Below, piece by piece: positions 1 through 64,000 of a DNA stretch of 64,000 nucleotides; position 1 is the first letter of the stretch, and every line of letters starts with the position of its first letter. This DNA is from Mobula hypostoma (taxonomy: Eukaryota): contig NC_086107.1 of assembly GCF_963921235.1 (NCBI RefSeq), positions 104,658,001 to 104,722,000 on the forward strand, given 5' to 3'. Under the pieces are notes generated by a model. It was not told where the DNA came from. It was given only the letters and a program-made list of their open reading frames with translations, and made no database searches. The translations under genes were made by a program, and so were the position numbers.

Positions 1-1843
1 GAAGTGGCAGACGAGCTGAACAGGTAGTTTGGATCTGTCTTCACTAGGGAAGACACAAACAATCTCCCAGATGTAATAGTGGCCAGAGGATCTAGGGTAA
101 CGGAGGAACTGAAGGAAATTCGCATTAGGCAGAAAATGGTGTTGGGCAAACTGATGCGACTGAAGGCTGATAAGTCCTCAGGACCTGATGGTCTGCATCC
201 CAGGGTACTTAAGGAGGTGGCTCTAGAAATCGAGGATGCATTGGTAATCATTTTCCAATGTTCTATAGATTCAGGATCAGTTCCTGCGGACTAGAGGGTA
301 GCTAATGTTATCCCACTTTTTAAGAAAGGAGGGAGAGAGAAAACAGGCAATTATAGACCAGTTAGTCTGACATCAGTGGTGGGGAAGATGCTGGAGTCAA
401 TTATAAAAGATGAAATAGCGGCATATTTGGATAGCGGTAGCAGGATAGGTCCGAGTCAGCATGGATTTACGAAGGGGAAATCATGCTTGACTAATCTTCT
501 GGAGTTTTTTGAGGATGTAACTATGAAAATGGACATGGGAAAGCCAGTGGATGTAGTGTACCTGGACTTTCAGAAAGCTTTTGATAAGGTCCCACGTAGG
601 AGGTTAGTGGGCAAAATGGCACATGGTATTGGGGGTGAGGTACTGACATGGATAGAAAATTGGTTGGCAGACAGGAAACAAAGAGTAGGGATTAACGGGT
701 CCTTTTCAGAATGGCAGGCAGTGACCAGTGGGGTACCGCAAGGCTCGGTGCTGGGACTGCAGCTATTTACAATATACATTAATGATTTAGATGAAGGGAT
801 TAAAAGTAACATTAGCAAATTTGCAGATGACACAAAGCTGGGTGGCAGTGTGAAATGTGAGGAGGATGTTATGAGAATGCAGGGTGACTTGGGACAGGTC
901 GGGTGAGCGGGCAGATGCATGGCAGATACAGTTTAATGTGGATAAATGTGAGGTTATCCACTTTGGTGGCAAGAACGGGAAAGCAGATTACTATCTGAAT
1001 GGTGTCAAGTTAGGAAAAGGGGAAGTACAACGAGATCTGGGTGTCCTTGTTCATCAGTCACTGAAAGTAAGCATGCAGGTACAGCCGGCAGTGAAGAAAG
1101 CTAATGGCATGTTGGCCTTCATAATAAGGGGAGTTGAGTATAGGAGCAAAGAGGTCCTTCTGCAGTTGTACAAGGCTCTGGTGAGACCCCACCTGGAGTA
1201 TTGTGTGCAGTTTTGGTCTCCAAATTTGAGGAAGGACATTCTTGCTATGGACGGAGTACAGCGCAGATTCACTGGTTTAATTCCAGGGATGGCGAGAATG
1301 TCATATGTTGAAAGATTGGAGCGATTGGGCTTGTATACACTGGAATTTAGAAGGATGAGAGGGGATCTGATTGAAACATATTAGATTATTAAGGGATTGG
1401 ACACACTAGAGGCAGGAAACATGTTCCGGATGTTTGGGGGGGGGGGGGTCCAGAACCAGAGGCCACAGTTTAAGAATAAGGGGTAGACCATTTAGAATGG
1501 AGTTGAGGAAAAACTTTTTCACACAGAGGGTTGTGGATCTGTGGAATGCTCTGCCTCAGAAGGTAGTGGAGGCCAATTCTCTGGATTCTTTCAAGAAAGA
1601 GTTAGATAGAGCTCTTAAAGATGGACTCAAATGCAAGAGGTACTAGAAATATAGAATGCACATCAGCATTATTGAAGAGTTAAATATTAAAAGCAGCAGA
1701 CTTGGCAGTTACTTGGAGTCAAGGGATATGGGGAGAAGGCAGGAACGGTACTGATTGTGGATGATCAGCTATGATCACAGTGAATGGTGATGCTGGCTCG
1801 AAGGGCCAAATGGCCTACTCCTGCACCTATTGTCTATTGTCTA
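1..1843 (+). mobile_element. CR1/HER1-type LINE, ORF2 RT and 3' end (runs off window start; frameshifted)
   Basis: ORF fragments 79-294, 376-906, 884-1384 and 1434-1646 carry CR1 motifs (KSSGPDGLHPRVLKE, YLDFQKAFDKV, GVPQGSVLG, KFADDTKL, RPHLEYCVQFWSP). The 3' end is GGCTCGAAGGGCCAAATGGCCTACTCC followed by a CTATTGT repeat tail. Confidence 0.95.
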
Positions 1844-3529
1844 AAGCCTGCACACAATTTACTCAAAAGTAGGATTAAAATATCATGTTATCTTGTGTTG
1901 GGTAATTTACGGAAAATGAGTTATTAGTTAACAGAGGTTTTTGAAATGCATTTTTTGGCTAAAAGAATGCATTCTTTTAATAGAAATTAATGGAAACAAT
2001 TGCATTGTTAATATATATCATTTGGTTTATGTAGTTGAATGTTGCTTCGGTTGGATTTCTTGGCTGAGTGCATTCCTATTTTGCAGATAATACTGGACAC
2101 CACATGTTACGCAGTTGTCCTCAGATCTATTATTAATGCAACGGCTTTGGAGCTATTGTCTGAACTTGTTCTATACTTTTTCAGTCAAGGGTTCAGGGTT
2201 GGCAGAAACACTCAGGTTTAATTAAACAAGACAACACACGTGTAAATGTAATGGACATGGTGATAAGCTAAAAAGTAGTGAATGTTCATTGTTTGTTTCT
2301 GAAAGAACTAAGTTTTGTGATAGTGTTTTTCTGGGATCATTGTATCAGGCTAATATTGTTTGCCTGAAAATAATACATAGTGTGACATTATCAATGCCAC
2401 ATTGCTTTCCCTGGGTTCAAATATGACTTGACCATGTGGTCGTTGTGTGATATAAACCATTGTTTGTGTTGCACATCTGGAGGATGTGGTTAAGTTTTAA
2501 ATAGGATGTACTCAAACGCAAGAGGTACTAGAAATATAGAATGCACATCAGCATTATTGAAGAGTTAAATATTAAAAGCAACAGACTTGGCAGTTACAAA
2601 TTGATCAATGAAATTCCAACATTTCTGTATTTATTATGAATTTTTCTTTTTTTTTTGGAGTAGTTTGTGTTGAATACTGATCAAGTGCTTTTTCAGTTTC
2701 ATCCTTGGGGATGTGAGGAAATTTAACTCAATTTTTAAATCATCCTTTCTTTTTGGAAATGTCCATTGTTCTTGAGTATATTACATGATTAATGTGAATC
2801 TACATGAATGTGCTCAGTCTTGCTCTGATAGTGGAGTTTGCACTTTGGTCAGGGTGAATAAACTCTTCTGTTCAACTTGTTGTCAGCTGCTCAAATGCTG
2901 GAACTAGTATGTTTGCAGTTAGCTAAGTACGCCATCTTTCTTCACAAGGAAGATAATGGCCTATCATAAATGTGGTTGCTTCTGAGACTTTGAATTCTAT
3001 TAGCAGTAGTTAGCTATCAAACAGCATTGTGTAAAAAAAGGTTTCCCATGTGCTATGAGCAGCAGAGAACTAACAAATGTAATGCGGGAGAGCTCTGACA
3101 CACTCTCCCAGTCCACAGATGGCAGAACCAATTGCAACATTCCTAATGTCATGTCAAGTAACTCGGTACAAAGTAGCTTTCTTTCACTATTGAAATCTTT
3201 TGGTTAGGGTGACACATTTGAATTCTTTTAACTAAATGAATCTCTGGGGAAGTATTATGCAGTTGTTTTTGGAATGGTTGAAGTAACAATGTTATAACTC
3301 TAACAAGTTATAGTAGATTCTTCATGTCCACCAAGTAATGTATTGATCTCAGAAGCAAGTGCTATGAAGAGAGTTTATTGATGCTTTGAGATTCGAAATG
3401 TGATCAGTCTAAGTTTTATATTTGTGTTGTTTAGCAAGAAGCTGAAAAATGAGAGGATATGAGATGCAAATGTCATCTTGAGAAGGGCCTAGGTAATCTC
3501 TTATTAACCTAATAGAAAATATTCTGTAA

Positions 3530-3969
3530 CCCCTCCCAACCATTGAGCACATCTACATGAAATGCTGCCCTAGAAAAGCAGCATCCATCCTCAAAGATCC
3601 TCACCACCCAGGCCATGCTGTTTTCTTGCTGCTGCCATCAGGTAGAGGTACAAGTGCCTCGGGACTCACACCAACAGTTACTGCCCGTCAGCCATCAGGC
3701 TCTTGAACAGAAGGGACTAACTATACTCATTCTATTTCTGGTGTTCCTACAACTGATAGTCTCACTTTAAGGACTCTTTATCTTGTTATTTCATCCTCTC
3801 GTTATTTATTGCTATTTATTTGTATATACATTTACACATTTGGTTGTCCTTTGATCCTGTTTACAGTTACCGTGCTATAGATTTGCTAAGTGTATTCATA
3901 GAAAAAGAATCTCAGCATTGTATGTGGTGACATTTGTGTACCCTGAAAATAAATTTTACTTCGAACTTC
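3530..3969 (+). mobile_element. Rex1/Babar-type LINE 3' fragment
   Basis: Decayed C-terminal coding (..ASILKDPHHPGHAVFLLLPSGR..) and a 3' UTR ending AATAAATTTTACTTCGAACTT, homologous to the 58586-61764 element. Confidence 0.8.
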
Positions 3970-5804
3970 AGTTGTTACTTCTGCATCTGCATGTGATCTT
4001 GACTTCAGATGTTTATCAAATCAGAAGTGGCTATGAATGGCCTGTTGTATGTGTTGTTCCTTGTTTAATAAATGTTGTTTCATCGTTTAAACATAGAAAA
4101 TTTGTTATCAGTGAAGTTTTATATGATTTTAGACTTGAATGTGAATCCTCCTGGCTGCTTATCTCACACTATAGGTGATTTAAATATCTTGAGTACAAAA
4201 AGCTTCTAGAATGATGCAAATCTTGGATTCTGAGTATTACCTTTGTAGTGTATCAAATCTGGCATGGCTAGAATCCACATGGAAATGCACTTGCACAACT
4301 TGTTCACATTTGGGTAGAAGAGTTCTTTCAGTGCTGAGCTTAGCTTCTATTTTACAGTAAGCCTGAGTGCTTGGGTGAGTAATATATAGTACATGATGTA
4401 GTATTTATCAAATAGAATGAATGAAAGACATTCTTGGAACCTCCCTCTCCATCCCAAACAAGATTTACTCTTATTTCCATAATTGAAAACAAATTTTAAA
4501 TAAATTACCTTTTTTAAAAAAAATGACAAGTGAATGTGTACCTGCATTTTGTGGTGTAAAATGCTCAATATAGTACACTACTTTGATCTGTGAGAGAAGT
4601 TTGTGACAGATATAGTCAGCTGCTAAAATTTTGAATATCTTTCATATGTAGCAATTTTAAAGTAAAAGATTGGATGAAATGAAGGTTTTGTACTTGTGAT
4701 AGGACGGACCATTGTGGATGGGCATTGCAATGACTTGTGTTATAACTTGGCCTTGCAATGTGTCAGACTTAACTACAAATGAAATATTTGAAAATGATGT
4801 TGTGAAATTAAATCCACTTTATTTTAGAGAAGTGAGATATGCAGGTAATGATGTAGAACAGTTATATTGACTAGAAACCTATGGTTTCAATTCTTGAACT
4901 TTATTCGATAGCTGATCATAACTGAGGTGGCTGGAAGGTAAATTGTATGGAAAATTGGCTTGGTGGTGTGAATCATTTGTGTAAGGTGGTGGAGGATCTT
5001 ATGGCCCACTTGTGAATTTCATTTACCTCTGTGGCCCTCACCCTCCATAGTCTCTATCACTGAAGTATTTTTTGTTCAACTGTACTAATATTCTAATATT
5101 CAATATGTATGTTTTAATAGGTTACAGATGCATTACATGTGTATATGAAAATTAAAGCTATTTCTAAATTCTGAATAGGATACTTGCAGTATATATAATA
5201 TTCTTCCAACCAGCGACGTAAAAGCACTAAATATTCTTACTCTGGATTTAGTGAGGCCCTTGCAACTGATGCAAGCTAGCAAGTTTTTGAATATCTGGTT
5301 TCAGATAATAACTTCATTAAAGATAATCGAAGATCACCTCTTATTACAACATCAAGATGGTTGCAAGCTTTTAAAAGCAGATGAAGAGCTTAACTAAATT
5401 CACATTAAACTAGGTAAGGGGTGGGAAATCCAATTAAAAACAACTTTGCTTACTACATTTGAATTTTGCTTGAACTGTTAAATCACTCTGCAGCTCAATA
5501 AGACATTCTTTTAATGTGGTGTCAACATCATTCACATTCACCCCAAATAGATCCAGTACCCAATCTGGAAAACGCAAAATCTAAACTGAAATTCCATGTA
5601 AGTATGCAGTTGTTTCAAATGATCAAATAATTAAAGAAAATTTTAAAGAATACATTTGTGTATAACTATGTGTGTCTATATATCAGTATTGAATACAAAT
5701 GTAAAAATAAAACTAGCTTTTTAGGCAGTTTTAAAAAATTTTGGGCAAATATTTTTTTAAAAATCCTATTATACAGCATTATATATGCATATTCTATGTG
5801 GCAG

Positions 5805-5857
5805 TAAAGAGCGTGTACTCACCAAGAACAGCAAATCGAACTTCCTTTCAAAATATG
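5805..5857 (+). other. Candidate host exon ending in ATG
   Basis: GGCAG| ... AAAATATG|GTAAGT. Strong donor, weak acceptor. Supported by splice motifs only. Confidence 0.25.
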
Positions 5858-6299
5858 GTAAGTATCAGGAATTTAATGGAAACACGAGGAAATCTGCAGA
5901 TGCTGGAATTTAATGGAAGTTTTTTGGTAGATAGTGATGCAGTGGTAGATTTCATGCATTCTCGCCTTTGCAGTTTAGCTGTTTCTGGCAGATGGCCCCA
6001 TTGCAGTCACTACAGCTGCCTTGCCACGTTTTATAAGTATTATAACATGCACGGGTCAATGGAAGGTAAGCAGAACCAGTCTCCTGCTGTATGCTCACTG
6101 ATTGGCCCCGCTCAGTTTGTAATTTGGGGGTGAAAGTTTAGTAGGGATTAACAGGCTGCCTTTGAGGGTGTGAATTTGTGTGTGGTCAAGCAGGAGCAGA
6201 GATAATGATTGAAGCTCCTGTGGCCTCTAGTTGCTTGTTTTTTACTTGTGAAACCTGGCATGGCCCACTTTGAAAACTACTGGTCTAGATTAACTGGGA

Positions 6300-7105
6300 A
6301 AGTGGGCCAAGAAATGGTAGATGGAATTTAACTGTGACATGGGTGAAGTACTGCCTTTTAGAGAGTTAAATCAGGTCTGGATATGCACAGTAAGTGCCCT
6401 GAAAAGTGATGTAAAACAGAGGGATACTGGGTACATGTACCTAGTTCCGTGAAAATGGCAACACAGATAGACAGTGACAAACACTGTGTTTAGCACATTG
6501 GTCAGGGCTTTGAGTACAATTGGAGACGCTATGTTACAACTTCGTGATATTACTGAGACCACGCTTGGAGTATTCTGTGCAGTTTTGTTGCTAAATTAGA
6601 AGAATATTGTTTTAAGCTGGAAAATATTCAGAAGAATGTTATCAGGGCTTGAGTCTGTGATTTATGAAGAGAGGCTGGATAGGCTAGCTTTTTTTTCCCC
6701 TGGATTATAAGAGGCTGAGCAGTGACGTTAGAAGGATAATAAAATCAGAAGGGATATGGATAAAGTCACGGTTGTCTTTCCAGATTCTAAAACTAGAGGG
6801 TATAGTTTAAGGTGAGAAAGGTAAGCTTCCTTCCAGGTTGGTAGATATGTGGAATAAGCTGCCAGAGGAAGCTAGAGGTAGTAAAATCACAAGACATTTT
6901 GACTGGTACATCAATCAGAAAGGTTTAGAGCAGGGCTTCCCAGCCTCCTTTATGCCATGGAGCCTTATCGTTAACCAAGGGGGTCTATGGAGCCCAGGTT
7001 GGGAATCCCTGGTTTAGAGGGATATGGGCCTAACACAGACAAATGGGACCAGCTTGGCAACTTGGTTTTCATGGACAGGTTGGCCCGAACTGCACATTTC
7101 TATGC
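6300..7105 (+). mobile_element. Old CR1 LINE 3' fragment, interrupted by a hAT MITE
   Basis: Degenerate CR1 RT C-terminus (GACCACGCTTGGAGTATTCTGTGCAGTTTTG) and CR1 3' UTR. Confidence 0.8.
6931..7011. mobile_element. 81 bp hAT (Charlie/MER5-like) MITE
   Basis: TIRs CAGGGCTTCCCAGCCT and AGGTTGGGAATCCCTG. Perfect 8 bp TSD GTTTAGAG at 6923-6930 and 7012-7019. Confidence 0.9.
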
Positions 7106-7164
7106 ATCCAACGCCTGTTCTATGGGTTTGAGTCCGTGAGTCACCAATATTGACTATAATAGTT

Positions 7165-7485
7165 TATTCGTTTTGTGCCATATTGTCAGATGTAGGCAGT
7201 CATGGTCTTTCCATGATCATGATGTTCTTGGCAAATTTTTGTACAGAGGTAGTTTGCCATTACCTTCTGGGCAGTGTCTTTACAAGATAGGTGATCCCAT
7301 CCATTTTCAGCTCTTCAGAGGGTGTCTGCCTGGTGTCAGTGATCGCATAACCAGGACTTGTGATGTGCACCAGATGGTCATACAACCATTCACCACTCTG
7401 ATCGAGGGGCTAAGCAGGTACCACAGCCGGGTGGAAGGAAAGAGTGCCTTACACCTTTTGGTAGAGACACATCTCCACTCTGCCA
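7165..7485 (-). mobile_element. Non-autonomous SINE-like element with an RTE-type GAAGGTAATGGCAAAC motif
   Basis: The minus strand contains GAAGGTAATGGCAAACTAC..TTTGCCAAGAA, resembling RTE/Bov-A-type elements. The family is assigned from recall only. Confidence 0.5.
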
Positions 7486-9864
7486 AAGGACATTATAATT
7501 GGGAAAGGTTAAATCAGGCAGTGTTTCCATTCCTGGGAACTAACTGGTAATACTTCTGCAGGAATGTATGTGCATGTGCACATGTGTTTACAGATAATGA
7601 AGTACCACGTGTTCCTATTTTGGTAGAAAAGTAGCATGAAGTGCCGTGTTAAATTGTACCACAGTTCTGAGTGTACTACCTATGGTTGTATTATCAAATA
7701 AAATGAATATAATTTTTTTTTGTAACCTTTCCCTTCACCCTTCTCCATTATGACTCGGGGGAAAATGTGCTCTGCAATACTATTGATTAGACTGTTGATA
7801 TTATATGTTTATATTTAAAAATGTTTGAATTATCAGAAATTTCTGTCAACTAATAAACCGGAGCTAAAAGACTGGACTATGAGAAAAAGAAATCTGGAGG
7901 AAAGAAGAGTGTAAACGAGCAAATAAAACATTTTTTCATTCTAAAACATTGGAATTGTAAATACTTCTAGCAGTTTTGCAGATATACTGGGGACTGGAGT
8001 GGTGGTGCACCTATCTCATGCATATATTTTAATAAACACAACTTTTGCAGATATAGAGAAATGAAAATACTTTGACTTATGGAAAATAGCCATTGAAATT
8101 ACCTGAACATTTTCACACTGGGGACTTCAGTAGCTTTTTAGGAAATATTACTGAAAATTATCCTGTCAGATAAAATCCAAAGCACTTGGATTTTGCTTTT
8201 TTTAAAAAAAAACATTATGTAGTTTTACATGGCAGTATGAATGCTTTATCAAATGTCATTATGCCAGTGGTATGGCAACATTTTAAAGTATTTAACAGTC
8301 TGACCACTTCATATTTATATTGCACCTGTTAGCATTTCATTTGATGGTGAATACGTTACATTATACCGATCATGGCCCTGTTGCCTGAAAACTTTCAGAT
8401 CTGTGTTTGATCTCTATGGATTAAGCTTGTTGGATCATTCAACTAGCCTGAATATCTCAGTTGGAAATGAGAGAATTTGAGCCAAATATTCAGGTTTTAT
8501 TTACTCTCGAATTGTCCTGATGCATGATATTAGCTGTTGAGTGCAAATTGTTCTAGATGTGATAATCCACTATAGAGTAATCTCTTGTCATTCATTTTTT
8601 AAATTTTCAGGCAGAGGTGGTGTTTATGCAGAATTCTGCATCACCATATACAATAAATTTTGTCAAACTCTGATTACCTGCTACAGCAACAGGAATGTGG
8701 TACTGGAGGTAGCTATCTTAGAAGTGTCGTAGTGAGACCGGGGCTTGAATTGGCTGTGGGAGGAGATGAGAAATGAGTGAGGTGGTGCCTGTGAGTAGCA
8801 GGTTTTGAGCCTGGCATGATTACATTTGTCTTGCTTTGATACCTGTAACTGGACTACTAGTTTTCAAATTGCATAGGTGGCTACTTGAAGTGAGTCAGGG
8901 CAATGTGAGGCATTCAGAAAGGAGATCCAAAGATTTTGTAAGTGGACTGTGAAATCTAGAACTCCCTGGATGATTCTACATAGAAATGAAGGATAAAGGG
9001 AAACTTGTTGGACAAATATATTGGTATTGTAGGAGGCAGAGAAGATTATAGGAAATAGAGAGGTGAAATTAAAAGTGGACATTGGGAGAGCAAAGGGAGG
9101 GCGTAAAAGTACTGGCAAATAAGATGAATGAAAATACAAAGACGTTTTGCAGTTATATCAAAATCAAAAGGATAGCAAAATTAAAAAAAAAACCTACTGG
9201 AGATTTTACATGGTGATATCTGTTTGGAGGATTTGGAAGATAAGGACAAGTTTCACAGTAGTTTGTAGTTATCTTTACAAAAGTGGGATAATGATGCTGT
9301 AGGAGGAAATGGGCGACTTAATGAATAAGATTGAAGTACTGGATTGGACAAACACTGAGGAAGAATGTAAAGGGTTAGCATCTTTGAAAATGGAAAATTC
9401 ACTGGGCCTAGATTAATTTTATCCCAGGCTGTTAAAAGAAGCAAGGGAGGAAACTGCAGAACAGTATTTTTCAGTCCTCCCTGGTGACGGGTATTCTGGT
9501 AGACGAATGGGGGCCTGCCAAGATTGTAATGTTTAAAAAGGAATAGGAAATAATTCAAGTCACTATAGGTCAATTAGTTTAACCTTGTAATAAACAAATT
9601 ATTTGAATCAATTGTGAATAAATTTTAAAATTCATTTAGAAAAGTGCAGGTTAATCTCTTAGGATAGATTTATTAAGGAAACATTGTGCCTAAATTTTTG
9701 TGTGAGGAGCAAATAGAGGATTAATAGTTTTTGAAAAGATTCCACAAGTCTTGAATAAAATCACAGGCTGCCAGAAAGAAAGATAAATTGGATCCAAAGT
9801 TGGTTCAGTGGTAGTAAGCAAAAAGCAAGGGCTGATGAGTTGTAGCAACTAAAATGTTTTATTA

Positions 9865-10461
9865 ATAGTCATAGTCATACTTTATTGATCCCGGGGGAAA
9901 TTGGTTTTCATTACAGTTGCACCATAAATAATAAATAGTAATAAAACCATAAATAGTTAAATAGTAATATGTAAATTATGCCAGGAAATTATGAAATAAG
10001 TCCAGGACCAGCCTATTGGCTCAGGGTGTCTGACCCTCCAAGGAGGAGTTGTAAAGTTTGATGGCCACAGGCAGGAATGACTTCCTATGACGCTCAGTGC
10101 TGCATCTCGGTGGAATGAGTCTCTGGCTGAATGTACTCCTGTGCCCATCCAGTACATTGTGTAGTGGATGGGAGACATTGACCAAGATGGCATGCAACTT
10201 AGATAGCATCCTCTTTTCAGACACCACCGTGAGAGAGTCCAGTTCTATCCCCACAACATCACTGGCCTTACGAATGAGTTTGTTGATTCTGTTGGTGTCT
10301 GCTACCCTCAGCCTGCTGCCCCAGCACACAACAGCAAACGTGATAGCACTGGCCACCACAGACTCGTAGAACATCCTCAGCATCGTCCGGCAGATGTTAA
10401 AGGACCTCAGTCTCCTCAGGAAATAGAGACGGCTCTGACCCTTATTGTAGACAGCCTCAGT
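9865..10461 (-). mobile_element. Rex1/Babar LINE, 5'-truncated, inserted in old CR1 debris
   Basis: Open ORF 10021-10488 (KGQSRLYFLRRLRSFNICRTMLRMFYESVVAS..ERHRKSFLPVAIKLYNSS). AATAAA and an (ATGACT)n tail on the minus strand. Confidence 0.9.
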
Positions 10462-11250
10462 CTGAGGCTTAATGAGGCTTAGTGACAAAAAAAAAAGCGG
10501 AACGTTTTAAATTGCAGAAAGGTGAAGAAAGTCTGATCAACGGAGCAAAATGGAATTCAGTACTGAGAAGTATGAGCTACTGCATTTGGAGGTGTGATGG
10601 AACATAGAGACCTTGCATTGTATGTCCACAGTTCTTTAAAGGTAGCAGGACAGGCTGAGCAGTTGATCAGCAAAATAGAAAATGCTCCACATGTTGGACA
10701 ATATCTGTTGAAAGGGAAATGAAATTAACATTGCAGGTCAAAAATCCTTCGTAGAACTGCTGTTAATAGATGAAGTTAACTGATCAATTTAAATTCTGAT
10801 TAAAGGGTCTTAACATGAATATTAACTATTGTCTTCTTTCTTTCTGCAAATGGTACTTGACTGGTGAGTATTTCTATTTTCTTTTCAGATTTCCAGTATC
10901 TGCAGATTTTAAATTTCGTTTACTGATTAGGTGGTTTGGACGGACATATGGAATGTGGTTCTTCATTTGCCTGGCCATAGAATGTAAGAACAAGTCGGTT
11001 ATGAAAGAAGTGCATGAGAGACCAGTTAGACATCGCCTTGCGTACTGCATACACTTTTGGGGAATTACATTATAGGAGACATTGCACTGGAAAGACTGCA
11101 GAGGAAATTTACAACAATGTTGCAGGCTAGGAAAACTTTAGCTATCATGTTGATTGGATAGGCTGGGGTTGTCTTTGGAAGAGGAGGATAAGGAGAGATT
11201 TAGCTGAAGTGTATACAATTACAGGGAGCTAAGTAAATGGGAAGAATATG

Positions 11251-14200
11251 CAGGCTCAACATCCCTTATCCAAAATGCTTGAGCATGGGGATGTTTCATA
11301 TTTCTGTTTTTGTTTGGATTTTGGAGTACTTGCATCTATGTAATGAGACACCTTGGGGATGGGACACAAGTCTAAGCACAAGATCCATTTATATTACATA
11401 TGCAGCTTATGTACAGTTGGTGTGAAACTCAGAGTGAACAATCTGCAGTTAGAGCACAGTCTGAACTGATGGAGCTGGGTCCTCCACAGACTAGTAAAGT
11501 TGAATGACAGCCCCTGACTGCATCTGTTACCGGCTTCCTGCACTACAGTTGGCTTCGTATACGCCATCAATTTCAAATAGCTGCCTGTTCCAGGACAACT
11601 ACAATTGGGGTGGGGGGTGGGTTATTTTATATAATATTTCTAATAATTTTGTGAATGAAACAATTACCTTCAATTTTTAGTTCGTTGTGACAGATCTTTG
11701 CTTGTTTAATGATCATATAATGGCATATGTTTACTCCAATGCTGATGAATCTAGTACTAGGTAATAAACTGGGTCAGGTCACAGATCTCTCAGTGGGTGA
11801 GTATCTAGGGGACAGTGACCACCGCTCCCTGGCCTTTAGCAGTATCATGGAAAAGGATAGAATCAGAGAGGACAGGAAAATTTTTAATTGGGGAAGGGCA
11901 AATTATGAGGCTGTAAGGCTAGAACTTGCGGGTGTGAATTGGGAGGATGTTTTTGCAGGGAAATGTACTATGGACATGTGGTCGATGTTTAGAGATCTCT
12001 TGCAGGATGTTAGGGATAAATTTGTCCCGGTGAGGAAGATAAAGAATGGTAGGGTGAAGGAACCATGGGTGACAAGTGAGGTGGAAAATCTAGTCAGGTG
12101 GAAGAAGGCAGGATACATAAGGTTTAGGAAGCAGGGATCAGATGGGTCTATTGAGGAATATAGGGAAGCAAGAAAGGGGCTTAAGAAGGAGCTGAGAAGA
12201 GCAAGAAGGGGGCATGAGAAGGCCTTGGCGAATAGGGTAAAGGAAAACCCCAAGGCATTCTTCAATTATGTGAAGAAAAAAAGGATGACAGGAGTGAAGG
12301 TAGGACCGATTAGAGATAAAGGTGGGAAGATGTGCCTGGAGGCTGTGGAAGTGAGCGAGGTCCTCAATGAATACTTCTCTTCGGTATTCACCAATGAGAG
12401 GGAACTTAATGATGGTGAGGACAATATGAGTGAGGTTGATATTCTGGAGCATGTTGATATTAAGGGAGAGGAGGTGTTGGAGTTGTTAAAATACATTAGG
12501 ACGGATAAGTCCCCGGGGCCTGACGGAATATTCCCCAGGCTGCTCCACGAGGTGAGGGAAGAGATTGCTGAGCCTCTGGCTAGGATCTTTATGTCCTCGT
12601 TGTCCACGGGAATGGTACCGGAGGATTGGAGGGAGGCGAATATTGTCCCCTTGTTCAAAAAAGGTAGTAGGGATAGTCTGGGTAATTATAGACCAGTGAG
12701 CCTTATGTCTGTGGTGGGAAAGCTGTTGGAAAAGATTCATAGAAAAGGATCTCTGGGCATTTAGAGAATCATGGTCTGATCAGGGACAGTCAGCATGGCT
12801 TTGTGAAGGGCAGATCGTGTCTAACAAGCCTGATAGAGTTCTTTGAGGAGGTGACCAGGCATATAGATGAGGGTAGTGTAGTGGATGTGGTCTGTATGGA
12901 TTTTAGTAAGGCATTTGACAAGGTTCCATACGGTAGGCTTATTCAGAAAGTCAGAAGGCATGGGATCCAGGGAAGTTTGGCCAGGTGGATTCAGAATTGG
13001 CTTGCCTGCAGAAGGCAGAGTGTCGTGGTGGAGGGAGTACATTCAGGTTGGAGGATTGTGACTAGTGGTGTCCCACAAGGATCTGTTCTGGGACCTCTAC
13101 TTTTCGTGATTTTTATTAACGACCTGGATGTGGGGGTGGAAGTGTGGGTTAGCAAGTTTGCAGATGGCACAAAGGTTGGTGGTGTTGTAGATAGTGTAGA
13201 GGATTGTCAAAGATTGCAGAGAGACATTGATAGGATGCAGAAGTGGGCTGAGAAGTGGCAGATGGAGTTCAACCCGGAGAAGTGTGAGGTGGTACACTTT
13301 GGAAGGACAAACTCCAAGGCAGAGTACAAAGTAAATGGCAGGATATTTGGTAGTGTGGAGGAGCAGAGGGATCTCAGGGTACATGTCCACAGATCCTTGA
13401 AAGTTGTCTCACGGGTGGATAGGGTAGTTAAGAAAGCTTATGGGGTGTTAGCTTTCATAAGTCGAGGTATAGAGTTTAAGAGTCACGATGTAATGATGCA
13501 GCTCTATAAAACTCTGGTTAGGCCACACTTGGAGTACTGTGTCCAGTTCTGGTCGCCTCACTATAGGAAGGATGTGGAAGCATTGGAAAGGGTACAGAGG
13601 AGATTTACCAGGATGCTACCTGGTTTAGAGAGTATGGATTATGATCAGAGATTAAGGGAACTAGGGCTTTACTCTTTGGAGAGAAGGAGGATGAGAGGAG
13701 ACGTGATAGAGGTGTACAAGATAGTAAGAGGAATAGATAGAGTGGACAGCCAGCGCCTCTTCCCCAGGGCACCTGAAAACAAGAGGACATGGCTTTAAGG
13801 TAAGGGGTGGGAAGTTCAAGGGGAATATTAGAGGAAGGTTTTTTACTCAGAGAGTGGTTGGTGCGTGGAATGCACTGCCTGAGTCAGTGGTGGAGGCAGA
13901 TACACTAGTGAAGTTTAAGAGACTACTAGACAGGTATATGGAAGAATTTAAGTTGGGGGCTTATATGGGAGGTAGGGTTTGAGGGTCAGCACAACATTGT
14001 GGGCTGAAAGGCCTGTACCGTGCTGTACTATTCTATGAATCTGTTCTTTCAATACATGATTAAGAACTTCATTTTTCATTTTATGCAGTTTTCGTATTTT
14101 TCATTAACTTTTGTTCATCACGTATGTGAGATCATTTCTCAGTAGTCTGTTGTACAAAGATTTGCGCATCACCTGTGAACCTTCCCAATTCCTTGTTGAA

Positions 14201-14273
14201 TTTTCCATTTGTGATGTCGTGTCTGCTCTTTTTTTTTAAAAAAATGGGTTTTGGATTAGGAGTACTCAACCTT
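11251..14273. mobile_element. Non-autonomous Tigger (Tigger4/Zombi-like) DNA transposon containing a CR1 insertion
   Basis: Left end CAGGCTCAACATCCCTTATCCAAAA and right end TTTTGGATTAGGAGTACTCAACCT are imperfect TIRs. Internal CTTGGGGATGGGACACAAGTCTAAGCAC and TAATAATTTTGTGAATGAAACAA resemble Tigger4b as recalled. Confidence 0.7.
11753..14034 (+). mobile_element. Young 5'-truncated CR1 LINE (ORF2 EN end and RT)
   Basis: ORFs 11727-12764 (GDSDH, KSPGPDGI) and 12803-13798 (DFSKAFDKV, QGSVLGP, KFADGT). 8 bp TSD ATGAATCT at 11745-11752 and 14035-14042. Confidence 0.95.
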
Positions 14274-15143
14274 CATTTCCCTTGGCAGAGGGTTTAAATG
14301 AGAAGGCATAGATTTTAAGTAATTAAATGAATGGTTAGGAGAGGAAAGCTTGAGCAATTCCTTAGTACTCACTGCATAAAAGCATGTTAAAGTCAGAAAT
14401 CTTCATTACATTTTAAAAAGCTTTTGGAAGTGTGCTTGAGGAGCTGTGACCTATGGGGACAGTGGAATCAGTGCTTGTAAGCTGGATTGTTCTTTTTGAC
14501 CTACACAATTGCAATGAGCTAAAAAATCTCCTGCATTGTAAATTTTGTATAACAGTCCACTGCAGTAATAATGTTTAAAATGTTTATGAGAATCTAACCT
14601 TGTAGGCGGTGGCACTGCTTTTTCTCTCATCTATCTTGGGAAATTAAAAAAAATGAGCTTGCTCAAAATTGATAGAGTGGCCAGATATATATCTCCAATA
14701 TAGTACCGTTCTTGTGCTAATATTAGTCCACTGGGAAGTAGATGTAATTTTCACAGATCCTTGGAAAATTTAAAGTATGATCTCCCTTCCAATTAAGTTA
14801 TGAGAAAATCCTCTACGATTTGCATATTTAAGCACATTAGAAAAAATTGATATTAAAACAGATGTTTTGTTGAAATCACAGATTTTAAAAGCTGCCATGA
14901 CCTCTGACAGGAAACATGACTTTCGAGAACTGTGATAGAACACCTGGTCCCCACAAAATCATAAGTGGCAAAAATAAGCTGCTTCATAATAAGAAATGCA
15001 ATTTTTGTGTTGGGTTAGTATTTGTGTTGTGAGAACATGGATAAAATTAAGTTAACGTCAGAATTGTACCTGAGGTGGGGAGGGGGTCAGATGGACAAGA
15101 TAACAAAGCAGATTACTTTGTTCCTAAACTGATCTAGAAAGTA

Positions 15144-16772
15144 CAGTGTTGCTAGAAGGTTTGTGACCCTGTAGAATTTTCTGTATTTCTGCATAAATAT
15201 GACCTAAAATGTGATCTGATCTGATCTTCAGGTAGGTGCTAAAACTAGATAAAGAGAACCCAATTAAATAAATAACACAAAAAACATTATACTTGTTCAT
15301 TTATTTATTGAGAAAAAATAATTTAATATTACATGTCTTTGTTGGTAAAAGTATGTGAACCTTTGCTTTCAGTAACTGGTGTGGTCCCCTTGTACAACAA
15401 TAATTTCAATCAAACTTTTCCAGTAAGTGTTCATCAGTCCTGCACATTGACTTGGACGAACTTTAGGCCATTCCTCCTTACAACTGCTTCAACTCTGGGA
15501 TGTTAGTGGGTTTCTTTGCATGAACTGCTTGATTCAGGCCCTTCCACAACATTTCTATAGGATTAAGGCCAGGACTTTGACTCGGCCATTCCAAAACACA
15601 AGTTTTCTTCTTTTTATACACAAAATAATCTGCAGATGCTGGGGTCAAAGCAACACTCAAAGCAACTTCCTTTTTATACCATTTTCTTGTTGATTTACTC
15701 TTGTCTTTTGGATCATTGTCTTGTTGTACTATCCAGCTTCTATTAAACTTCAGGTGACAGACAGCTACCCTGGCATTCTCCTGTAAAATATCTTATTGCA
15801 ATTTTGAATTCTTTGTTCCCTCAACGATTGCAAGCTATCCAGGCTCTGAGTGCAAAGCAGCCCCAAACTATGATGCACCTTCTACCATGCTTCACAGTTG
15901 GATGAGGTTTTGGTGTTGATGTGTAGTGCCCTTTTCTCTCCAAACATAGCAATGAGCATTTCTGCCAAAAAATTCAACATTTGTTTCACTTGTCCACAGA
16001 ACATTGTCCCAGAAGCATTGTGGAACATCCAAGTGGTCTTTTGTAAACTTGCAGCAATGTTTTTTGGAAAGCAGTGGTTTTCTCTGTGGTGTCCTTCCAT
16101 GGACACCATTCTTGTTTAGTGTTTTTCTTATAGTGGACACATGAAGAGAGACTTTAGCAGGTTCTGGAGATTTCTGCAGGTCTTTTGCTGTTACTTTTTG
16201 GGTTCTTTTTCAGTTCTTTCTGACGTAGACGTAGTGCTCTTAGTGTGATCCTTGCAGGACACCATCTCTTAGGGAGAGTAACAACAGTAGTGAATTTCCT
16301 CCATTTGTAGACAATTTCTCTTGCTGTGGACTGATGGTCATTAGAAATTATTTTGTGGCCTTTTCTAACGTCATGCATCTCTACAATTCTACTTCTAAGG
16401 TCTTCTGATAGTTGTTTTGATCGAGGCATGGTGCACATAAACAGATTTTATTTGCGAAGAGGAAGCTCTGTCAGTAACCTGACTGTGCGTCTTTTTTATA
16501 GGGCAGGGCAATCCTACAACCCACATCTCCAGTCTGGTCTCATTGATTGGAACACCTGACTCCAAATAGCTTTTATAGAAGGCATTGCCCCAGAGGTTCA
16601 TATACTTTTTCCAACAAATACATGTAATATTGGATCATTTTTCCAAATGAATAAATGAACAAGTATGTTTTTGTGTCGTTTATTCAATTGGGGTTCTCTT
16701 TAATCTAGTTTTAGAACTTGTGTGAAGATCTGGTCATATTCTACGGGGTTCACAGACCTTCTCGCACCACTG
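15144..16772 (-). mobile_element. Tc1-family transposon with long IR/DR-type TIRs; inactivated transposase
   Basis: TA|CAGTGTTGCTAGAAGGTTTGTGA ... TCACAGACCTTCTCGCACCACTG|TA, with ~200 bp imperfect TIRs and an inner AAAGTATGTGAACC repeat. Frameshifted transposase fragments: MPRSKQLSEDLRSRIVEMH, WDNVLWTSETNVEFFG, LEWPSQSPGLNPIEMLW. Confidence 0.93.
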
Positions 16773-17042
16773 TATGTGAGACAAATGCAAAATGCTGAAA
16801 ACATTCAAGAATTTTCCACCTGAACTGTTAACTGAATTTCTCTTTCCACAGACACTGATTGACTTGAGTGTGTCTAGCATTTTCTTTTATTTAGTTTATT
16901 ACTGTGGTTATTATAGAGTAGGATGAATGGTAAAGTTTAATAGATTGAATTGTAAATAGCAAATGCATATTATCGTTTAATATGTAGTGAGAGAACGAAT
17001 CAATCTAAAGTAAAGGCAGAGAAACATGAAAATGGGCTGCAA

Positions 17043-18031
17043 AATATCAGGAAAAATATAAAGATACAAATGTGATGTGCTGGAGAAGGTGCGGCTCCAA
17101 GGAGGCAAATCATTTTCATATTTTCTGGGATTGCCCTAAATTAAGTCTATTTTGGGAAGGTATTCATAGAACATTAGTTAAGGTACTTAGGTCCCAGATA
17201 CCTCTGAACTTTGAGACGCTCTATTTGGGGCATGTATTGTTCCTTGAACAGAAGGAAGATATAAAGTTGCTGCAGGCCCTCTTAGCGGCAAGTAAGAAAT
17301 CAATCACTAGAAAATGGCTAAATCCAATACCACCTACATTAGAAGATTGGTACGAAATTATCTTGGAAATATTTAAGATGGAAAAGTTGACTTACTCCCT
17401 GAGAACTCAAAAAGAAACATTTTATCAAATCTGGAATAAATGGATTGAATATATAACCCCAATGCGAGCAGACTTTAGATGACTCTCCTAATGATTTATA
17501 TTGCTCTTCTCATCAACACAGTAATATTGCTAACGTAAGCACCCCTAGTCTAAATGTTTGTTTTTTTTTGAAAATAGAGAATTAACACAAGTAAAGGGAA
17601 AGATTTGGGAAAGGGATAAAAAAAAAGAAAAAATTAAGTAAATAGGTACATAGGGATTGGATAATTATGTCTGCGGGCAGGAACAAGCACGAACAAATTG
17701 GGATATAAACACCTACAATGGTAGGTATATAGGCTTGTATGCAACATTTTGGACCAGTGGAAATGGTCCAGAAGGGTTGTATGGAAACTATTATTACCAT
17801 TTTTCTTAACAACTAATTTCATTACTTAGCCTAATAGGTTAGATTTACCACAGTACATAATTATCTATTTAAATGTTTATTTTCCTTTTATATCATTTCA
17901 ATGTGTACTTAAGAATGTATAAATAATTGTAGTTTTATACATATAAAAAATTGGAAAAGGTTATATGTGTGAAAAAAGTACATGATAATTGTGAATTCCT
18001 TATCCAAATAAAAATAAAATTAAAAAAAAAA
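17043..18031 (+). mobile_element. L1-clade LINE 3' fragment with poly(A) tail and 15 bp TSD
   Basis: ORF 17072-17482 with the L1-type C-terminal cysteine-rich motif (CWRRCGSKEANHFHIFWDC). AATAAA and an A tail. Perfect TSD GAAAATGGGCTGCAA at 17028-17042 and 18032-18046. Confidence 0.92.
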
Positions 18032-18084
18032 GAAAATGGGCTGCAAGAACTTTTATAGATATGTAAAAAGAAGACGACTGGCAA

Positions 18085-18350
18085 GGGCACATTGCAAGCG
18101 TAGTGGCATCAGTGCCGGACTTCGGGTCAAAAGGTCCCGAGTTTGAATCCAGCTGGCTTCCCTGCACGCTTTCCATCCGTGCTGGGCTACGAGCTGGTGT
18201 TCTCTTTGGAAACTCACCCAGCAGAAGGAAATGGCGAACCACTGCTGTAACTTGCCTCGTATGCAGTTCCCCACTACGTCAGAGAGGCGTGGAGGGAAAT
18301 CGTCCGCTAACTGGAGAAACACTGTATATGACGTACCTTTCCTTTCCTTG
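18085..18350 (+). mobile_element. tRNA-derived SINE with RTE-like body and (CTTTC)n tail
   Basis: A-box-like GCGTAGTGG, B-box-like GAGTTTGAATCC, then AGAAGGAAATGGCGAACCACTGCTGTAACTTGCC and a CCTTTCCTTTCC tail. Confidence 0.7.
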
Positions 18351-18771
18351 GAGCTAGATGGATGAATTTACAATAGTGAATAAGAAAATATTAGTGGAAT
18401 TAAACAATTGCTCTAAAGTACAATGTTTTAATGGGCTTAAGAGCATAGATGCAGATTTGATGTTTACCATGGATGGAGTGGCTAGAACTAGGAGTTACAG
18501 TTTTGAAATAAGGGTCTGGGTATTCAGAATAGAGATATGAAAAAATGTATTCATTTGGGTAATAAATATGTAGTTTTCTATGCAAGAGGGCTTTGGATGT
18601 TGTGTTAAAAAAGCACTTGATAGATTTTTTTCCCGCTATCATTGGGTATGTGGTTACAACAATAACATGGTGTTGAGCTAAAATATCAGCTATTATCTTT
18701 TGGAATATTGGAATGGACACAAGTAGCCATGTGGCATTTTGTGAATTATGTTATCTGTATCAAACATTCTT

Positions 18772-21700
18772 TAAGACCATAAGACAAAGGAGCAGAAGTC
18801 ACTCATTCAGCCCATCGAGTCTGCTCCGCCATTTTATCATGAGCTGATCCATTCTCCCATTTAGTCCCACTACCCCGCCTTCTCACCATAACCCTTGATG
18901 CCCTGGCTACTCAGATATCTATCAATCTCTGCCTTAAATACACTCAATGACTTGACCTCCACTGCCGCCCGTGGCAACAAATTCCACAGACTCAGCACCC
19001 TCTGGCTAAAAAAATTTCTTCGCATCTCTGTTCTGAATGCCCTTCAATCCTTAAGTCATGCCCTCTCGTACTAGACTCCCTCACCATGGGAAACAATTTT
19101 GTCACATCCACTCTGTCCATGCCTTTCAACATTTGAAATATTTCTCTGAGGTCTCCCCTCATTCTTCTAAACTCCAAGGATACAGTCCAAGAGTGGTCAA
19201 ACGTTCCTCATATGTTAACCCTCTCATTCCTGGAATCATTCCAGTGAATCTTCTCTGAGCCCTCTCCAACGTCAGCACATCCTTTCTTAAATAAGGAGCC
19301 CAAAACTGCACATAGTACTCCAAGTGAGGTCTTGCCAGTGCCTTATAGAGCTCCAACATCACATCCCTGCTCCTATACTCTATTCCTCTAGAAATGAATG
19401 CCAACATTGCATTCGCCTTCTTCACCACCGACTCAACCTGGAGGTTATCATTAAGGGTATCCTGCACTAGGACTCCCAAGTCCCATTGCATCTCAGAACT
19501 TTGAATTCTCTCCCCATTTAAATAATAGTCTGCCTGTTTATTTCTTCTACCAAAGTGCATAACCATACACTTTCCAACATTGTATTTCATTTGCCACTTG
19601 TTTGCCCATTCTCCCAGTCAATCCAAGTCTCTCTGTAGACTCTCTGTTTCCTCAGCACTACCAGCCCCTCCACCTATCTTTGTATCATCAGCAAACTTAG
19701 CCACAAAGATATCTATTCCATAATCCAAATCATTGATGTACAAAGTAAAAAGAAGCGGCCCCAACATGGACCCCTGTGGAACACCACCAGTAACCGGCAG
19801 CCAACCAGAATAGGGTCCTTTTATTTCCACTCTGTTTTCTGCCAATCAGCCAACGCTGTATCTACATATGTCAGTTTCCTGTAATTCCATGGGCTGTTAT
19901 CTTGTTTAGCAGCCTCATGTGTGGCACCTTGTCAAAGGCCTTCTGAAAATCCAAATACACAACATCCACTGCATCTCCCTTGTCTAGCCTACTTGTAATT
20001 TCCTCAAAAAATTGCAATAGGTTTGTCAGGCAGGATTTTCCTTTAAGGAAATCATGCTGAGTTCTGCCTATCTTGTCATAGGCCTCCAGGTACTCTGTAA
20101 CCTCATCCTTGACAATCGACTCCGACAACTTCCCAACCACTGATGTCAAGCTAACAGGTCTATAATTTCCTTTTTGCTTCCTTTCCCCCTTCTTAAATAG
20201 CGGAGTGACATTTGCAATCTTCCAGTCCTCCGGAACCATGCCAGAATCTATCAACTTTTGAAAGATCATTGCTAATGCCTCCGCAATCTCCACAGGTACT
20301 TCCTTCAGAACATGAGGGTGCATTCCATCTGGTCCGGGAGATTTATCTTTCCTTAGACTATTCAGCTTCCTGAGTACTTTCTCTGTCGTAATTGTGACTG
20401 CGCACACTTCTCTTCCCTGACACCCTTGAGTGTCCGGTATACTGCTGATGTCTTCCTCAGTGAAGACTGATGCAAAATACTCGTTCAGTTCCTCCGCCAT
20501 CTCCTTATCTCCCATTACAATTTCTCCAGCATCATTTTCTATTGGTCCTATATCTACTCTCACCTGTCTTTTACTCTTTATATACTTGAAAAAGCTTTTA
20601 GTATCTTCTCTGATATTATTTGCTAGCTTCCTTTCATAGTTCATCATTTCCCTCTTAATGACCTTAGTTTCCTTTTGTAAGCTTTTAAAAACTTCCCAAT
20701 CCTCTGTCTTCCCACTAATTTTTGCTTCCTTGTATGCCCTCTCCTTTGCTTTAATTTTGGCTTTGACTTCTCTTGTCAGCCACGGTTGCATCCTTTTTCC
20801 ATTCAAAAATTTCTTCTTTTTTGGAATATACCTGTCTTGCACCTTCCTCACTTCTCGCATAAACTCCAGCCACTGCTGCTCTGCCGTCCTTCCCGCCAGT
20901 GTCCCTTTCAAGTCAACTTTGGCCAGTTCCTCTCTCATGCCACTGTAATTTCCTTTACTCCACTGAAATACCGACACATCAGATTTCGGCTTCTCTTTTT
21001 CAAGTTTCACAGTGAACTCAATCATGTTATGATCACTGCCTCCTAAGGGTTCCTTCACCTCAATCTCTCTAATCACCTCTGGTTCGTTACACAATACCCA
21101 ATCCAGTACAGCTGATCCCCTAGTGGGCTCAACAACAAGCTGTTCTAAAAAGCCATCTCGTAGACATTCTACAAATTCTCTCTCTTGAGATCCAGTGCCG
21201 ACCTGATTTTCCCAATCCACTCGCATGTTAAAATCCCCCACAATTATCATAACTGCCTTTCTAACAAGCCTTTCTATTTCCTGTTAGGCCTGTATATAAC
21301 TGCTATCAGGGTCCTTTTACCCCTGTGATTTCTTAGCTCAACCCATAAAGATTCTGTACCTTCCAATCCTAAGACACCTCTTTCTAATGATTTAATATCA
21401 TTTCTTACCAATAAAGCCATGTCACCCCCTCTGCCTACCTGCCTATCCTTCCAATGCACTGTGTATCCTTGGATGTTCAGCTCCCAGAGACATGCATCCT
21501 TTAACCTCGTCTCAGTGATGGCCACAATATCATACCTGCTAATCTATAGCTGTACGACAAGATCATCCACTTTATTCCTTATGCTGCGCGCATTTAAGTA
21601 TAACACCTTTAGTCCAGTATTTGGTACTTTTTGCTTTGTTTGCACTGCAACCTCATCCCAATGGCTGCAAATTTGCCCTATCACCTGTCTGTCCTTCCTG

Positions 21701-22790
21701 ACATCTTTACTGCTCACTATCTTAGATTTATTTCTGTTTTCCCCCTCCTCTGCTCTATCATTCTGGTTCCCATCCCCCTGCCAAATTAGTTTAAACCCTC
21801 CCTAACAGCTCTATTAAAGCTTCCCGCCAGGATATTGGTCCCCTTCGGGTTCAGGTGTAACCCGTCCTTTTTGAACAGGTCATACTTCCCCCAGAAGAGA
21901 TCCCAATGATCCAAGAATCTGAAGCCCTGCCCCCTGCACCAGTCTCGCAGCCGCGCATTCATCTGCCTGATCTACTATTCTTGCCCTCGCTAGCACGTGG
22001 CACAGGTAGCAATCCTGAGATTACTACCCTGGAGGTCCTGTTTCTCAGCTTCCTTTCTAACTCCCGAAGTCTCTCTTCAGGACCTCCTCCCTTCTCCTAT
22101 CTATGTCATTGGTACCAACATGTACCAAGACAGCTGGCTGCTCGCCCTTTCCCTTCAGAATACTCTGGACCCGATCTGAGACATCCCGTACCCTGGCACC
22201 TGGGAGGCGACACACCATGTGCGTATCTCTATCAGGCTCACAGAATCTGCTGTCTGTTCCCCTGACTATGGAATCCCCTATGACTACTGTTATTCTTCTT
22301 CTCCCTCCTTCCCTCCTGCACAACAGCGCCAGGGTCAGTGCCAGAGACCTGGTCACCGTGGCCATCCCCTGTCAGGTCATTCCCCCCTCAACAGAATCCA
22401 AAACAAGATACTTGTTGCTGAGGGGGGCAGCTACAGGGGTGCTCTCCACTATCTGGGCATTTTCCTTCCCTCTCCTGACAGTCACCCAGTTTTCTGACCC
22501 CTGTAGCTCCTGTCTATCACCTCTTCACTTCCCTTAATAAGCAGTAGGTCATCAAGCTGCAGCTCCAGATCCCTAACACGGTCTCTGAGGAGTTGCATCT
22601 CTGTGCACCTGGCGCAGATGTGGCCATCACGGAGGCTGGAGGTCTCCCAGGATTCCCACATCTGACACTCTGAACAAAGCACTAACCCTGCAGAAATGCT
22701 ACCTAATTCTACAGGAATGAAACAGGGAAGAATAAGTCTACTCACCCACTTACCTCACCAAACACGTGAACTTTTTAAACCGTTAACTCG
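18772..22790 (-). mobile_element. Near full-length CR1/HER1 LINE: ORF1 (Zn finger and SGNH esterase) and ORF2 (APE endonuclease and RT), disrupted
   Basis: ORF1 pieces CSECQMW..CARC (22482-22745) and VVIGDSIVRG..VHVGTNDI (22057-22365). ORF2 pieces AITET, VGDFN, GSDHN, KFADDT, RPHLEY. Tail on the + strand reads TAAGACCATAAGAC. Confidence 0.95.
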
Positions 22791-23647
22791 TACTTAAGTA
22801 GTCTAGTTGATCCAATAATGCTTGAGCATCACACAGTGGACCCTAAATTGCAAATTATTGTGGGAGAATAATTGAGACATTGTTATTAATTCACTTCACA
22901 GTGAGAGTAAAGGTCCACAAATGAGGCATGGTAGCTTTCAGGACACTTGAGATTTCATTGAGTAAATTATGCAGCGCAGAATTCTTAAAACATTTGTCGA
23001 TAAAACTCAGTACGTAATCCTTTGTAATGTTTTGTTAGAAGGCATTTTAAGAAGAAATAATGGAGATGATTTTATTTTCATTTACGTGAACTGACTTAAG
23101 TGCAAAAGCATCTAGCAAAACCGGGTTTTGCTGGGGAAAAAATATAGTGATGTCAGCACAAAATATGTCCCCACTTAACCAGAACCATGAAAGCAGTAGT
23201 TTGGACCTGAGTTTAGCTTCCAGCCACACACCCCATCCGTTTTCAAAGACCTTTGAAATCTACTTCTCTCGATACCTTAATGTCACTGTAATAAAGTATT
23301 ATGAAGGGTCCTTTTAATGTCCTCAGTTCCGGTTTCCTACTTTATTACAATCATAAACTTGTTCAACTGACAGTTCACTATTTACACATACATCTTCTGC
23401 ATGCTGACTCACACTGGCTTCAGCCTTGTATGTAATTATAAAAATGAAGTATATGTGGGTAAAGAGTCAGTGACATCTTAGTTACAAAATGAGCTAGAAG
23501 CAAAAAGAATGAAAGACTGGAGGAAGATGTAATTTTTATTCCTTGGGGACTTGATTTTACACTAGTTATTCCTATGCAGTAATGATCTCAAATATAGTGC
23601 AAAATTCAAAGTTCTACATATGACAGAAAAACATATAAAAAAAAACC

Positions 23648-24096
23648 AGAGCACAATTGGGAGCATCCTGACTGACTGCTTCAATGACTGGTATGGGAGC
23701 AGTACTTCCTTCAAAAGCAGGACTCTGAAGAGAGTGATGCGGACAGCCCAGTGCATCTGTAGATGTGAACTTCCCAGTATTCAGGACATTTGCAAAGACA
23801 AGTGTGTTAAAAGGGCCTGAAAAATCATTGGGGACCCGAGTCACCCCAACCACAAATTTTTCCAGCTGCTACTATCCGGGAAAAGGTACCGCAGCATAAA
23901 AGCCAGGACCATCAGGCTCCAGGACAGCTTCTTCCACCAGGCCATCAGACTGATTAATTCATGCTGATACAATTGTATTTTTATGTTATATTGACTGTCT
24001 TTTGTATATACTCATTATAAATTGCACATTGCACATTTAGACAAGACATAACTCATGTATATGAGGGATGTAAATAATAAAGTCAATTTCAATTCA
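23648..24096 (+). mobile_element. Rex1/Babar 3' fragment with a TTCAA-type tail
   Basis: ORF 23620-23820 (TIGSILTDCFNDWYGSS..LKRVMRTAQCI). Ends AATAAAGTCAATTTCAATTCAA. Confidence 0.85.
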
Positions 24097-27000
24097 AAAG
24101 TGATGAATCAAATAATCACAGGAAATGTAAAGTAACAGCCTGAAATTATACATTCTAATAGGAAGTACAATATGAACTAAATACAGTTTTAATCTGAGTG
24201 CAGATATGACAGACCAGAGGATGCAGAGAAACAAATTTCTAAAGATTTTGGGACAATTTGATAAGGGTTTTACATGGGATCTTTGGCTTTACCAAAAGAG
24301 GAATGTACTGTAGCAAGAAATTATGGTCAGGCTCAGATGGCTTAGGATGTTCAATTTAAGAAATTCCAAAAATCTAAATTTAGATCCCAATGTAGTAGCA
24401 GTGAATGCTGGTCTTGTACACCTCCTGAGAGAAGAATAAACCATAGGGGCGATTTAGTGTAATGGTGCTAGGTTTGTATAGTGAGACAGTAAACTGGTTG
24501 ATTACTTTTGGAACAGAGAGATGTTTAGTGAGAAATTTATTAAGATGATTAAGATCAAGAGGGTTTTGATAGTAAATAGGAGAAGCTTTAGCAATAGATA
24601 GAGGACATAATATAAATTTAAGGGACTGGCAAAAGAGCAAGACAAGATTAAACAACTGAAAACGCATAATACATCACAAATAAAATTAACATTTCAAACA
24701 AAGATCTTTCATTAGAATCGACCTGAAATGTTATCTCCTTTTCTCCTTTTACAGGTGTTATTTGATCTGCTTATGTATTTGGAGCATTTTCTGTTTTTAT
24801 TTCTCGAGCATCTGCAGCATTTTCAGTGAGTGCTGAACTATTTTTTGTTAGCAGAATGAGTTATTGTTTAGAAAGCAATTCCTTACAATGGAAAGAATGC
24901 GGTAAGAGCTTTCAAAATTAACAAATTACAGTAAAATATACAGAACAATGAAGTACATTTCATTGCAGTTTGAGCAAGTAACCACAATGGAATAAATTGC
25001 CTTCTCTAATGCAGTATCAGTTTGTGATTTGCTCCAACATGACTGCTGGCTTGTCAAAAGAGTTAGCCAAATGGTTATTTATGAATCTACTTCCACAGTG
25101 TGTGTAACTTGTGCACTGAAACAAATGTCCTCGCTGCCCTCTATTGTGGCACTTCTATCAAAGTTATGATATCAAAGTCGTAATTTCTCTGTCTATTTTT
25201 AACTGTTAATAAATTTAAATGTAGATAGAAATAACTTCTCAATTTAATATGAATATTTTCTTTTAAAGTATGTATTACATCTAATAAAATTTGCTTTATA
25301 AGATGGTAACTTCTGGATACTTACACAGAGGATCATTTTTCCTCAAATATGTAATTAGGGCTTTGTCAACTTTACGTGGAGTATCCATTGATTCAGACCA
25401 AATGTAGGAAACACTTTGAAGACGATGTTTAAGGAGCCAAGAATTCCTTAAGAAAACAGATTTGTTTTCTGTAGTTTAGATGGCAACCATATGTCTTCCC
25501 AGGGGCTCCAACCCATGCAGTGCCTCAGCCAGCTGCTTTTAAAAAATCAATTGCAGTTCTCTACCACAAAGAAATAAACTGTTTAGAACTTCTCAAATAT
25601 ATTGTGGCAGCTTTGTTTCCGGGTTTAAAAAGTAAAGTTGGGCATGTTATAATACTATTTACAGAACTGGCTGAGAAAGTTGGGAGTTTTACTTCAAAAA
25701 TGCTTGAATTTTGAGATCCAATCCAGGTCTCTAAAATAAAGAAAACGATTAGGGTCAGTCAATGGATGGAGTAAAGAGAACCAAGGGACATGAATATCGG
25801 TATCTTTCATAAATGTATTAGATGTTACTATATCCTTTGTTTTATAGACACAGGAATAGATGATAGGTACAGTCAGTCTGGAATCAATGCAAGCAATCAA
25901 GAGAGATAGATTTGCTTACGAGCAGCTAAATTTCTCCATATTTGGAAAACAGACATTGGGTTGCCTTTGAGGTTGGAGGGGATTTTTTTAAAAAACATAA
26001 ATTCATTGACAATTTTTTGCTGCTCCAGGAGTGTGTAAAATGTGTGATAAGGTCAGCAGTTTGAGTGTAATAATGGACAACAGTTTCACTTTGCTGGAAA
26101 GAGACTAACTTGGTGCATTCTTTTCTTTATATGCAATAATTGGCTTTTTAGGCCAGTAATAACTTTTATGTAGAAATAGAATGTTGTGACTGGATGAAAT
26201 ATGCAGGAGTTGACTGAATCAGTCTGTAGTATTCTTTATTGTAGTTTTGATGAGAATACAACAATAATGAAATAAATTTAAAAAATTGATATAAACACTG
26301 ATACATAACATGCAGGGAAAACCAATTAAAAAGCATGGTCAATGGAGAGTTAATGCTAGTATCTCCATAATTTGATTGGTAAGAAATGAAGAATTATGTT
26401 CTGTCTTCACTGCTTGTCTTGTGAGAGTAATTCCTTTGGATCCATGAGAGCCTCATTTATATAGAGTGAAAAAAAACTTTATAGAGCATTACTTTAGTTC
26501 TGAACACCAATTATGTTCGTATTTAAACTATAAATAATAGAACATTTTTAAAACCTTACTGCTTAACCCCTGATTTCAGTATCTCTGGGCTAGGTGTGAT
26601 CTTGATAACCATACATCGTATGTGAGTAGCTTTCAGGCAGCGTAGAATGTATCCTAACATGAATCCTAATATGAAATCAACTTTATTGAATATATGGTGA
26701 GGATTATGGCAGATTAGGAGGATTGTCAGGAAGATGTACACCATTGTGGACTGGTTGTTGTTCTAATTAGCTTCTTGTCATATTGCAATAAAGAGATTTT
26801 TAAAAAAACAGTTTATAATCAATATGCAAGTTCCTCTTTAAGGTAGTAATTGTCGTTAGCCTTCATTCAATATATCTGTTGATAAATGTCATTTCAAATT
26901 TGTGTGGTCTGTTTTTTGTTTGGATTAGCAGTTTGTCATGGAAAGCATATGTGCTCTTCCTTTTGCTCCATTGGCAATGTTCCATTATGTTATCAGATCC

Positions 27001-27559
27001 TTATGGGGTCTTGCCCTAGTGCTGCCTTTATGTGATTGTGTCTGTTTGTAGATTTGGAAGCAATGAAGAAAACTGTTTTTTTGTCTCAAATCTTGTGGCC
27101 AATCTTGTGAGTTGAACTATCAAAGCCAGATTCAGCCTGTGTACAAATATTCTTTTATGAAATTGTGCCTCTAGAAGGTTGTTAGCTTCAGAGGTATGAA
27201 ATGTTCATTAGGATTTAAAGGTTGAAATATGTGAATTATGCTTTTGAGTGCTTGTGAGTCACTTAATATAATTGATTCCAGATGCTCTGAGAATAGAGTC
27301 AAAGGACAAAGATTGCCAGTGTTTAAGCTTAGCTCTAAGTCCTGAGCATTTCCTGTGCTGAGTTGGATCAAATGTCCCCAATTATATCCATGCCTTTGGC
27401 AAAAGCAATATCCACTAATGTCCACGTCATGAGGTTTTTAGCAAAATGCTGGATTCTCTCGGATTCAGGATATGTTGCATGTAGGGCAAGCGGCGAAGCT
27501 GGTTGTACATTATTGCATGCTAAACTATATAGTTTTAAAAATTTGCATATATAACCATA

Positions 27560-28291
27560 TCTGTTTAGGTTATTGGGCCATCGATTAATTGGGACAGTCT
27601 TTATTTGGAACAACTGTCAAATAAGAACAAAAACTTCATTTATTTGGAATACTGTGCCACTTAATTGGGACAGGAGACTCACATGGCCATGCTTCAAGCA
27701 AACAGTTTTAAATAGTATTAGTTGTCTGTCTGTGTTCAAAAAGCAGTGTTTTTTGTCACTGACAATTGGTAAGAAATAAGCAGTAAGACAATTAGAACTG
27801 TTTTGCTCACTGTGATTTCAAGCATTTAGGCTTGGAGATGTCAGAAGCATTCAGGAGTGAAATTGAAATGATTTCACTACCTCAACAAGTAAGGAACTAT
27901 AAAGAATTTGAAGGTGTCATCAATTATCTTGCATGTTACAATGAAAATGAAGACTTCGAGCATGGAATCTTGACAGCATTGTATGAAGACAAACCACTAT
28001 CTACACTAAGCATCATCATTGATTTTGTTCATTTACAGGCAAAAGAATGCCACACAAATGAATTCCTCTGTTGATAAGTATTAGGAACTAATATACACTT
28101 CTATAGTACTGTAATAACATAGGTATTGTTCTAATTTGTTCTGTATTTCATTTAAATACATAACTTGTTATTCAGTTTGTCTTTTTTAATACCTTTTAAC
28201 TATTTCCATGAAACTTTGGCTAATTATTGCTGCCGCTTAATTGGGCCAAAATGTACTGGTCCTGATGTGTTCCAATTATCGGAATCCACTG
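27560..28291 (+). mobile_element. Non-autonomous Tigger/pogo-like element (left end decayed)
   Basis: Right end ..CCAATTATCGGAATCCACTG|TA. Repeated TTAATTGGG subterminal motifs. Acidic transposase C-terminal remnant in ORF 27832-28074. Confidence 0.6.
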
Positions 28292-30005
28292 TAATTGTAA
28301 TACAGTTCCTTGGTCTTTCAAGCCATGAAGAACAGGTTTAGTTCATCTAGCCATTTTCCTGAATGCTGATATATTGTAACCTCTGTGCCATCAATGTAGT
28401 CTCCATGTACAGTTGTTGATGAGACCCTAAAAAAGCATCATTTTAAAAACAGGAATATCTGCTACAACTCTAAGGCAATCATGTTCCAAAATTATCATCA
28501 GTCACTGGTCCAAATGGTATAGGATGCATCAGAGGTAAAATGTTTTCATCCAAGGATTCACCTTTATATCGACTTCTTTCATTCTTTCTTTGTTTCTTAT
28601 GGAGGAAAGATTATACAAAAATTGGTTCCTGCTTTTTGCGTTGTTGCTTTTTTTTAGGGAAGAACCAATACTGTCAATATATATAAACATTCTATATAAA
28701 TTTGAACAGATCTGTGTGCAGGTTGTTGAATTAGAAGTTATTTGCGTTTTTTTTTGTGGCTTTGGTCAGATTACAAAGGATTTATCTTTTTTCCCTAATC
28801 CAGTGTTTTCCTGGAGATAACATGAGGCTTGAGGCTGTAGCCTTGGAATCTTTCTGAGGCAGATTTAATTAATCTAATGAAAAACTTGATGCAGTTGCAA
28901 ATGCAAACGTTTTTCTTAAAGCATGACAATAAAGTCATGAACTATTTATTTTCCATTACAAGACTACTGTAGAAATTGTTTTTATTTGCATATTTGATAG
29001 AAATATAGTTTGACCTGTGGCACTCAAAACTGAAGTCTGAGGTAATCTAATAAAGCAGTTCTTTCATTACAATCACTTTCACACTTAAAAAATGCCTCCA
29101 GAAATCTGGAAAAGAAATATTAAGAACTTAAAAATCTAGGAATCACACGAGGAAGAAGCTGGGGTGAAAACAATAAGAGCAACCTATGAAATGTCACTTA
29201 TTTGCAGAGATCATCAAACTAGAAAAGTTTGAAAAGTAAGTCTGAGTGCAAAAATATGAAAATGAATGCTGGTTAATGGGGTCTTTGGGGTGTTTGGAAG
29301 GAGTAAGTATATTCGGAGAAAGAATAGCTGATGCCTAAGGCTGATTACCAGAAAATACTCCTACTCTTGTTAAAACTGATTTTTTTTTTAATATTAAGGA
29401 ATGCATGATAGATCTTCAGATATTGCTAAGGTCAAGTGATACCGGCTTGGTGAAGGAAGTGATGCTGAAATTAGAAGATTTGCCATGATCTGATTAATGT
29501 TGGAGCAGGCACATGAGCTGAATAGTTGATTTATTTTATTTCTATATTTATCTTATTTTTATATTTTCCATTTCTAAGCTAGAAAATGTGATAGGAAGAA
29601 TTTTGTTTTGGTCAGGTCTAATTTATGTGAGATTATGTATTTAGCATGAAAGTTTGGAAAACTTGTACAAGTCCTTGAAAAATTCAAGTGCTTCAGTACA
29701 TGGTAGTGTGCATTACTAGCTCTAAATATCTGAAGCCTGGATTATAGTGCCTCCAGTGAAATAGCTCAATGGTCTTGTGATTTAGGACCTAAACGTGCAG
29801 AATTGTTGAGAATCATCTGTTATATGGAATGACTGAAACAAGAGTCCCATTCAGTTTTCTGAAAGTATGGGAGTTTTATGAAGTAATTAAAATGCTCTGG
29901 TATTTATTACTTGGGAGATAGAATTACTTCATTTTTCCATAGTTGCAAATTTTAAATGTACTGCATCTTAAGCTACACTGTCACATTTCTGTTCTCTATA
30001 AGGAT

Positions 30006-30660
30006 TTAGATTATGAGGACACTCAGTCCTCGTTTATTGTCATTTAGAAATGCATGCATTAAGAAATGATACAATGTTCCTCCAGAGTGATATCACAAAA
30101 AAACTGGTCAAACCAAAGACTAACACTGACAAGACCACATAATTATAACATATAGTTACAGCAGTGCAAAGCAATACCATAATTTGATAAAGAGCAGACC
30201 ATGGGCACGGTAAAGAAAAGTCTCAAAGTTCCGATTGACTCCCGATAGCAGGCAACAAAAGGGAGAAACTCTCCCTGCCATACACCTCCAGGCGCCGACA
30301 ACTGCCGATGCATTGGAAGCACCCGACCACAGCCAACTCTAAGTCCGTCTGAAAACTTCGAGCCTCCGACCAGCTCTCTGACACCGAGCACCATCTCTGC
30401 CGAGCGCTTTGACCCCGCCCCGACCGCCGAGCAACAAGCAAAGCCGAGGACTCGGGGCCTTCTCCTCCGGAGATTCTGGATCACACAGTAGCAGCGGCAG
30501 CGAAAAAGGCGTTTCAGAAGTTTCTCCAGATGTTCCTCCGTTCTCTCACGTCTGTCTCCATCAAATCAGGATTGTGCACGGCACCCTACTTGACAGATTA
30601 CAGATATCATTCACCGGAATGGCTGCTGTGGGCTGTGTCACGCTGCCATCTTCTCCTCCT
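30006..30660 (-). mobile_element. ~650 bp non-autonomous non-LTR element, copy 1
   Basis: Colinear with 63044-63706. The minus strand starts GGAGAAGATGGCAGCG and ends ATGACAATAAA, a GAGGAC-N5-GTCCTC hairpin and an ATCTA tail. Confidence 0.85.
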
Positions 30661-33600
30661 TTGGGACCATTGGAGAGAGTGTAAGGTGTCCAAATGAAAA
30701 ATGTACTAGAAGTGAGAGAGCACTGGATTGGGAAAGGTGGATCAGTTGGTATTTGTGAATGTACTGGCAGAGTACATGTGAGTAGACTTAAAACTAAGGG
30801 TAATGAATATAAAATGGTACTAAAATCAGGGAAATATATTCAAAGAGTGGCTAGACCATGGGACCATTTACCACAAAGTGGTTGAAAACATATACTGCTC
30901 AAAAACACAGTACAAGCAAAAAAGGAATACGATGAGATGCAAAAATATTGAGATCAGATAGATGCATCATTTATAGTTTAAACATTAGGTGAGAGTAGCT
31001 GAATTAAAAGGCATGCAATTCGAAAAACAGGGAACTATAGTGTGTCAAATGCAAAACTAAAGTTTGTTGCTCTCTGTAAGCCAGAAATTAACTGAGAGAG
31101 CCGCTAAAAGTGATGTTTAAAAAAAACATTGGAAATTGGATGATTCAAGCACACCATCGAAATCCCTAAAACCTTTTCATACCTACAAAGCATAGGTCAC
31201 CAGTGTAATGAAAAATTCTGCACCTCAGTGATGAGTGCAATCTTAACAAATCTCAGGATACTTAGCATCATCTAGTACAAAGTATCAGTTTGACCACTGG
31301 TGTTTTCAGCTGTACTGTTCACAAGATTTGCTTAACGTTCATGTACCATATATTCATTTTTGAATAATTAATGTTACTAGTAACTCTCATTGTAATTCAG
31401 TCACTAAAAATTGTTTAAAATCTTAACTTAAAAGTGAACTTCTGATTTTCTATTATTTACACTATAAATTCAAATAGATTTTGAATATATTTATTGGGGG
31501 AGATCCAAAGATTTACAGAACTCTGCATAAATTAGTTTCCCCTCAGTTCACATTGGCCAACCCCATTCTGAAAGCATTGTCTTAGTTCTGGATTGCCCGA
31601 CTGAAACAGCTTCTCAGTCCCTACCAAAATTTTGCATGAATTAATAAGATCTAAACTCCAGTGACCAGTTCCTAATCTTACTGAATCACTTCTGTTGAAG
31701 TAACTTAGCCCAGAAACCTATGCTATGCTGCTGTCAAAGTGGATAATCTTGCATTTCACATTTTCCCTTGCTTAACCTATTCATCCCATGTTGTAGATTC
31801 TTTGCATCCTCCTCTCCCACCATCATTGTAATAAGAACAATTTTGCTCCTTCATTTGAATCATCAATATAGATTGTAAATAACTCTGACCAGTAACTGAT
31901 CCCTATTGCACCATAGTAGTTAGAGCATGCCAATCCAAATATCATTTATCCCCTCTCTGGCCAAATGACATATTGTGACAGGTTTCTTCCTATGTAGGAT
32001 GTTAGTGAATCAATGTGCTTTTACAACAGTCCAGTAGATTTTGAAGTCATTTTAAACTAAGACTAGTAGTTTAAAAATTCAGTTGAATTTAAGTTTTATG
32101 CAGGATCTTTACTTCTCAATGGAATGTATTTTATTGAGAATTATGGAATCTCCTCTGAAATGTCTGCTGTTGTTTTATCTATTGTCTGCATTTTAATCTA
32201 TTTCCCTCTCCACTTCAGACATCTGTGATCTCTGTTGTCATCCCTCTTTTACATTTAAGTCAACTAGTTTCAGCCTTGGCGTTCTCACTTCCAAGCTTAT
32301 CAGGGAATTCTAGTACGTTCTCACTGTTCTCCAGAGGTGCTGTAAATAAATATTTTTTCACATGAAGGTGTCTAAAAAGATCAGTGTTCTCTTTACTTCA
32401 ATCATACATTTTGAGAAACAGTGCCAAATATATTGATTAAACTTGTCATCAAGTTATCAGTTTGATTTATCCATTTTATTGGCAGGAATTATTGTGGTGC
32501 TTTTTTTTTGCAGGATTTTATTTTTTTTCTTGATTTACACAATTATATCTGATTCTGATCTTAGCTGGTGTTGGGCAGTCTAGAGATGTTGCTAGTAATG
32601 ACTTTGCATTACTGTGTTTTGTCTTCTCCCAATTGATTCCATATCTCGACAATTCAATCATGCCTCAACTACATTATGACATTCTTTATGAACTGTTTAA
32701 TATTCTTCTCTTTTCTGTCTATTCATTCAAAATATTGACTCACCAGAGTATTTAGTTTCTGACTTTGGCTATTTTGCAGTATGTCTTGATCATGTTTATT
32801 GAATAATGTTCCCATTTTATTTGGACCAGCAAATTGGAGATCTTGGTATGTTGTAGCATTTAATGGAATCAATTTTGTGATTTTCTGTACTTTATTTGTA
32901 GGAGAACTTATAAATTTGAATCTTATGGCTTTTATAGTCCCACTCATTAACATTATTTCTCTTACTACCCTGCACTTTTGCCTTGCTCCTCCTCTTCACC
33001 ATTTTATATCCCTGTCTCCCACCCCATCCATTATGCCTCATCACTGTCAAAATAAAATCAATCTAGTGTAAAGCCTTACCTATCACCCCATGAGTTGTAA
33101 TCCACTTCTCTCGATGGCCTTTGAGTCATACTTAGGCCACTGATCAAACATGTATTAGTTACCCTAAGGACCAGAAGACATAAATATTAAGGTGTAAAAT
33201 TTAGAGGGGATCTAAGGGAAAAACATTAATCAAGGAGGTGATTGCCATCCAGAATACACTGCCCTAGGTGATGGTGAAGGAAGGTACTCTAATGACATTT
33301 CAGCATATGGAAAAATACTTGGAATTGCGAGGCATTGTAGGCTGCAGATCAAGTAATGGTGAATAGCATTAGTATAGATAGTTGGATGGTCAGCATGGGT
33401 CTGGTGGGCTGAAGGGTCTTTTCTGTATCTGTTGATGACTCTTGGAACAATCCTCTTCTCTAATGTTTGGTGTTTGAAGTTCAAGCTGCAGTGCAACATT
33501 CTGAGCCAAAATTCAAGCTACAAATATTTACTCCAGGTAGGACCACTGATCTCATAACAATTCCCACATACTACAGCTGCAACTCATCTTTCATGTTGTA

Positions 33601-33810
33601 ATAACTAAATTCATGACTCTTATCTAACTGTTAATATAATTAAGAATACCAATATTTGGAAAGAGTTACAATATAGAATGAAACCCTTCAAGACAGAAGG
33701 AATAAATACAATAATATTCATCTATGATTTGCTGATCTGTAATGTCATATTGTTTTCTTTCTCTCCTTTTTATATTCATTATTTGGATTGCTCCTACTAG
33801 TGCATTGTAT

Positions 33811-34406
33811 TCAATTGAATTGACTTTATTTCTTACATCCTTCATACCCATGAGTAAAAAATCTTTGTTACGTAGCCATCTAAATGTGCAATTTATAGTA
33901 ACTTACAATAAATAGTACATACAACAGGATAATCTATATAACATAGAAATACAATTGTAACAGCATGAATTAATCAGACTGATGGCCTGGTGGAAGAAGC
34001 TGTCCCGGAGTCTATTGGTCCTGGCTGTTATACTGTTTCCCAGATGATAGCAGCCGGAACAGTTTGTGGTTGGGTGACTTGGGTCCCCAGTGATTCTTCG
34101 GGCCCCTATTACACACCTGTCTCTGTAAATGTCCTGAATAGTGGGACATTCACATCTACGGATGTGCTGGGCTGTCCGCACCACTCTCTGTATAGACCTG
34201 TGATTGAGGGAAGTATAGTTCCCGTACCTGGCAGGATGCTCTCAATTGTGCCCCTTTAGAAAGTATTTGGGGGCCCATACCAAACTTCTTCAACTGTTTG
34301 TGGTGAAAGAGGTGCAGTTGTGCCTTTTTCACCACACAGCTGGTATATACAGACCTTGTGAGATCCTTGGTGATGTGTATGCCGAGGAACTTTAAGCTGT
34401 TCACCC
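33811..34406 (-). mobile_element. Rex1/Babar 3' fragment (same subfamily as 23648-24096)
   Basis: ORFs 34156-34404 (KFLGIHITKDL..KKAQLHLF) and 33903-34184 (RLRDSFFHQAISLINS). CAATT repeat tail. Confidence 0.85.
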
Positions 34407-35717
34407 TTTTACATTAATGGATCTGGGGTTGACAGTGATGAGGCATAATGCATGGGGTGGGGAGAGGGGATATAAAATGGTGAAGAGGAGAAGCAAAGCA
34501 AAAGTGCAGGATAGCAAGAGAATACAAGATCACAAATGCAACACTAACATTTAAAACAGGGTAAGAAAAACAGGGAAAAGCTTATGTTGGCAGTTAACTT
34601 AACCAGACCAGTTAGTATGATGTTCGTTATCTGCAAAATGCAGGAATCTCTTAAGGGTGAAATGCTAGAGCAGTGATTATGGAATAAACATTTTATGAAA
34701 GGAAAACGTACATCAAATTTGAGTGCTCTTTAAGGATGTAGCTAATATAGAGTCCAGTTCCACAAACTTAAATTTGATCTTAAATTATAATTTCCTTTAC
34801 ATTGTTAATGTGATCAGTGACAGCTGCACAGGTAATCAGCTGGTTAGTTAGAGCTATTAATTGCTGTCAGAAGAAACTGGTTCAGGGATATGCATTTTTT
34901 TTGATAACTTTAGCACAAGAAGCTTTTGCAGATATACAGAATCTAATTCCAAATACTGCAAAGAGTACTAAAATTGGGATTTTGATCAGTGGGAGAAAAA
35001 GGTGCGGTATTTATACTTTGAAAAAACATCTGAGTTGAAATTATACAACAGGAAGAATGGTGACCTTGTATTCCAGAAGTTAAGGAATTTTAGAAAGAAT
35101 ATTAATGTATCTGTCATATCTAAGGTCAGAGTTTAAAAAGGCTGTTAGGCCCAGGAGCTATATGCAGTTTTAATTTCCTTAATATCTCTAATACAGGTTT
35201 CCCCCGTCATCCAAAGGTTGAGCGTTCCTATGAAATGGTTTGTAAGCCGAAATGTCGTAAAGCGAAGAAGCAATTACCATTTATTTATATGGGTAAATTT
35301 TGTGAGCGTTTGCAGACCCAAAAATAACTGACCAAATCATGCCAAATAGCACATAAAACTTAAAATAACAGTAACATATAGTAAAAGCAGGAATGATATG
35401 TTAAATACACAGCCTATATAAAGTAGAAATACTTTTCCACAATCATTACTGAACTGTTTTCCGTAGCGAAAATCCCATGCAAGCGCCATCAGCAGAAAAT
35501 CTCACGCAAGCGCTTTTGGCAAGAACACTCTCTCCAGTAACCTTTAATCTATGAAGCTGCAAAATCATACCAAATAACACCTAAAAATACACAGCCTATA
35601 TAAAGTAGAAATAATGTAGAAATAATACTACAGTGTAGTATCACCTACCGGAATCAGGACAGCACCGAGCACACTGATGATGGTGTGTTAGACTGAGTCG
35701 TCGCAGGCTGGGTGGTA

Positions 35718-36058
35718 CAGTGGCCCCCACCCTCTGGGCCACCAATCGATACCGATCTGTGAAGCATGCAGGGGTCCAGTGGTAGCCGGGAGGTACACAG
35801 CACATATGAGAAAAAAGCCGAATCAAACATGCTAATTAATTAGGTGCCGCCCATAATTGTCGGCCCAGATCAGTGCCGATTTCCGATTGTGTAGTCTCTG
35901 ATCTGGGCCGACAATTACGTGTCGGGCGGCACCTAATTAATTAGCATGTTTATTTCGGCTTTTTTCTTAAAGATGTGCTGTGTGCCTCCCGGCTACCTTT
36001 GCATTCTCTGCGAATTGGTATCTGTCCATGGCTTGGGGGTTGGGGTGGTGGGACACTG
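35718..36058. mobile_element. Palindromic hAT MITE inside the Tigger
   Basis: Ends CAGTGGCCCCC.. and ..GGGACACTG. Near-perfect internal inverted arms of ~90 bp. Flanks GGGTGGTA and GGGTGTCA match at 6/8, consistent with a decayed 8 bp TSD. Confidence 0.75.
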
Positions 36059-36455
36059 GGGTGTCATCTCGTCATCTGTTTCCATTAGAGCAGGCAGCTC
36101 ATCTTCTACTTCTGCCCGCCTCGATGTTGAAAGTCGAGGTTCGTCGTCTGCTGTGGCTGATGTGGAAGGCTTGCTTGACTGCAGAGCCTCGTGCAATTTT
36201 CTGTCACACAGTTCTTTAATAAGGACTCAAACCATCCTGCAAATATCTCCTAAACTGATGTACCCTTTCAAAATTAAAGTCGTACTTTATCATTACTCAT
36301 TCGGTTTTGATTTTTATCCTTTTTTCTTCCAATTGCATCAGCTCTTCATCTGTCAGTTCTTGGTGATGGGATGCCAAAACCTCTTCAACATCAAGTTCGT
36401 CAGCTTCCACAAGCCAAACTCACGTTGTCCTTACTTCGTTCACCACGATCAAAAC

Positions 36456-37252
36456 TTTGGTGGCAAAAATAGGAAAACAGATTATTATCTGAATGGTGGC
36501 CGATTAGGAAAAGGGGAGGTGCAACGAGACCTGGGTGTCATTATACACCAGTCATTGAAAGTGGGCATGCAGGTACAGCAGGCGGTGAAAAAGGCGAACG
36601 GTATGCTGGCATTTATAGCGAGAGGATTCGAGTACAGGAGCAGGGAGGTACTACTGCAGTTGTACAAGGCCTTGGTGAGACCACACCTGGAGTATTGTGT
36701 GCAGTTTTGGTCCCCTAATCTGAGGAAAGACATCTTTGCCATAGAGGGAGTACAAAGAAGGTTCACCAGATTGATTCCTGGGATGGCAGGTCTTTCATAT
36801 GAAGAAAGACTGGATGAACTGGGCTTGTACTCGTTGGAATTTAGAAGATTGAGGGGGGATCTGATTGAAACGTATAAGATCCTAAAGGGATTGGACAGGC
36901 TAGATGCAGGAAGATTGTTCCCGATGTTGGGGAGGTCTAGAACGAGGGGTCACAGTTTGAGGATAGAGGGGAAGCCTTTTAGGACCGAGATTAGGAAAAA
37001 CTTCTTCACACAGAGAGTGGTGAATCTGTGGAATTCTCTGCCACAGCAAACTGTTGAGGCCAGTTCATTAGCTATGTTTAAAAGGAAGTTAGATATGGCC
37101 CTTGTGGCTACAGGGGTCAGGGGGTATGGAGGGAAGGCTGGGTTCTGAGTTGGATGATCAGCCATGATCATAATAAATGGCGGTGCAGGCTCGAAGGGCC
37201 GAATGGCCTACTCCTGCACCTATTTTCTATGTTTCTATGTTTCTATGTTTCT
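36456..37252 (+). mobile_element. Young 5'-truncated CR1
   Basis: Uninterrupted RT C-terminal frame (FGGKNRKTDYYLNG..RPHLEYCVQFWSP). (TATGTTTC)n tail. TSD AAAAC at 36451-36455 and 37253-37257. Confidence 0.95.
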
Positions 37253-37704
37253 AAAACGCTTAATTATGTCTAGTTTTACCGTAAGTGTAACACCCTTATG
37301 AGCTCTTTCAGGCTTTTCCAATACCATAGAACTCATCTTGCAAACGGCTGCTCACAGGCACGTGTTAAAGCAATGCAGTTCCGAATCCGGGGGAGAGTGG
37401 CTGCTTGGGGCACGCTGCCTTTTATTGCGCGCTGATTTTTTTTTATCATGTGCTGAATTTTTTTTCGTAACAGTGAAAACACCTTCTGAAAGCGAAAACA
37501 GGGTACTAATGTAGGTCTTTCGTAACAGTGAAGTTTCATAAAGGGAACGTTAAAAAAGCGGGGGACACCTGTACTTTCTAATTAAACATTTTAAGTAATT
37601 ATTTCATTAGACCTTTAGTTCCTCTTCATTTCTGATGCAACTCCTGCCTTCTGCAGTATAGAGAGATGAAAAATAATTGTTCAATAACTGAGTCATTTAT
37701 TTGT

Positions 37705-37806
37705 AACACATACAAAATGCTGGAGGAACTCAGCAGACCAGGCAGCATCTATGGGGAGAAAAAAGTAACCAGTTGATGTTTCGGGCTGAGGCCCTTCATC
37801 AGGATT
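37705..37806 (-). mobile_element. Solo PLE 3' end (pLTR-like) with decayed hammerhead
   Basis: Homologous to 51136-51231. Minus strand reads AATC-CTGATGA-AGGGCCTCAGCCC-GAAAC-ATC-AACT. Confidence 0.85.
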
Positions 37807-38091
37807 GGATTTTCCCCCCCTCAGTCCCCACATGCTATCTTCTCCCTGCTGCCATCAGAGAGAAGGTACAGGAAGAAGCCACAGGACCTACACAACCAGG
37901 TTCAAGAATAAGTACTACCCTTCAACAATCAGGGGTCTAAAACAAAAGGAGATAACTTGGCTCAACTTCACTTGCCCTACCATTGAAACCAATGGAGTCA
38001 CTTTCAAGGACTCTTCATCTCATGTTCTTCATATTTATTGCTATTTATTTTTATTTAAATTTGCACAGTTTGTCTTCTGCACGCTGGTTGA

Positions 38092-38786
38092 ATATACTGC
38101 TTCCGGTGCTCCCGATGCGGCCTTCTATATATTGGTGCGACCCGACGCAGGCTGGGAGACCATTTTGCTGAACACCTGTGCTCTGTCCGCCAGAGAAAGC
38201 AGGATCTCCCAGTGGCCACACATTTTAATACCACGTCCCATTCCCATTCTACTATGTCTATCCATGGCCTCCTCTACTGTCAATATGAAGCCACACTCTG
38301 GTTGGAGGAACAACACCTTATATTCCGTCTGGGTAGCCTCCAACCTGATGGCATGAACATTGACTTTTCTAACTTCCGTTAATGCCCCACCTCCCCTTCG
38401 TACCCCATCCCTTATTTATTTATTTATAATTCCCCCCCCTCTTTTTTTCTCCCTCTGTCCCTCTCACTATAACTCTTTGCCTGCTCTCCATCCTCTGGGC
38501 TTCCCTCCCCCTTTCTTTCTCCCTAGGCCTCCCGTCCCATGATTCTCTCCCTTCTCCAGCCTCGTATCCCTTTTGCCAATCAACTTTCCAGCTCTTAGCT
38601 CCATCCCTCCTCCTCCTGTCTTATCCTATCATTTTGGATCTCCCCCTCCCCCTCCCACTTTCATATCTCTTACTATCTCTTCTTTCAGTTAGTCCTGACG
38701 AAGGATCTCAGCCCGAAACGTCGACTGTACCTCTTCCTATAGATGCTGCCTGGCCTGCTGCGTTCATCAGCAATTTTTATGTGTGT
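38092..38786 (+). mobile_element. Penelope-like element 3' fragment (GIY-YIG domain and 3' end)
   Basis: Reads IYCFRCSRCGLLYIGATRRRLGDHFAEHL, colinear with the 51136-53039 element. Pyrimidine-rich 3' UTR. Confidence 0.9.
38691..38726 (+). ncRNA. Minimal type I hammerhead ribozyme motif in PLE 3' end
   Basis: AGTC-CTGACGA-AGGATCTCAGCCC-GAAAC-GTC^GACT. Catalytic cores are intact, stem I is AGTC/GACT, stem III is the palindromic ACGT, and stem II has a mismatch. Confidence 0.75.
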
Positions 38787-40941
38787 GCTTGAGTGGTCTT
38801 TCATTGGTCCTGTTATAGTTACTATTCTATAGATTTGTTGAGTATGCCCACTAAAAAATGAATCTCAGGGTTGGGTGTGGTGAAATCTATATTCTTTTAT
38901 AATAAAATTTATTTTGAACTTTGAACTTTAGTGCTGGTTCCTTTAAAAATATATTGGGCTAAATCCTTTTTGACAATCTTTTAGCCACTTTTAATTTGTT
39001 CTCAACCACCTCAATAGATAATAGATAAATTACCTTTGTTTTTATTTCTTAGTGGAATGAAAATGTATTTGAAAATTTTGAAGACTTTCTTTACAGACTC
39101 TTTAAGCATCTTTATATAAACTTTCTTTAAACGATTCCAATTGTACAAATCATTTAGCCTTTACTCTGTACTAAAGAATGCGTCCTTGCAACAAAGGTTT
39201 AAAACTGAATTCCATAAGTAGACTTAATTGCTAGCTATAACTTATTTACGTATTTTTCCTTTTCCACTTTGGAAAGTCTGGATTAGGTTGAGATACTCTG
39301 AATATTTCAAACATTAAATACACTAGCTAACTCTCTAAACTTAATTTTAAAATCTAATTTGAACTGTACAGAACTTTTGGATGAGATCAGCATGGGTTCT
39401 TGGGGAAGTGTGGTTTTAGATGAATAATATTGTAGAATTCTTGAAAGAAATGGAATTTGCACCGAAGTTCAGAAAATTAAGAATATTTTCTTCCTGTATA
39501 AAAACAAAATGGTAAATTCTCAGAGTTAAAACATTAATTCTGTTCCTTATCCCATTGATGTTGTTTCACCACCTCAGTGTTTCTAGCATTTTCTGTTTTT
39601 ATTTCAGAATTACAGTATCTGCATTTTTTTTCCAGATTTTTCTGCTGTTTTAAATAGTAATTGCATCAACGTAAAGTTCCACAGCTCCTTGATAATCCTT
39701 TATGCTCTCCTCTTTACCAGTCTAGATAGTTGTGCCAGCAGACATTCCTTGGAGGACACTCTCCATCATTATAGTTGTTCCCTATCGGACAGACTCAGAG
39801 CAGATTCTGCAGCTCAACTCTGCATCATCCATCAGCAACAGCAGAAATGTGCATTACAATCTGCATTGCTGATATTTCTCTTTATCATTGCTATCAAACC
39901 ATTGGACCAACCCAACATCAGTAATGGGGGGAAGGGGGTTTATGGTCTGATCAATGCTAGATAATATCCATCTACATTCAACAGGGAAACAATATAGTTA
40001 TCCACCCTTGATGTTTAGTGACATTGAAAAGTAGAATTCCCCCACCACCATCCTGGGAGGATTGCAAAAGCATGCCAGAAGCATCACCAGAGATATCTAA
40101 AATCTAAGGTGCTAACTTAGTAAAGCTGCAACACAAAATTACATATGTGTTAGGCAGCAATAGGTAGAGCAAAGTTATCTTGCAACAAAAGCTATCAATC
40201 AATCATTGAATCTGCACTAAAGCCCTCATGAGCAGATTGTCCTCATTTTTGTTAATTTGTTTTATTTTTGAGGATCTGGGTAAGGCTTGCATTTATCATC
40301 TATTCCCAATTGCCTTTGAGAAGTTAGTGAGCTGATGCCTTGAACTGCTGTAGTCCTTTTGGTAAAAGCATACCCACTGTGTTGTTGGGTATGGAGGTCC
40401 AGGATTTAGACTTAGTGACAATTACTGCAAGTCTCAGAGGGAACCTATCAGTCCCAGAGCAATTTTGAACAATAATTTAAGTTGTTATATGTATTCACAG
40501 TTTTAGATTCAGTGAATGTTAAAAATAGATTGCCTAACATTCCCCATCAGTACCCTGAAGTCATTTTTTAAAAACTCCACAAAATGCAGAAAAGCCAATT
40601 TTAACAATTGCTGAGTTTAGTTTATAAGTTGCTCGTAACACTACAGAGATATTTATGCAACTTAAAATCATTTGTTTTTCAGTACATTGTAACAATGAGA
40701 GCGCAGAGCTCTCCTTTGATGTTTTGAGAGTGTAGAGCTCTAGTTTTATCGAAAACGTGAGCTGTAGTTGATAAAGAGTATCTGGATATATGTCGATTTT
40801 ACAAATAAAGGTGTTTTAAAAATTCTTGCTTTCAAAGTGTTGCTCATTAAGTATGTAGATATCTTTAAAATACTTGAAAATTGTGGTTTCAAAGCCTCTA
40901 ATTACTTTTTATTTTGTCTTCATAGTAGTTTTTATTTTCAG

Positions 40942-40965
40942 GGCAATAGGGAAGCAAATCTACTG
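40942..40965 (+). other. Candidate 24 nt host micro-exon
   Basis: Pyrimidine tract ending TTTTATTTTCAG, 24 nt, then CTG|GTGAGT, in TE-poor sequence. Supported by splice motifs only. Confidence 0.3.
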
Positions 40966-43003
40966 GTGAGTTAGATAATTTTTATGAACATGAGTGGATT
41001 TCTTTTGAAACAAGCCTCCTGGGAGATAAACAATTTTATAATTGAAATCAGATGTACTAAATGACTGTAGAGTAGTGGAGATTATCAAATTGATCTTATT
41101 TTCCAAGAACTCTGCTGTTGTGTTTGTGTATTCTAACATGAAATTTACAAATTTATAGAAAGCTTGGGTTTTTGTTTCTAGGTGAAATAACCTTTGTGTG
41201 TAAACTTAAGGGATTTTGAGTGCCAAGCCCTGGATGAGAGAACCTGATTTTGCCATTTAAAGGTTAATAATTTGAAAGATTTGTATCTTATGTAATGCTT
41301 TAGTGCTGTGTGATCTTAGCCCATAGCATACAGCTTCTGGACAAGGGAAAAATTAAAGATATATGGATTGTTGGGAACAGGACTGGATTTCAACTTAATA
41401 TCCTTAAATCCTGTAACCTTCAGAATTCCATTTTTAGGGCTATACATTAGCGGGTACTTGTAGTTTTCTGATATCTATTTCAATAAGCTTCAGAGAAGAA
41501 AATTGGTTGAGGAAAGAAGTGTCAAAGAATAAAATTAATAACATTAATTACTTCAGAGAGCTAATTGAAAACATTGGAATGATAACTGTCGCAGTTCAAG
41601 ATCTCATGCAGGTCTGCATTAACCAAAATTCCTTATAAAACAAAGCTACTGATGCTCTTGAAAGAGGAGTGTGATGAAGAAGGATTGTAATAAAGAGTGT
41701 TTCATGCTACTCTTCTATGGTTTGATAGCATCTGCAGAACAACAGAGAAAGAGCTAAAACGATAAAATTTTCCAGAGCCATCATGCCTCACCTGCCATTT
41801 GTGCTTAAGTGAGGCTGTTTAGCATTGTTTTTGGTCTGATTGGAATCATTATTGTGTGGCCTTTAATCAAGTGTTCTGTTTACATTTTACCAGAGTGATT
41901 TGTGTTTAGTGATCTGTTAGTAAGTCCTGGCTTTACCAGTTGTTTCTGTGTGTTTTGGTCTTTTTGATAACTTGATATGAACAGATTAAGCACAAAATAA
42001 ACTTGGCTTTTATTTGTTTTAACCAGATTGATTTACAGCTTAGTAGACATTGAATCAATATCCTAATATGTTTGGATAGTAATATCCAGATTACTGGTAC
42101 TGTAGTTTATAGAGAACTGGTAAGTCATCTAGTTTGGGCAAATTGTTTCTTGTAGGTTAATTAAAATGTTCTGCTCTCCACAAATACTGGCCAGAAAATT
42201 CTGCAGCTTGTAACAACTATTCACAAGCAAAATTTAATTTGTATATTAGAAACTCTGAAATGTCTTTCCTAACACTCTGTTTCCATATTTCCATAATTCT
42301 GGAGGTGCTTTCTGCTGAATGTGAATTGGGGACTTCGTATTAGTGCATTTTGCTAAAGTTGGGAGTTTATTGTTGTGAATCTATACTTCGGATCATGTGG
42401 GAATTGATTCTGATTGAGACAGGATTATGTCTGATGCTTAGTGGAACAGAAAGTCTAAAAAATTGTTTAACACTATTTTAGGAGCTCCCTTACCTGAACT
42501 GGGTCATTCTTCTGCTTTTCCAACAATCTAAATAATACCCATATTTATTAAAATAGAAGTATAATGTTAAATTGTGTTTCTAATGCAATTTCTTTAAACT
42601 TTAAAAAAAATTAGAAAGTGATCAAAATTTAAAATTTCATTCCATATTCAAATTGTTCTTGTTCAGAAAAGAACCAGACCTACTTGAAACTTGCCCAATT
42701 TTTCATGAAGTCTTGGCATACAATAGACCAATAATGTTAGCTTGTGAAATCAGTAAAAAGGCCACTCTACCATGCATGCCTGACACATCATTTCAGCCTG
42801 TTCAGGCCTAACAGCCCCAGTTATTCTGGGATACATTGGATATATTTTTAACATATTATATATATTTTTTGGAAATATAGCAATCACTTTCCCTGCAAAT
42901 GTGCAAAAGCTAAATTTTTCATTTGACATCATTTACTTGCATTTTAATAATCTGAAATCAACTTAATGGCAGAATGTTACTATAATGTTAGTAACCTCTA
43001 GAC

Positions 43004-44760
43004 TAGTGGTCACCAACCTTTTTAAGCCCAAGATCCCCTACCTCGACCTCAGTGAAAGGCAAGATCAACCTACTAATCGTTTAGAGAAAAAACAGCTCAG
43101 ATTGTACTTCCAATTTGAGGCCTTTTATTTGGGCGAATTGTAGTTGAATTACACAAAATACTTTTGTCAAACTTTCAAATTAATTCAAACAAGAAAACAC
43201 TGTAACTAGCATATTAAACAGGCCATAGCTGTCTTTCTTTAAGAATATTACAATACTTTACACCTTTAATTCTAAGTTTCATTATTTAATTTTATTTCAA
43301 CATCAAAAATAAATGAATAAAAATTAACTGTTGCACTCAGTGTGATGACTTGGGCTGAATACTTTCTGCTAGTTCCCTGAAATTTGGCTCATAACTACAG
43401 ACGTCCAGTCTGAGACAGTCTGTGAGGTGTAGGGTTGCCAACTGTCCCGTATTCCCCCCGCTAAGATAGAACGTTCCTATGAAACCTTTCGTGCTGAAAT
43501 GCTTTATGCCGAAGAAGCAATTACCATTAATTTATATGGAAAAAAATTTTGAGCGTTCCCAGACCCAAAAAAACCTGCCAAATCATACCAAATAACACAT
43601 AAAACCTACAATAACACTAACATATAGTAAAAGCAGGAATGATATGATAAATACACAGCCTATATAAAGTAGAAATAATGAAAATTAAGCCAAAACGGAT
43701 TCGTGGGGTAAAAAAAATCGGCACATACATGCATGCACACACAGGTGCCCGCGCAAGACTTCATGGTCGTGGTAGTCTTTCTCGGAGTAAACACAAATGT
43801 CCCGGGATTTGACTGCTACTTTTGTCCGTTATTTGGGAGTGAGAAAGTTGGCAACCCTAGTGAGCTGTCTGTCAGTACGTCAGCTCCTGTACTTAGATTT
43901 AATAATTTTCATCTGTGAAAATGCAATTTCACATAGATAAATAGACCCGAAGTAGGCACTGACTTTTAGCGGTATAAAACCAATGCGCACACCGCGCATT
44001 GCTCGGCCCCGTCAGTAGTAATTGCCACCAGTTTATGAATGGGGATGTCATTTTCACGGACATTTTTTTAAAACTCATTGTAAATATCCTCACCTCTCGT
44101 TCTTTCCTTTAATTGCAAAAGAGTGAGGAAGTCCTCCTTTGTTGTAAAATCCTGGAAAGCCATTCTGACAAATACAACAAGCTGACCTGTTTGCATTACA
44201 TCCAGGGATTCATCGAACTGTAGTGAAAAATATTCACGTCCTCTGGATATCACGAGTAATTGCCGATTGCGTCACCTCTGATCTGAGCCGACATTTACGT
44301 GCCGGGCAGCACCTAATTAATTAGCTTGTTTATTTCAGCTTTTTTTTTCTTAAAGGTGCATCCCAACTACCGCTGCACCACTGCATGCTTCGTGGCCTGG
44401 AGGTTGGGACCACTGCCGTATATTGATGTTTGCGACAGTCTGTACTCTTATCTGATTGGTCACTTTGATGCAGCACAGGCTACGCTGAAAATGCGGTACA
44501 TGGAGGGGGAACTACACACATGCGTACTGGGCAGAAAGAACGGAACTAAACCCCCGCAACCCGGAAACAATCTCTCTTTACAAACAGCTTTTTAGTGAAA
44601 ATATTGCTATATTACCATTATCCTAATTAGTATTACTTGCTTTTATAATGCTCATATTACAACAGTATTTGTGTATTTATTTTTGATTTTTCTTTGGGAT
44701 CTACTGGGAAAGTCTCGAAGGTCGACCAGTTGATCGCGATCAACGGCTTGGCGACCCCTA
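43004..44760 (-). mobile_element. hAT (Charlie/GTF2IRD2-EPM2AIP1-like) transposon, internally deleted, with nested elements
   Basis: Perfect 8 bp TSD CTCTAGAC at 42996-43003 and 44761-44768. TIRs TAGTGGTCACCAACC and GGCTTGGCGACCCCTA. Transposase remnants YFSLQFDESLDVMQTGQLVVFVRM..RGEDIY and FGSIYLCEIAFSQMKIIKSKYRS. Confidence 0.92.
43430..43859. mobile_element. hAT Blackjack-like MITE carrying a Tigger end fragment
   Basis: TIRs TAGGGTTGCCAACT and AGTTGGCAACCCTA. TSD GTGAGGTG / GTGAGCTG (7/8). Internal 43455-43680 is homologous to 35200-35430. Confidence 0.85.
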
Positions 44761-47700
44761 CTCTAGACTGTGATACTGTGAGAGAATTATTAAAATAGTT
44801 CTGTTTATAATTTTATCAGAGTTAATCCAATTTGCTGTGAATAATGTGCTAATATCTGTGAATAACGATTTATTTGAGTTAACACAGCTTTGTTTCAGTT
44901 ACAAACCCTTTCTAGTGAATTTAAAAAATTGCAGATCCTTGAAATTTGGTGGGGGGGGGTGGGAAGCTGAATATATTGGGAGCATCTGGCAGGTCAGGCA
45001 GTATCTGGAAAGAAACAGTGTTAACGTTTCAGGTTGAAGGCCCATTTTTAAAATAGACCCTTCTGACAGTCTTCAACATTTCCACATATCTGCTGAATGC
45101 TTATAACATTTTTACACCATTCCATTGGTAGCAGTTTCATTTGTTTTAGTTATTAATGCAAATTTATCTTGATTAATTGAAGCTTATTTGTTATTAACTT
45201 TAGAATAGTTGCTAATTTGCAAAGAGTTCCCTTACTTTTAAACTGATAACATTCAAAAGTATGGAGGCAGTGCTGTGTGGGCCCATTTTTTATGTCACTC
45301 ACATGGTGGAGGCACGTGGAGTAATCAAACATTTCTAATTGAATCTCTCTTTCTTGCGTTAAGCTCAGTGCTGCATCTTTGCCATCTGGGCTAGTGAATA
45401 CATGAATGCTCTGGTGTTTATGAAGGGCAATGACATCAGGTTAGTTTATTTCTGGATGTGGAGCATATTTCTGTAAGATTTTGAGATAGGCAGTACAACA
45501 GTCAGTGGTGAAAATGCTGAGAATTGAAATCTCTGCTACACGAAGAGACTTTCAAGTGTGAGCATCTAATTGTGTTATAGTGGAACTGTATCAACTTTAT
45601 CAAGTAATTCCTGCTGCAGTAGTTTGCTTATATTTTAAAACCTATTGGTAACCAAGGTTACGACAACGTGCATTTCTAGCCGTTGCTGCGAATCACCTTT
45701 TGTTAAATGTGGAGAATTTGTTGCCTATGGTCACATTCATTACTCTGTTTTTGTCGACGTGGATAATCTGATTCTGCCTTTAGGGAAAGAATGACTTCTT
45801 CAATGTAGTGTCTTTCCTGCAATGCTTATTGAGCCGCTATACCCCGAATGGATGTAAAGCAATCAAGGGACTGGTGCTTGTGACCATATTTTTGGTAATT
45901 AGAGCTTGAATTGCTGTGCTATGTAGCTGTCTCGACACTTTCAATCAAATTAATACAGCCAGTTTTTTTTCAAATGTAAGCAGTCACTAGTAAGACTTAG
46001 CATTACAGAGATTTAAGAAATAAGCTCGTGGACACGCAGTATTTAGTTGGTATGTGTTTCTGAGTTCTTCATTGATTGGAAACCTCAGCTACACTTTATT
46101 TGTTTTTCTTGTTTCCTTTTAAAGTTCCTATCAGTTTATCTGGTTTCCCTCTTAAAAGGGGGAAAAGTGCTTAATCCTTAGATTTCACAGAATATTTCAC
46201 AAATAGAAATTGACTCAGTCAAAAAGGATTTCATCAGCTTTTCTGTTTTCATCAATCTATTTATTATTGAAGATATGTTGCTGTTAATTTATATTTACTG
46301 GAACATCAGAACATAAGAACATAAATGAGCGGGAACACATTGTGTGCACTTTGCAGAATGAAGTGGAACATACTTTAAGTGTGTGACTGCTTGCTTTCCC
46401 ATTCCCCACAATGGACTAATACATTAACAGTCTTGTGGGTTAATAATGGATAACAGTTTTAGGATTACATTTGTTGAAAAGTTTCAGATGTCTTTAAACT
46501 AGAGATAGACTTATTAGAACAAAAGGTTTAGTGATCCCCCAAGGAAATTGGACCAGGAGTGACAACTCTTCCTTTAGTGAGGAATTTGTGGACATTTATG
46601 TAAGTGGTCATGTGAAATTTAGGGTAAGAGCAAGAAAACATGGGTTTGCTTAAATGCGTGAATGAAATTTTTGATATTTTGTTGGGAATTTTTTTGTCAT
46701 AACCACTATTGAAGGAAATGAATTACAGTAAGCATTAAATGCTGTATATACAGTTTATTACTTTTATTTTTGTACTTAAGTCTACCTTTTTCCATAATGT
46801 GAAATGTACTAAGAAATATGAGTTGAAAAATATATTGTTTATTTTATCTAGTTTACTTTTTTTGGTAATATTTTTACAAAGCAAATTCTATTCCCTATAT
46901 CATTTTTTTGGTAGTGATTTGTGAATTTTGTAATGGCAAATTTTCATTACCAAAATGACCATAGTGTAGACTCTACCTGGAGTGAATTTCAAGGCTGAAA
47001 CAATTTCTACATTTTGCACATCCATTTTGGCTGGGAACAAGGTAATTTTGTTTTTAAAATACAGGTAATATCAAGATTTATTATAGATATTCTGATGCAC
47101 CAGTGTATGATCTATAAATTGCAGAGTAACAGACTTTCAATTAATTTATGATAGGAAATTGAGATTGGATAGGAAATACAGATGGAGACCTCATCAAGCT
47201 ATTGCCATTTTGAGTCATACTGATCTGAAAGAGCACTGTCTATGCAATTTTAAAGATGGAAGTTGTTCAATTATTTCCTTCACTCCTCAGCTATAATGGA
47301 ATTAAAATGTATGAAAATTTTAATCTCAAATTATTTATCCCGTTCTACATTGTTCCCTTTTTTATTTTGCTCTGATATAAAGTTGCGATTCTAACCATTG
47401 CAATTTAAACATGATGTAAATTTCTAATATTTCTTTCTCCTTTTCATTGATTTTTTTTTTTCTCTTGAAACTGCACTTCATACCAGAAGCTTGTTTCACA
47501 GGCACCAAATGGTTTTTGAGCAGTTTTGCCCATGAAGCATAGGTACGTCATGCTGTTACTATGGTCACTTTTGATAAGTCACTGCATAATAATCGACAGT
47601 GGAAACCACAGCATGCTGATTGAGCAAAGGCCAACAACTATTCCTGGTCTGAAACCACTGTTTTATGCATTTCATTTGAACCATTAGGTAGTGTCCATTT

Positions 47701-50700
47701 GTTCCTAAGCTACTTGCGTATTAATAGTAACAGAACATATTGATAACTAGCTCAGTGTAACCACTGAGCTGGGCTCACCCAGCTTACTGGTAGTTACCCT
47801 CACTTACAAAAATCTTCTCTCTGGGAAGAATTACTTAGTCAAACAGAGAGGGTTGGGACAGTAGCTTCTATCACGTTTTGAAAGAAAGAGACTGTAGGAC
47901 CTGTATAGTTTGATAACACATGAACCAGCTACTGAAATTTTCCAGCAATGACCTGTATTCATTGCACTAGCCAGTTGAAATTCTAAACCCCATGTATCTG
48001 TGCTGAGCTTACCACAGTCTTCTGAATACTTGTCCTCACTGACTCGCCCTGTGCGGGCAAATCATCTTCAGCGGCTTCTCCACCATGAGGCACGTGATTC
48101 ATTGCTGGATGTGCCAGGTTCCTAACAGAGTTGTGCTGGGAATACAGGAGTTCCAGGCACAACAAACAAGTCAGGAGTATGCACAGGTTCCCAGCACTGT
48201 AGCACTCAGTAGTGGATCTCTCTTTGTAAAGATCAATTCTTCTGCTGGAAACACATCCCATTTGATTCTGTTATGGTTTTTGTTCTATAGATTTACTGGG
48301 TATGCACACAAGAAAATTAATCTCAGGGTTGTATATGGTGATATATGTGCACTTTGGTAATAAATTTACTTTGAACTTTAAATGGTTCCTAGGTAGGAAA
48401 ATATGAACAAAACTAAATATTCCATTTGTTACTGATTATCTGTAAATAGATGTTTTGCATGTAAACATTTTTTCCCAATGCTAAAAGAAATTATTAATTT
48501 TTTGCTTCACCTTAAGGTAGTGTGTATAAAGCTTGAAAATCCTGCATAGATTGTTGAAAGTTGTTTTGCACCTCCGGTCTCTTGCAGTACGGTTCTGAAT
48601 TTGGGAAGGTAACCTTGGTGCAATGTTGTGCATAAGCTTTCTTTACTGGAATGGAGTAAATTGTCTTGCCCTTTATGTGCGTTTCCTATTGCCTAATTTA
48701 AAGCAATATTCTTGTCTCAGAGGAAATTTCAGCTTTACGCAAAATCAAGATGTGATCAGCTTTCAAAAAAATATTCCAGGATATCAGAATAATTTGGTAC
48801 AGGCGAGAGGCAGTTTTGATAAGCTGAAGGGAAGCAAAAAGCTAGGCAGCAAGGTTTGATAATTCTAGAGTGCAAGGTGAAGATTTGGGGTGATGAGCAT
48901 TGTTTAAACAGGGAAGATTGTTGCTGTAATATAGGACTGAAATAGTTTGCAGAAGCAATACATAATGAACCCAGTGCTGGAAAAAGAAAAGACTTAATTT
49001 AAAATTGTGATATCCAGGAACTAATTCCACATCTTTACAAGAATAAATTGGATGAATTACAGTATTGTGGGCAAGAAGTGTATTTTAGGAGACGAGGTTT
49101 TTGGTGAAATAACAATTGGAGGTATGATGGGCATTTTATCAGTAGAGATGATGTTTAATAGGCAGGAAAATTAAAGCAGATGCAGAGAAGGATATTGATC
49201 AAATCTAGTAAAGTATGTGCTTGGTATAAAATTAAAATTTGGAAAGGTTTTTGAAGTTGGACTTTAGTAAAAAAAAATATAGGCTAAATTTTCAAAAGCA
49301 TTTGTTAACCGAAAATTGGGAACAAAAATTACAGGTGGAATGAAGGAACACAAGATGAGTTGTTGTGAGGCAATGGAGATTTTGGGATATTTTAAAATTT
49401 AATGCATTGCAGGTTCCGGATTACCAAGCTGTAAGTAGTCCTGGTAAATGTGGTTGACTGATCTCGGGGCAAGATGTTTATCAAAATGAGAAGTCTCGAG
49501 ATGGGAGGAAAAAAAATAAAGTTTCCATGTGCCCAAGACACATGGAACCTATGGATTCATTTTCAAGGGCTCTATAACTCATGTTCTCAATATTACTTTG
49601 TTATTTTTTCTTTTTTGTATTTGCATAATTTGTTGTGTTTTGTACATTGTCTACCTTTATGTGCAGTTTTTTTCATTGATTTTTGTTGTGTTTCTTTGTA
49701 TTTACTGTGAATGACCTTAAGAAAATGAAACTCAGGGTAGTATATGGTAGCATATACAGTAGGTACATTGATAATAAATATACTTTGAACATGTTTTCAT
49801 GTTGAGAGAACATGAGGTAAAATTGGATGCATGGACTTCTGACGCATTTGTGGCAATGTTCAGTGCCTCCAACGTCTGCTAATGTGTATAGCGGTGGGTT
49901 TGGTGCAGTAGTCTAGAGTTGGATAACAGATGCATAAGGATCAAAGCTGAGGTCAGTGTAGTGTTCTGAATTTCAAAATTATCATTCAGCAGCTGTGCAA
50001 AGGTCTTTGAAAGATAGTGTAGTTAATAATGCAGCTAAAAGTGTTTGTATCTGTTGATAATTTGGAAAGATTTTGATCTGAGGGAAATACATGTTAGTAG
50101 GGAAGTGGTGTTAGGTAAATTGAAGGGACTGAAGTCAGATAAATCCCCAGGGCCAGATGGTCTGCATCCCAGAGTGCTTAAGGAAGTAGCCCAAGAAATA
50201 GTGGATGCATTAGTGATAATTTTTCAAAACTCTTTAGATTCTGGATTAGTTCCTGAGGATTGGAGGGTGGCTAATGTAACCCTGCTTTTTAAAAAAGGAG
50301 GGAGAGAGAAACCGGGGATTTATAGACCGGTAAGCCTGACATCGATGGTGGGGAAAATGCTAGAGTCAGTTATCAAAGATGTGATAACAGCACATTTGGA
50401 AAGCGGTGGAATCATCAGACAAAGTCCACATGGATTTGTGAAAGGAAAATCACATCTGATGAATCTCATAGAATTTTTTGAGGGTGTAACTAGTAAAGTG
50501 GATCGGGGAGAACCAGTGGATGTGGTATATTTGGATTTTCAAAAGGCTTTTGACAAGGTCCCACACAGGAGATTAGTGTGCAAACTTAAAGCACATGGTA
50601 TTGGGGGTATGGTATTGATGTGGATAGAGACTTGTTTGGCAGACAGGAAGCAAAGAGTGGGAATAAACAGGACCTTTTCAGAATGGCAGGCAGTAACTAG

Positions 50701-51135
50701 TGGGGTACCGCAAGGCTCAGTGCTGGGACCCCAGTTGTTTACAATATATATTGATGACTTAGATGAGGGAATTAAATGCAGCATCTCCAAGTTTGTGGAT
50801 GACACGAAGCTGGGCGGCAGTATTAGCTGTGAGGAGGATGCTAAGAGGATGCAGGGTGACTTGGATAGGTTAGGTGATTGGGCAAATTCATGGCAGATGC
50901 AATTTAATGTGGATAAATGTGAAGTTATCCACATTGGTGGCAAAAACAGGAAAACAGATTATTATCTGAATGGTGGCCGATTAGGAAAAGGGGAGGTGCA
51001 ACGAGACCTGGGTGTCATTGTACACCAGTCATTGAAAGTGGGCATGCAGGTACAGCAGGCGGTGAAAAAGGCGAATGGTATGCTGTCATTCATAGCAAGA
51101 GGATTCAAGTACAGGAGCAGGGAGGTACTACTGCA

Positions 51136-53039
51136 ACACACATCAAAGTTGCGGGTGAATGCAGCAGGCCAGGCAGCATCTCTAGGAAGAGGTACAGTCG
51201 ACGTTTCAGGCCGAGACCCTTCATCAGGACTAACTGAAGAAAGAGTTAGCAAGAGATTTAAAAGTGGGAGGGGGAGGGGAGATCCAAAATGATAGGAGAA
51301 GACAGGAGGGGGAGGGACGGAGCCAAGAGCTGGACAGATGATTGGCAAAAGGGATATGAAAGGATCATGGGACAGGAGGCCCAGGGAGAAGGAAAAGAGG
51401 GAGGGGGGGAAGCCCAGAGGATGGGCAAGGGGTATAGTCAGAGGGACAGAGGGAGAAAAAGGAAAAAGGAGAGTGAGAGAAAGAATGTGTGTATATAAAT
51501 AACAGATGGGGTACGAGGGGGAGGGGGGGCATTAGCGGAAGTTAGAGAAGTTGATGTTCATGCCATCAGGTTGGAAGCTACCCAGACGGAATATAAGGTG
51601 TTGTTCCTCCAACCTGAGTGTGGCTTCATCTTCACAGTAGAGGAGGCCGTGGATAGACGTGTCAGAATGGGATGTGGAATTAAAATGTGTGGCCACTGGG
51701 AGATCCTATTTTCTCTGGCGGACAGAGCGTAGGTGTTCAGCAAAACGATCTCCCAGTCTGTGTCGGGTCTCGCCAATATATAGAAGGCCACATCGGGAGC
51801 ACTGGACGCAATATATCACCCTAGCCGACTCACAGGTGAAGTGTTGCCTCACCTGGAAGGACTGTCTGGGGCCCTGAATGGTGGTAAGAGAGGAAGTGTA
51901 AGGGCATGTTTAGCACTTGTTCCGCTTACAAGGATAAGTGCCAGGAGGGAGATCAGTAGGGAGGGATGGGGGGGACACGAATGGACAAGGGAGCCGCGTA
52001 GGAAGCAATCCTTAGAGAAAGCGGTGGGGGGGGAGGGAAAGATGTGCTTAGTGGTGGGATCCCGTTAGAGGTGGCGGAAGTTACGGAGAATAATATGTTG
52101 GACCCGGAGGCTGGTGGGGTGGTAGGTGAGGACCAGGGGAACCCTGTTCCTAGTGGGGTGGCGGGAGGATGGAGTGAGAGCAGATGTGCGTGAAATGTGG
52201 GAGATGCATTTGAGAGCAGAGTTGATGGTGGAGGAAGGGAAGCCCCTTTCTTTAAAAAAGGAGGACATCTCCCTCGTCCTGGAATGAAAAGCCTCATCCT
52301 GAGAGCAGATGCGCGGAGACAGAGGAATTGCGAGAAGGGGATGGCATTTTTGCAAGAGATGGTGAGAAGAGGAATTGTCCAGATAACTGTGAGAGTCAGT
52401 GAGCTTATAGTAGACATCAGTAGATAAGCTATTTCCAGAGACAGAGACAGAAAGATCTAGAAAGGGGAGGGAGGTGTCGGAAATGGACCAGGTAAACTTG
52501 AGGGCAGGGTGAAAGTTGGAGGCAAAGTTAATAAAGTCAGCGAGCTCAGCATGCATGCAGGAAGCAGTGCCAATGCAGTTGTCGATGTAGCGAAGGAAAA
52601 GTGGGGGACAGATACTAGAATAGGTACGGAACATAGATTGTTCCACAAAGCCAACAAAAAGGCAGGCATAGCTTGGACCCATGCGGGTGCCCATAGCTAC
52701 ACCTTTAGTTTGGAGGAAGTGGGAGATGCCAAAGGAGAAATGATTAAGAGTAAGGACTAATTCCGCTAGATGGAGCAGAGTGGTGGTAGAGGGGAACTGA
52801 TTAGGTCTGGAATCCAAACGAAGCAGAGAGCTTTGAGACCTTCCTGATGGGGGATGGAAGTATTTCGGGACTGGACATCCATGGTGAAAATAAAGCGTTG
52901 GGGACCAGGGAACTTAAAATCATCGAAAAGTTTAAGAGTGTGAGAAGTGTCATAAACATAGGTAGGAAGGGATTGAATAAAGGGGGATAAAACTGTGTCG
53001 AGGTATGCAGAAACGAGTTCGTTGGGGCAGGAGCAAGCT
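51136..53039 (-). mobile_element. Penelope-like element (Neptune-type), 5'-truncated: RT, Cys-rich linker, GIY-YIG
   Basis: RT motifs KGVAMGTRMGPSYA, FLRYIDN (mutated YIDD) and LPFLD. Linker PGTYPCKRNKC*TC. Endonuclease FTCESARVIYCVQCSRCGLLYIGETRHRLGDRFAEH. Flanked by the duplication GAGGTACTACTGCA at 51122-51135 and 53040-53053. Confidence 0.95.
51196..51231 (-). ncRNA. Minimal type I hammerhead ribozyme motif in PLE 3' end
   Basis: Minus strand reads AGTC-CTGATGA-AGGGTCTCGGCCT-GAAAC-GTC^GACT. All core nucleotides are present, stem II is AGG/CCT and the cleavage triplet is GUC. Confidence 0.85.
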
Positions 53040-55677
53040 GAGGTACTACTGCAGTTGTACAAGTCCTTGGTGAGACCACACCTAGGGTATTGTGTGCAGT
53101 TTTGGTCCTCTAATCTGAGGAAAGACATTCTTGCCATAGAGGAAGTACAAAGAAGGTTCACCAGATTGATTCTTGGACTGGCAGGACTTTCAGATGATGA
53201 AAGACTGGATCGACTAGGCTTATACTCTCTGGAATTTAGAAGATTGAGGGGGGATCTGATTGAAATGTATAAAATTCTAAAGGGATTGGACAGGCTAGAT
53301 GCAGGAAGATTGTTCCGGATGTTGGGGAAGTCCAGAACGAGGAGTCACAGTTTGAAGATAAAGGGGAAGCCTTTTAGAACCGAGATAAGGCAAAACTTCT
53401 TCACACAGAGAGTGGTGAATCTGTGGAATTCTCTGCCACAGGAAACAGTTGGGGCCAATTCATAGGCTATATTTAAGAGGGAGTTAGATAAGACCCTTGT
53501 GGTTAAAGGGATCAGAGGGTATGGAGAAAAGGCAGGTACAGGGTTCTGAGTTGGATGATCAACCATGATCGTCCTGAATGGCGGTGCAGGATCAAAGGGC
53601 CGAATGGCCTACTGCTGCACCTATTTTCTATCTTTTTATGTTTTGTCATATGAACAAAGTCTCTTGAATTATTTAAGTTTTGTCTTCTGAGCTTTCAAAC
53701 TTAACTACTTCATATATTTTCTAGCTACATGATATAATTATTCATTTAGTGTGAGTAGTTTTGGAAATCACCAATGCATTCTACTTGGCTGTTTCCATTC
53801 CTGTGGAAGGAATTGAAGTAGGAACTGATTACTGTTTGCTTATTATAGTGCTGCACACAGTAGTAAAGCCTGAAGGCTCCAAATGGGAGCATCAATCTTG
53901 TGTTTTTGTGACTAGAGGTTAGGATAGTGCAAAGGAAGAATATCGATCAGCTGTCACAATATCTGTTATTTGTCCAATGTTGAATTTGAAGGACAGCTTG
54001 AGGTGCTTGGATATTTAATACTACTACAAATTTGTATCTATTTTAATGGCTTTTAATAATTATGTTGGATTGATTAACAATTAATTTTCAGTCAATTTGT
54101 TTTTTGCTATGTAAGTGTTTGGAATTCTAGAAGAACTATAATGTAAGGTAAGATCTGTGAGGTAAAGGTACCTGTTTGGAAAAAGAATATACATGAATAA
54201 GTACATTTGTATGACTAGTTTCCATCATGGATACGGTGCCGAGATAGTTAGTATAACTTGGCTTCCAGATGGGTTGTATATAGAACTAGAGCCTCACTGG
54301 CATTTTGCCATTTAACCAGCATTGTCACTTCAATTAATTTCTTTTCCAATCACTGAGACACAGTGTACACAATATTAAACTGTAGAGATTGGATGACTGG
54401 AATAGAATACATGCAGGGCTTTCGTACCTTTGTGGGTGATTAGGTTTTGTAAAACAGAAGTTTGACTTTGCCAAAGCTGAATGTGAAGTTAACTTCGTAT
54501 GTGATCCAACCTTTATAGTTTATGGTGTCCGTAACCTTGTTGTAGTCTGTCTGTCTCTCTGTCGGTCTGTCTTGTATCGCTCTATTTGACCCTGACCTGG
54601 ATTACTGGTTCCTTCCACTTGCATAGCATTTGATCATTTCTCTGTTATGCTCCCCCGCCCCCCCCCACTATTACCAATCCTGCCAACTGACCACTCTATG
54701 TAACCCCCTGCAATTTATTTGTTGATTTAAAAATATATCCTGATCTATGTAGTTGTTACCTACTTAAAAACACAGAATCTTAAACCATCTATAAACAATA
54801 TTTCATCCAAACTGCGCAGCTCGTTTCTTGGATCAAATCCAATTCATCTATTGCTCTTTGACCTTTGTTGACTTCCATTTAAGAAATATTTTAACACCAT
54901 GTTTTCAAGCCTTTTTCTGTCTCATTCTTTAATTTTCTAACCTTGTCTAGTCCTAAAGCACTCCAAGACCTTTACATACATCCTATTCTGGTCTCTTTCA
55001 TTTCGCTACATTTAATAATTCATCATTTGTGTCAGAGTTTTCTATTAAAGTTACATTTCTGTTGAAGTTGAAGTGATATTAAACAGATTCCTTCCTGAAT
55101 CTCTTAATCCCTTTCTCACTAAGATGATCTTTAAACACACCTTTTTATCTGAACTTATTACTTCTAATATCTTCTTACTTAACTTATTGTTAATGGTAAT
55201 GGAATCTGCAAAGCGGCTTGTGCCCTTTTCCAATGCTATGGTTATGGTGAAATCCCTATTCAAATTTCTAAGCATTTTCCATGGAATTTATACTAATTAA
55301 GCCGATGGTTATTGGAGATAAAGGATCTTAAGTCCCCTGATATTCCTTGGACATTAGTTTAAACCGAATGTCTTTTGCTGCTTCATCAAAAACTTCTTAC
55401 TCCCTCTACTATTTCTGGTTTAGTGGAGGGAATTGGGGTAATTTCCTCTTTACCACCGTTGTTTCTGTTGCAATCTGACATGCTACTTACATAGCTGTTC
55501 TGAGTGGCACTGATTCTGGTAGCATTATTCAGAACATTAGTCATTTCAATAGGGTGCTCCTAGCTAGCAGCCAGGAGAATTTTCTGTTTCATTGATGGTA
55601 ATGCGGTTAAGTTCCACTGTTAATCAATAGACAGGGTCTGAATTGAAAGAATTTTGCCACATCTATTTAAAACAATT

Positions 55678-55834
55678 AGAAGCATAGAAAACCTACAGCA
55701 CAATACAGGCCCTTCGGCCCACAGTGCTGTGTCGAGCATGTACTTACTTTAGAAATTACCTAGGGTTACCCATAGCCCTCTGTTTTTCTAAGCTCCACGT
55801 ACCTATCCAAGAGTCTCTAAAAAGACCCTATTGT
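55678..55834 (-). mobile_element. CR1 3' end fragment
   Basis: Minus strand ..CACAGCACTGTGGGCCGAAGGGCCTGTATTGTGCTGTAGGTTTTCTATG, a CR1-type 3' terminus similar to that at ~14000. Confidence 0.8.
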
Positions 55835-58585
55835 ATTGCATAATTGCTTTGGAAAATGTGTTATTTCTGAACTTGGAATTGAAACTTGACGGGAAATCCC
55901 CTATTAGGAAATGAAAGAAAGGATGATGCGAGTTTATTATACTTTTATTTCGTAAGTTCAGTAGTTTCTTTCTGCACTTTTGACATTTACTGATGTAATG
56001 GGGGAAATGTTTTGTTAATTCTGTCACTTAGAATGTTGACTACATTCTGTAATTAACGATCATTCACTCAGAGTTGCAGAAGCAGTTTGTTATTTTTCTT
56101 ATTCTTTCTTGAAGGTATTGACTGTGAGAGAGAATCAATGATATATCAGGCTGTTGAGAAGTTTAACTTCATTAGTTGCTGAAACAGTTGGTGCTTAATG
56201 TAAGTCAGGGTGAACTCCGTGTGATCTTTTTCATTCTCAGATCTGTATCTGAGAGTACTGCAGCTGCAGTCCAGTTTATATTGTAAGAACACTGATTGGA
56301 CCCAGGCCTTCTGTGACCTTTGTACAGCTGCTAATTGGGAGCAGCTTTGATTTACCCCTCCCCAACCCCTCTTAAGGATTCTTTCCTTGAGGAAATAAGT
56401 AGGCATTGCACTTCACTTAGCACAGATTTTTATCTCATTCACCTGTGCTCACTGTTGTCATTTCTATCTTATAATGTTCAGCAATGTACATACTATTTAA
56501 AAATAAGCTGTCCTGAGGCCTTTGTTACCTGATTTCTATTTCTATTGTGTCCCTGACACTGGGAATAAATGTGTTTTCCACTGTTCTGATTTGTCTTTCA
56601 GTAAAGCTCTCAGTATCAATCCTGTATTTACAATTGTGATGTATCAAAATTTGTCAGGAGATTATTGAGGAATTATGGCTATTATTCTTTGTTCTAGCTC
56701 TAAACAATATCCAAATTTTGCACCACTTTTCTCAATCAAATATTAGAAGTATGTTCTTTTTGTGAAGAACTATTTAGTTTATAAAGATGTGGATTGGATG
56801 CTCCATTGTCAGAATATTTATTTGTAAAAAGCAAGGAATGTTATCTTTTAACTGGATAATAAAATTAGGCATTGATAGCTTTCAGTGAAATTTCACATTT
56901 AAAACGCTCCAACCTCATTCTTGTCATGCTATTTTAAATTAACATATGTCATAGTGCAGGCTCACTTGCGAATCTCATTCCAGCTATCCAGCCTCTTGAT
57001 GCTCTGTACCATATTAGCCTTTGTTTTACAGCAGTATAGCAGTTAGTTTTCTGCATTGCGGTTATTTCAGTTTGTACCCAAGGCATGATTTCACAGGCAT
57101 GGTTTAATTTAGTTCACTAAACGTTGAACTGTGATCTATTCAAAAATAAAGCTGTGATTAGCATTGTTTGGTTTAGTGCTTTTATATAAAGTGGCGCAAA
57201 GTAATCCCCTTGGTCTTAAATGCATCTGTCAGGTGATTTTTGTGACAGATTGAATCTGTGCTCTCAGCAGTTCATGCAGGCTGACTATCTGATGGAATGA
57301 ATAGGTGATTTTACAGCTTTCCATATTCCTGCTAGCAGAGACACTTGACCCTTGAAATAGTGGAGCACTGATCCAGCTGAATGTTTGCTGCACCACGTGG
57401 ATGTTGAATGATTCTGCTGAGGATAAAGACGAGATAAGGGAAAACTGAGCCCAACCATTAGGTGAGATGTATTGCATGCTGTGAGCTCTGAACAAACCAG
57501 TCTTTTAAGACTTGATTGTATGTGTGGTGAAAACAAGGCCATGATGTTTTGTTGTTCTAAAATAATATGAAAGCTGCATGATCAGTGATTCCTCTTAAAT
57601 TATACTATTGCTCTGCGTTTTAGCATCTTATTGAGTTTGTTAGTGGATAGATCCACATTTAATTTCAGTAGGTTAGTTTTACATAATACATTATGCTGGA
57701 GTAAAAGCTGCATTTATCTTTCTTTCTCAGGGCAGGGTAAGTTAGAACTATTGAGCACGGGTTTAAGGTAGGAGGGGCGAAATTTAAAGGAGATCTGAGA
57801 GTGCATTTTTCCATAAAGGAGGTAGTGAATATCTGGAACAAGCTGCCGGAGCAAATAATGGAGACATATGATTATGTTTATGAGGTATTTGGATAGGTAC
57901 TTGAATATAAAAGTTGTGGAGAAATAGTCCAGTGTGCATAGGAATCACAGTGGCATGGATGAGGTAGGCAAAAGTGACTAATTTCTGTGCTGTATATCTA
58001 CAATTATATGATTTGTTCATTGGATGTTACTTACAAGGAACAATTTATTATTTTGTTTTTTAAAATAAGCAGCTTGCTTGTCCATTTTGCAGGATTATAA
58101 TAGTAATAACATTGCAGTTGTTTTTGAAATGTGCGTAAGCAAGAGCAGGTGAAGATAGGAAATACCTTTCCTAAAGGACTTAATCCAATGGGTCTCCAGT
58201 ATAAGCACTTTCTATTTGTGGTATCTATTAACTTATGTTAGTGATTCCAGATTATTTAGTTAATTGAATTTAAAATCTTCAGCTGACACAGTGGAATTGA
58301 AAAGCTTTTGCCTCTAGATAATTAGTCCAGGTATTTGAATTATTCGTCCAAGAATTGCCCTCTTCATTACTGCGTACCTCTAAAGTGATGACGTTAAAAT
58401 TTCAAGTAGTAGGTCACTAGAGAAATATGGCTTGTTATTAAAGAAAGACAGCAGGAATAATATCAGTGTTAGAGAAGTGATTGGAAAACATTGAGGTCAG
58501 GATGAATTTGCAGTTGGAAAGGCAGGAATTAAATATAGTATAGCTTTACTACGGGAAGGTCCTGTCTGAGTAACTGAAATTCAAA

Positions 58586-61500
58586 GTTAAGTAAATTTAT
58601 TATCAAAGAACATGTACCATATACAACCCTGAGATTAATTTTCTTGCAGCATACTCAGTAAATCAAAGAAGCATAATAGAACCAATGAAAGATCACACTC
58701 AGTAGGATGGACGAACAACCAATGTGCAAAAGACAAATTGTGCAATACCATAGGAAGAAAATAACTATAATAATTAAATAAACAATAAATATTTAGAACA
58801 TGAGATGAAGGGGCCTTGAAAGTGAGTTCATTGGTTGTGGGAACAGTTCAGTGATGGGACGAGTAAAACTGAGTGAAGTTATCCCCACTGGTTCAAGACC
58901 CTGATAACTGAGGGGTAATACTGTTCCTGAACCTCCTGTACCATGTTTCAACTGGGAACAGCAGGAAGAGAGCATGGCTTGGATGGTGGGTGTCCTTGAT
59001 GATGGATGCTGCTCTCCTGTAACAGTGCTCCATGTAGATGTGCTCAATGGGGGGTTGCTTTACCCATGCTGAACTAGGCAGTATCCACTACTTTGTAGGA
59101 TTTTTTATTCAAGGGCATTGGTGTCTCCATACCAGGGCGTGATGTAACCAGTCAATATACTCTCCACTACACATCTATAGAAGTTTGTCAAAGTTTTAGT
59201 TGTCATACCGAATCTTCACAGACTTTTAAGGAAGTAGAGGCGCTGCCATGCTTTCTTCCTAATTGCACTTACATGCTGGGCCTAGGACTGATTCTCTGTA
59301 ATGGTAATACCAAATAATTTAAAGTTGCTAATGTAGAGACCCTCTCCATCTCTGATCCCCTGATGAGGACTGGCTCATGGACCTCTGGTTTCCTCCTCCT
59401 GAAGTCAATAGTCAGCTCCTTGGTCTTGCTGACGTTGAGTGAAAGGCTATTGTGGCACCACTCAGCCAGATTTTTAATCTCCCTCCTATATGCTGTTTTG
59501 TCGCCACCTTTGATTCGACCAACAACAGTGGTGTCATCAGTAAACTTAAATAAGGCATTGGAGCTGTGCTTAGCCTCACAGTCATAAATATTAAGAGATT
59601 AAAGCAGGGGCCGAAGCACACAGGTTTGCATTGCACCTGTAATGGAGATTCTGGTGGAACTGTTGCCAATCCAAACTGACTGGGGTCTGCAAGTCAGAAA
59701 ATTGAGGATCCATTTGCACAAGGAGGTATTGATGCCAAGGTCTTAAAGCTTATTGATAAGTTTTGAGGGGATGATGGTACAGAATGCTGAGCTGTAGTCG
59801 ATAAAGAGCATCCTGATGCATGCACCTTTGCTATCCAGATGTTCCAGGGTTGAGTGAAGAGCCAATGAAACTGCTTCTGCTGTGGACCTGTTGAGCCGAT
59901 AAGCAAATTGGAGTTGATTCAAGTTGCCTCTTAGGCAGAAGTTCATATGTTTCATCACTAACTTCTCAAAGCACTTCATCACAATAGATGAAAGTGCTAC
60001 TATTGGTGTTGTTGATCTGCAGCACCAACAGTTGGTGTTGATGTAGGTCACCACATTCTTCATAGGCACTAGTATAACTGAAGCCTTTTTGAAGCAGGTG
60101 GGTACCTCCAGACTGCTGAAGCGAGAGATTGAAGATATCAGTGAACGTTCCAGCCAGTTGATCAACACAAGTCTTTAGTACTCGGCCAGCTACCCCATCT
60201 GGGCTGGATGCTTTTCGTGGGTTCACCCTCCTGAAGGATGTTCTTACTTTGGCCTCAGATTGAAATCACAGGGGCATTGGATTCTTTGGGAGTTCGTGAA
60301 GGTTCCTCCATGTTTTGATGGTCAAAGCCAGCATAGAAGGTATTGAGCTCAGCAGGGAGTGAAGCTTTGATGCCACCTATGTTGTTTGGTTTCACTTTGT
60401 AAGAGGTAATAACATTCAAACCCTATCGCAGCAGTTGAGCATCCTTCACTGATTCATTTTTGGGCCAGAATTGTCACTTCACCCATGAGATGCCTTTCAG
60501 GAGATTGTATCTGGACATCTTGACCTTGCTTTGTTGTTAGACCATAATGCCACTGATTTGACCCTCAGCAGATTGTGGATCTCATGGTTCATCCAGGGCT
60601 TCTAGTTGTGGAAGACTGAATGATTTTGTGGGGACACACTTGTGTATGACTGATTTTATAAAGGCCATGATAACTGTGGTCTATTCTGATGAGTCCTTTA
60701 ACATGGCCCATTCCACGATCTTGAAGCAATCCCGTAGCCACTCCTCTGCCTCACGCAACTGCCTTTTTGTTGTCCTTATCTCTGGAGCCTTGCTGTTTAT
60801 CCTTGCCTATATGCAGGTAAGAGAGGGACAGCTAGGTGATCAGCTTTCTCGAAATGTGGTCTTGGCAGGGAACGGTAGGCATTCCTAATCGTAGTATAGC
60901 ATTCGTCTAGTGTATTGGGATCTCTGGTACTGCAGGTTATGTGCTGATGATAATTGGTCAAGATTTCTTCAAATGAGCCCGATTGAAGTTCCTTTCTATG
61001 ATTTGAAATGCGTCAGGGTGGACTGTTTCTTGTTTGGTGATGGCAGTATTCAGGATCTTGAGTACGTCGGCATTTGACAGTAAACTGCGGTTAGGATCAC
61101 GGAGGAGAATTTTCTTGGTAATAAGAACGGTCGTCTCTTAATCATTAGATGTTCCAGGTCATGGGGAACAAGAGTGTGACAGAGTCACCGCTTTTGAGCA
61201 CCACTAAGAGTTGATCATGAAACACAGACCACCCCCCCCCACACCTTTTGTCTTCTCCAAATTAGCAGTTCTGTCCATTGTATGTATCAAGAAGCTTTTG
61301 TGTCTTTCTGATACATCCAGCATAACTAGAGTGAGCCATGACTCCATGAAACACAGAACACAGCAATTCTTCATTTCCCTGCGACGCAACAATTTTGCCC
61401 TTAAGTCCTCAGTTTTGTTCTACAGTGATTGCACATTTGCTAAGAAGATGCTAGATAGAGGGATTTTAATTCTTCTGTCTTAGTCTGGCTTGGAATCCTC

Positions 61501-61764
61501 GCCCCCTCTAACCCCCCTCCCCCCAAGCTGTGGCAGTGTATCTTTATCTGCTTAAAGATGTTGTACCTGCATGCTTGAGAGTTAAGTTCGCTGGGTCCTT
61601 CAGAAGATTGTGAAATCGCTAGTTCAATAAGACAGTTAAAAGTATGTTGCTTTAAGGGAAATTACAGGCCGCAGTTTGCAGTGAGAGTAATTCAAAAGAG
61701 GTATATTTAGAAGTTTTGTAAGCAGCCTGCAACATGTTGTCATGGTTCACTGGCAGCATCTTGC
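58586..61764 (-). mobile_element. Near full-length (3.2 kb) decayed Rex1/Babar LINE inserted in an old CR1
   Basis: EN remnant (LCFMESWL..GGGLCFMIN) and RT remnants ([40 protein letters not shown]). 8 bp TSD AATTCAAA at 58578-58585 and 61765-61772. Confidence 0.9.
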
Positions 61765-61772
61765 AATTCAAA

Positions 61773-63010
61773 TTTTTGAAGGGTAACAAAACATATTGTT
61801 TGGGGCAATGCAGTTAATGGCAGGGGCATGAACTCAGCAGGTCAGGCAGCATCTGTGGAGACAAAAGTATGGTCAGCACTTCAAGTTGAGAATGAGTCCT
61901 AATGCAGGATCTTGACCTGAAATAGCAATTACCTTTGCATTCCCTAATGCTGCCTGACCTGCTAAGTTCCTCCAGTAGCTTTTCTTTGGTCTAGAAAACA
62001 ACACATTCAGTTTCTGGTGTCTCTCTAAGGCTTTAATAAGGTCTGACATGGATACTGGTCCAAAAGATTAAAGCTCATGAGATATATGGCAAATGAGAAT
62101 CAAAATTGGCTTGGTCATTGAAGACAAAGGTGGAATGTTGTTTCTTTGATTGGAAGATTGACTCTTGGGATCAGTGCTATTTGACATGTATGGAAGACAT
62201 ATGAATAGCAAGTTTGCAGAAGACATTAAAATTGGTATTATTGATAAATGAGGATAGTTGTGGGCGAGAAGATGTTGAGCAGGTGGTAAAATGGGCAGCT
62301 GGGGTTTGAAAAATGTGAGGTGATACACTGTGAGAGGAGTAATAAAGATGTATGAGACAAGGTGGTGGTGATTTAGGGAGTATTGAGCAACAGGGAGACT
62401 TGGTGTACGAGTCTAAAGATCTCTGAAAATAACAGCATAGGTAGATGAGGTGAAGAAAGCAAATAGGCCTATTCACCTTCATTGGTCAGGGCACAAAATA
62501 CAGGTGGTTATAGTACCTCTTTATAACATTGGTTTGGTTGCATCTAAAGTACCACGTACCGTTCTGATTGCCACTATGTCGGAAGAATTCAATTGCACTG
62601 AGGTATATGAGGATTTTGCTTGGGATGGAATGTCTTATTTACGAGGAAAGACTGGATGGACTGCTTTTGTTTTTCTTGGAGCGGAGTTGGCTGTGCTGCA
62701 CCTGATGAAATTGCAGTTAAAGTAGATGGGAGGAAACTTTTCCCCACGGCAGAGCTAACTAAAACTAGAGGAGACAGATTTAGAAGGGATTTGAAGAACT
62801 CTTTTCATTCCGAGAGTAGCTGGAATCTGGTGTGCACTGCCAGATGGGTAGTCAAAGGAAGGTACTTTCAGCATATTATAGCATCTGGACAAGAGCTTAA
62901 ATAGCCAAGGTATAGAAGGCTACAAATTCAGTGCTTGTAAATGGTATTAGTATAGATAGGCATTTGATTGGTGGGGTGAAGAACCTGTTTTGATACTACA
63001 TGACTCGGAC
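61773..63010 (+). mobile_element. Old degenerate CR1 RT and 3' end (continues from ~58540-58577)
   Basis: Recognisable CR1 motifs (AGCAAGTTTGCAGAAGACATTAAAATTGG, GGTGAAGAAAGCAAAT) and a decayed 3' end. Confidence 0.7.
61830..61990. repeat. Fold-back element made of two inverted PLE 3' ends
   Basis: GAACTCAGCAGGTCAGGCAGCAT (61830-61852) and ATGCTGCCTGACCTGCTAAGTTC (61947-61969) are a 22/23 inverted match, with a decayed hammerhead between them. Confidence 0.8.
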
Positions 63011-63043
63011 TCTAAATGTAGTTGATTGGTGCATGTAATTGAA

Positions 63044-63706
63044 TTAGATTAGATTATGAGGACACTCAGTCCTCGTTTATTGTCATTTAGAAATGCATGT
63101 ATTAAAAAATGATACAATGTTCCTCCAGAATGATATCACAAGAAACAGGACAAACCAAGACTAAAACTGACAAAACCACATAACTATAACATATAGTTAC
63201 AACAGTGCAAAGCAATACTGTAATTTGATAAAGAGCAGACCATGGGCACGGTAAAAAAAAGTCTCAAGTCCCGATAGCCCCATCATCTCACGCTGACGGT
63301 GGAAGGGAGAAACTCTCTCTGCCATGCACCTCCAAGCGCCGCAAACTTGCCGATGCAGCATGATTGGAAGCACCCAACCGCAGTGGACTCTTGAATCCGT
63401 CAGAAAACTTCAAGCCTCCGACCAGCCCTCTGACACTGAGCCGTCCCCTGCCGAGCACTTTGACCCCACCCCGGCCGCCGAGCAACAAGCAAAGCGGAGG
63501 ACTCGGGGCCTTCCCCTCTGGAGATTCTGGATCACACAGTAGCAGCAGCAGCGAAGCAGGCATTTCAGAAGTTTCACCAGGTGTTCCTCCGTGCTGTCAC
63601 ACCTGTCTCCATCAGATCAGGATTTGCACGACACCCTACTTGACAGATAACAGACATCACCACCGGAGTGGCTGCTGCGAGCTGCATTGCGCCGCCATCT
63701 TCTCCT
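63044..63706 (-). mobile_element. ~650 bp non-autonomous non-LTR element, copy 2
   Basis: The minus strand starts AGGAGAAGATGGCGGCG. It ends ATGACAATAAA, a hairpin at 63058-63074 and (ATCTA)n. Colinear with 30006-30660. Confidence 0.85.
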
Positions 63707-64000
63707 GATGTGAATTAAGAGTTCACATGTTAACAATATGGAATAAGTGAAGCCTGAAGAAGTGTTTTTATTTGGTAATACAATTACAAATTACATTTCT
63801 ATGAAGGATATTCATTGCTTAATGTAGTAAATGGTTATCCTTCTGGCTTGTTGACTGTAGTAATCTTTCCCATTCTTCAAATGTCTAATTCTCTGGCCAT
63901 TTTTGCTGATAATGTTGATTTTAAAAATGAAAATGTGGTAGAACATTGCATTTGTAATTGTCAGGAAAAAGTAAAAAGACTTGTATTCACTGAGTGCCTT

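Follow-up and report, generated by a model that had tools for sequence, protein, structure and literature searches.

The locus examined here raises the question of whether a small ribozyme motif carried by a mobile element still acts as a ribozyme and, if so, what it does for the element and for the host genome. In the window, i.e., the whole 64,000-nt stretch of Mobula hypostoma DNA that was analyzed, the initial annotation had placed an intact minimal hammerhead at 51196..51231, ~60 nt from the 3' end of a Neptune-type Penelope-like element (PLE). Sequence reading and pattern search bore out the letters, strand and distance: on the minus strand the motif reads AGUC, CUGAUGA, a 13-nt stem II region that opens with an extra A, GAAAC, GUC, and GACU, and it lies 60 nt from the 3' end of the element at 51136. 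Helix I has 4 bp (AGUC/GACU) plus a U-G pair, the stem-loop II that follows the extra A is 12 nt long, and stem II opens with G10.1-U11.1. From A15.1 to U16.1 the sequence is ACGU, i.e., the very short palindromic stem III described initially, which replaces helix III and has no loop; cleavage after the GUC triplet is predicted between 51200 and 51199. The CUGANGA and GAAA boxes and an NUH triplet thus occur in type I order, the additional base that separates position 9 from 10.1 is an A (one is also present in 15 of the 19 sense motifs of relatives described below), and motifs of this family occupy the pseudo-LTR on the sense strand, at both ends of tandem elements. This anatomy fits the published descriptor, and it is nearly certain that 51196-51231 is a minimal type I hammerhead of PLE pseudo-LTRs, the class of Cervera and de la Pena (2014). 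The word "intact" applies to the cores and the palindrome, but the G10.1-C11.1 pair, listed as highly conserved by these authors (PMC4209133) though outside the published search descriptor, is a G-U wobble here, and the 36-mer folded no better than its shuffles (z = -0.09).

A loose core pattern matched the window five times against 1.07 expected, a count that none of 100 shuffles reached, and three of the five matches are the motif copies at 51196, 38691, and 37771. The search with Rfam hammerhead models that had been proposed as a check was unsuccessful: Rfam 15 gave three unrelated matches and no hammerhead match in the window at E <= 1, likely because helix III is absent from the motif. 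A weak and probably spurious Rfam match to mir-2329 arises from a MITE-like fold-back element with 44-nt arms at 35809-35967, of which a second, partial copy lies at 44259-44348.

Comparison with copies elsewhere in the genome showed that the motif sits in a 5'-truncated, broken Neptune-type PLE on the minus strand (51136..53039), ~91% identical to long-ORF copies. The insertion lies inside a CR1 LINE, between the left (51122..51135) and right (53040..53053) copies of a 14-bp target-site duplication (plus strand); many other CR1 fragments occur in the window. The element comprises, all on the minus strand, a remnant of the PLE reverse transcriptase (RT) and thumb with frameshifts and stops in its translated frames (52065..53039), a CX4CxxC linker zinc-finger motif (as defined in PMC8557442) that a stop codon interrupts here (51904..51930), a GIY-YIG endonuclease remnant with CCHH residues (51532..51835), a pyrimidine-rich 3' UTR, or pseudo-LTR (51232..51531), the hammerhead, and a conserved 3' tail (51136..51195). 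Copy comparison showed that the tail stops at the first and shorter of two 3' ends used by the family, the second lying ~37 nt beyond it in other copies. Pfam searches of the broken window fragments returned nothing for the three PLE frames and RVT_1 for the CR1 frame, and, for the endonuclease, an intact relative matched PF01541 weakly (E 0.001, below the curated cut-off). Within this damaged insertion, the motif copy at 51196-51231 is probably an inert passenger.

Among 150 listed matches found by similarity to the 51136-53039 copy, 20 loci were picked for their long open frames, and four of these (L091-L094) carry single ORFs of 1,022-1,169 codons that encode RT followed by GIY-YIG with CCHH residues and end after the endonuclease, the Pfam RVT_1 and GIY-YIG matches both falling below curated cut-offs. 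Three of the 20 are partial tandems with two sense motifs of the 51196 family spaced 3,515-3,710 nt apart. The layout of a source element is motif, tail, one ORF of ~1,000 residues, 3' UTR, and motif again, so that one transcript can hold two motifs ~3.5 kb apart, and the likely start codon lies ~135 nt past the predicted cut. Head-to-head inversions are frequent in the family; partial tandems, inverted truncated copies and an optional 30-40 bp tail, the marks of a PLE, were all found. The nearest database proteins are from bamboo shark (66-70% identity), with further assemblies at 50-56%; taken by themselves, the shark matches point to a cartilaginous fish as the likely host.

A CX2-5CxxC linker between RT and endonuclease is common to the Neptune and Nematis clades, and Neptune itself is paraphyletic according to Craig et al. 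(2021; PMC8557442). Between CxxC and the cysteine that follows, two Neptune rows of that paper's supplement have 25-27 residues and three Nematis rows have 7; the count is 23 here, and the RT motifs are, by eye, near-identical to those of Neptune1_Ap over long stretches. These comparisons support a host element closer to Neptune than to Nematis, in agreement with the initial assignment, the clade call being a by-eye reading against two or three supplement rows per clade. Like Neptune1_Ap and Neptune1_Nv, the element has a C-terminal GIY-YIG with CCHH and the CX2-5CxxC linker, and it shares with Neptune PLEs the optional 30-40 bp tail and the inverted truncated copies; it differs in being a distinct family and, at 51136-53039, in an insertion without a (TA)n target.

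Two other copies in the window had been reported, and both are present. The copy at 38691..38726 (plus strand) has intact cores and keeps G10.1-C11.1, but its stem II is down to 2 bp; it lies in a shorter, older copy of the same PLE family, 83% identical, that consists of the endonuclease end and 3' UTR (38092..38786, plus strand). Sequence comparison showed that the decayed copy at 37771..37806 (minus strand) keeps both core boxes and has lost the palindrome and helix I; the fragment that holds it (37705-37809, ~105 nt) comes from another PLE family than the one to which the 51196 and 38691 copies belong. A decayed head-to-head pair of PLE tails with no intact motif occurs at 61817-61988, and the window together with 190 kb around it holds 48 PLE tail-like matches in 254 kb, from about three families, 16 of them with intact core boxes. 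Genome-wide, a core-only pattern with a 13-nt spacer gave 88,531 matches, as against 35 for a reversed control, and a 32-nt family pattern gave 49,263 matches in the 3.48-Gb genome and none for its control.

Is the motif conserved beyond what common descent of the copies would give? The initial annotation had proposed conservation of the core relative to its flanks across PLE subfamilies as a test, and between families the motif is the more conserved part: among three families in the genome, 32-33 of 36 motif bases are common, compared with 7-12 of the 30 bases on its upstream side and 4-5 of the 14 on its downstream side (an ungapped comparison of one natural copy per family, in which indels lower the flank figures). 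At the subfamily level, no change is seen in the palindrome or in any of the 12 core positions, while neighboring positions vary. Constraint extends beyond the motif, the downstream tail being conserved between families as well. In contigs of four other organisms, matching to divergent relatives ends at 51231 and 51194, i.e., at the motif edges, and the core varies at >=5% only at CpG positions. Furthermore, a descriptor that did not require a helix III palindrome found 19 sense and two antisense motifs in 258,743 bases from 80 metagenome loci that hold related elements, as against 0-1 in each of 20 shuffles; nevertheless, 15 of the 19 sense motifs are palindromic at helix III, with differing words that include ACGU, AUAU, AAUU, and AGCU. 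Among distinct 2-nt inserts, 10 of 12 are palindromic (nominal p 4e-5, for relatives that are not independent). Of 55 metagenome loci entered into a check of the 700 nt downstream of the endonuclease, six were dropped as too short, 11 of the remaining 49 had a motif, and 38 had none within that distance. One metagenome relative carries a U3-A8 core variant in both pseudo-LTRs (L277:400-435 and 3824-3859), as reported for Schistosoma elements. The motif is clearly conserved at the lineage level, and the helix III palindrome of distant relatives changes in step.

Dispersed copies tell a different story. A tail-anchored sample (the first 100 of 90,828 matches) yielded 92 distinct copies, every one of them within the initial 3.3 Mb of a single contig; 50 of the copies reach past -62 from the cut. 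In these 50, the 12 core positions had 8 changes in 600 and 24 upstream positions had 15 in 1200 (p = 1.0, four subfamily-diagnostic columns being left out of the count), and six of the eight core changes were at CpG. Dispersed copies thus appear to decay neutrally, with no selection on the core seen in 50 copies, a sample small and young enough that only a large selection effect would show.

Position 11.1 departs from what is usual in the class. U11.1 is found at 51196-51231 and in all 20 long-ORF copies (themselves selected by similarity to the 51136-53039 copy), and it turns the conserved G10.1-C11.1 pair into a G-U wobble. The C11.1 form has 20,357 genome matches, by a stricter pattern than the one that gave 88,531, and in contigs of four other organisms it predominates in three and makes up about half in the remaining one. 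Compared with an intact-ORF copy that is itself U-type, U-type copies show 93-100% identity (n = 17) and C-type copies 90-96% (n = 5). U11.1 is a derived wobble within the class, and its presence in every long-ORF copy, with C11.1 elsewhere, suggests that the youngest lineage may have a relaxed ribozyme. Mere CpG decay as a general explanation of U11.1 was ruled out by those same 20 of 20 copies. In the predicted monomer, core bases pair with the cut site in a fold 2.2 kcal/mol below the open form, and the active dimer is predicted to be 15 kcal/mol less stable than a mispaired one; since relatives show similar gaps, the dimer energies, from a model that ignores core contacts, do not separate the 51196-51231 motif from them.

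If cleavage defined the template for new insertions, copies should begin at the cut. We found 388 exact tail-to-ORF junctions and examined 30 of these ORF-start copies: 22 have their start upstream of the cut and 8 downstream of it, and not one begins at the cut itself. Similarly, only 2 of the 92 tail-anchored copies start there. The copy ends therefore speak against a usual template whose 5' end is set by the cut, and the idea that this lineage processes its RNA by self-cleavage was not borne out, since copy ends do not mark the cut and the long-ORF subfamily has lost the G10.1-C11.1 pair. An excess of junctions at the cut (322, vs. 124 two bases downstream) would fit some cutting in vivo, but inversions that use helix I microhomology account for most of the junctions there. 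By script, 7 of 30 junctions in each set were simple; by eye, true simple truncations numbered 4 (at the cut) and 5 (2 nt downstream), the other script-simple junctions being inversions or deletions with helix I microhomology. The eye-checked counts scale to roughly 43 vs. 21, and we set this footprint aside as evidence because it is too uncertain.

What the copies do mark is the 5' edge of the hammerhead. Of the 92 copies, 40 begin at -55 to 0, 26 of these at -36 to -22, and seven begin at -100 to -56, in a tally where inversion arms are not independent. The accumulation involves copy 5' ends as well as inversion junctions and falls at the equivalent of 51221-51235, with 26 of 92 copies within 15 nt. 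A transcript start at this edge, combined with priming in the upstream pseudo-LTR, would explain the pile-up, as would an RT stop. At -36 to -34 lie what we take to be an initiator-like word and a 3' splice-site-like stretch. Immediately before helix I, on the minus strand at 51234-51255, come a branch-point-like word, then a tract of pyrimidines and a CAG; such a tract and CAG also occur in the other two families. A splice acceptor at this edge was considered and rejected: among 30 loci (20 inversions, 10 simple, 5 with target duplication) none joins an upstream element exon, and a listing of junctions sampled at about -36 to -34 showed no single-base spike. Since PLEs retain introns, the lack of spliced copies among these 30 does not speak against splicing. 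In D. virilis Penelope, an intron ends at helix I (PMC4209133) and the promoter is internal (PMC2377424).

Taken as a whole, these observations are probably best explained by a hammerhead that belongs to an abundant Neptune-type PLE, cuts slowly as a pair, leaves most templates uncut, and is inert as a lone copy. In a single motif, GA(C/U)G would pair with CGUC and so conceal the cut site, while the two ACGU palindromes of one source transcript could pair into a double hammerhead that cuts slowly at GUC, probably with help from the element's own protein. Cutting would then be a side or late step, i.e., trimming, turnover or occasional circle formation, and most new copies would have uncut RNA as their template, with priming at two internal sites that lie ~65 and ~100 nt beyond the cut. 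The motif would be kept by selection in source elements and not in dispersed copies, and the lone copy at 51196-51231 would have no role.

Three other explanations were weighed against this one. We regard it as unlikely that the motif, though it descends from genuine hammerheads and is one itself, has negligible catalysis in the present youngest subfamily and is kept as a protein-binding or folding signal near the RT starts, or by inertia. The fixed G10.1-U11.1 of the long-ORF copies and the lower count of the C11.1 form (with the difference in pattern noted above) point that way, as does the tandem L096, in which both pseudo-LTRs (3826-3870 and 7341-7385) carry two private changes, one of which breaks the palindrome, as if a defective motif had been copied; moreover, one of nine Xenopus retrozyme dimers cleaved in vitro (preprint 10.64898/2026.07.22.740005). 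However, the core and palindrome are unchanged at the subfamily level amid varying neighbors, a G-U wobble keeps the pairing, and the change in L096 falls on a CpG and may stem from subsequent gene conversion. Quite improbable, in our estimation, is an obligatory cycle of cutting and re-ligation, proposed in PMC4209133, in which two motifs excise a unit-length RNA that circularizes, and reverse transcription round the circle makes partial tandems. With a template of this kind, copies could likewise extend through the upstream motif, and the model accords with the near-identical pseudo-LTR pairs of L092 (231/235) and L096 (233/235) and with the existence of a 310-nt array (L231, below). But the pseudo-LTRs of L109 are of two different subfamilies (221/235), which is impossible from one circle, and in anole Poseidon the insertion of catalytic mutants was normal in vitro and the cut did not coincide with the end of any RNA-seq read (PMC11167929).

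That dispersed copies act on the host, with selection for or against an intact core, we consider very improbable indeed. Very high copy number makes it likely that two same-strand copies fall within one long intron, and Xenopus retrozymes are depleted from introns (10.64898/2026.07.22.740005). Against this stand the equal decay of core and flank in the 50 copies, the even split of the 88,531 core matches over both genome strands (44,157 and 44,374, not gene-oriented), and the behavior of the class, monomers of which did not cleave in vitro while dimers did so at a low and slow rate (PMC4209133). The initial suggestion that dispersed copies could cut host pre-mRNA or pair in trans found no support: the motif here is a lone one, monomers of its class did not cleave, and core and flank decay equally.

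We also offer a more novel reading, which is rather unlikely. Transcription may start at the 5' edge of the hammerhead, so that RT primed in the upstream pseudo-LTR runs off and mass-produces ribozyme-only insertions of 100-140 nt; the same start would seed retrozyme arrays of the 310-nt type, and the newest, most successful subfamily would have amplified after weakening G10.1-C11.1. If this were true, the genome would offer a natural test of how far Penelope elements depend on the hammerhead, whose role is still open according to PMC8557442. In any case the family is a convenient test bed, with intact ORFs, hundreds of ORF-start copies, ~9 x 10^4 copies of the motif, and a matched pair of subfamilies, U11.1 and C11.1. 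We found no paper devoted to PLE hammerheads of cartilaginous fish; one such genome is included in the preprint cited above, the supplements of which may cover this family.

The array just mentioned (G000:C2, ~157.8165-157.8178 Mb, minus strand) invites comparison with the non-LTR retrozymes of animals, for which that preprint gives an average of 363 bp in its one cartilaginous fish. It consists of just over four tandem 310-nt units, made of PLE sequence and lying between a 12-bp target duplication, each with the motif from -34, the tail and the start of the ORF. Variants alternate between the units, which would suggest later duplication. Like those retrozymes, it is a set of tandem non-coding units with a hammerhead in each, whereas 51196-51231 is a single motif in a coding element.

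The locus adds no new class; the pairing of hammerheads with PLEs has been known since 2014, when minimal hammerheads were reported in PLE pseudo-LTRs, those of fish Neptune included (PMC4209133). The motif resembles the minimal hammerheads of that account in being type I with no helix III loop, a palindromic 15.2-16.2, an extra nucleotide between 9 and 10.1 and a helix I of 4-5 bp, and in occurring in both pseudo-LTRs, mostly as single dispersed copies, with nearby copies on opposite strands. It differs in its short stem II (4 bp with two wobbles, vs. 7-8 bp in Schistosoma), in the G10.1-U11.1 of the dominant subfamily, and in number: 88,531 is ~10 times the maximum given there (9,000, in Xenopus tropicalis), for search patterns and genome sizes that differ. 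Another close parallel is green anole Poseidon, the hammerhead of which cut only with protein present, while insertion in vitro did not require it (Frangieh et al., 2024; PMC11167929). Poseidon is of a different clade and has its start codon inside the ribozyme, not past the cut as is likely here, and its activity was measured. Both elements nevertheless have a hammerhead near the ORF start, copies that apparently derive from uncut RNA, and two 3' ends separated by a tail, and the two 3' ends of the present family match Poseidon's two RT start sites.
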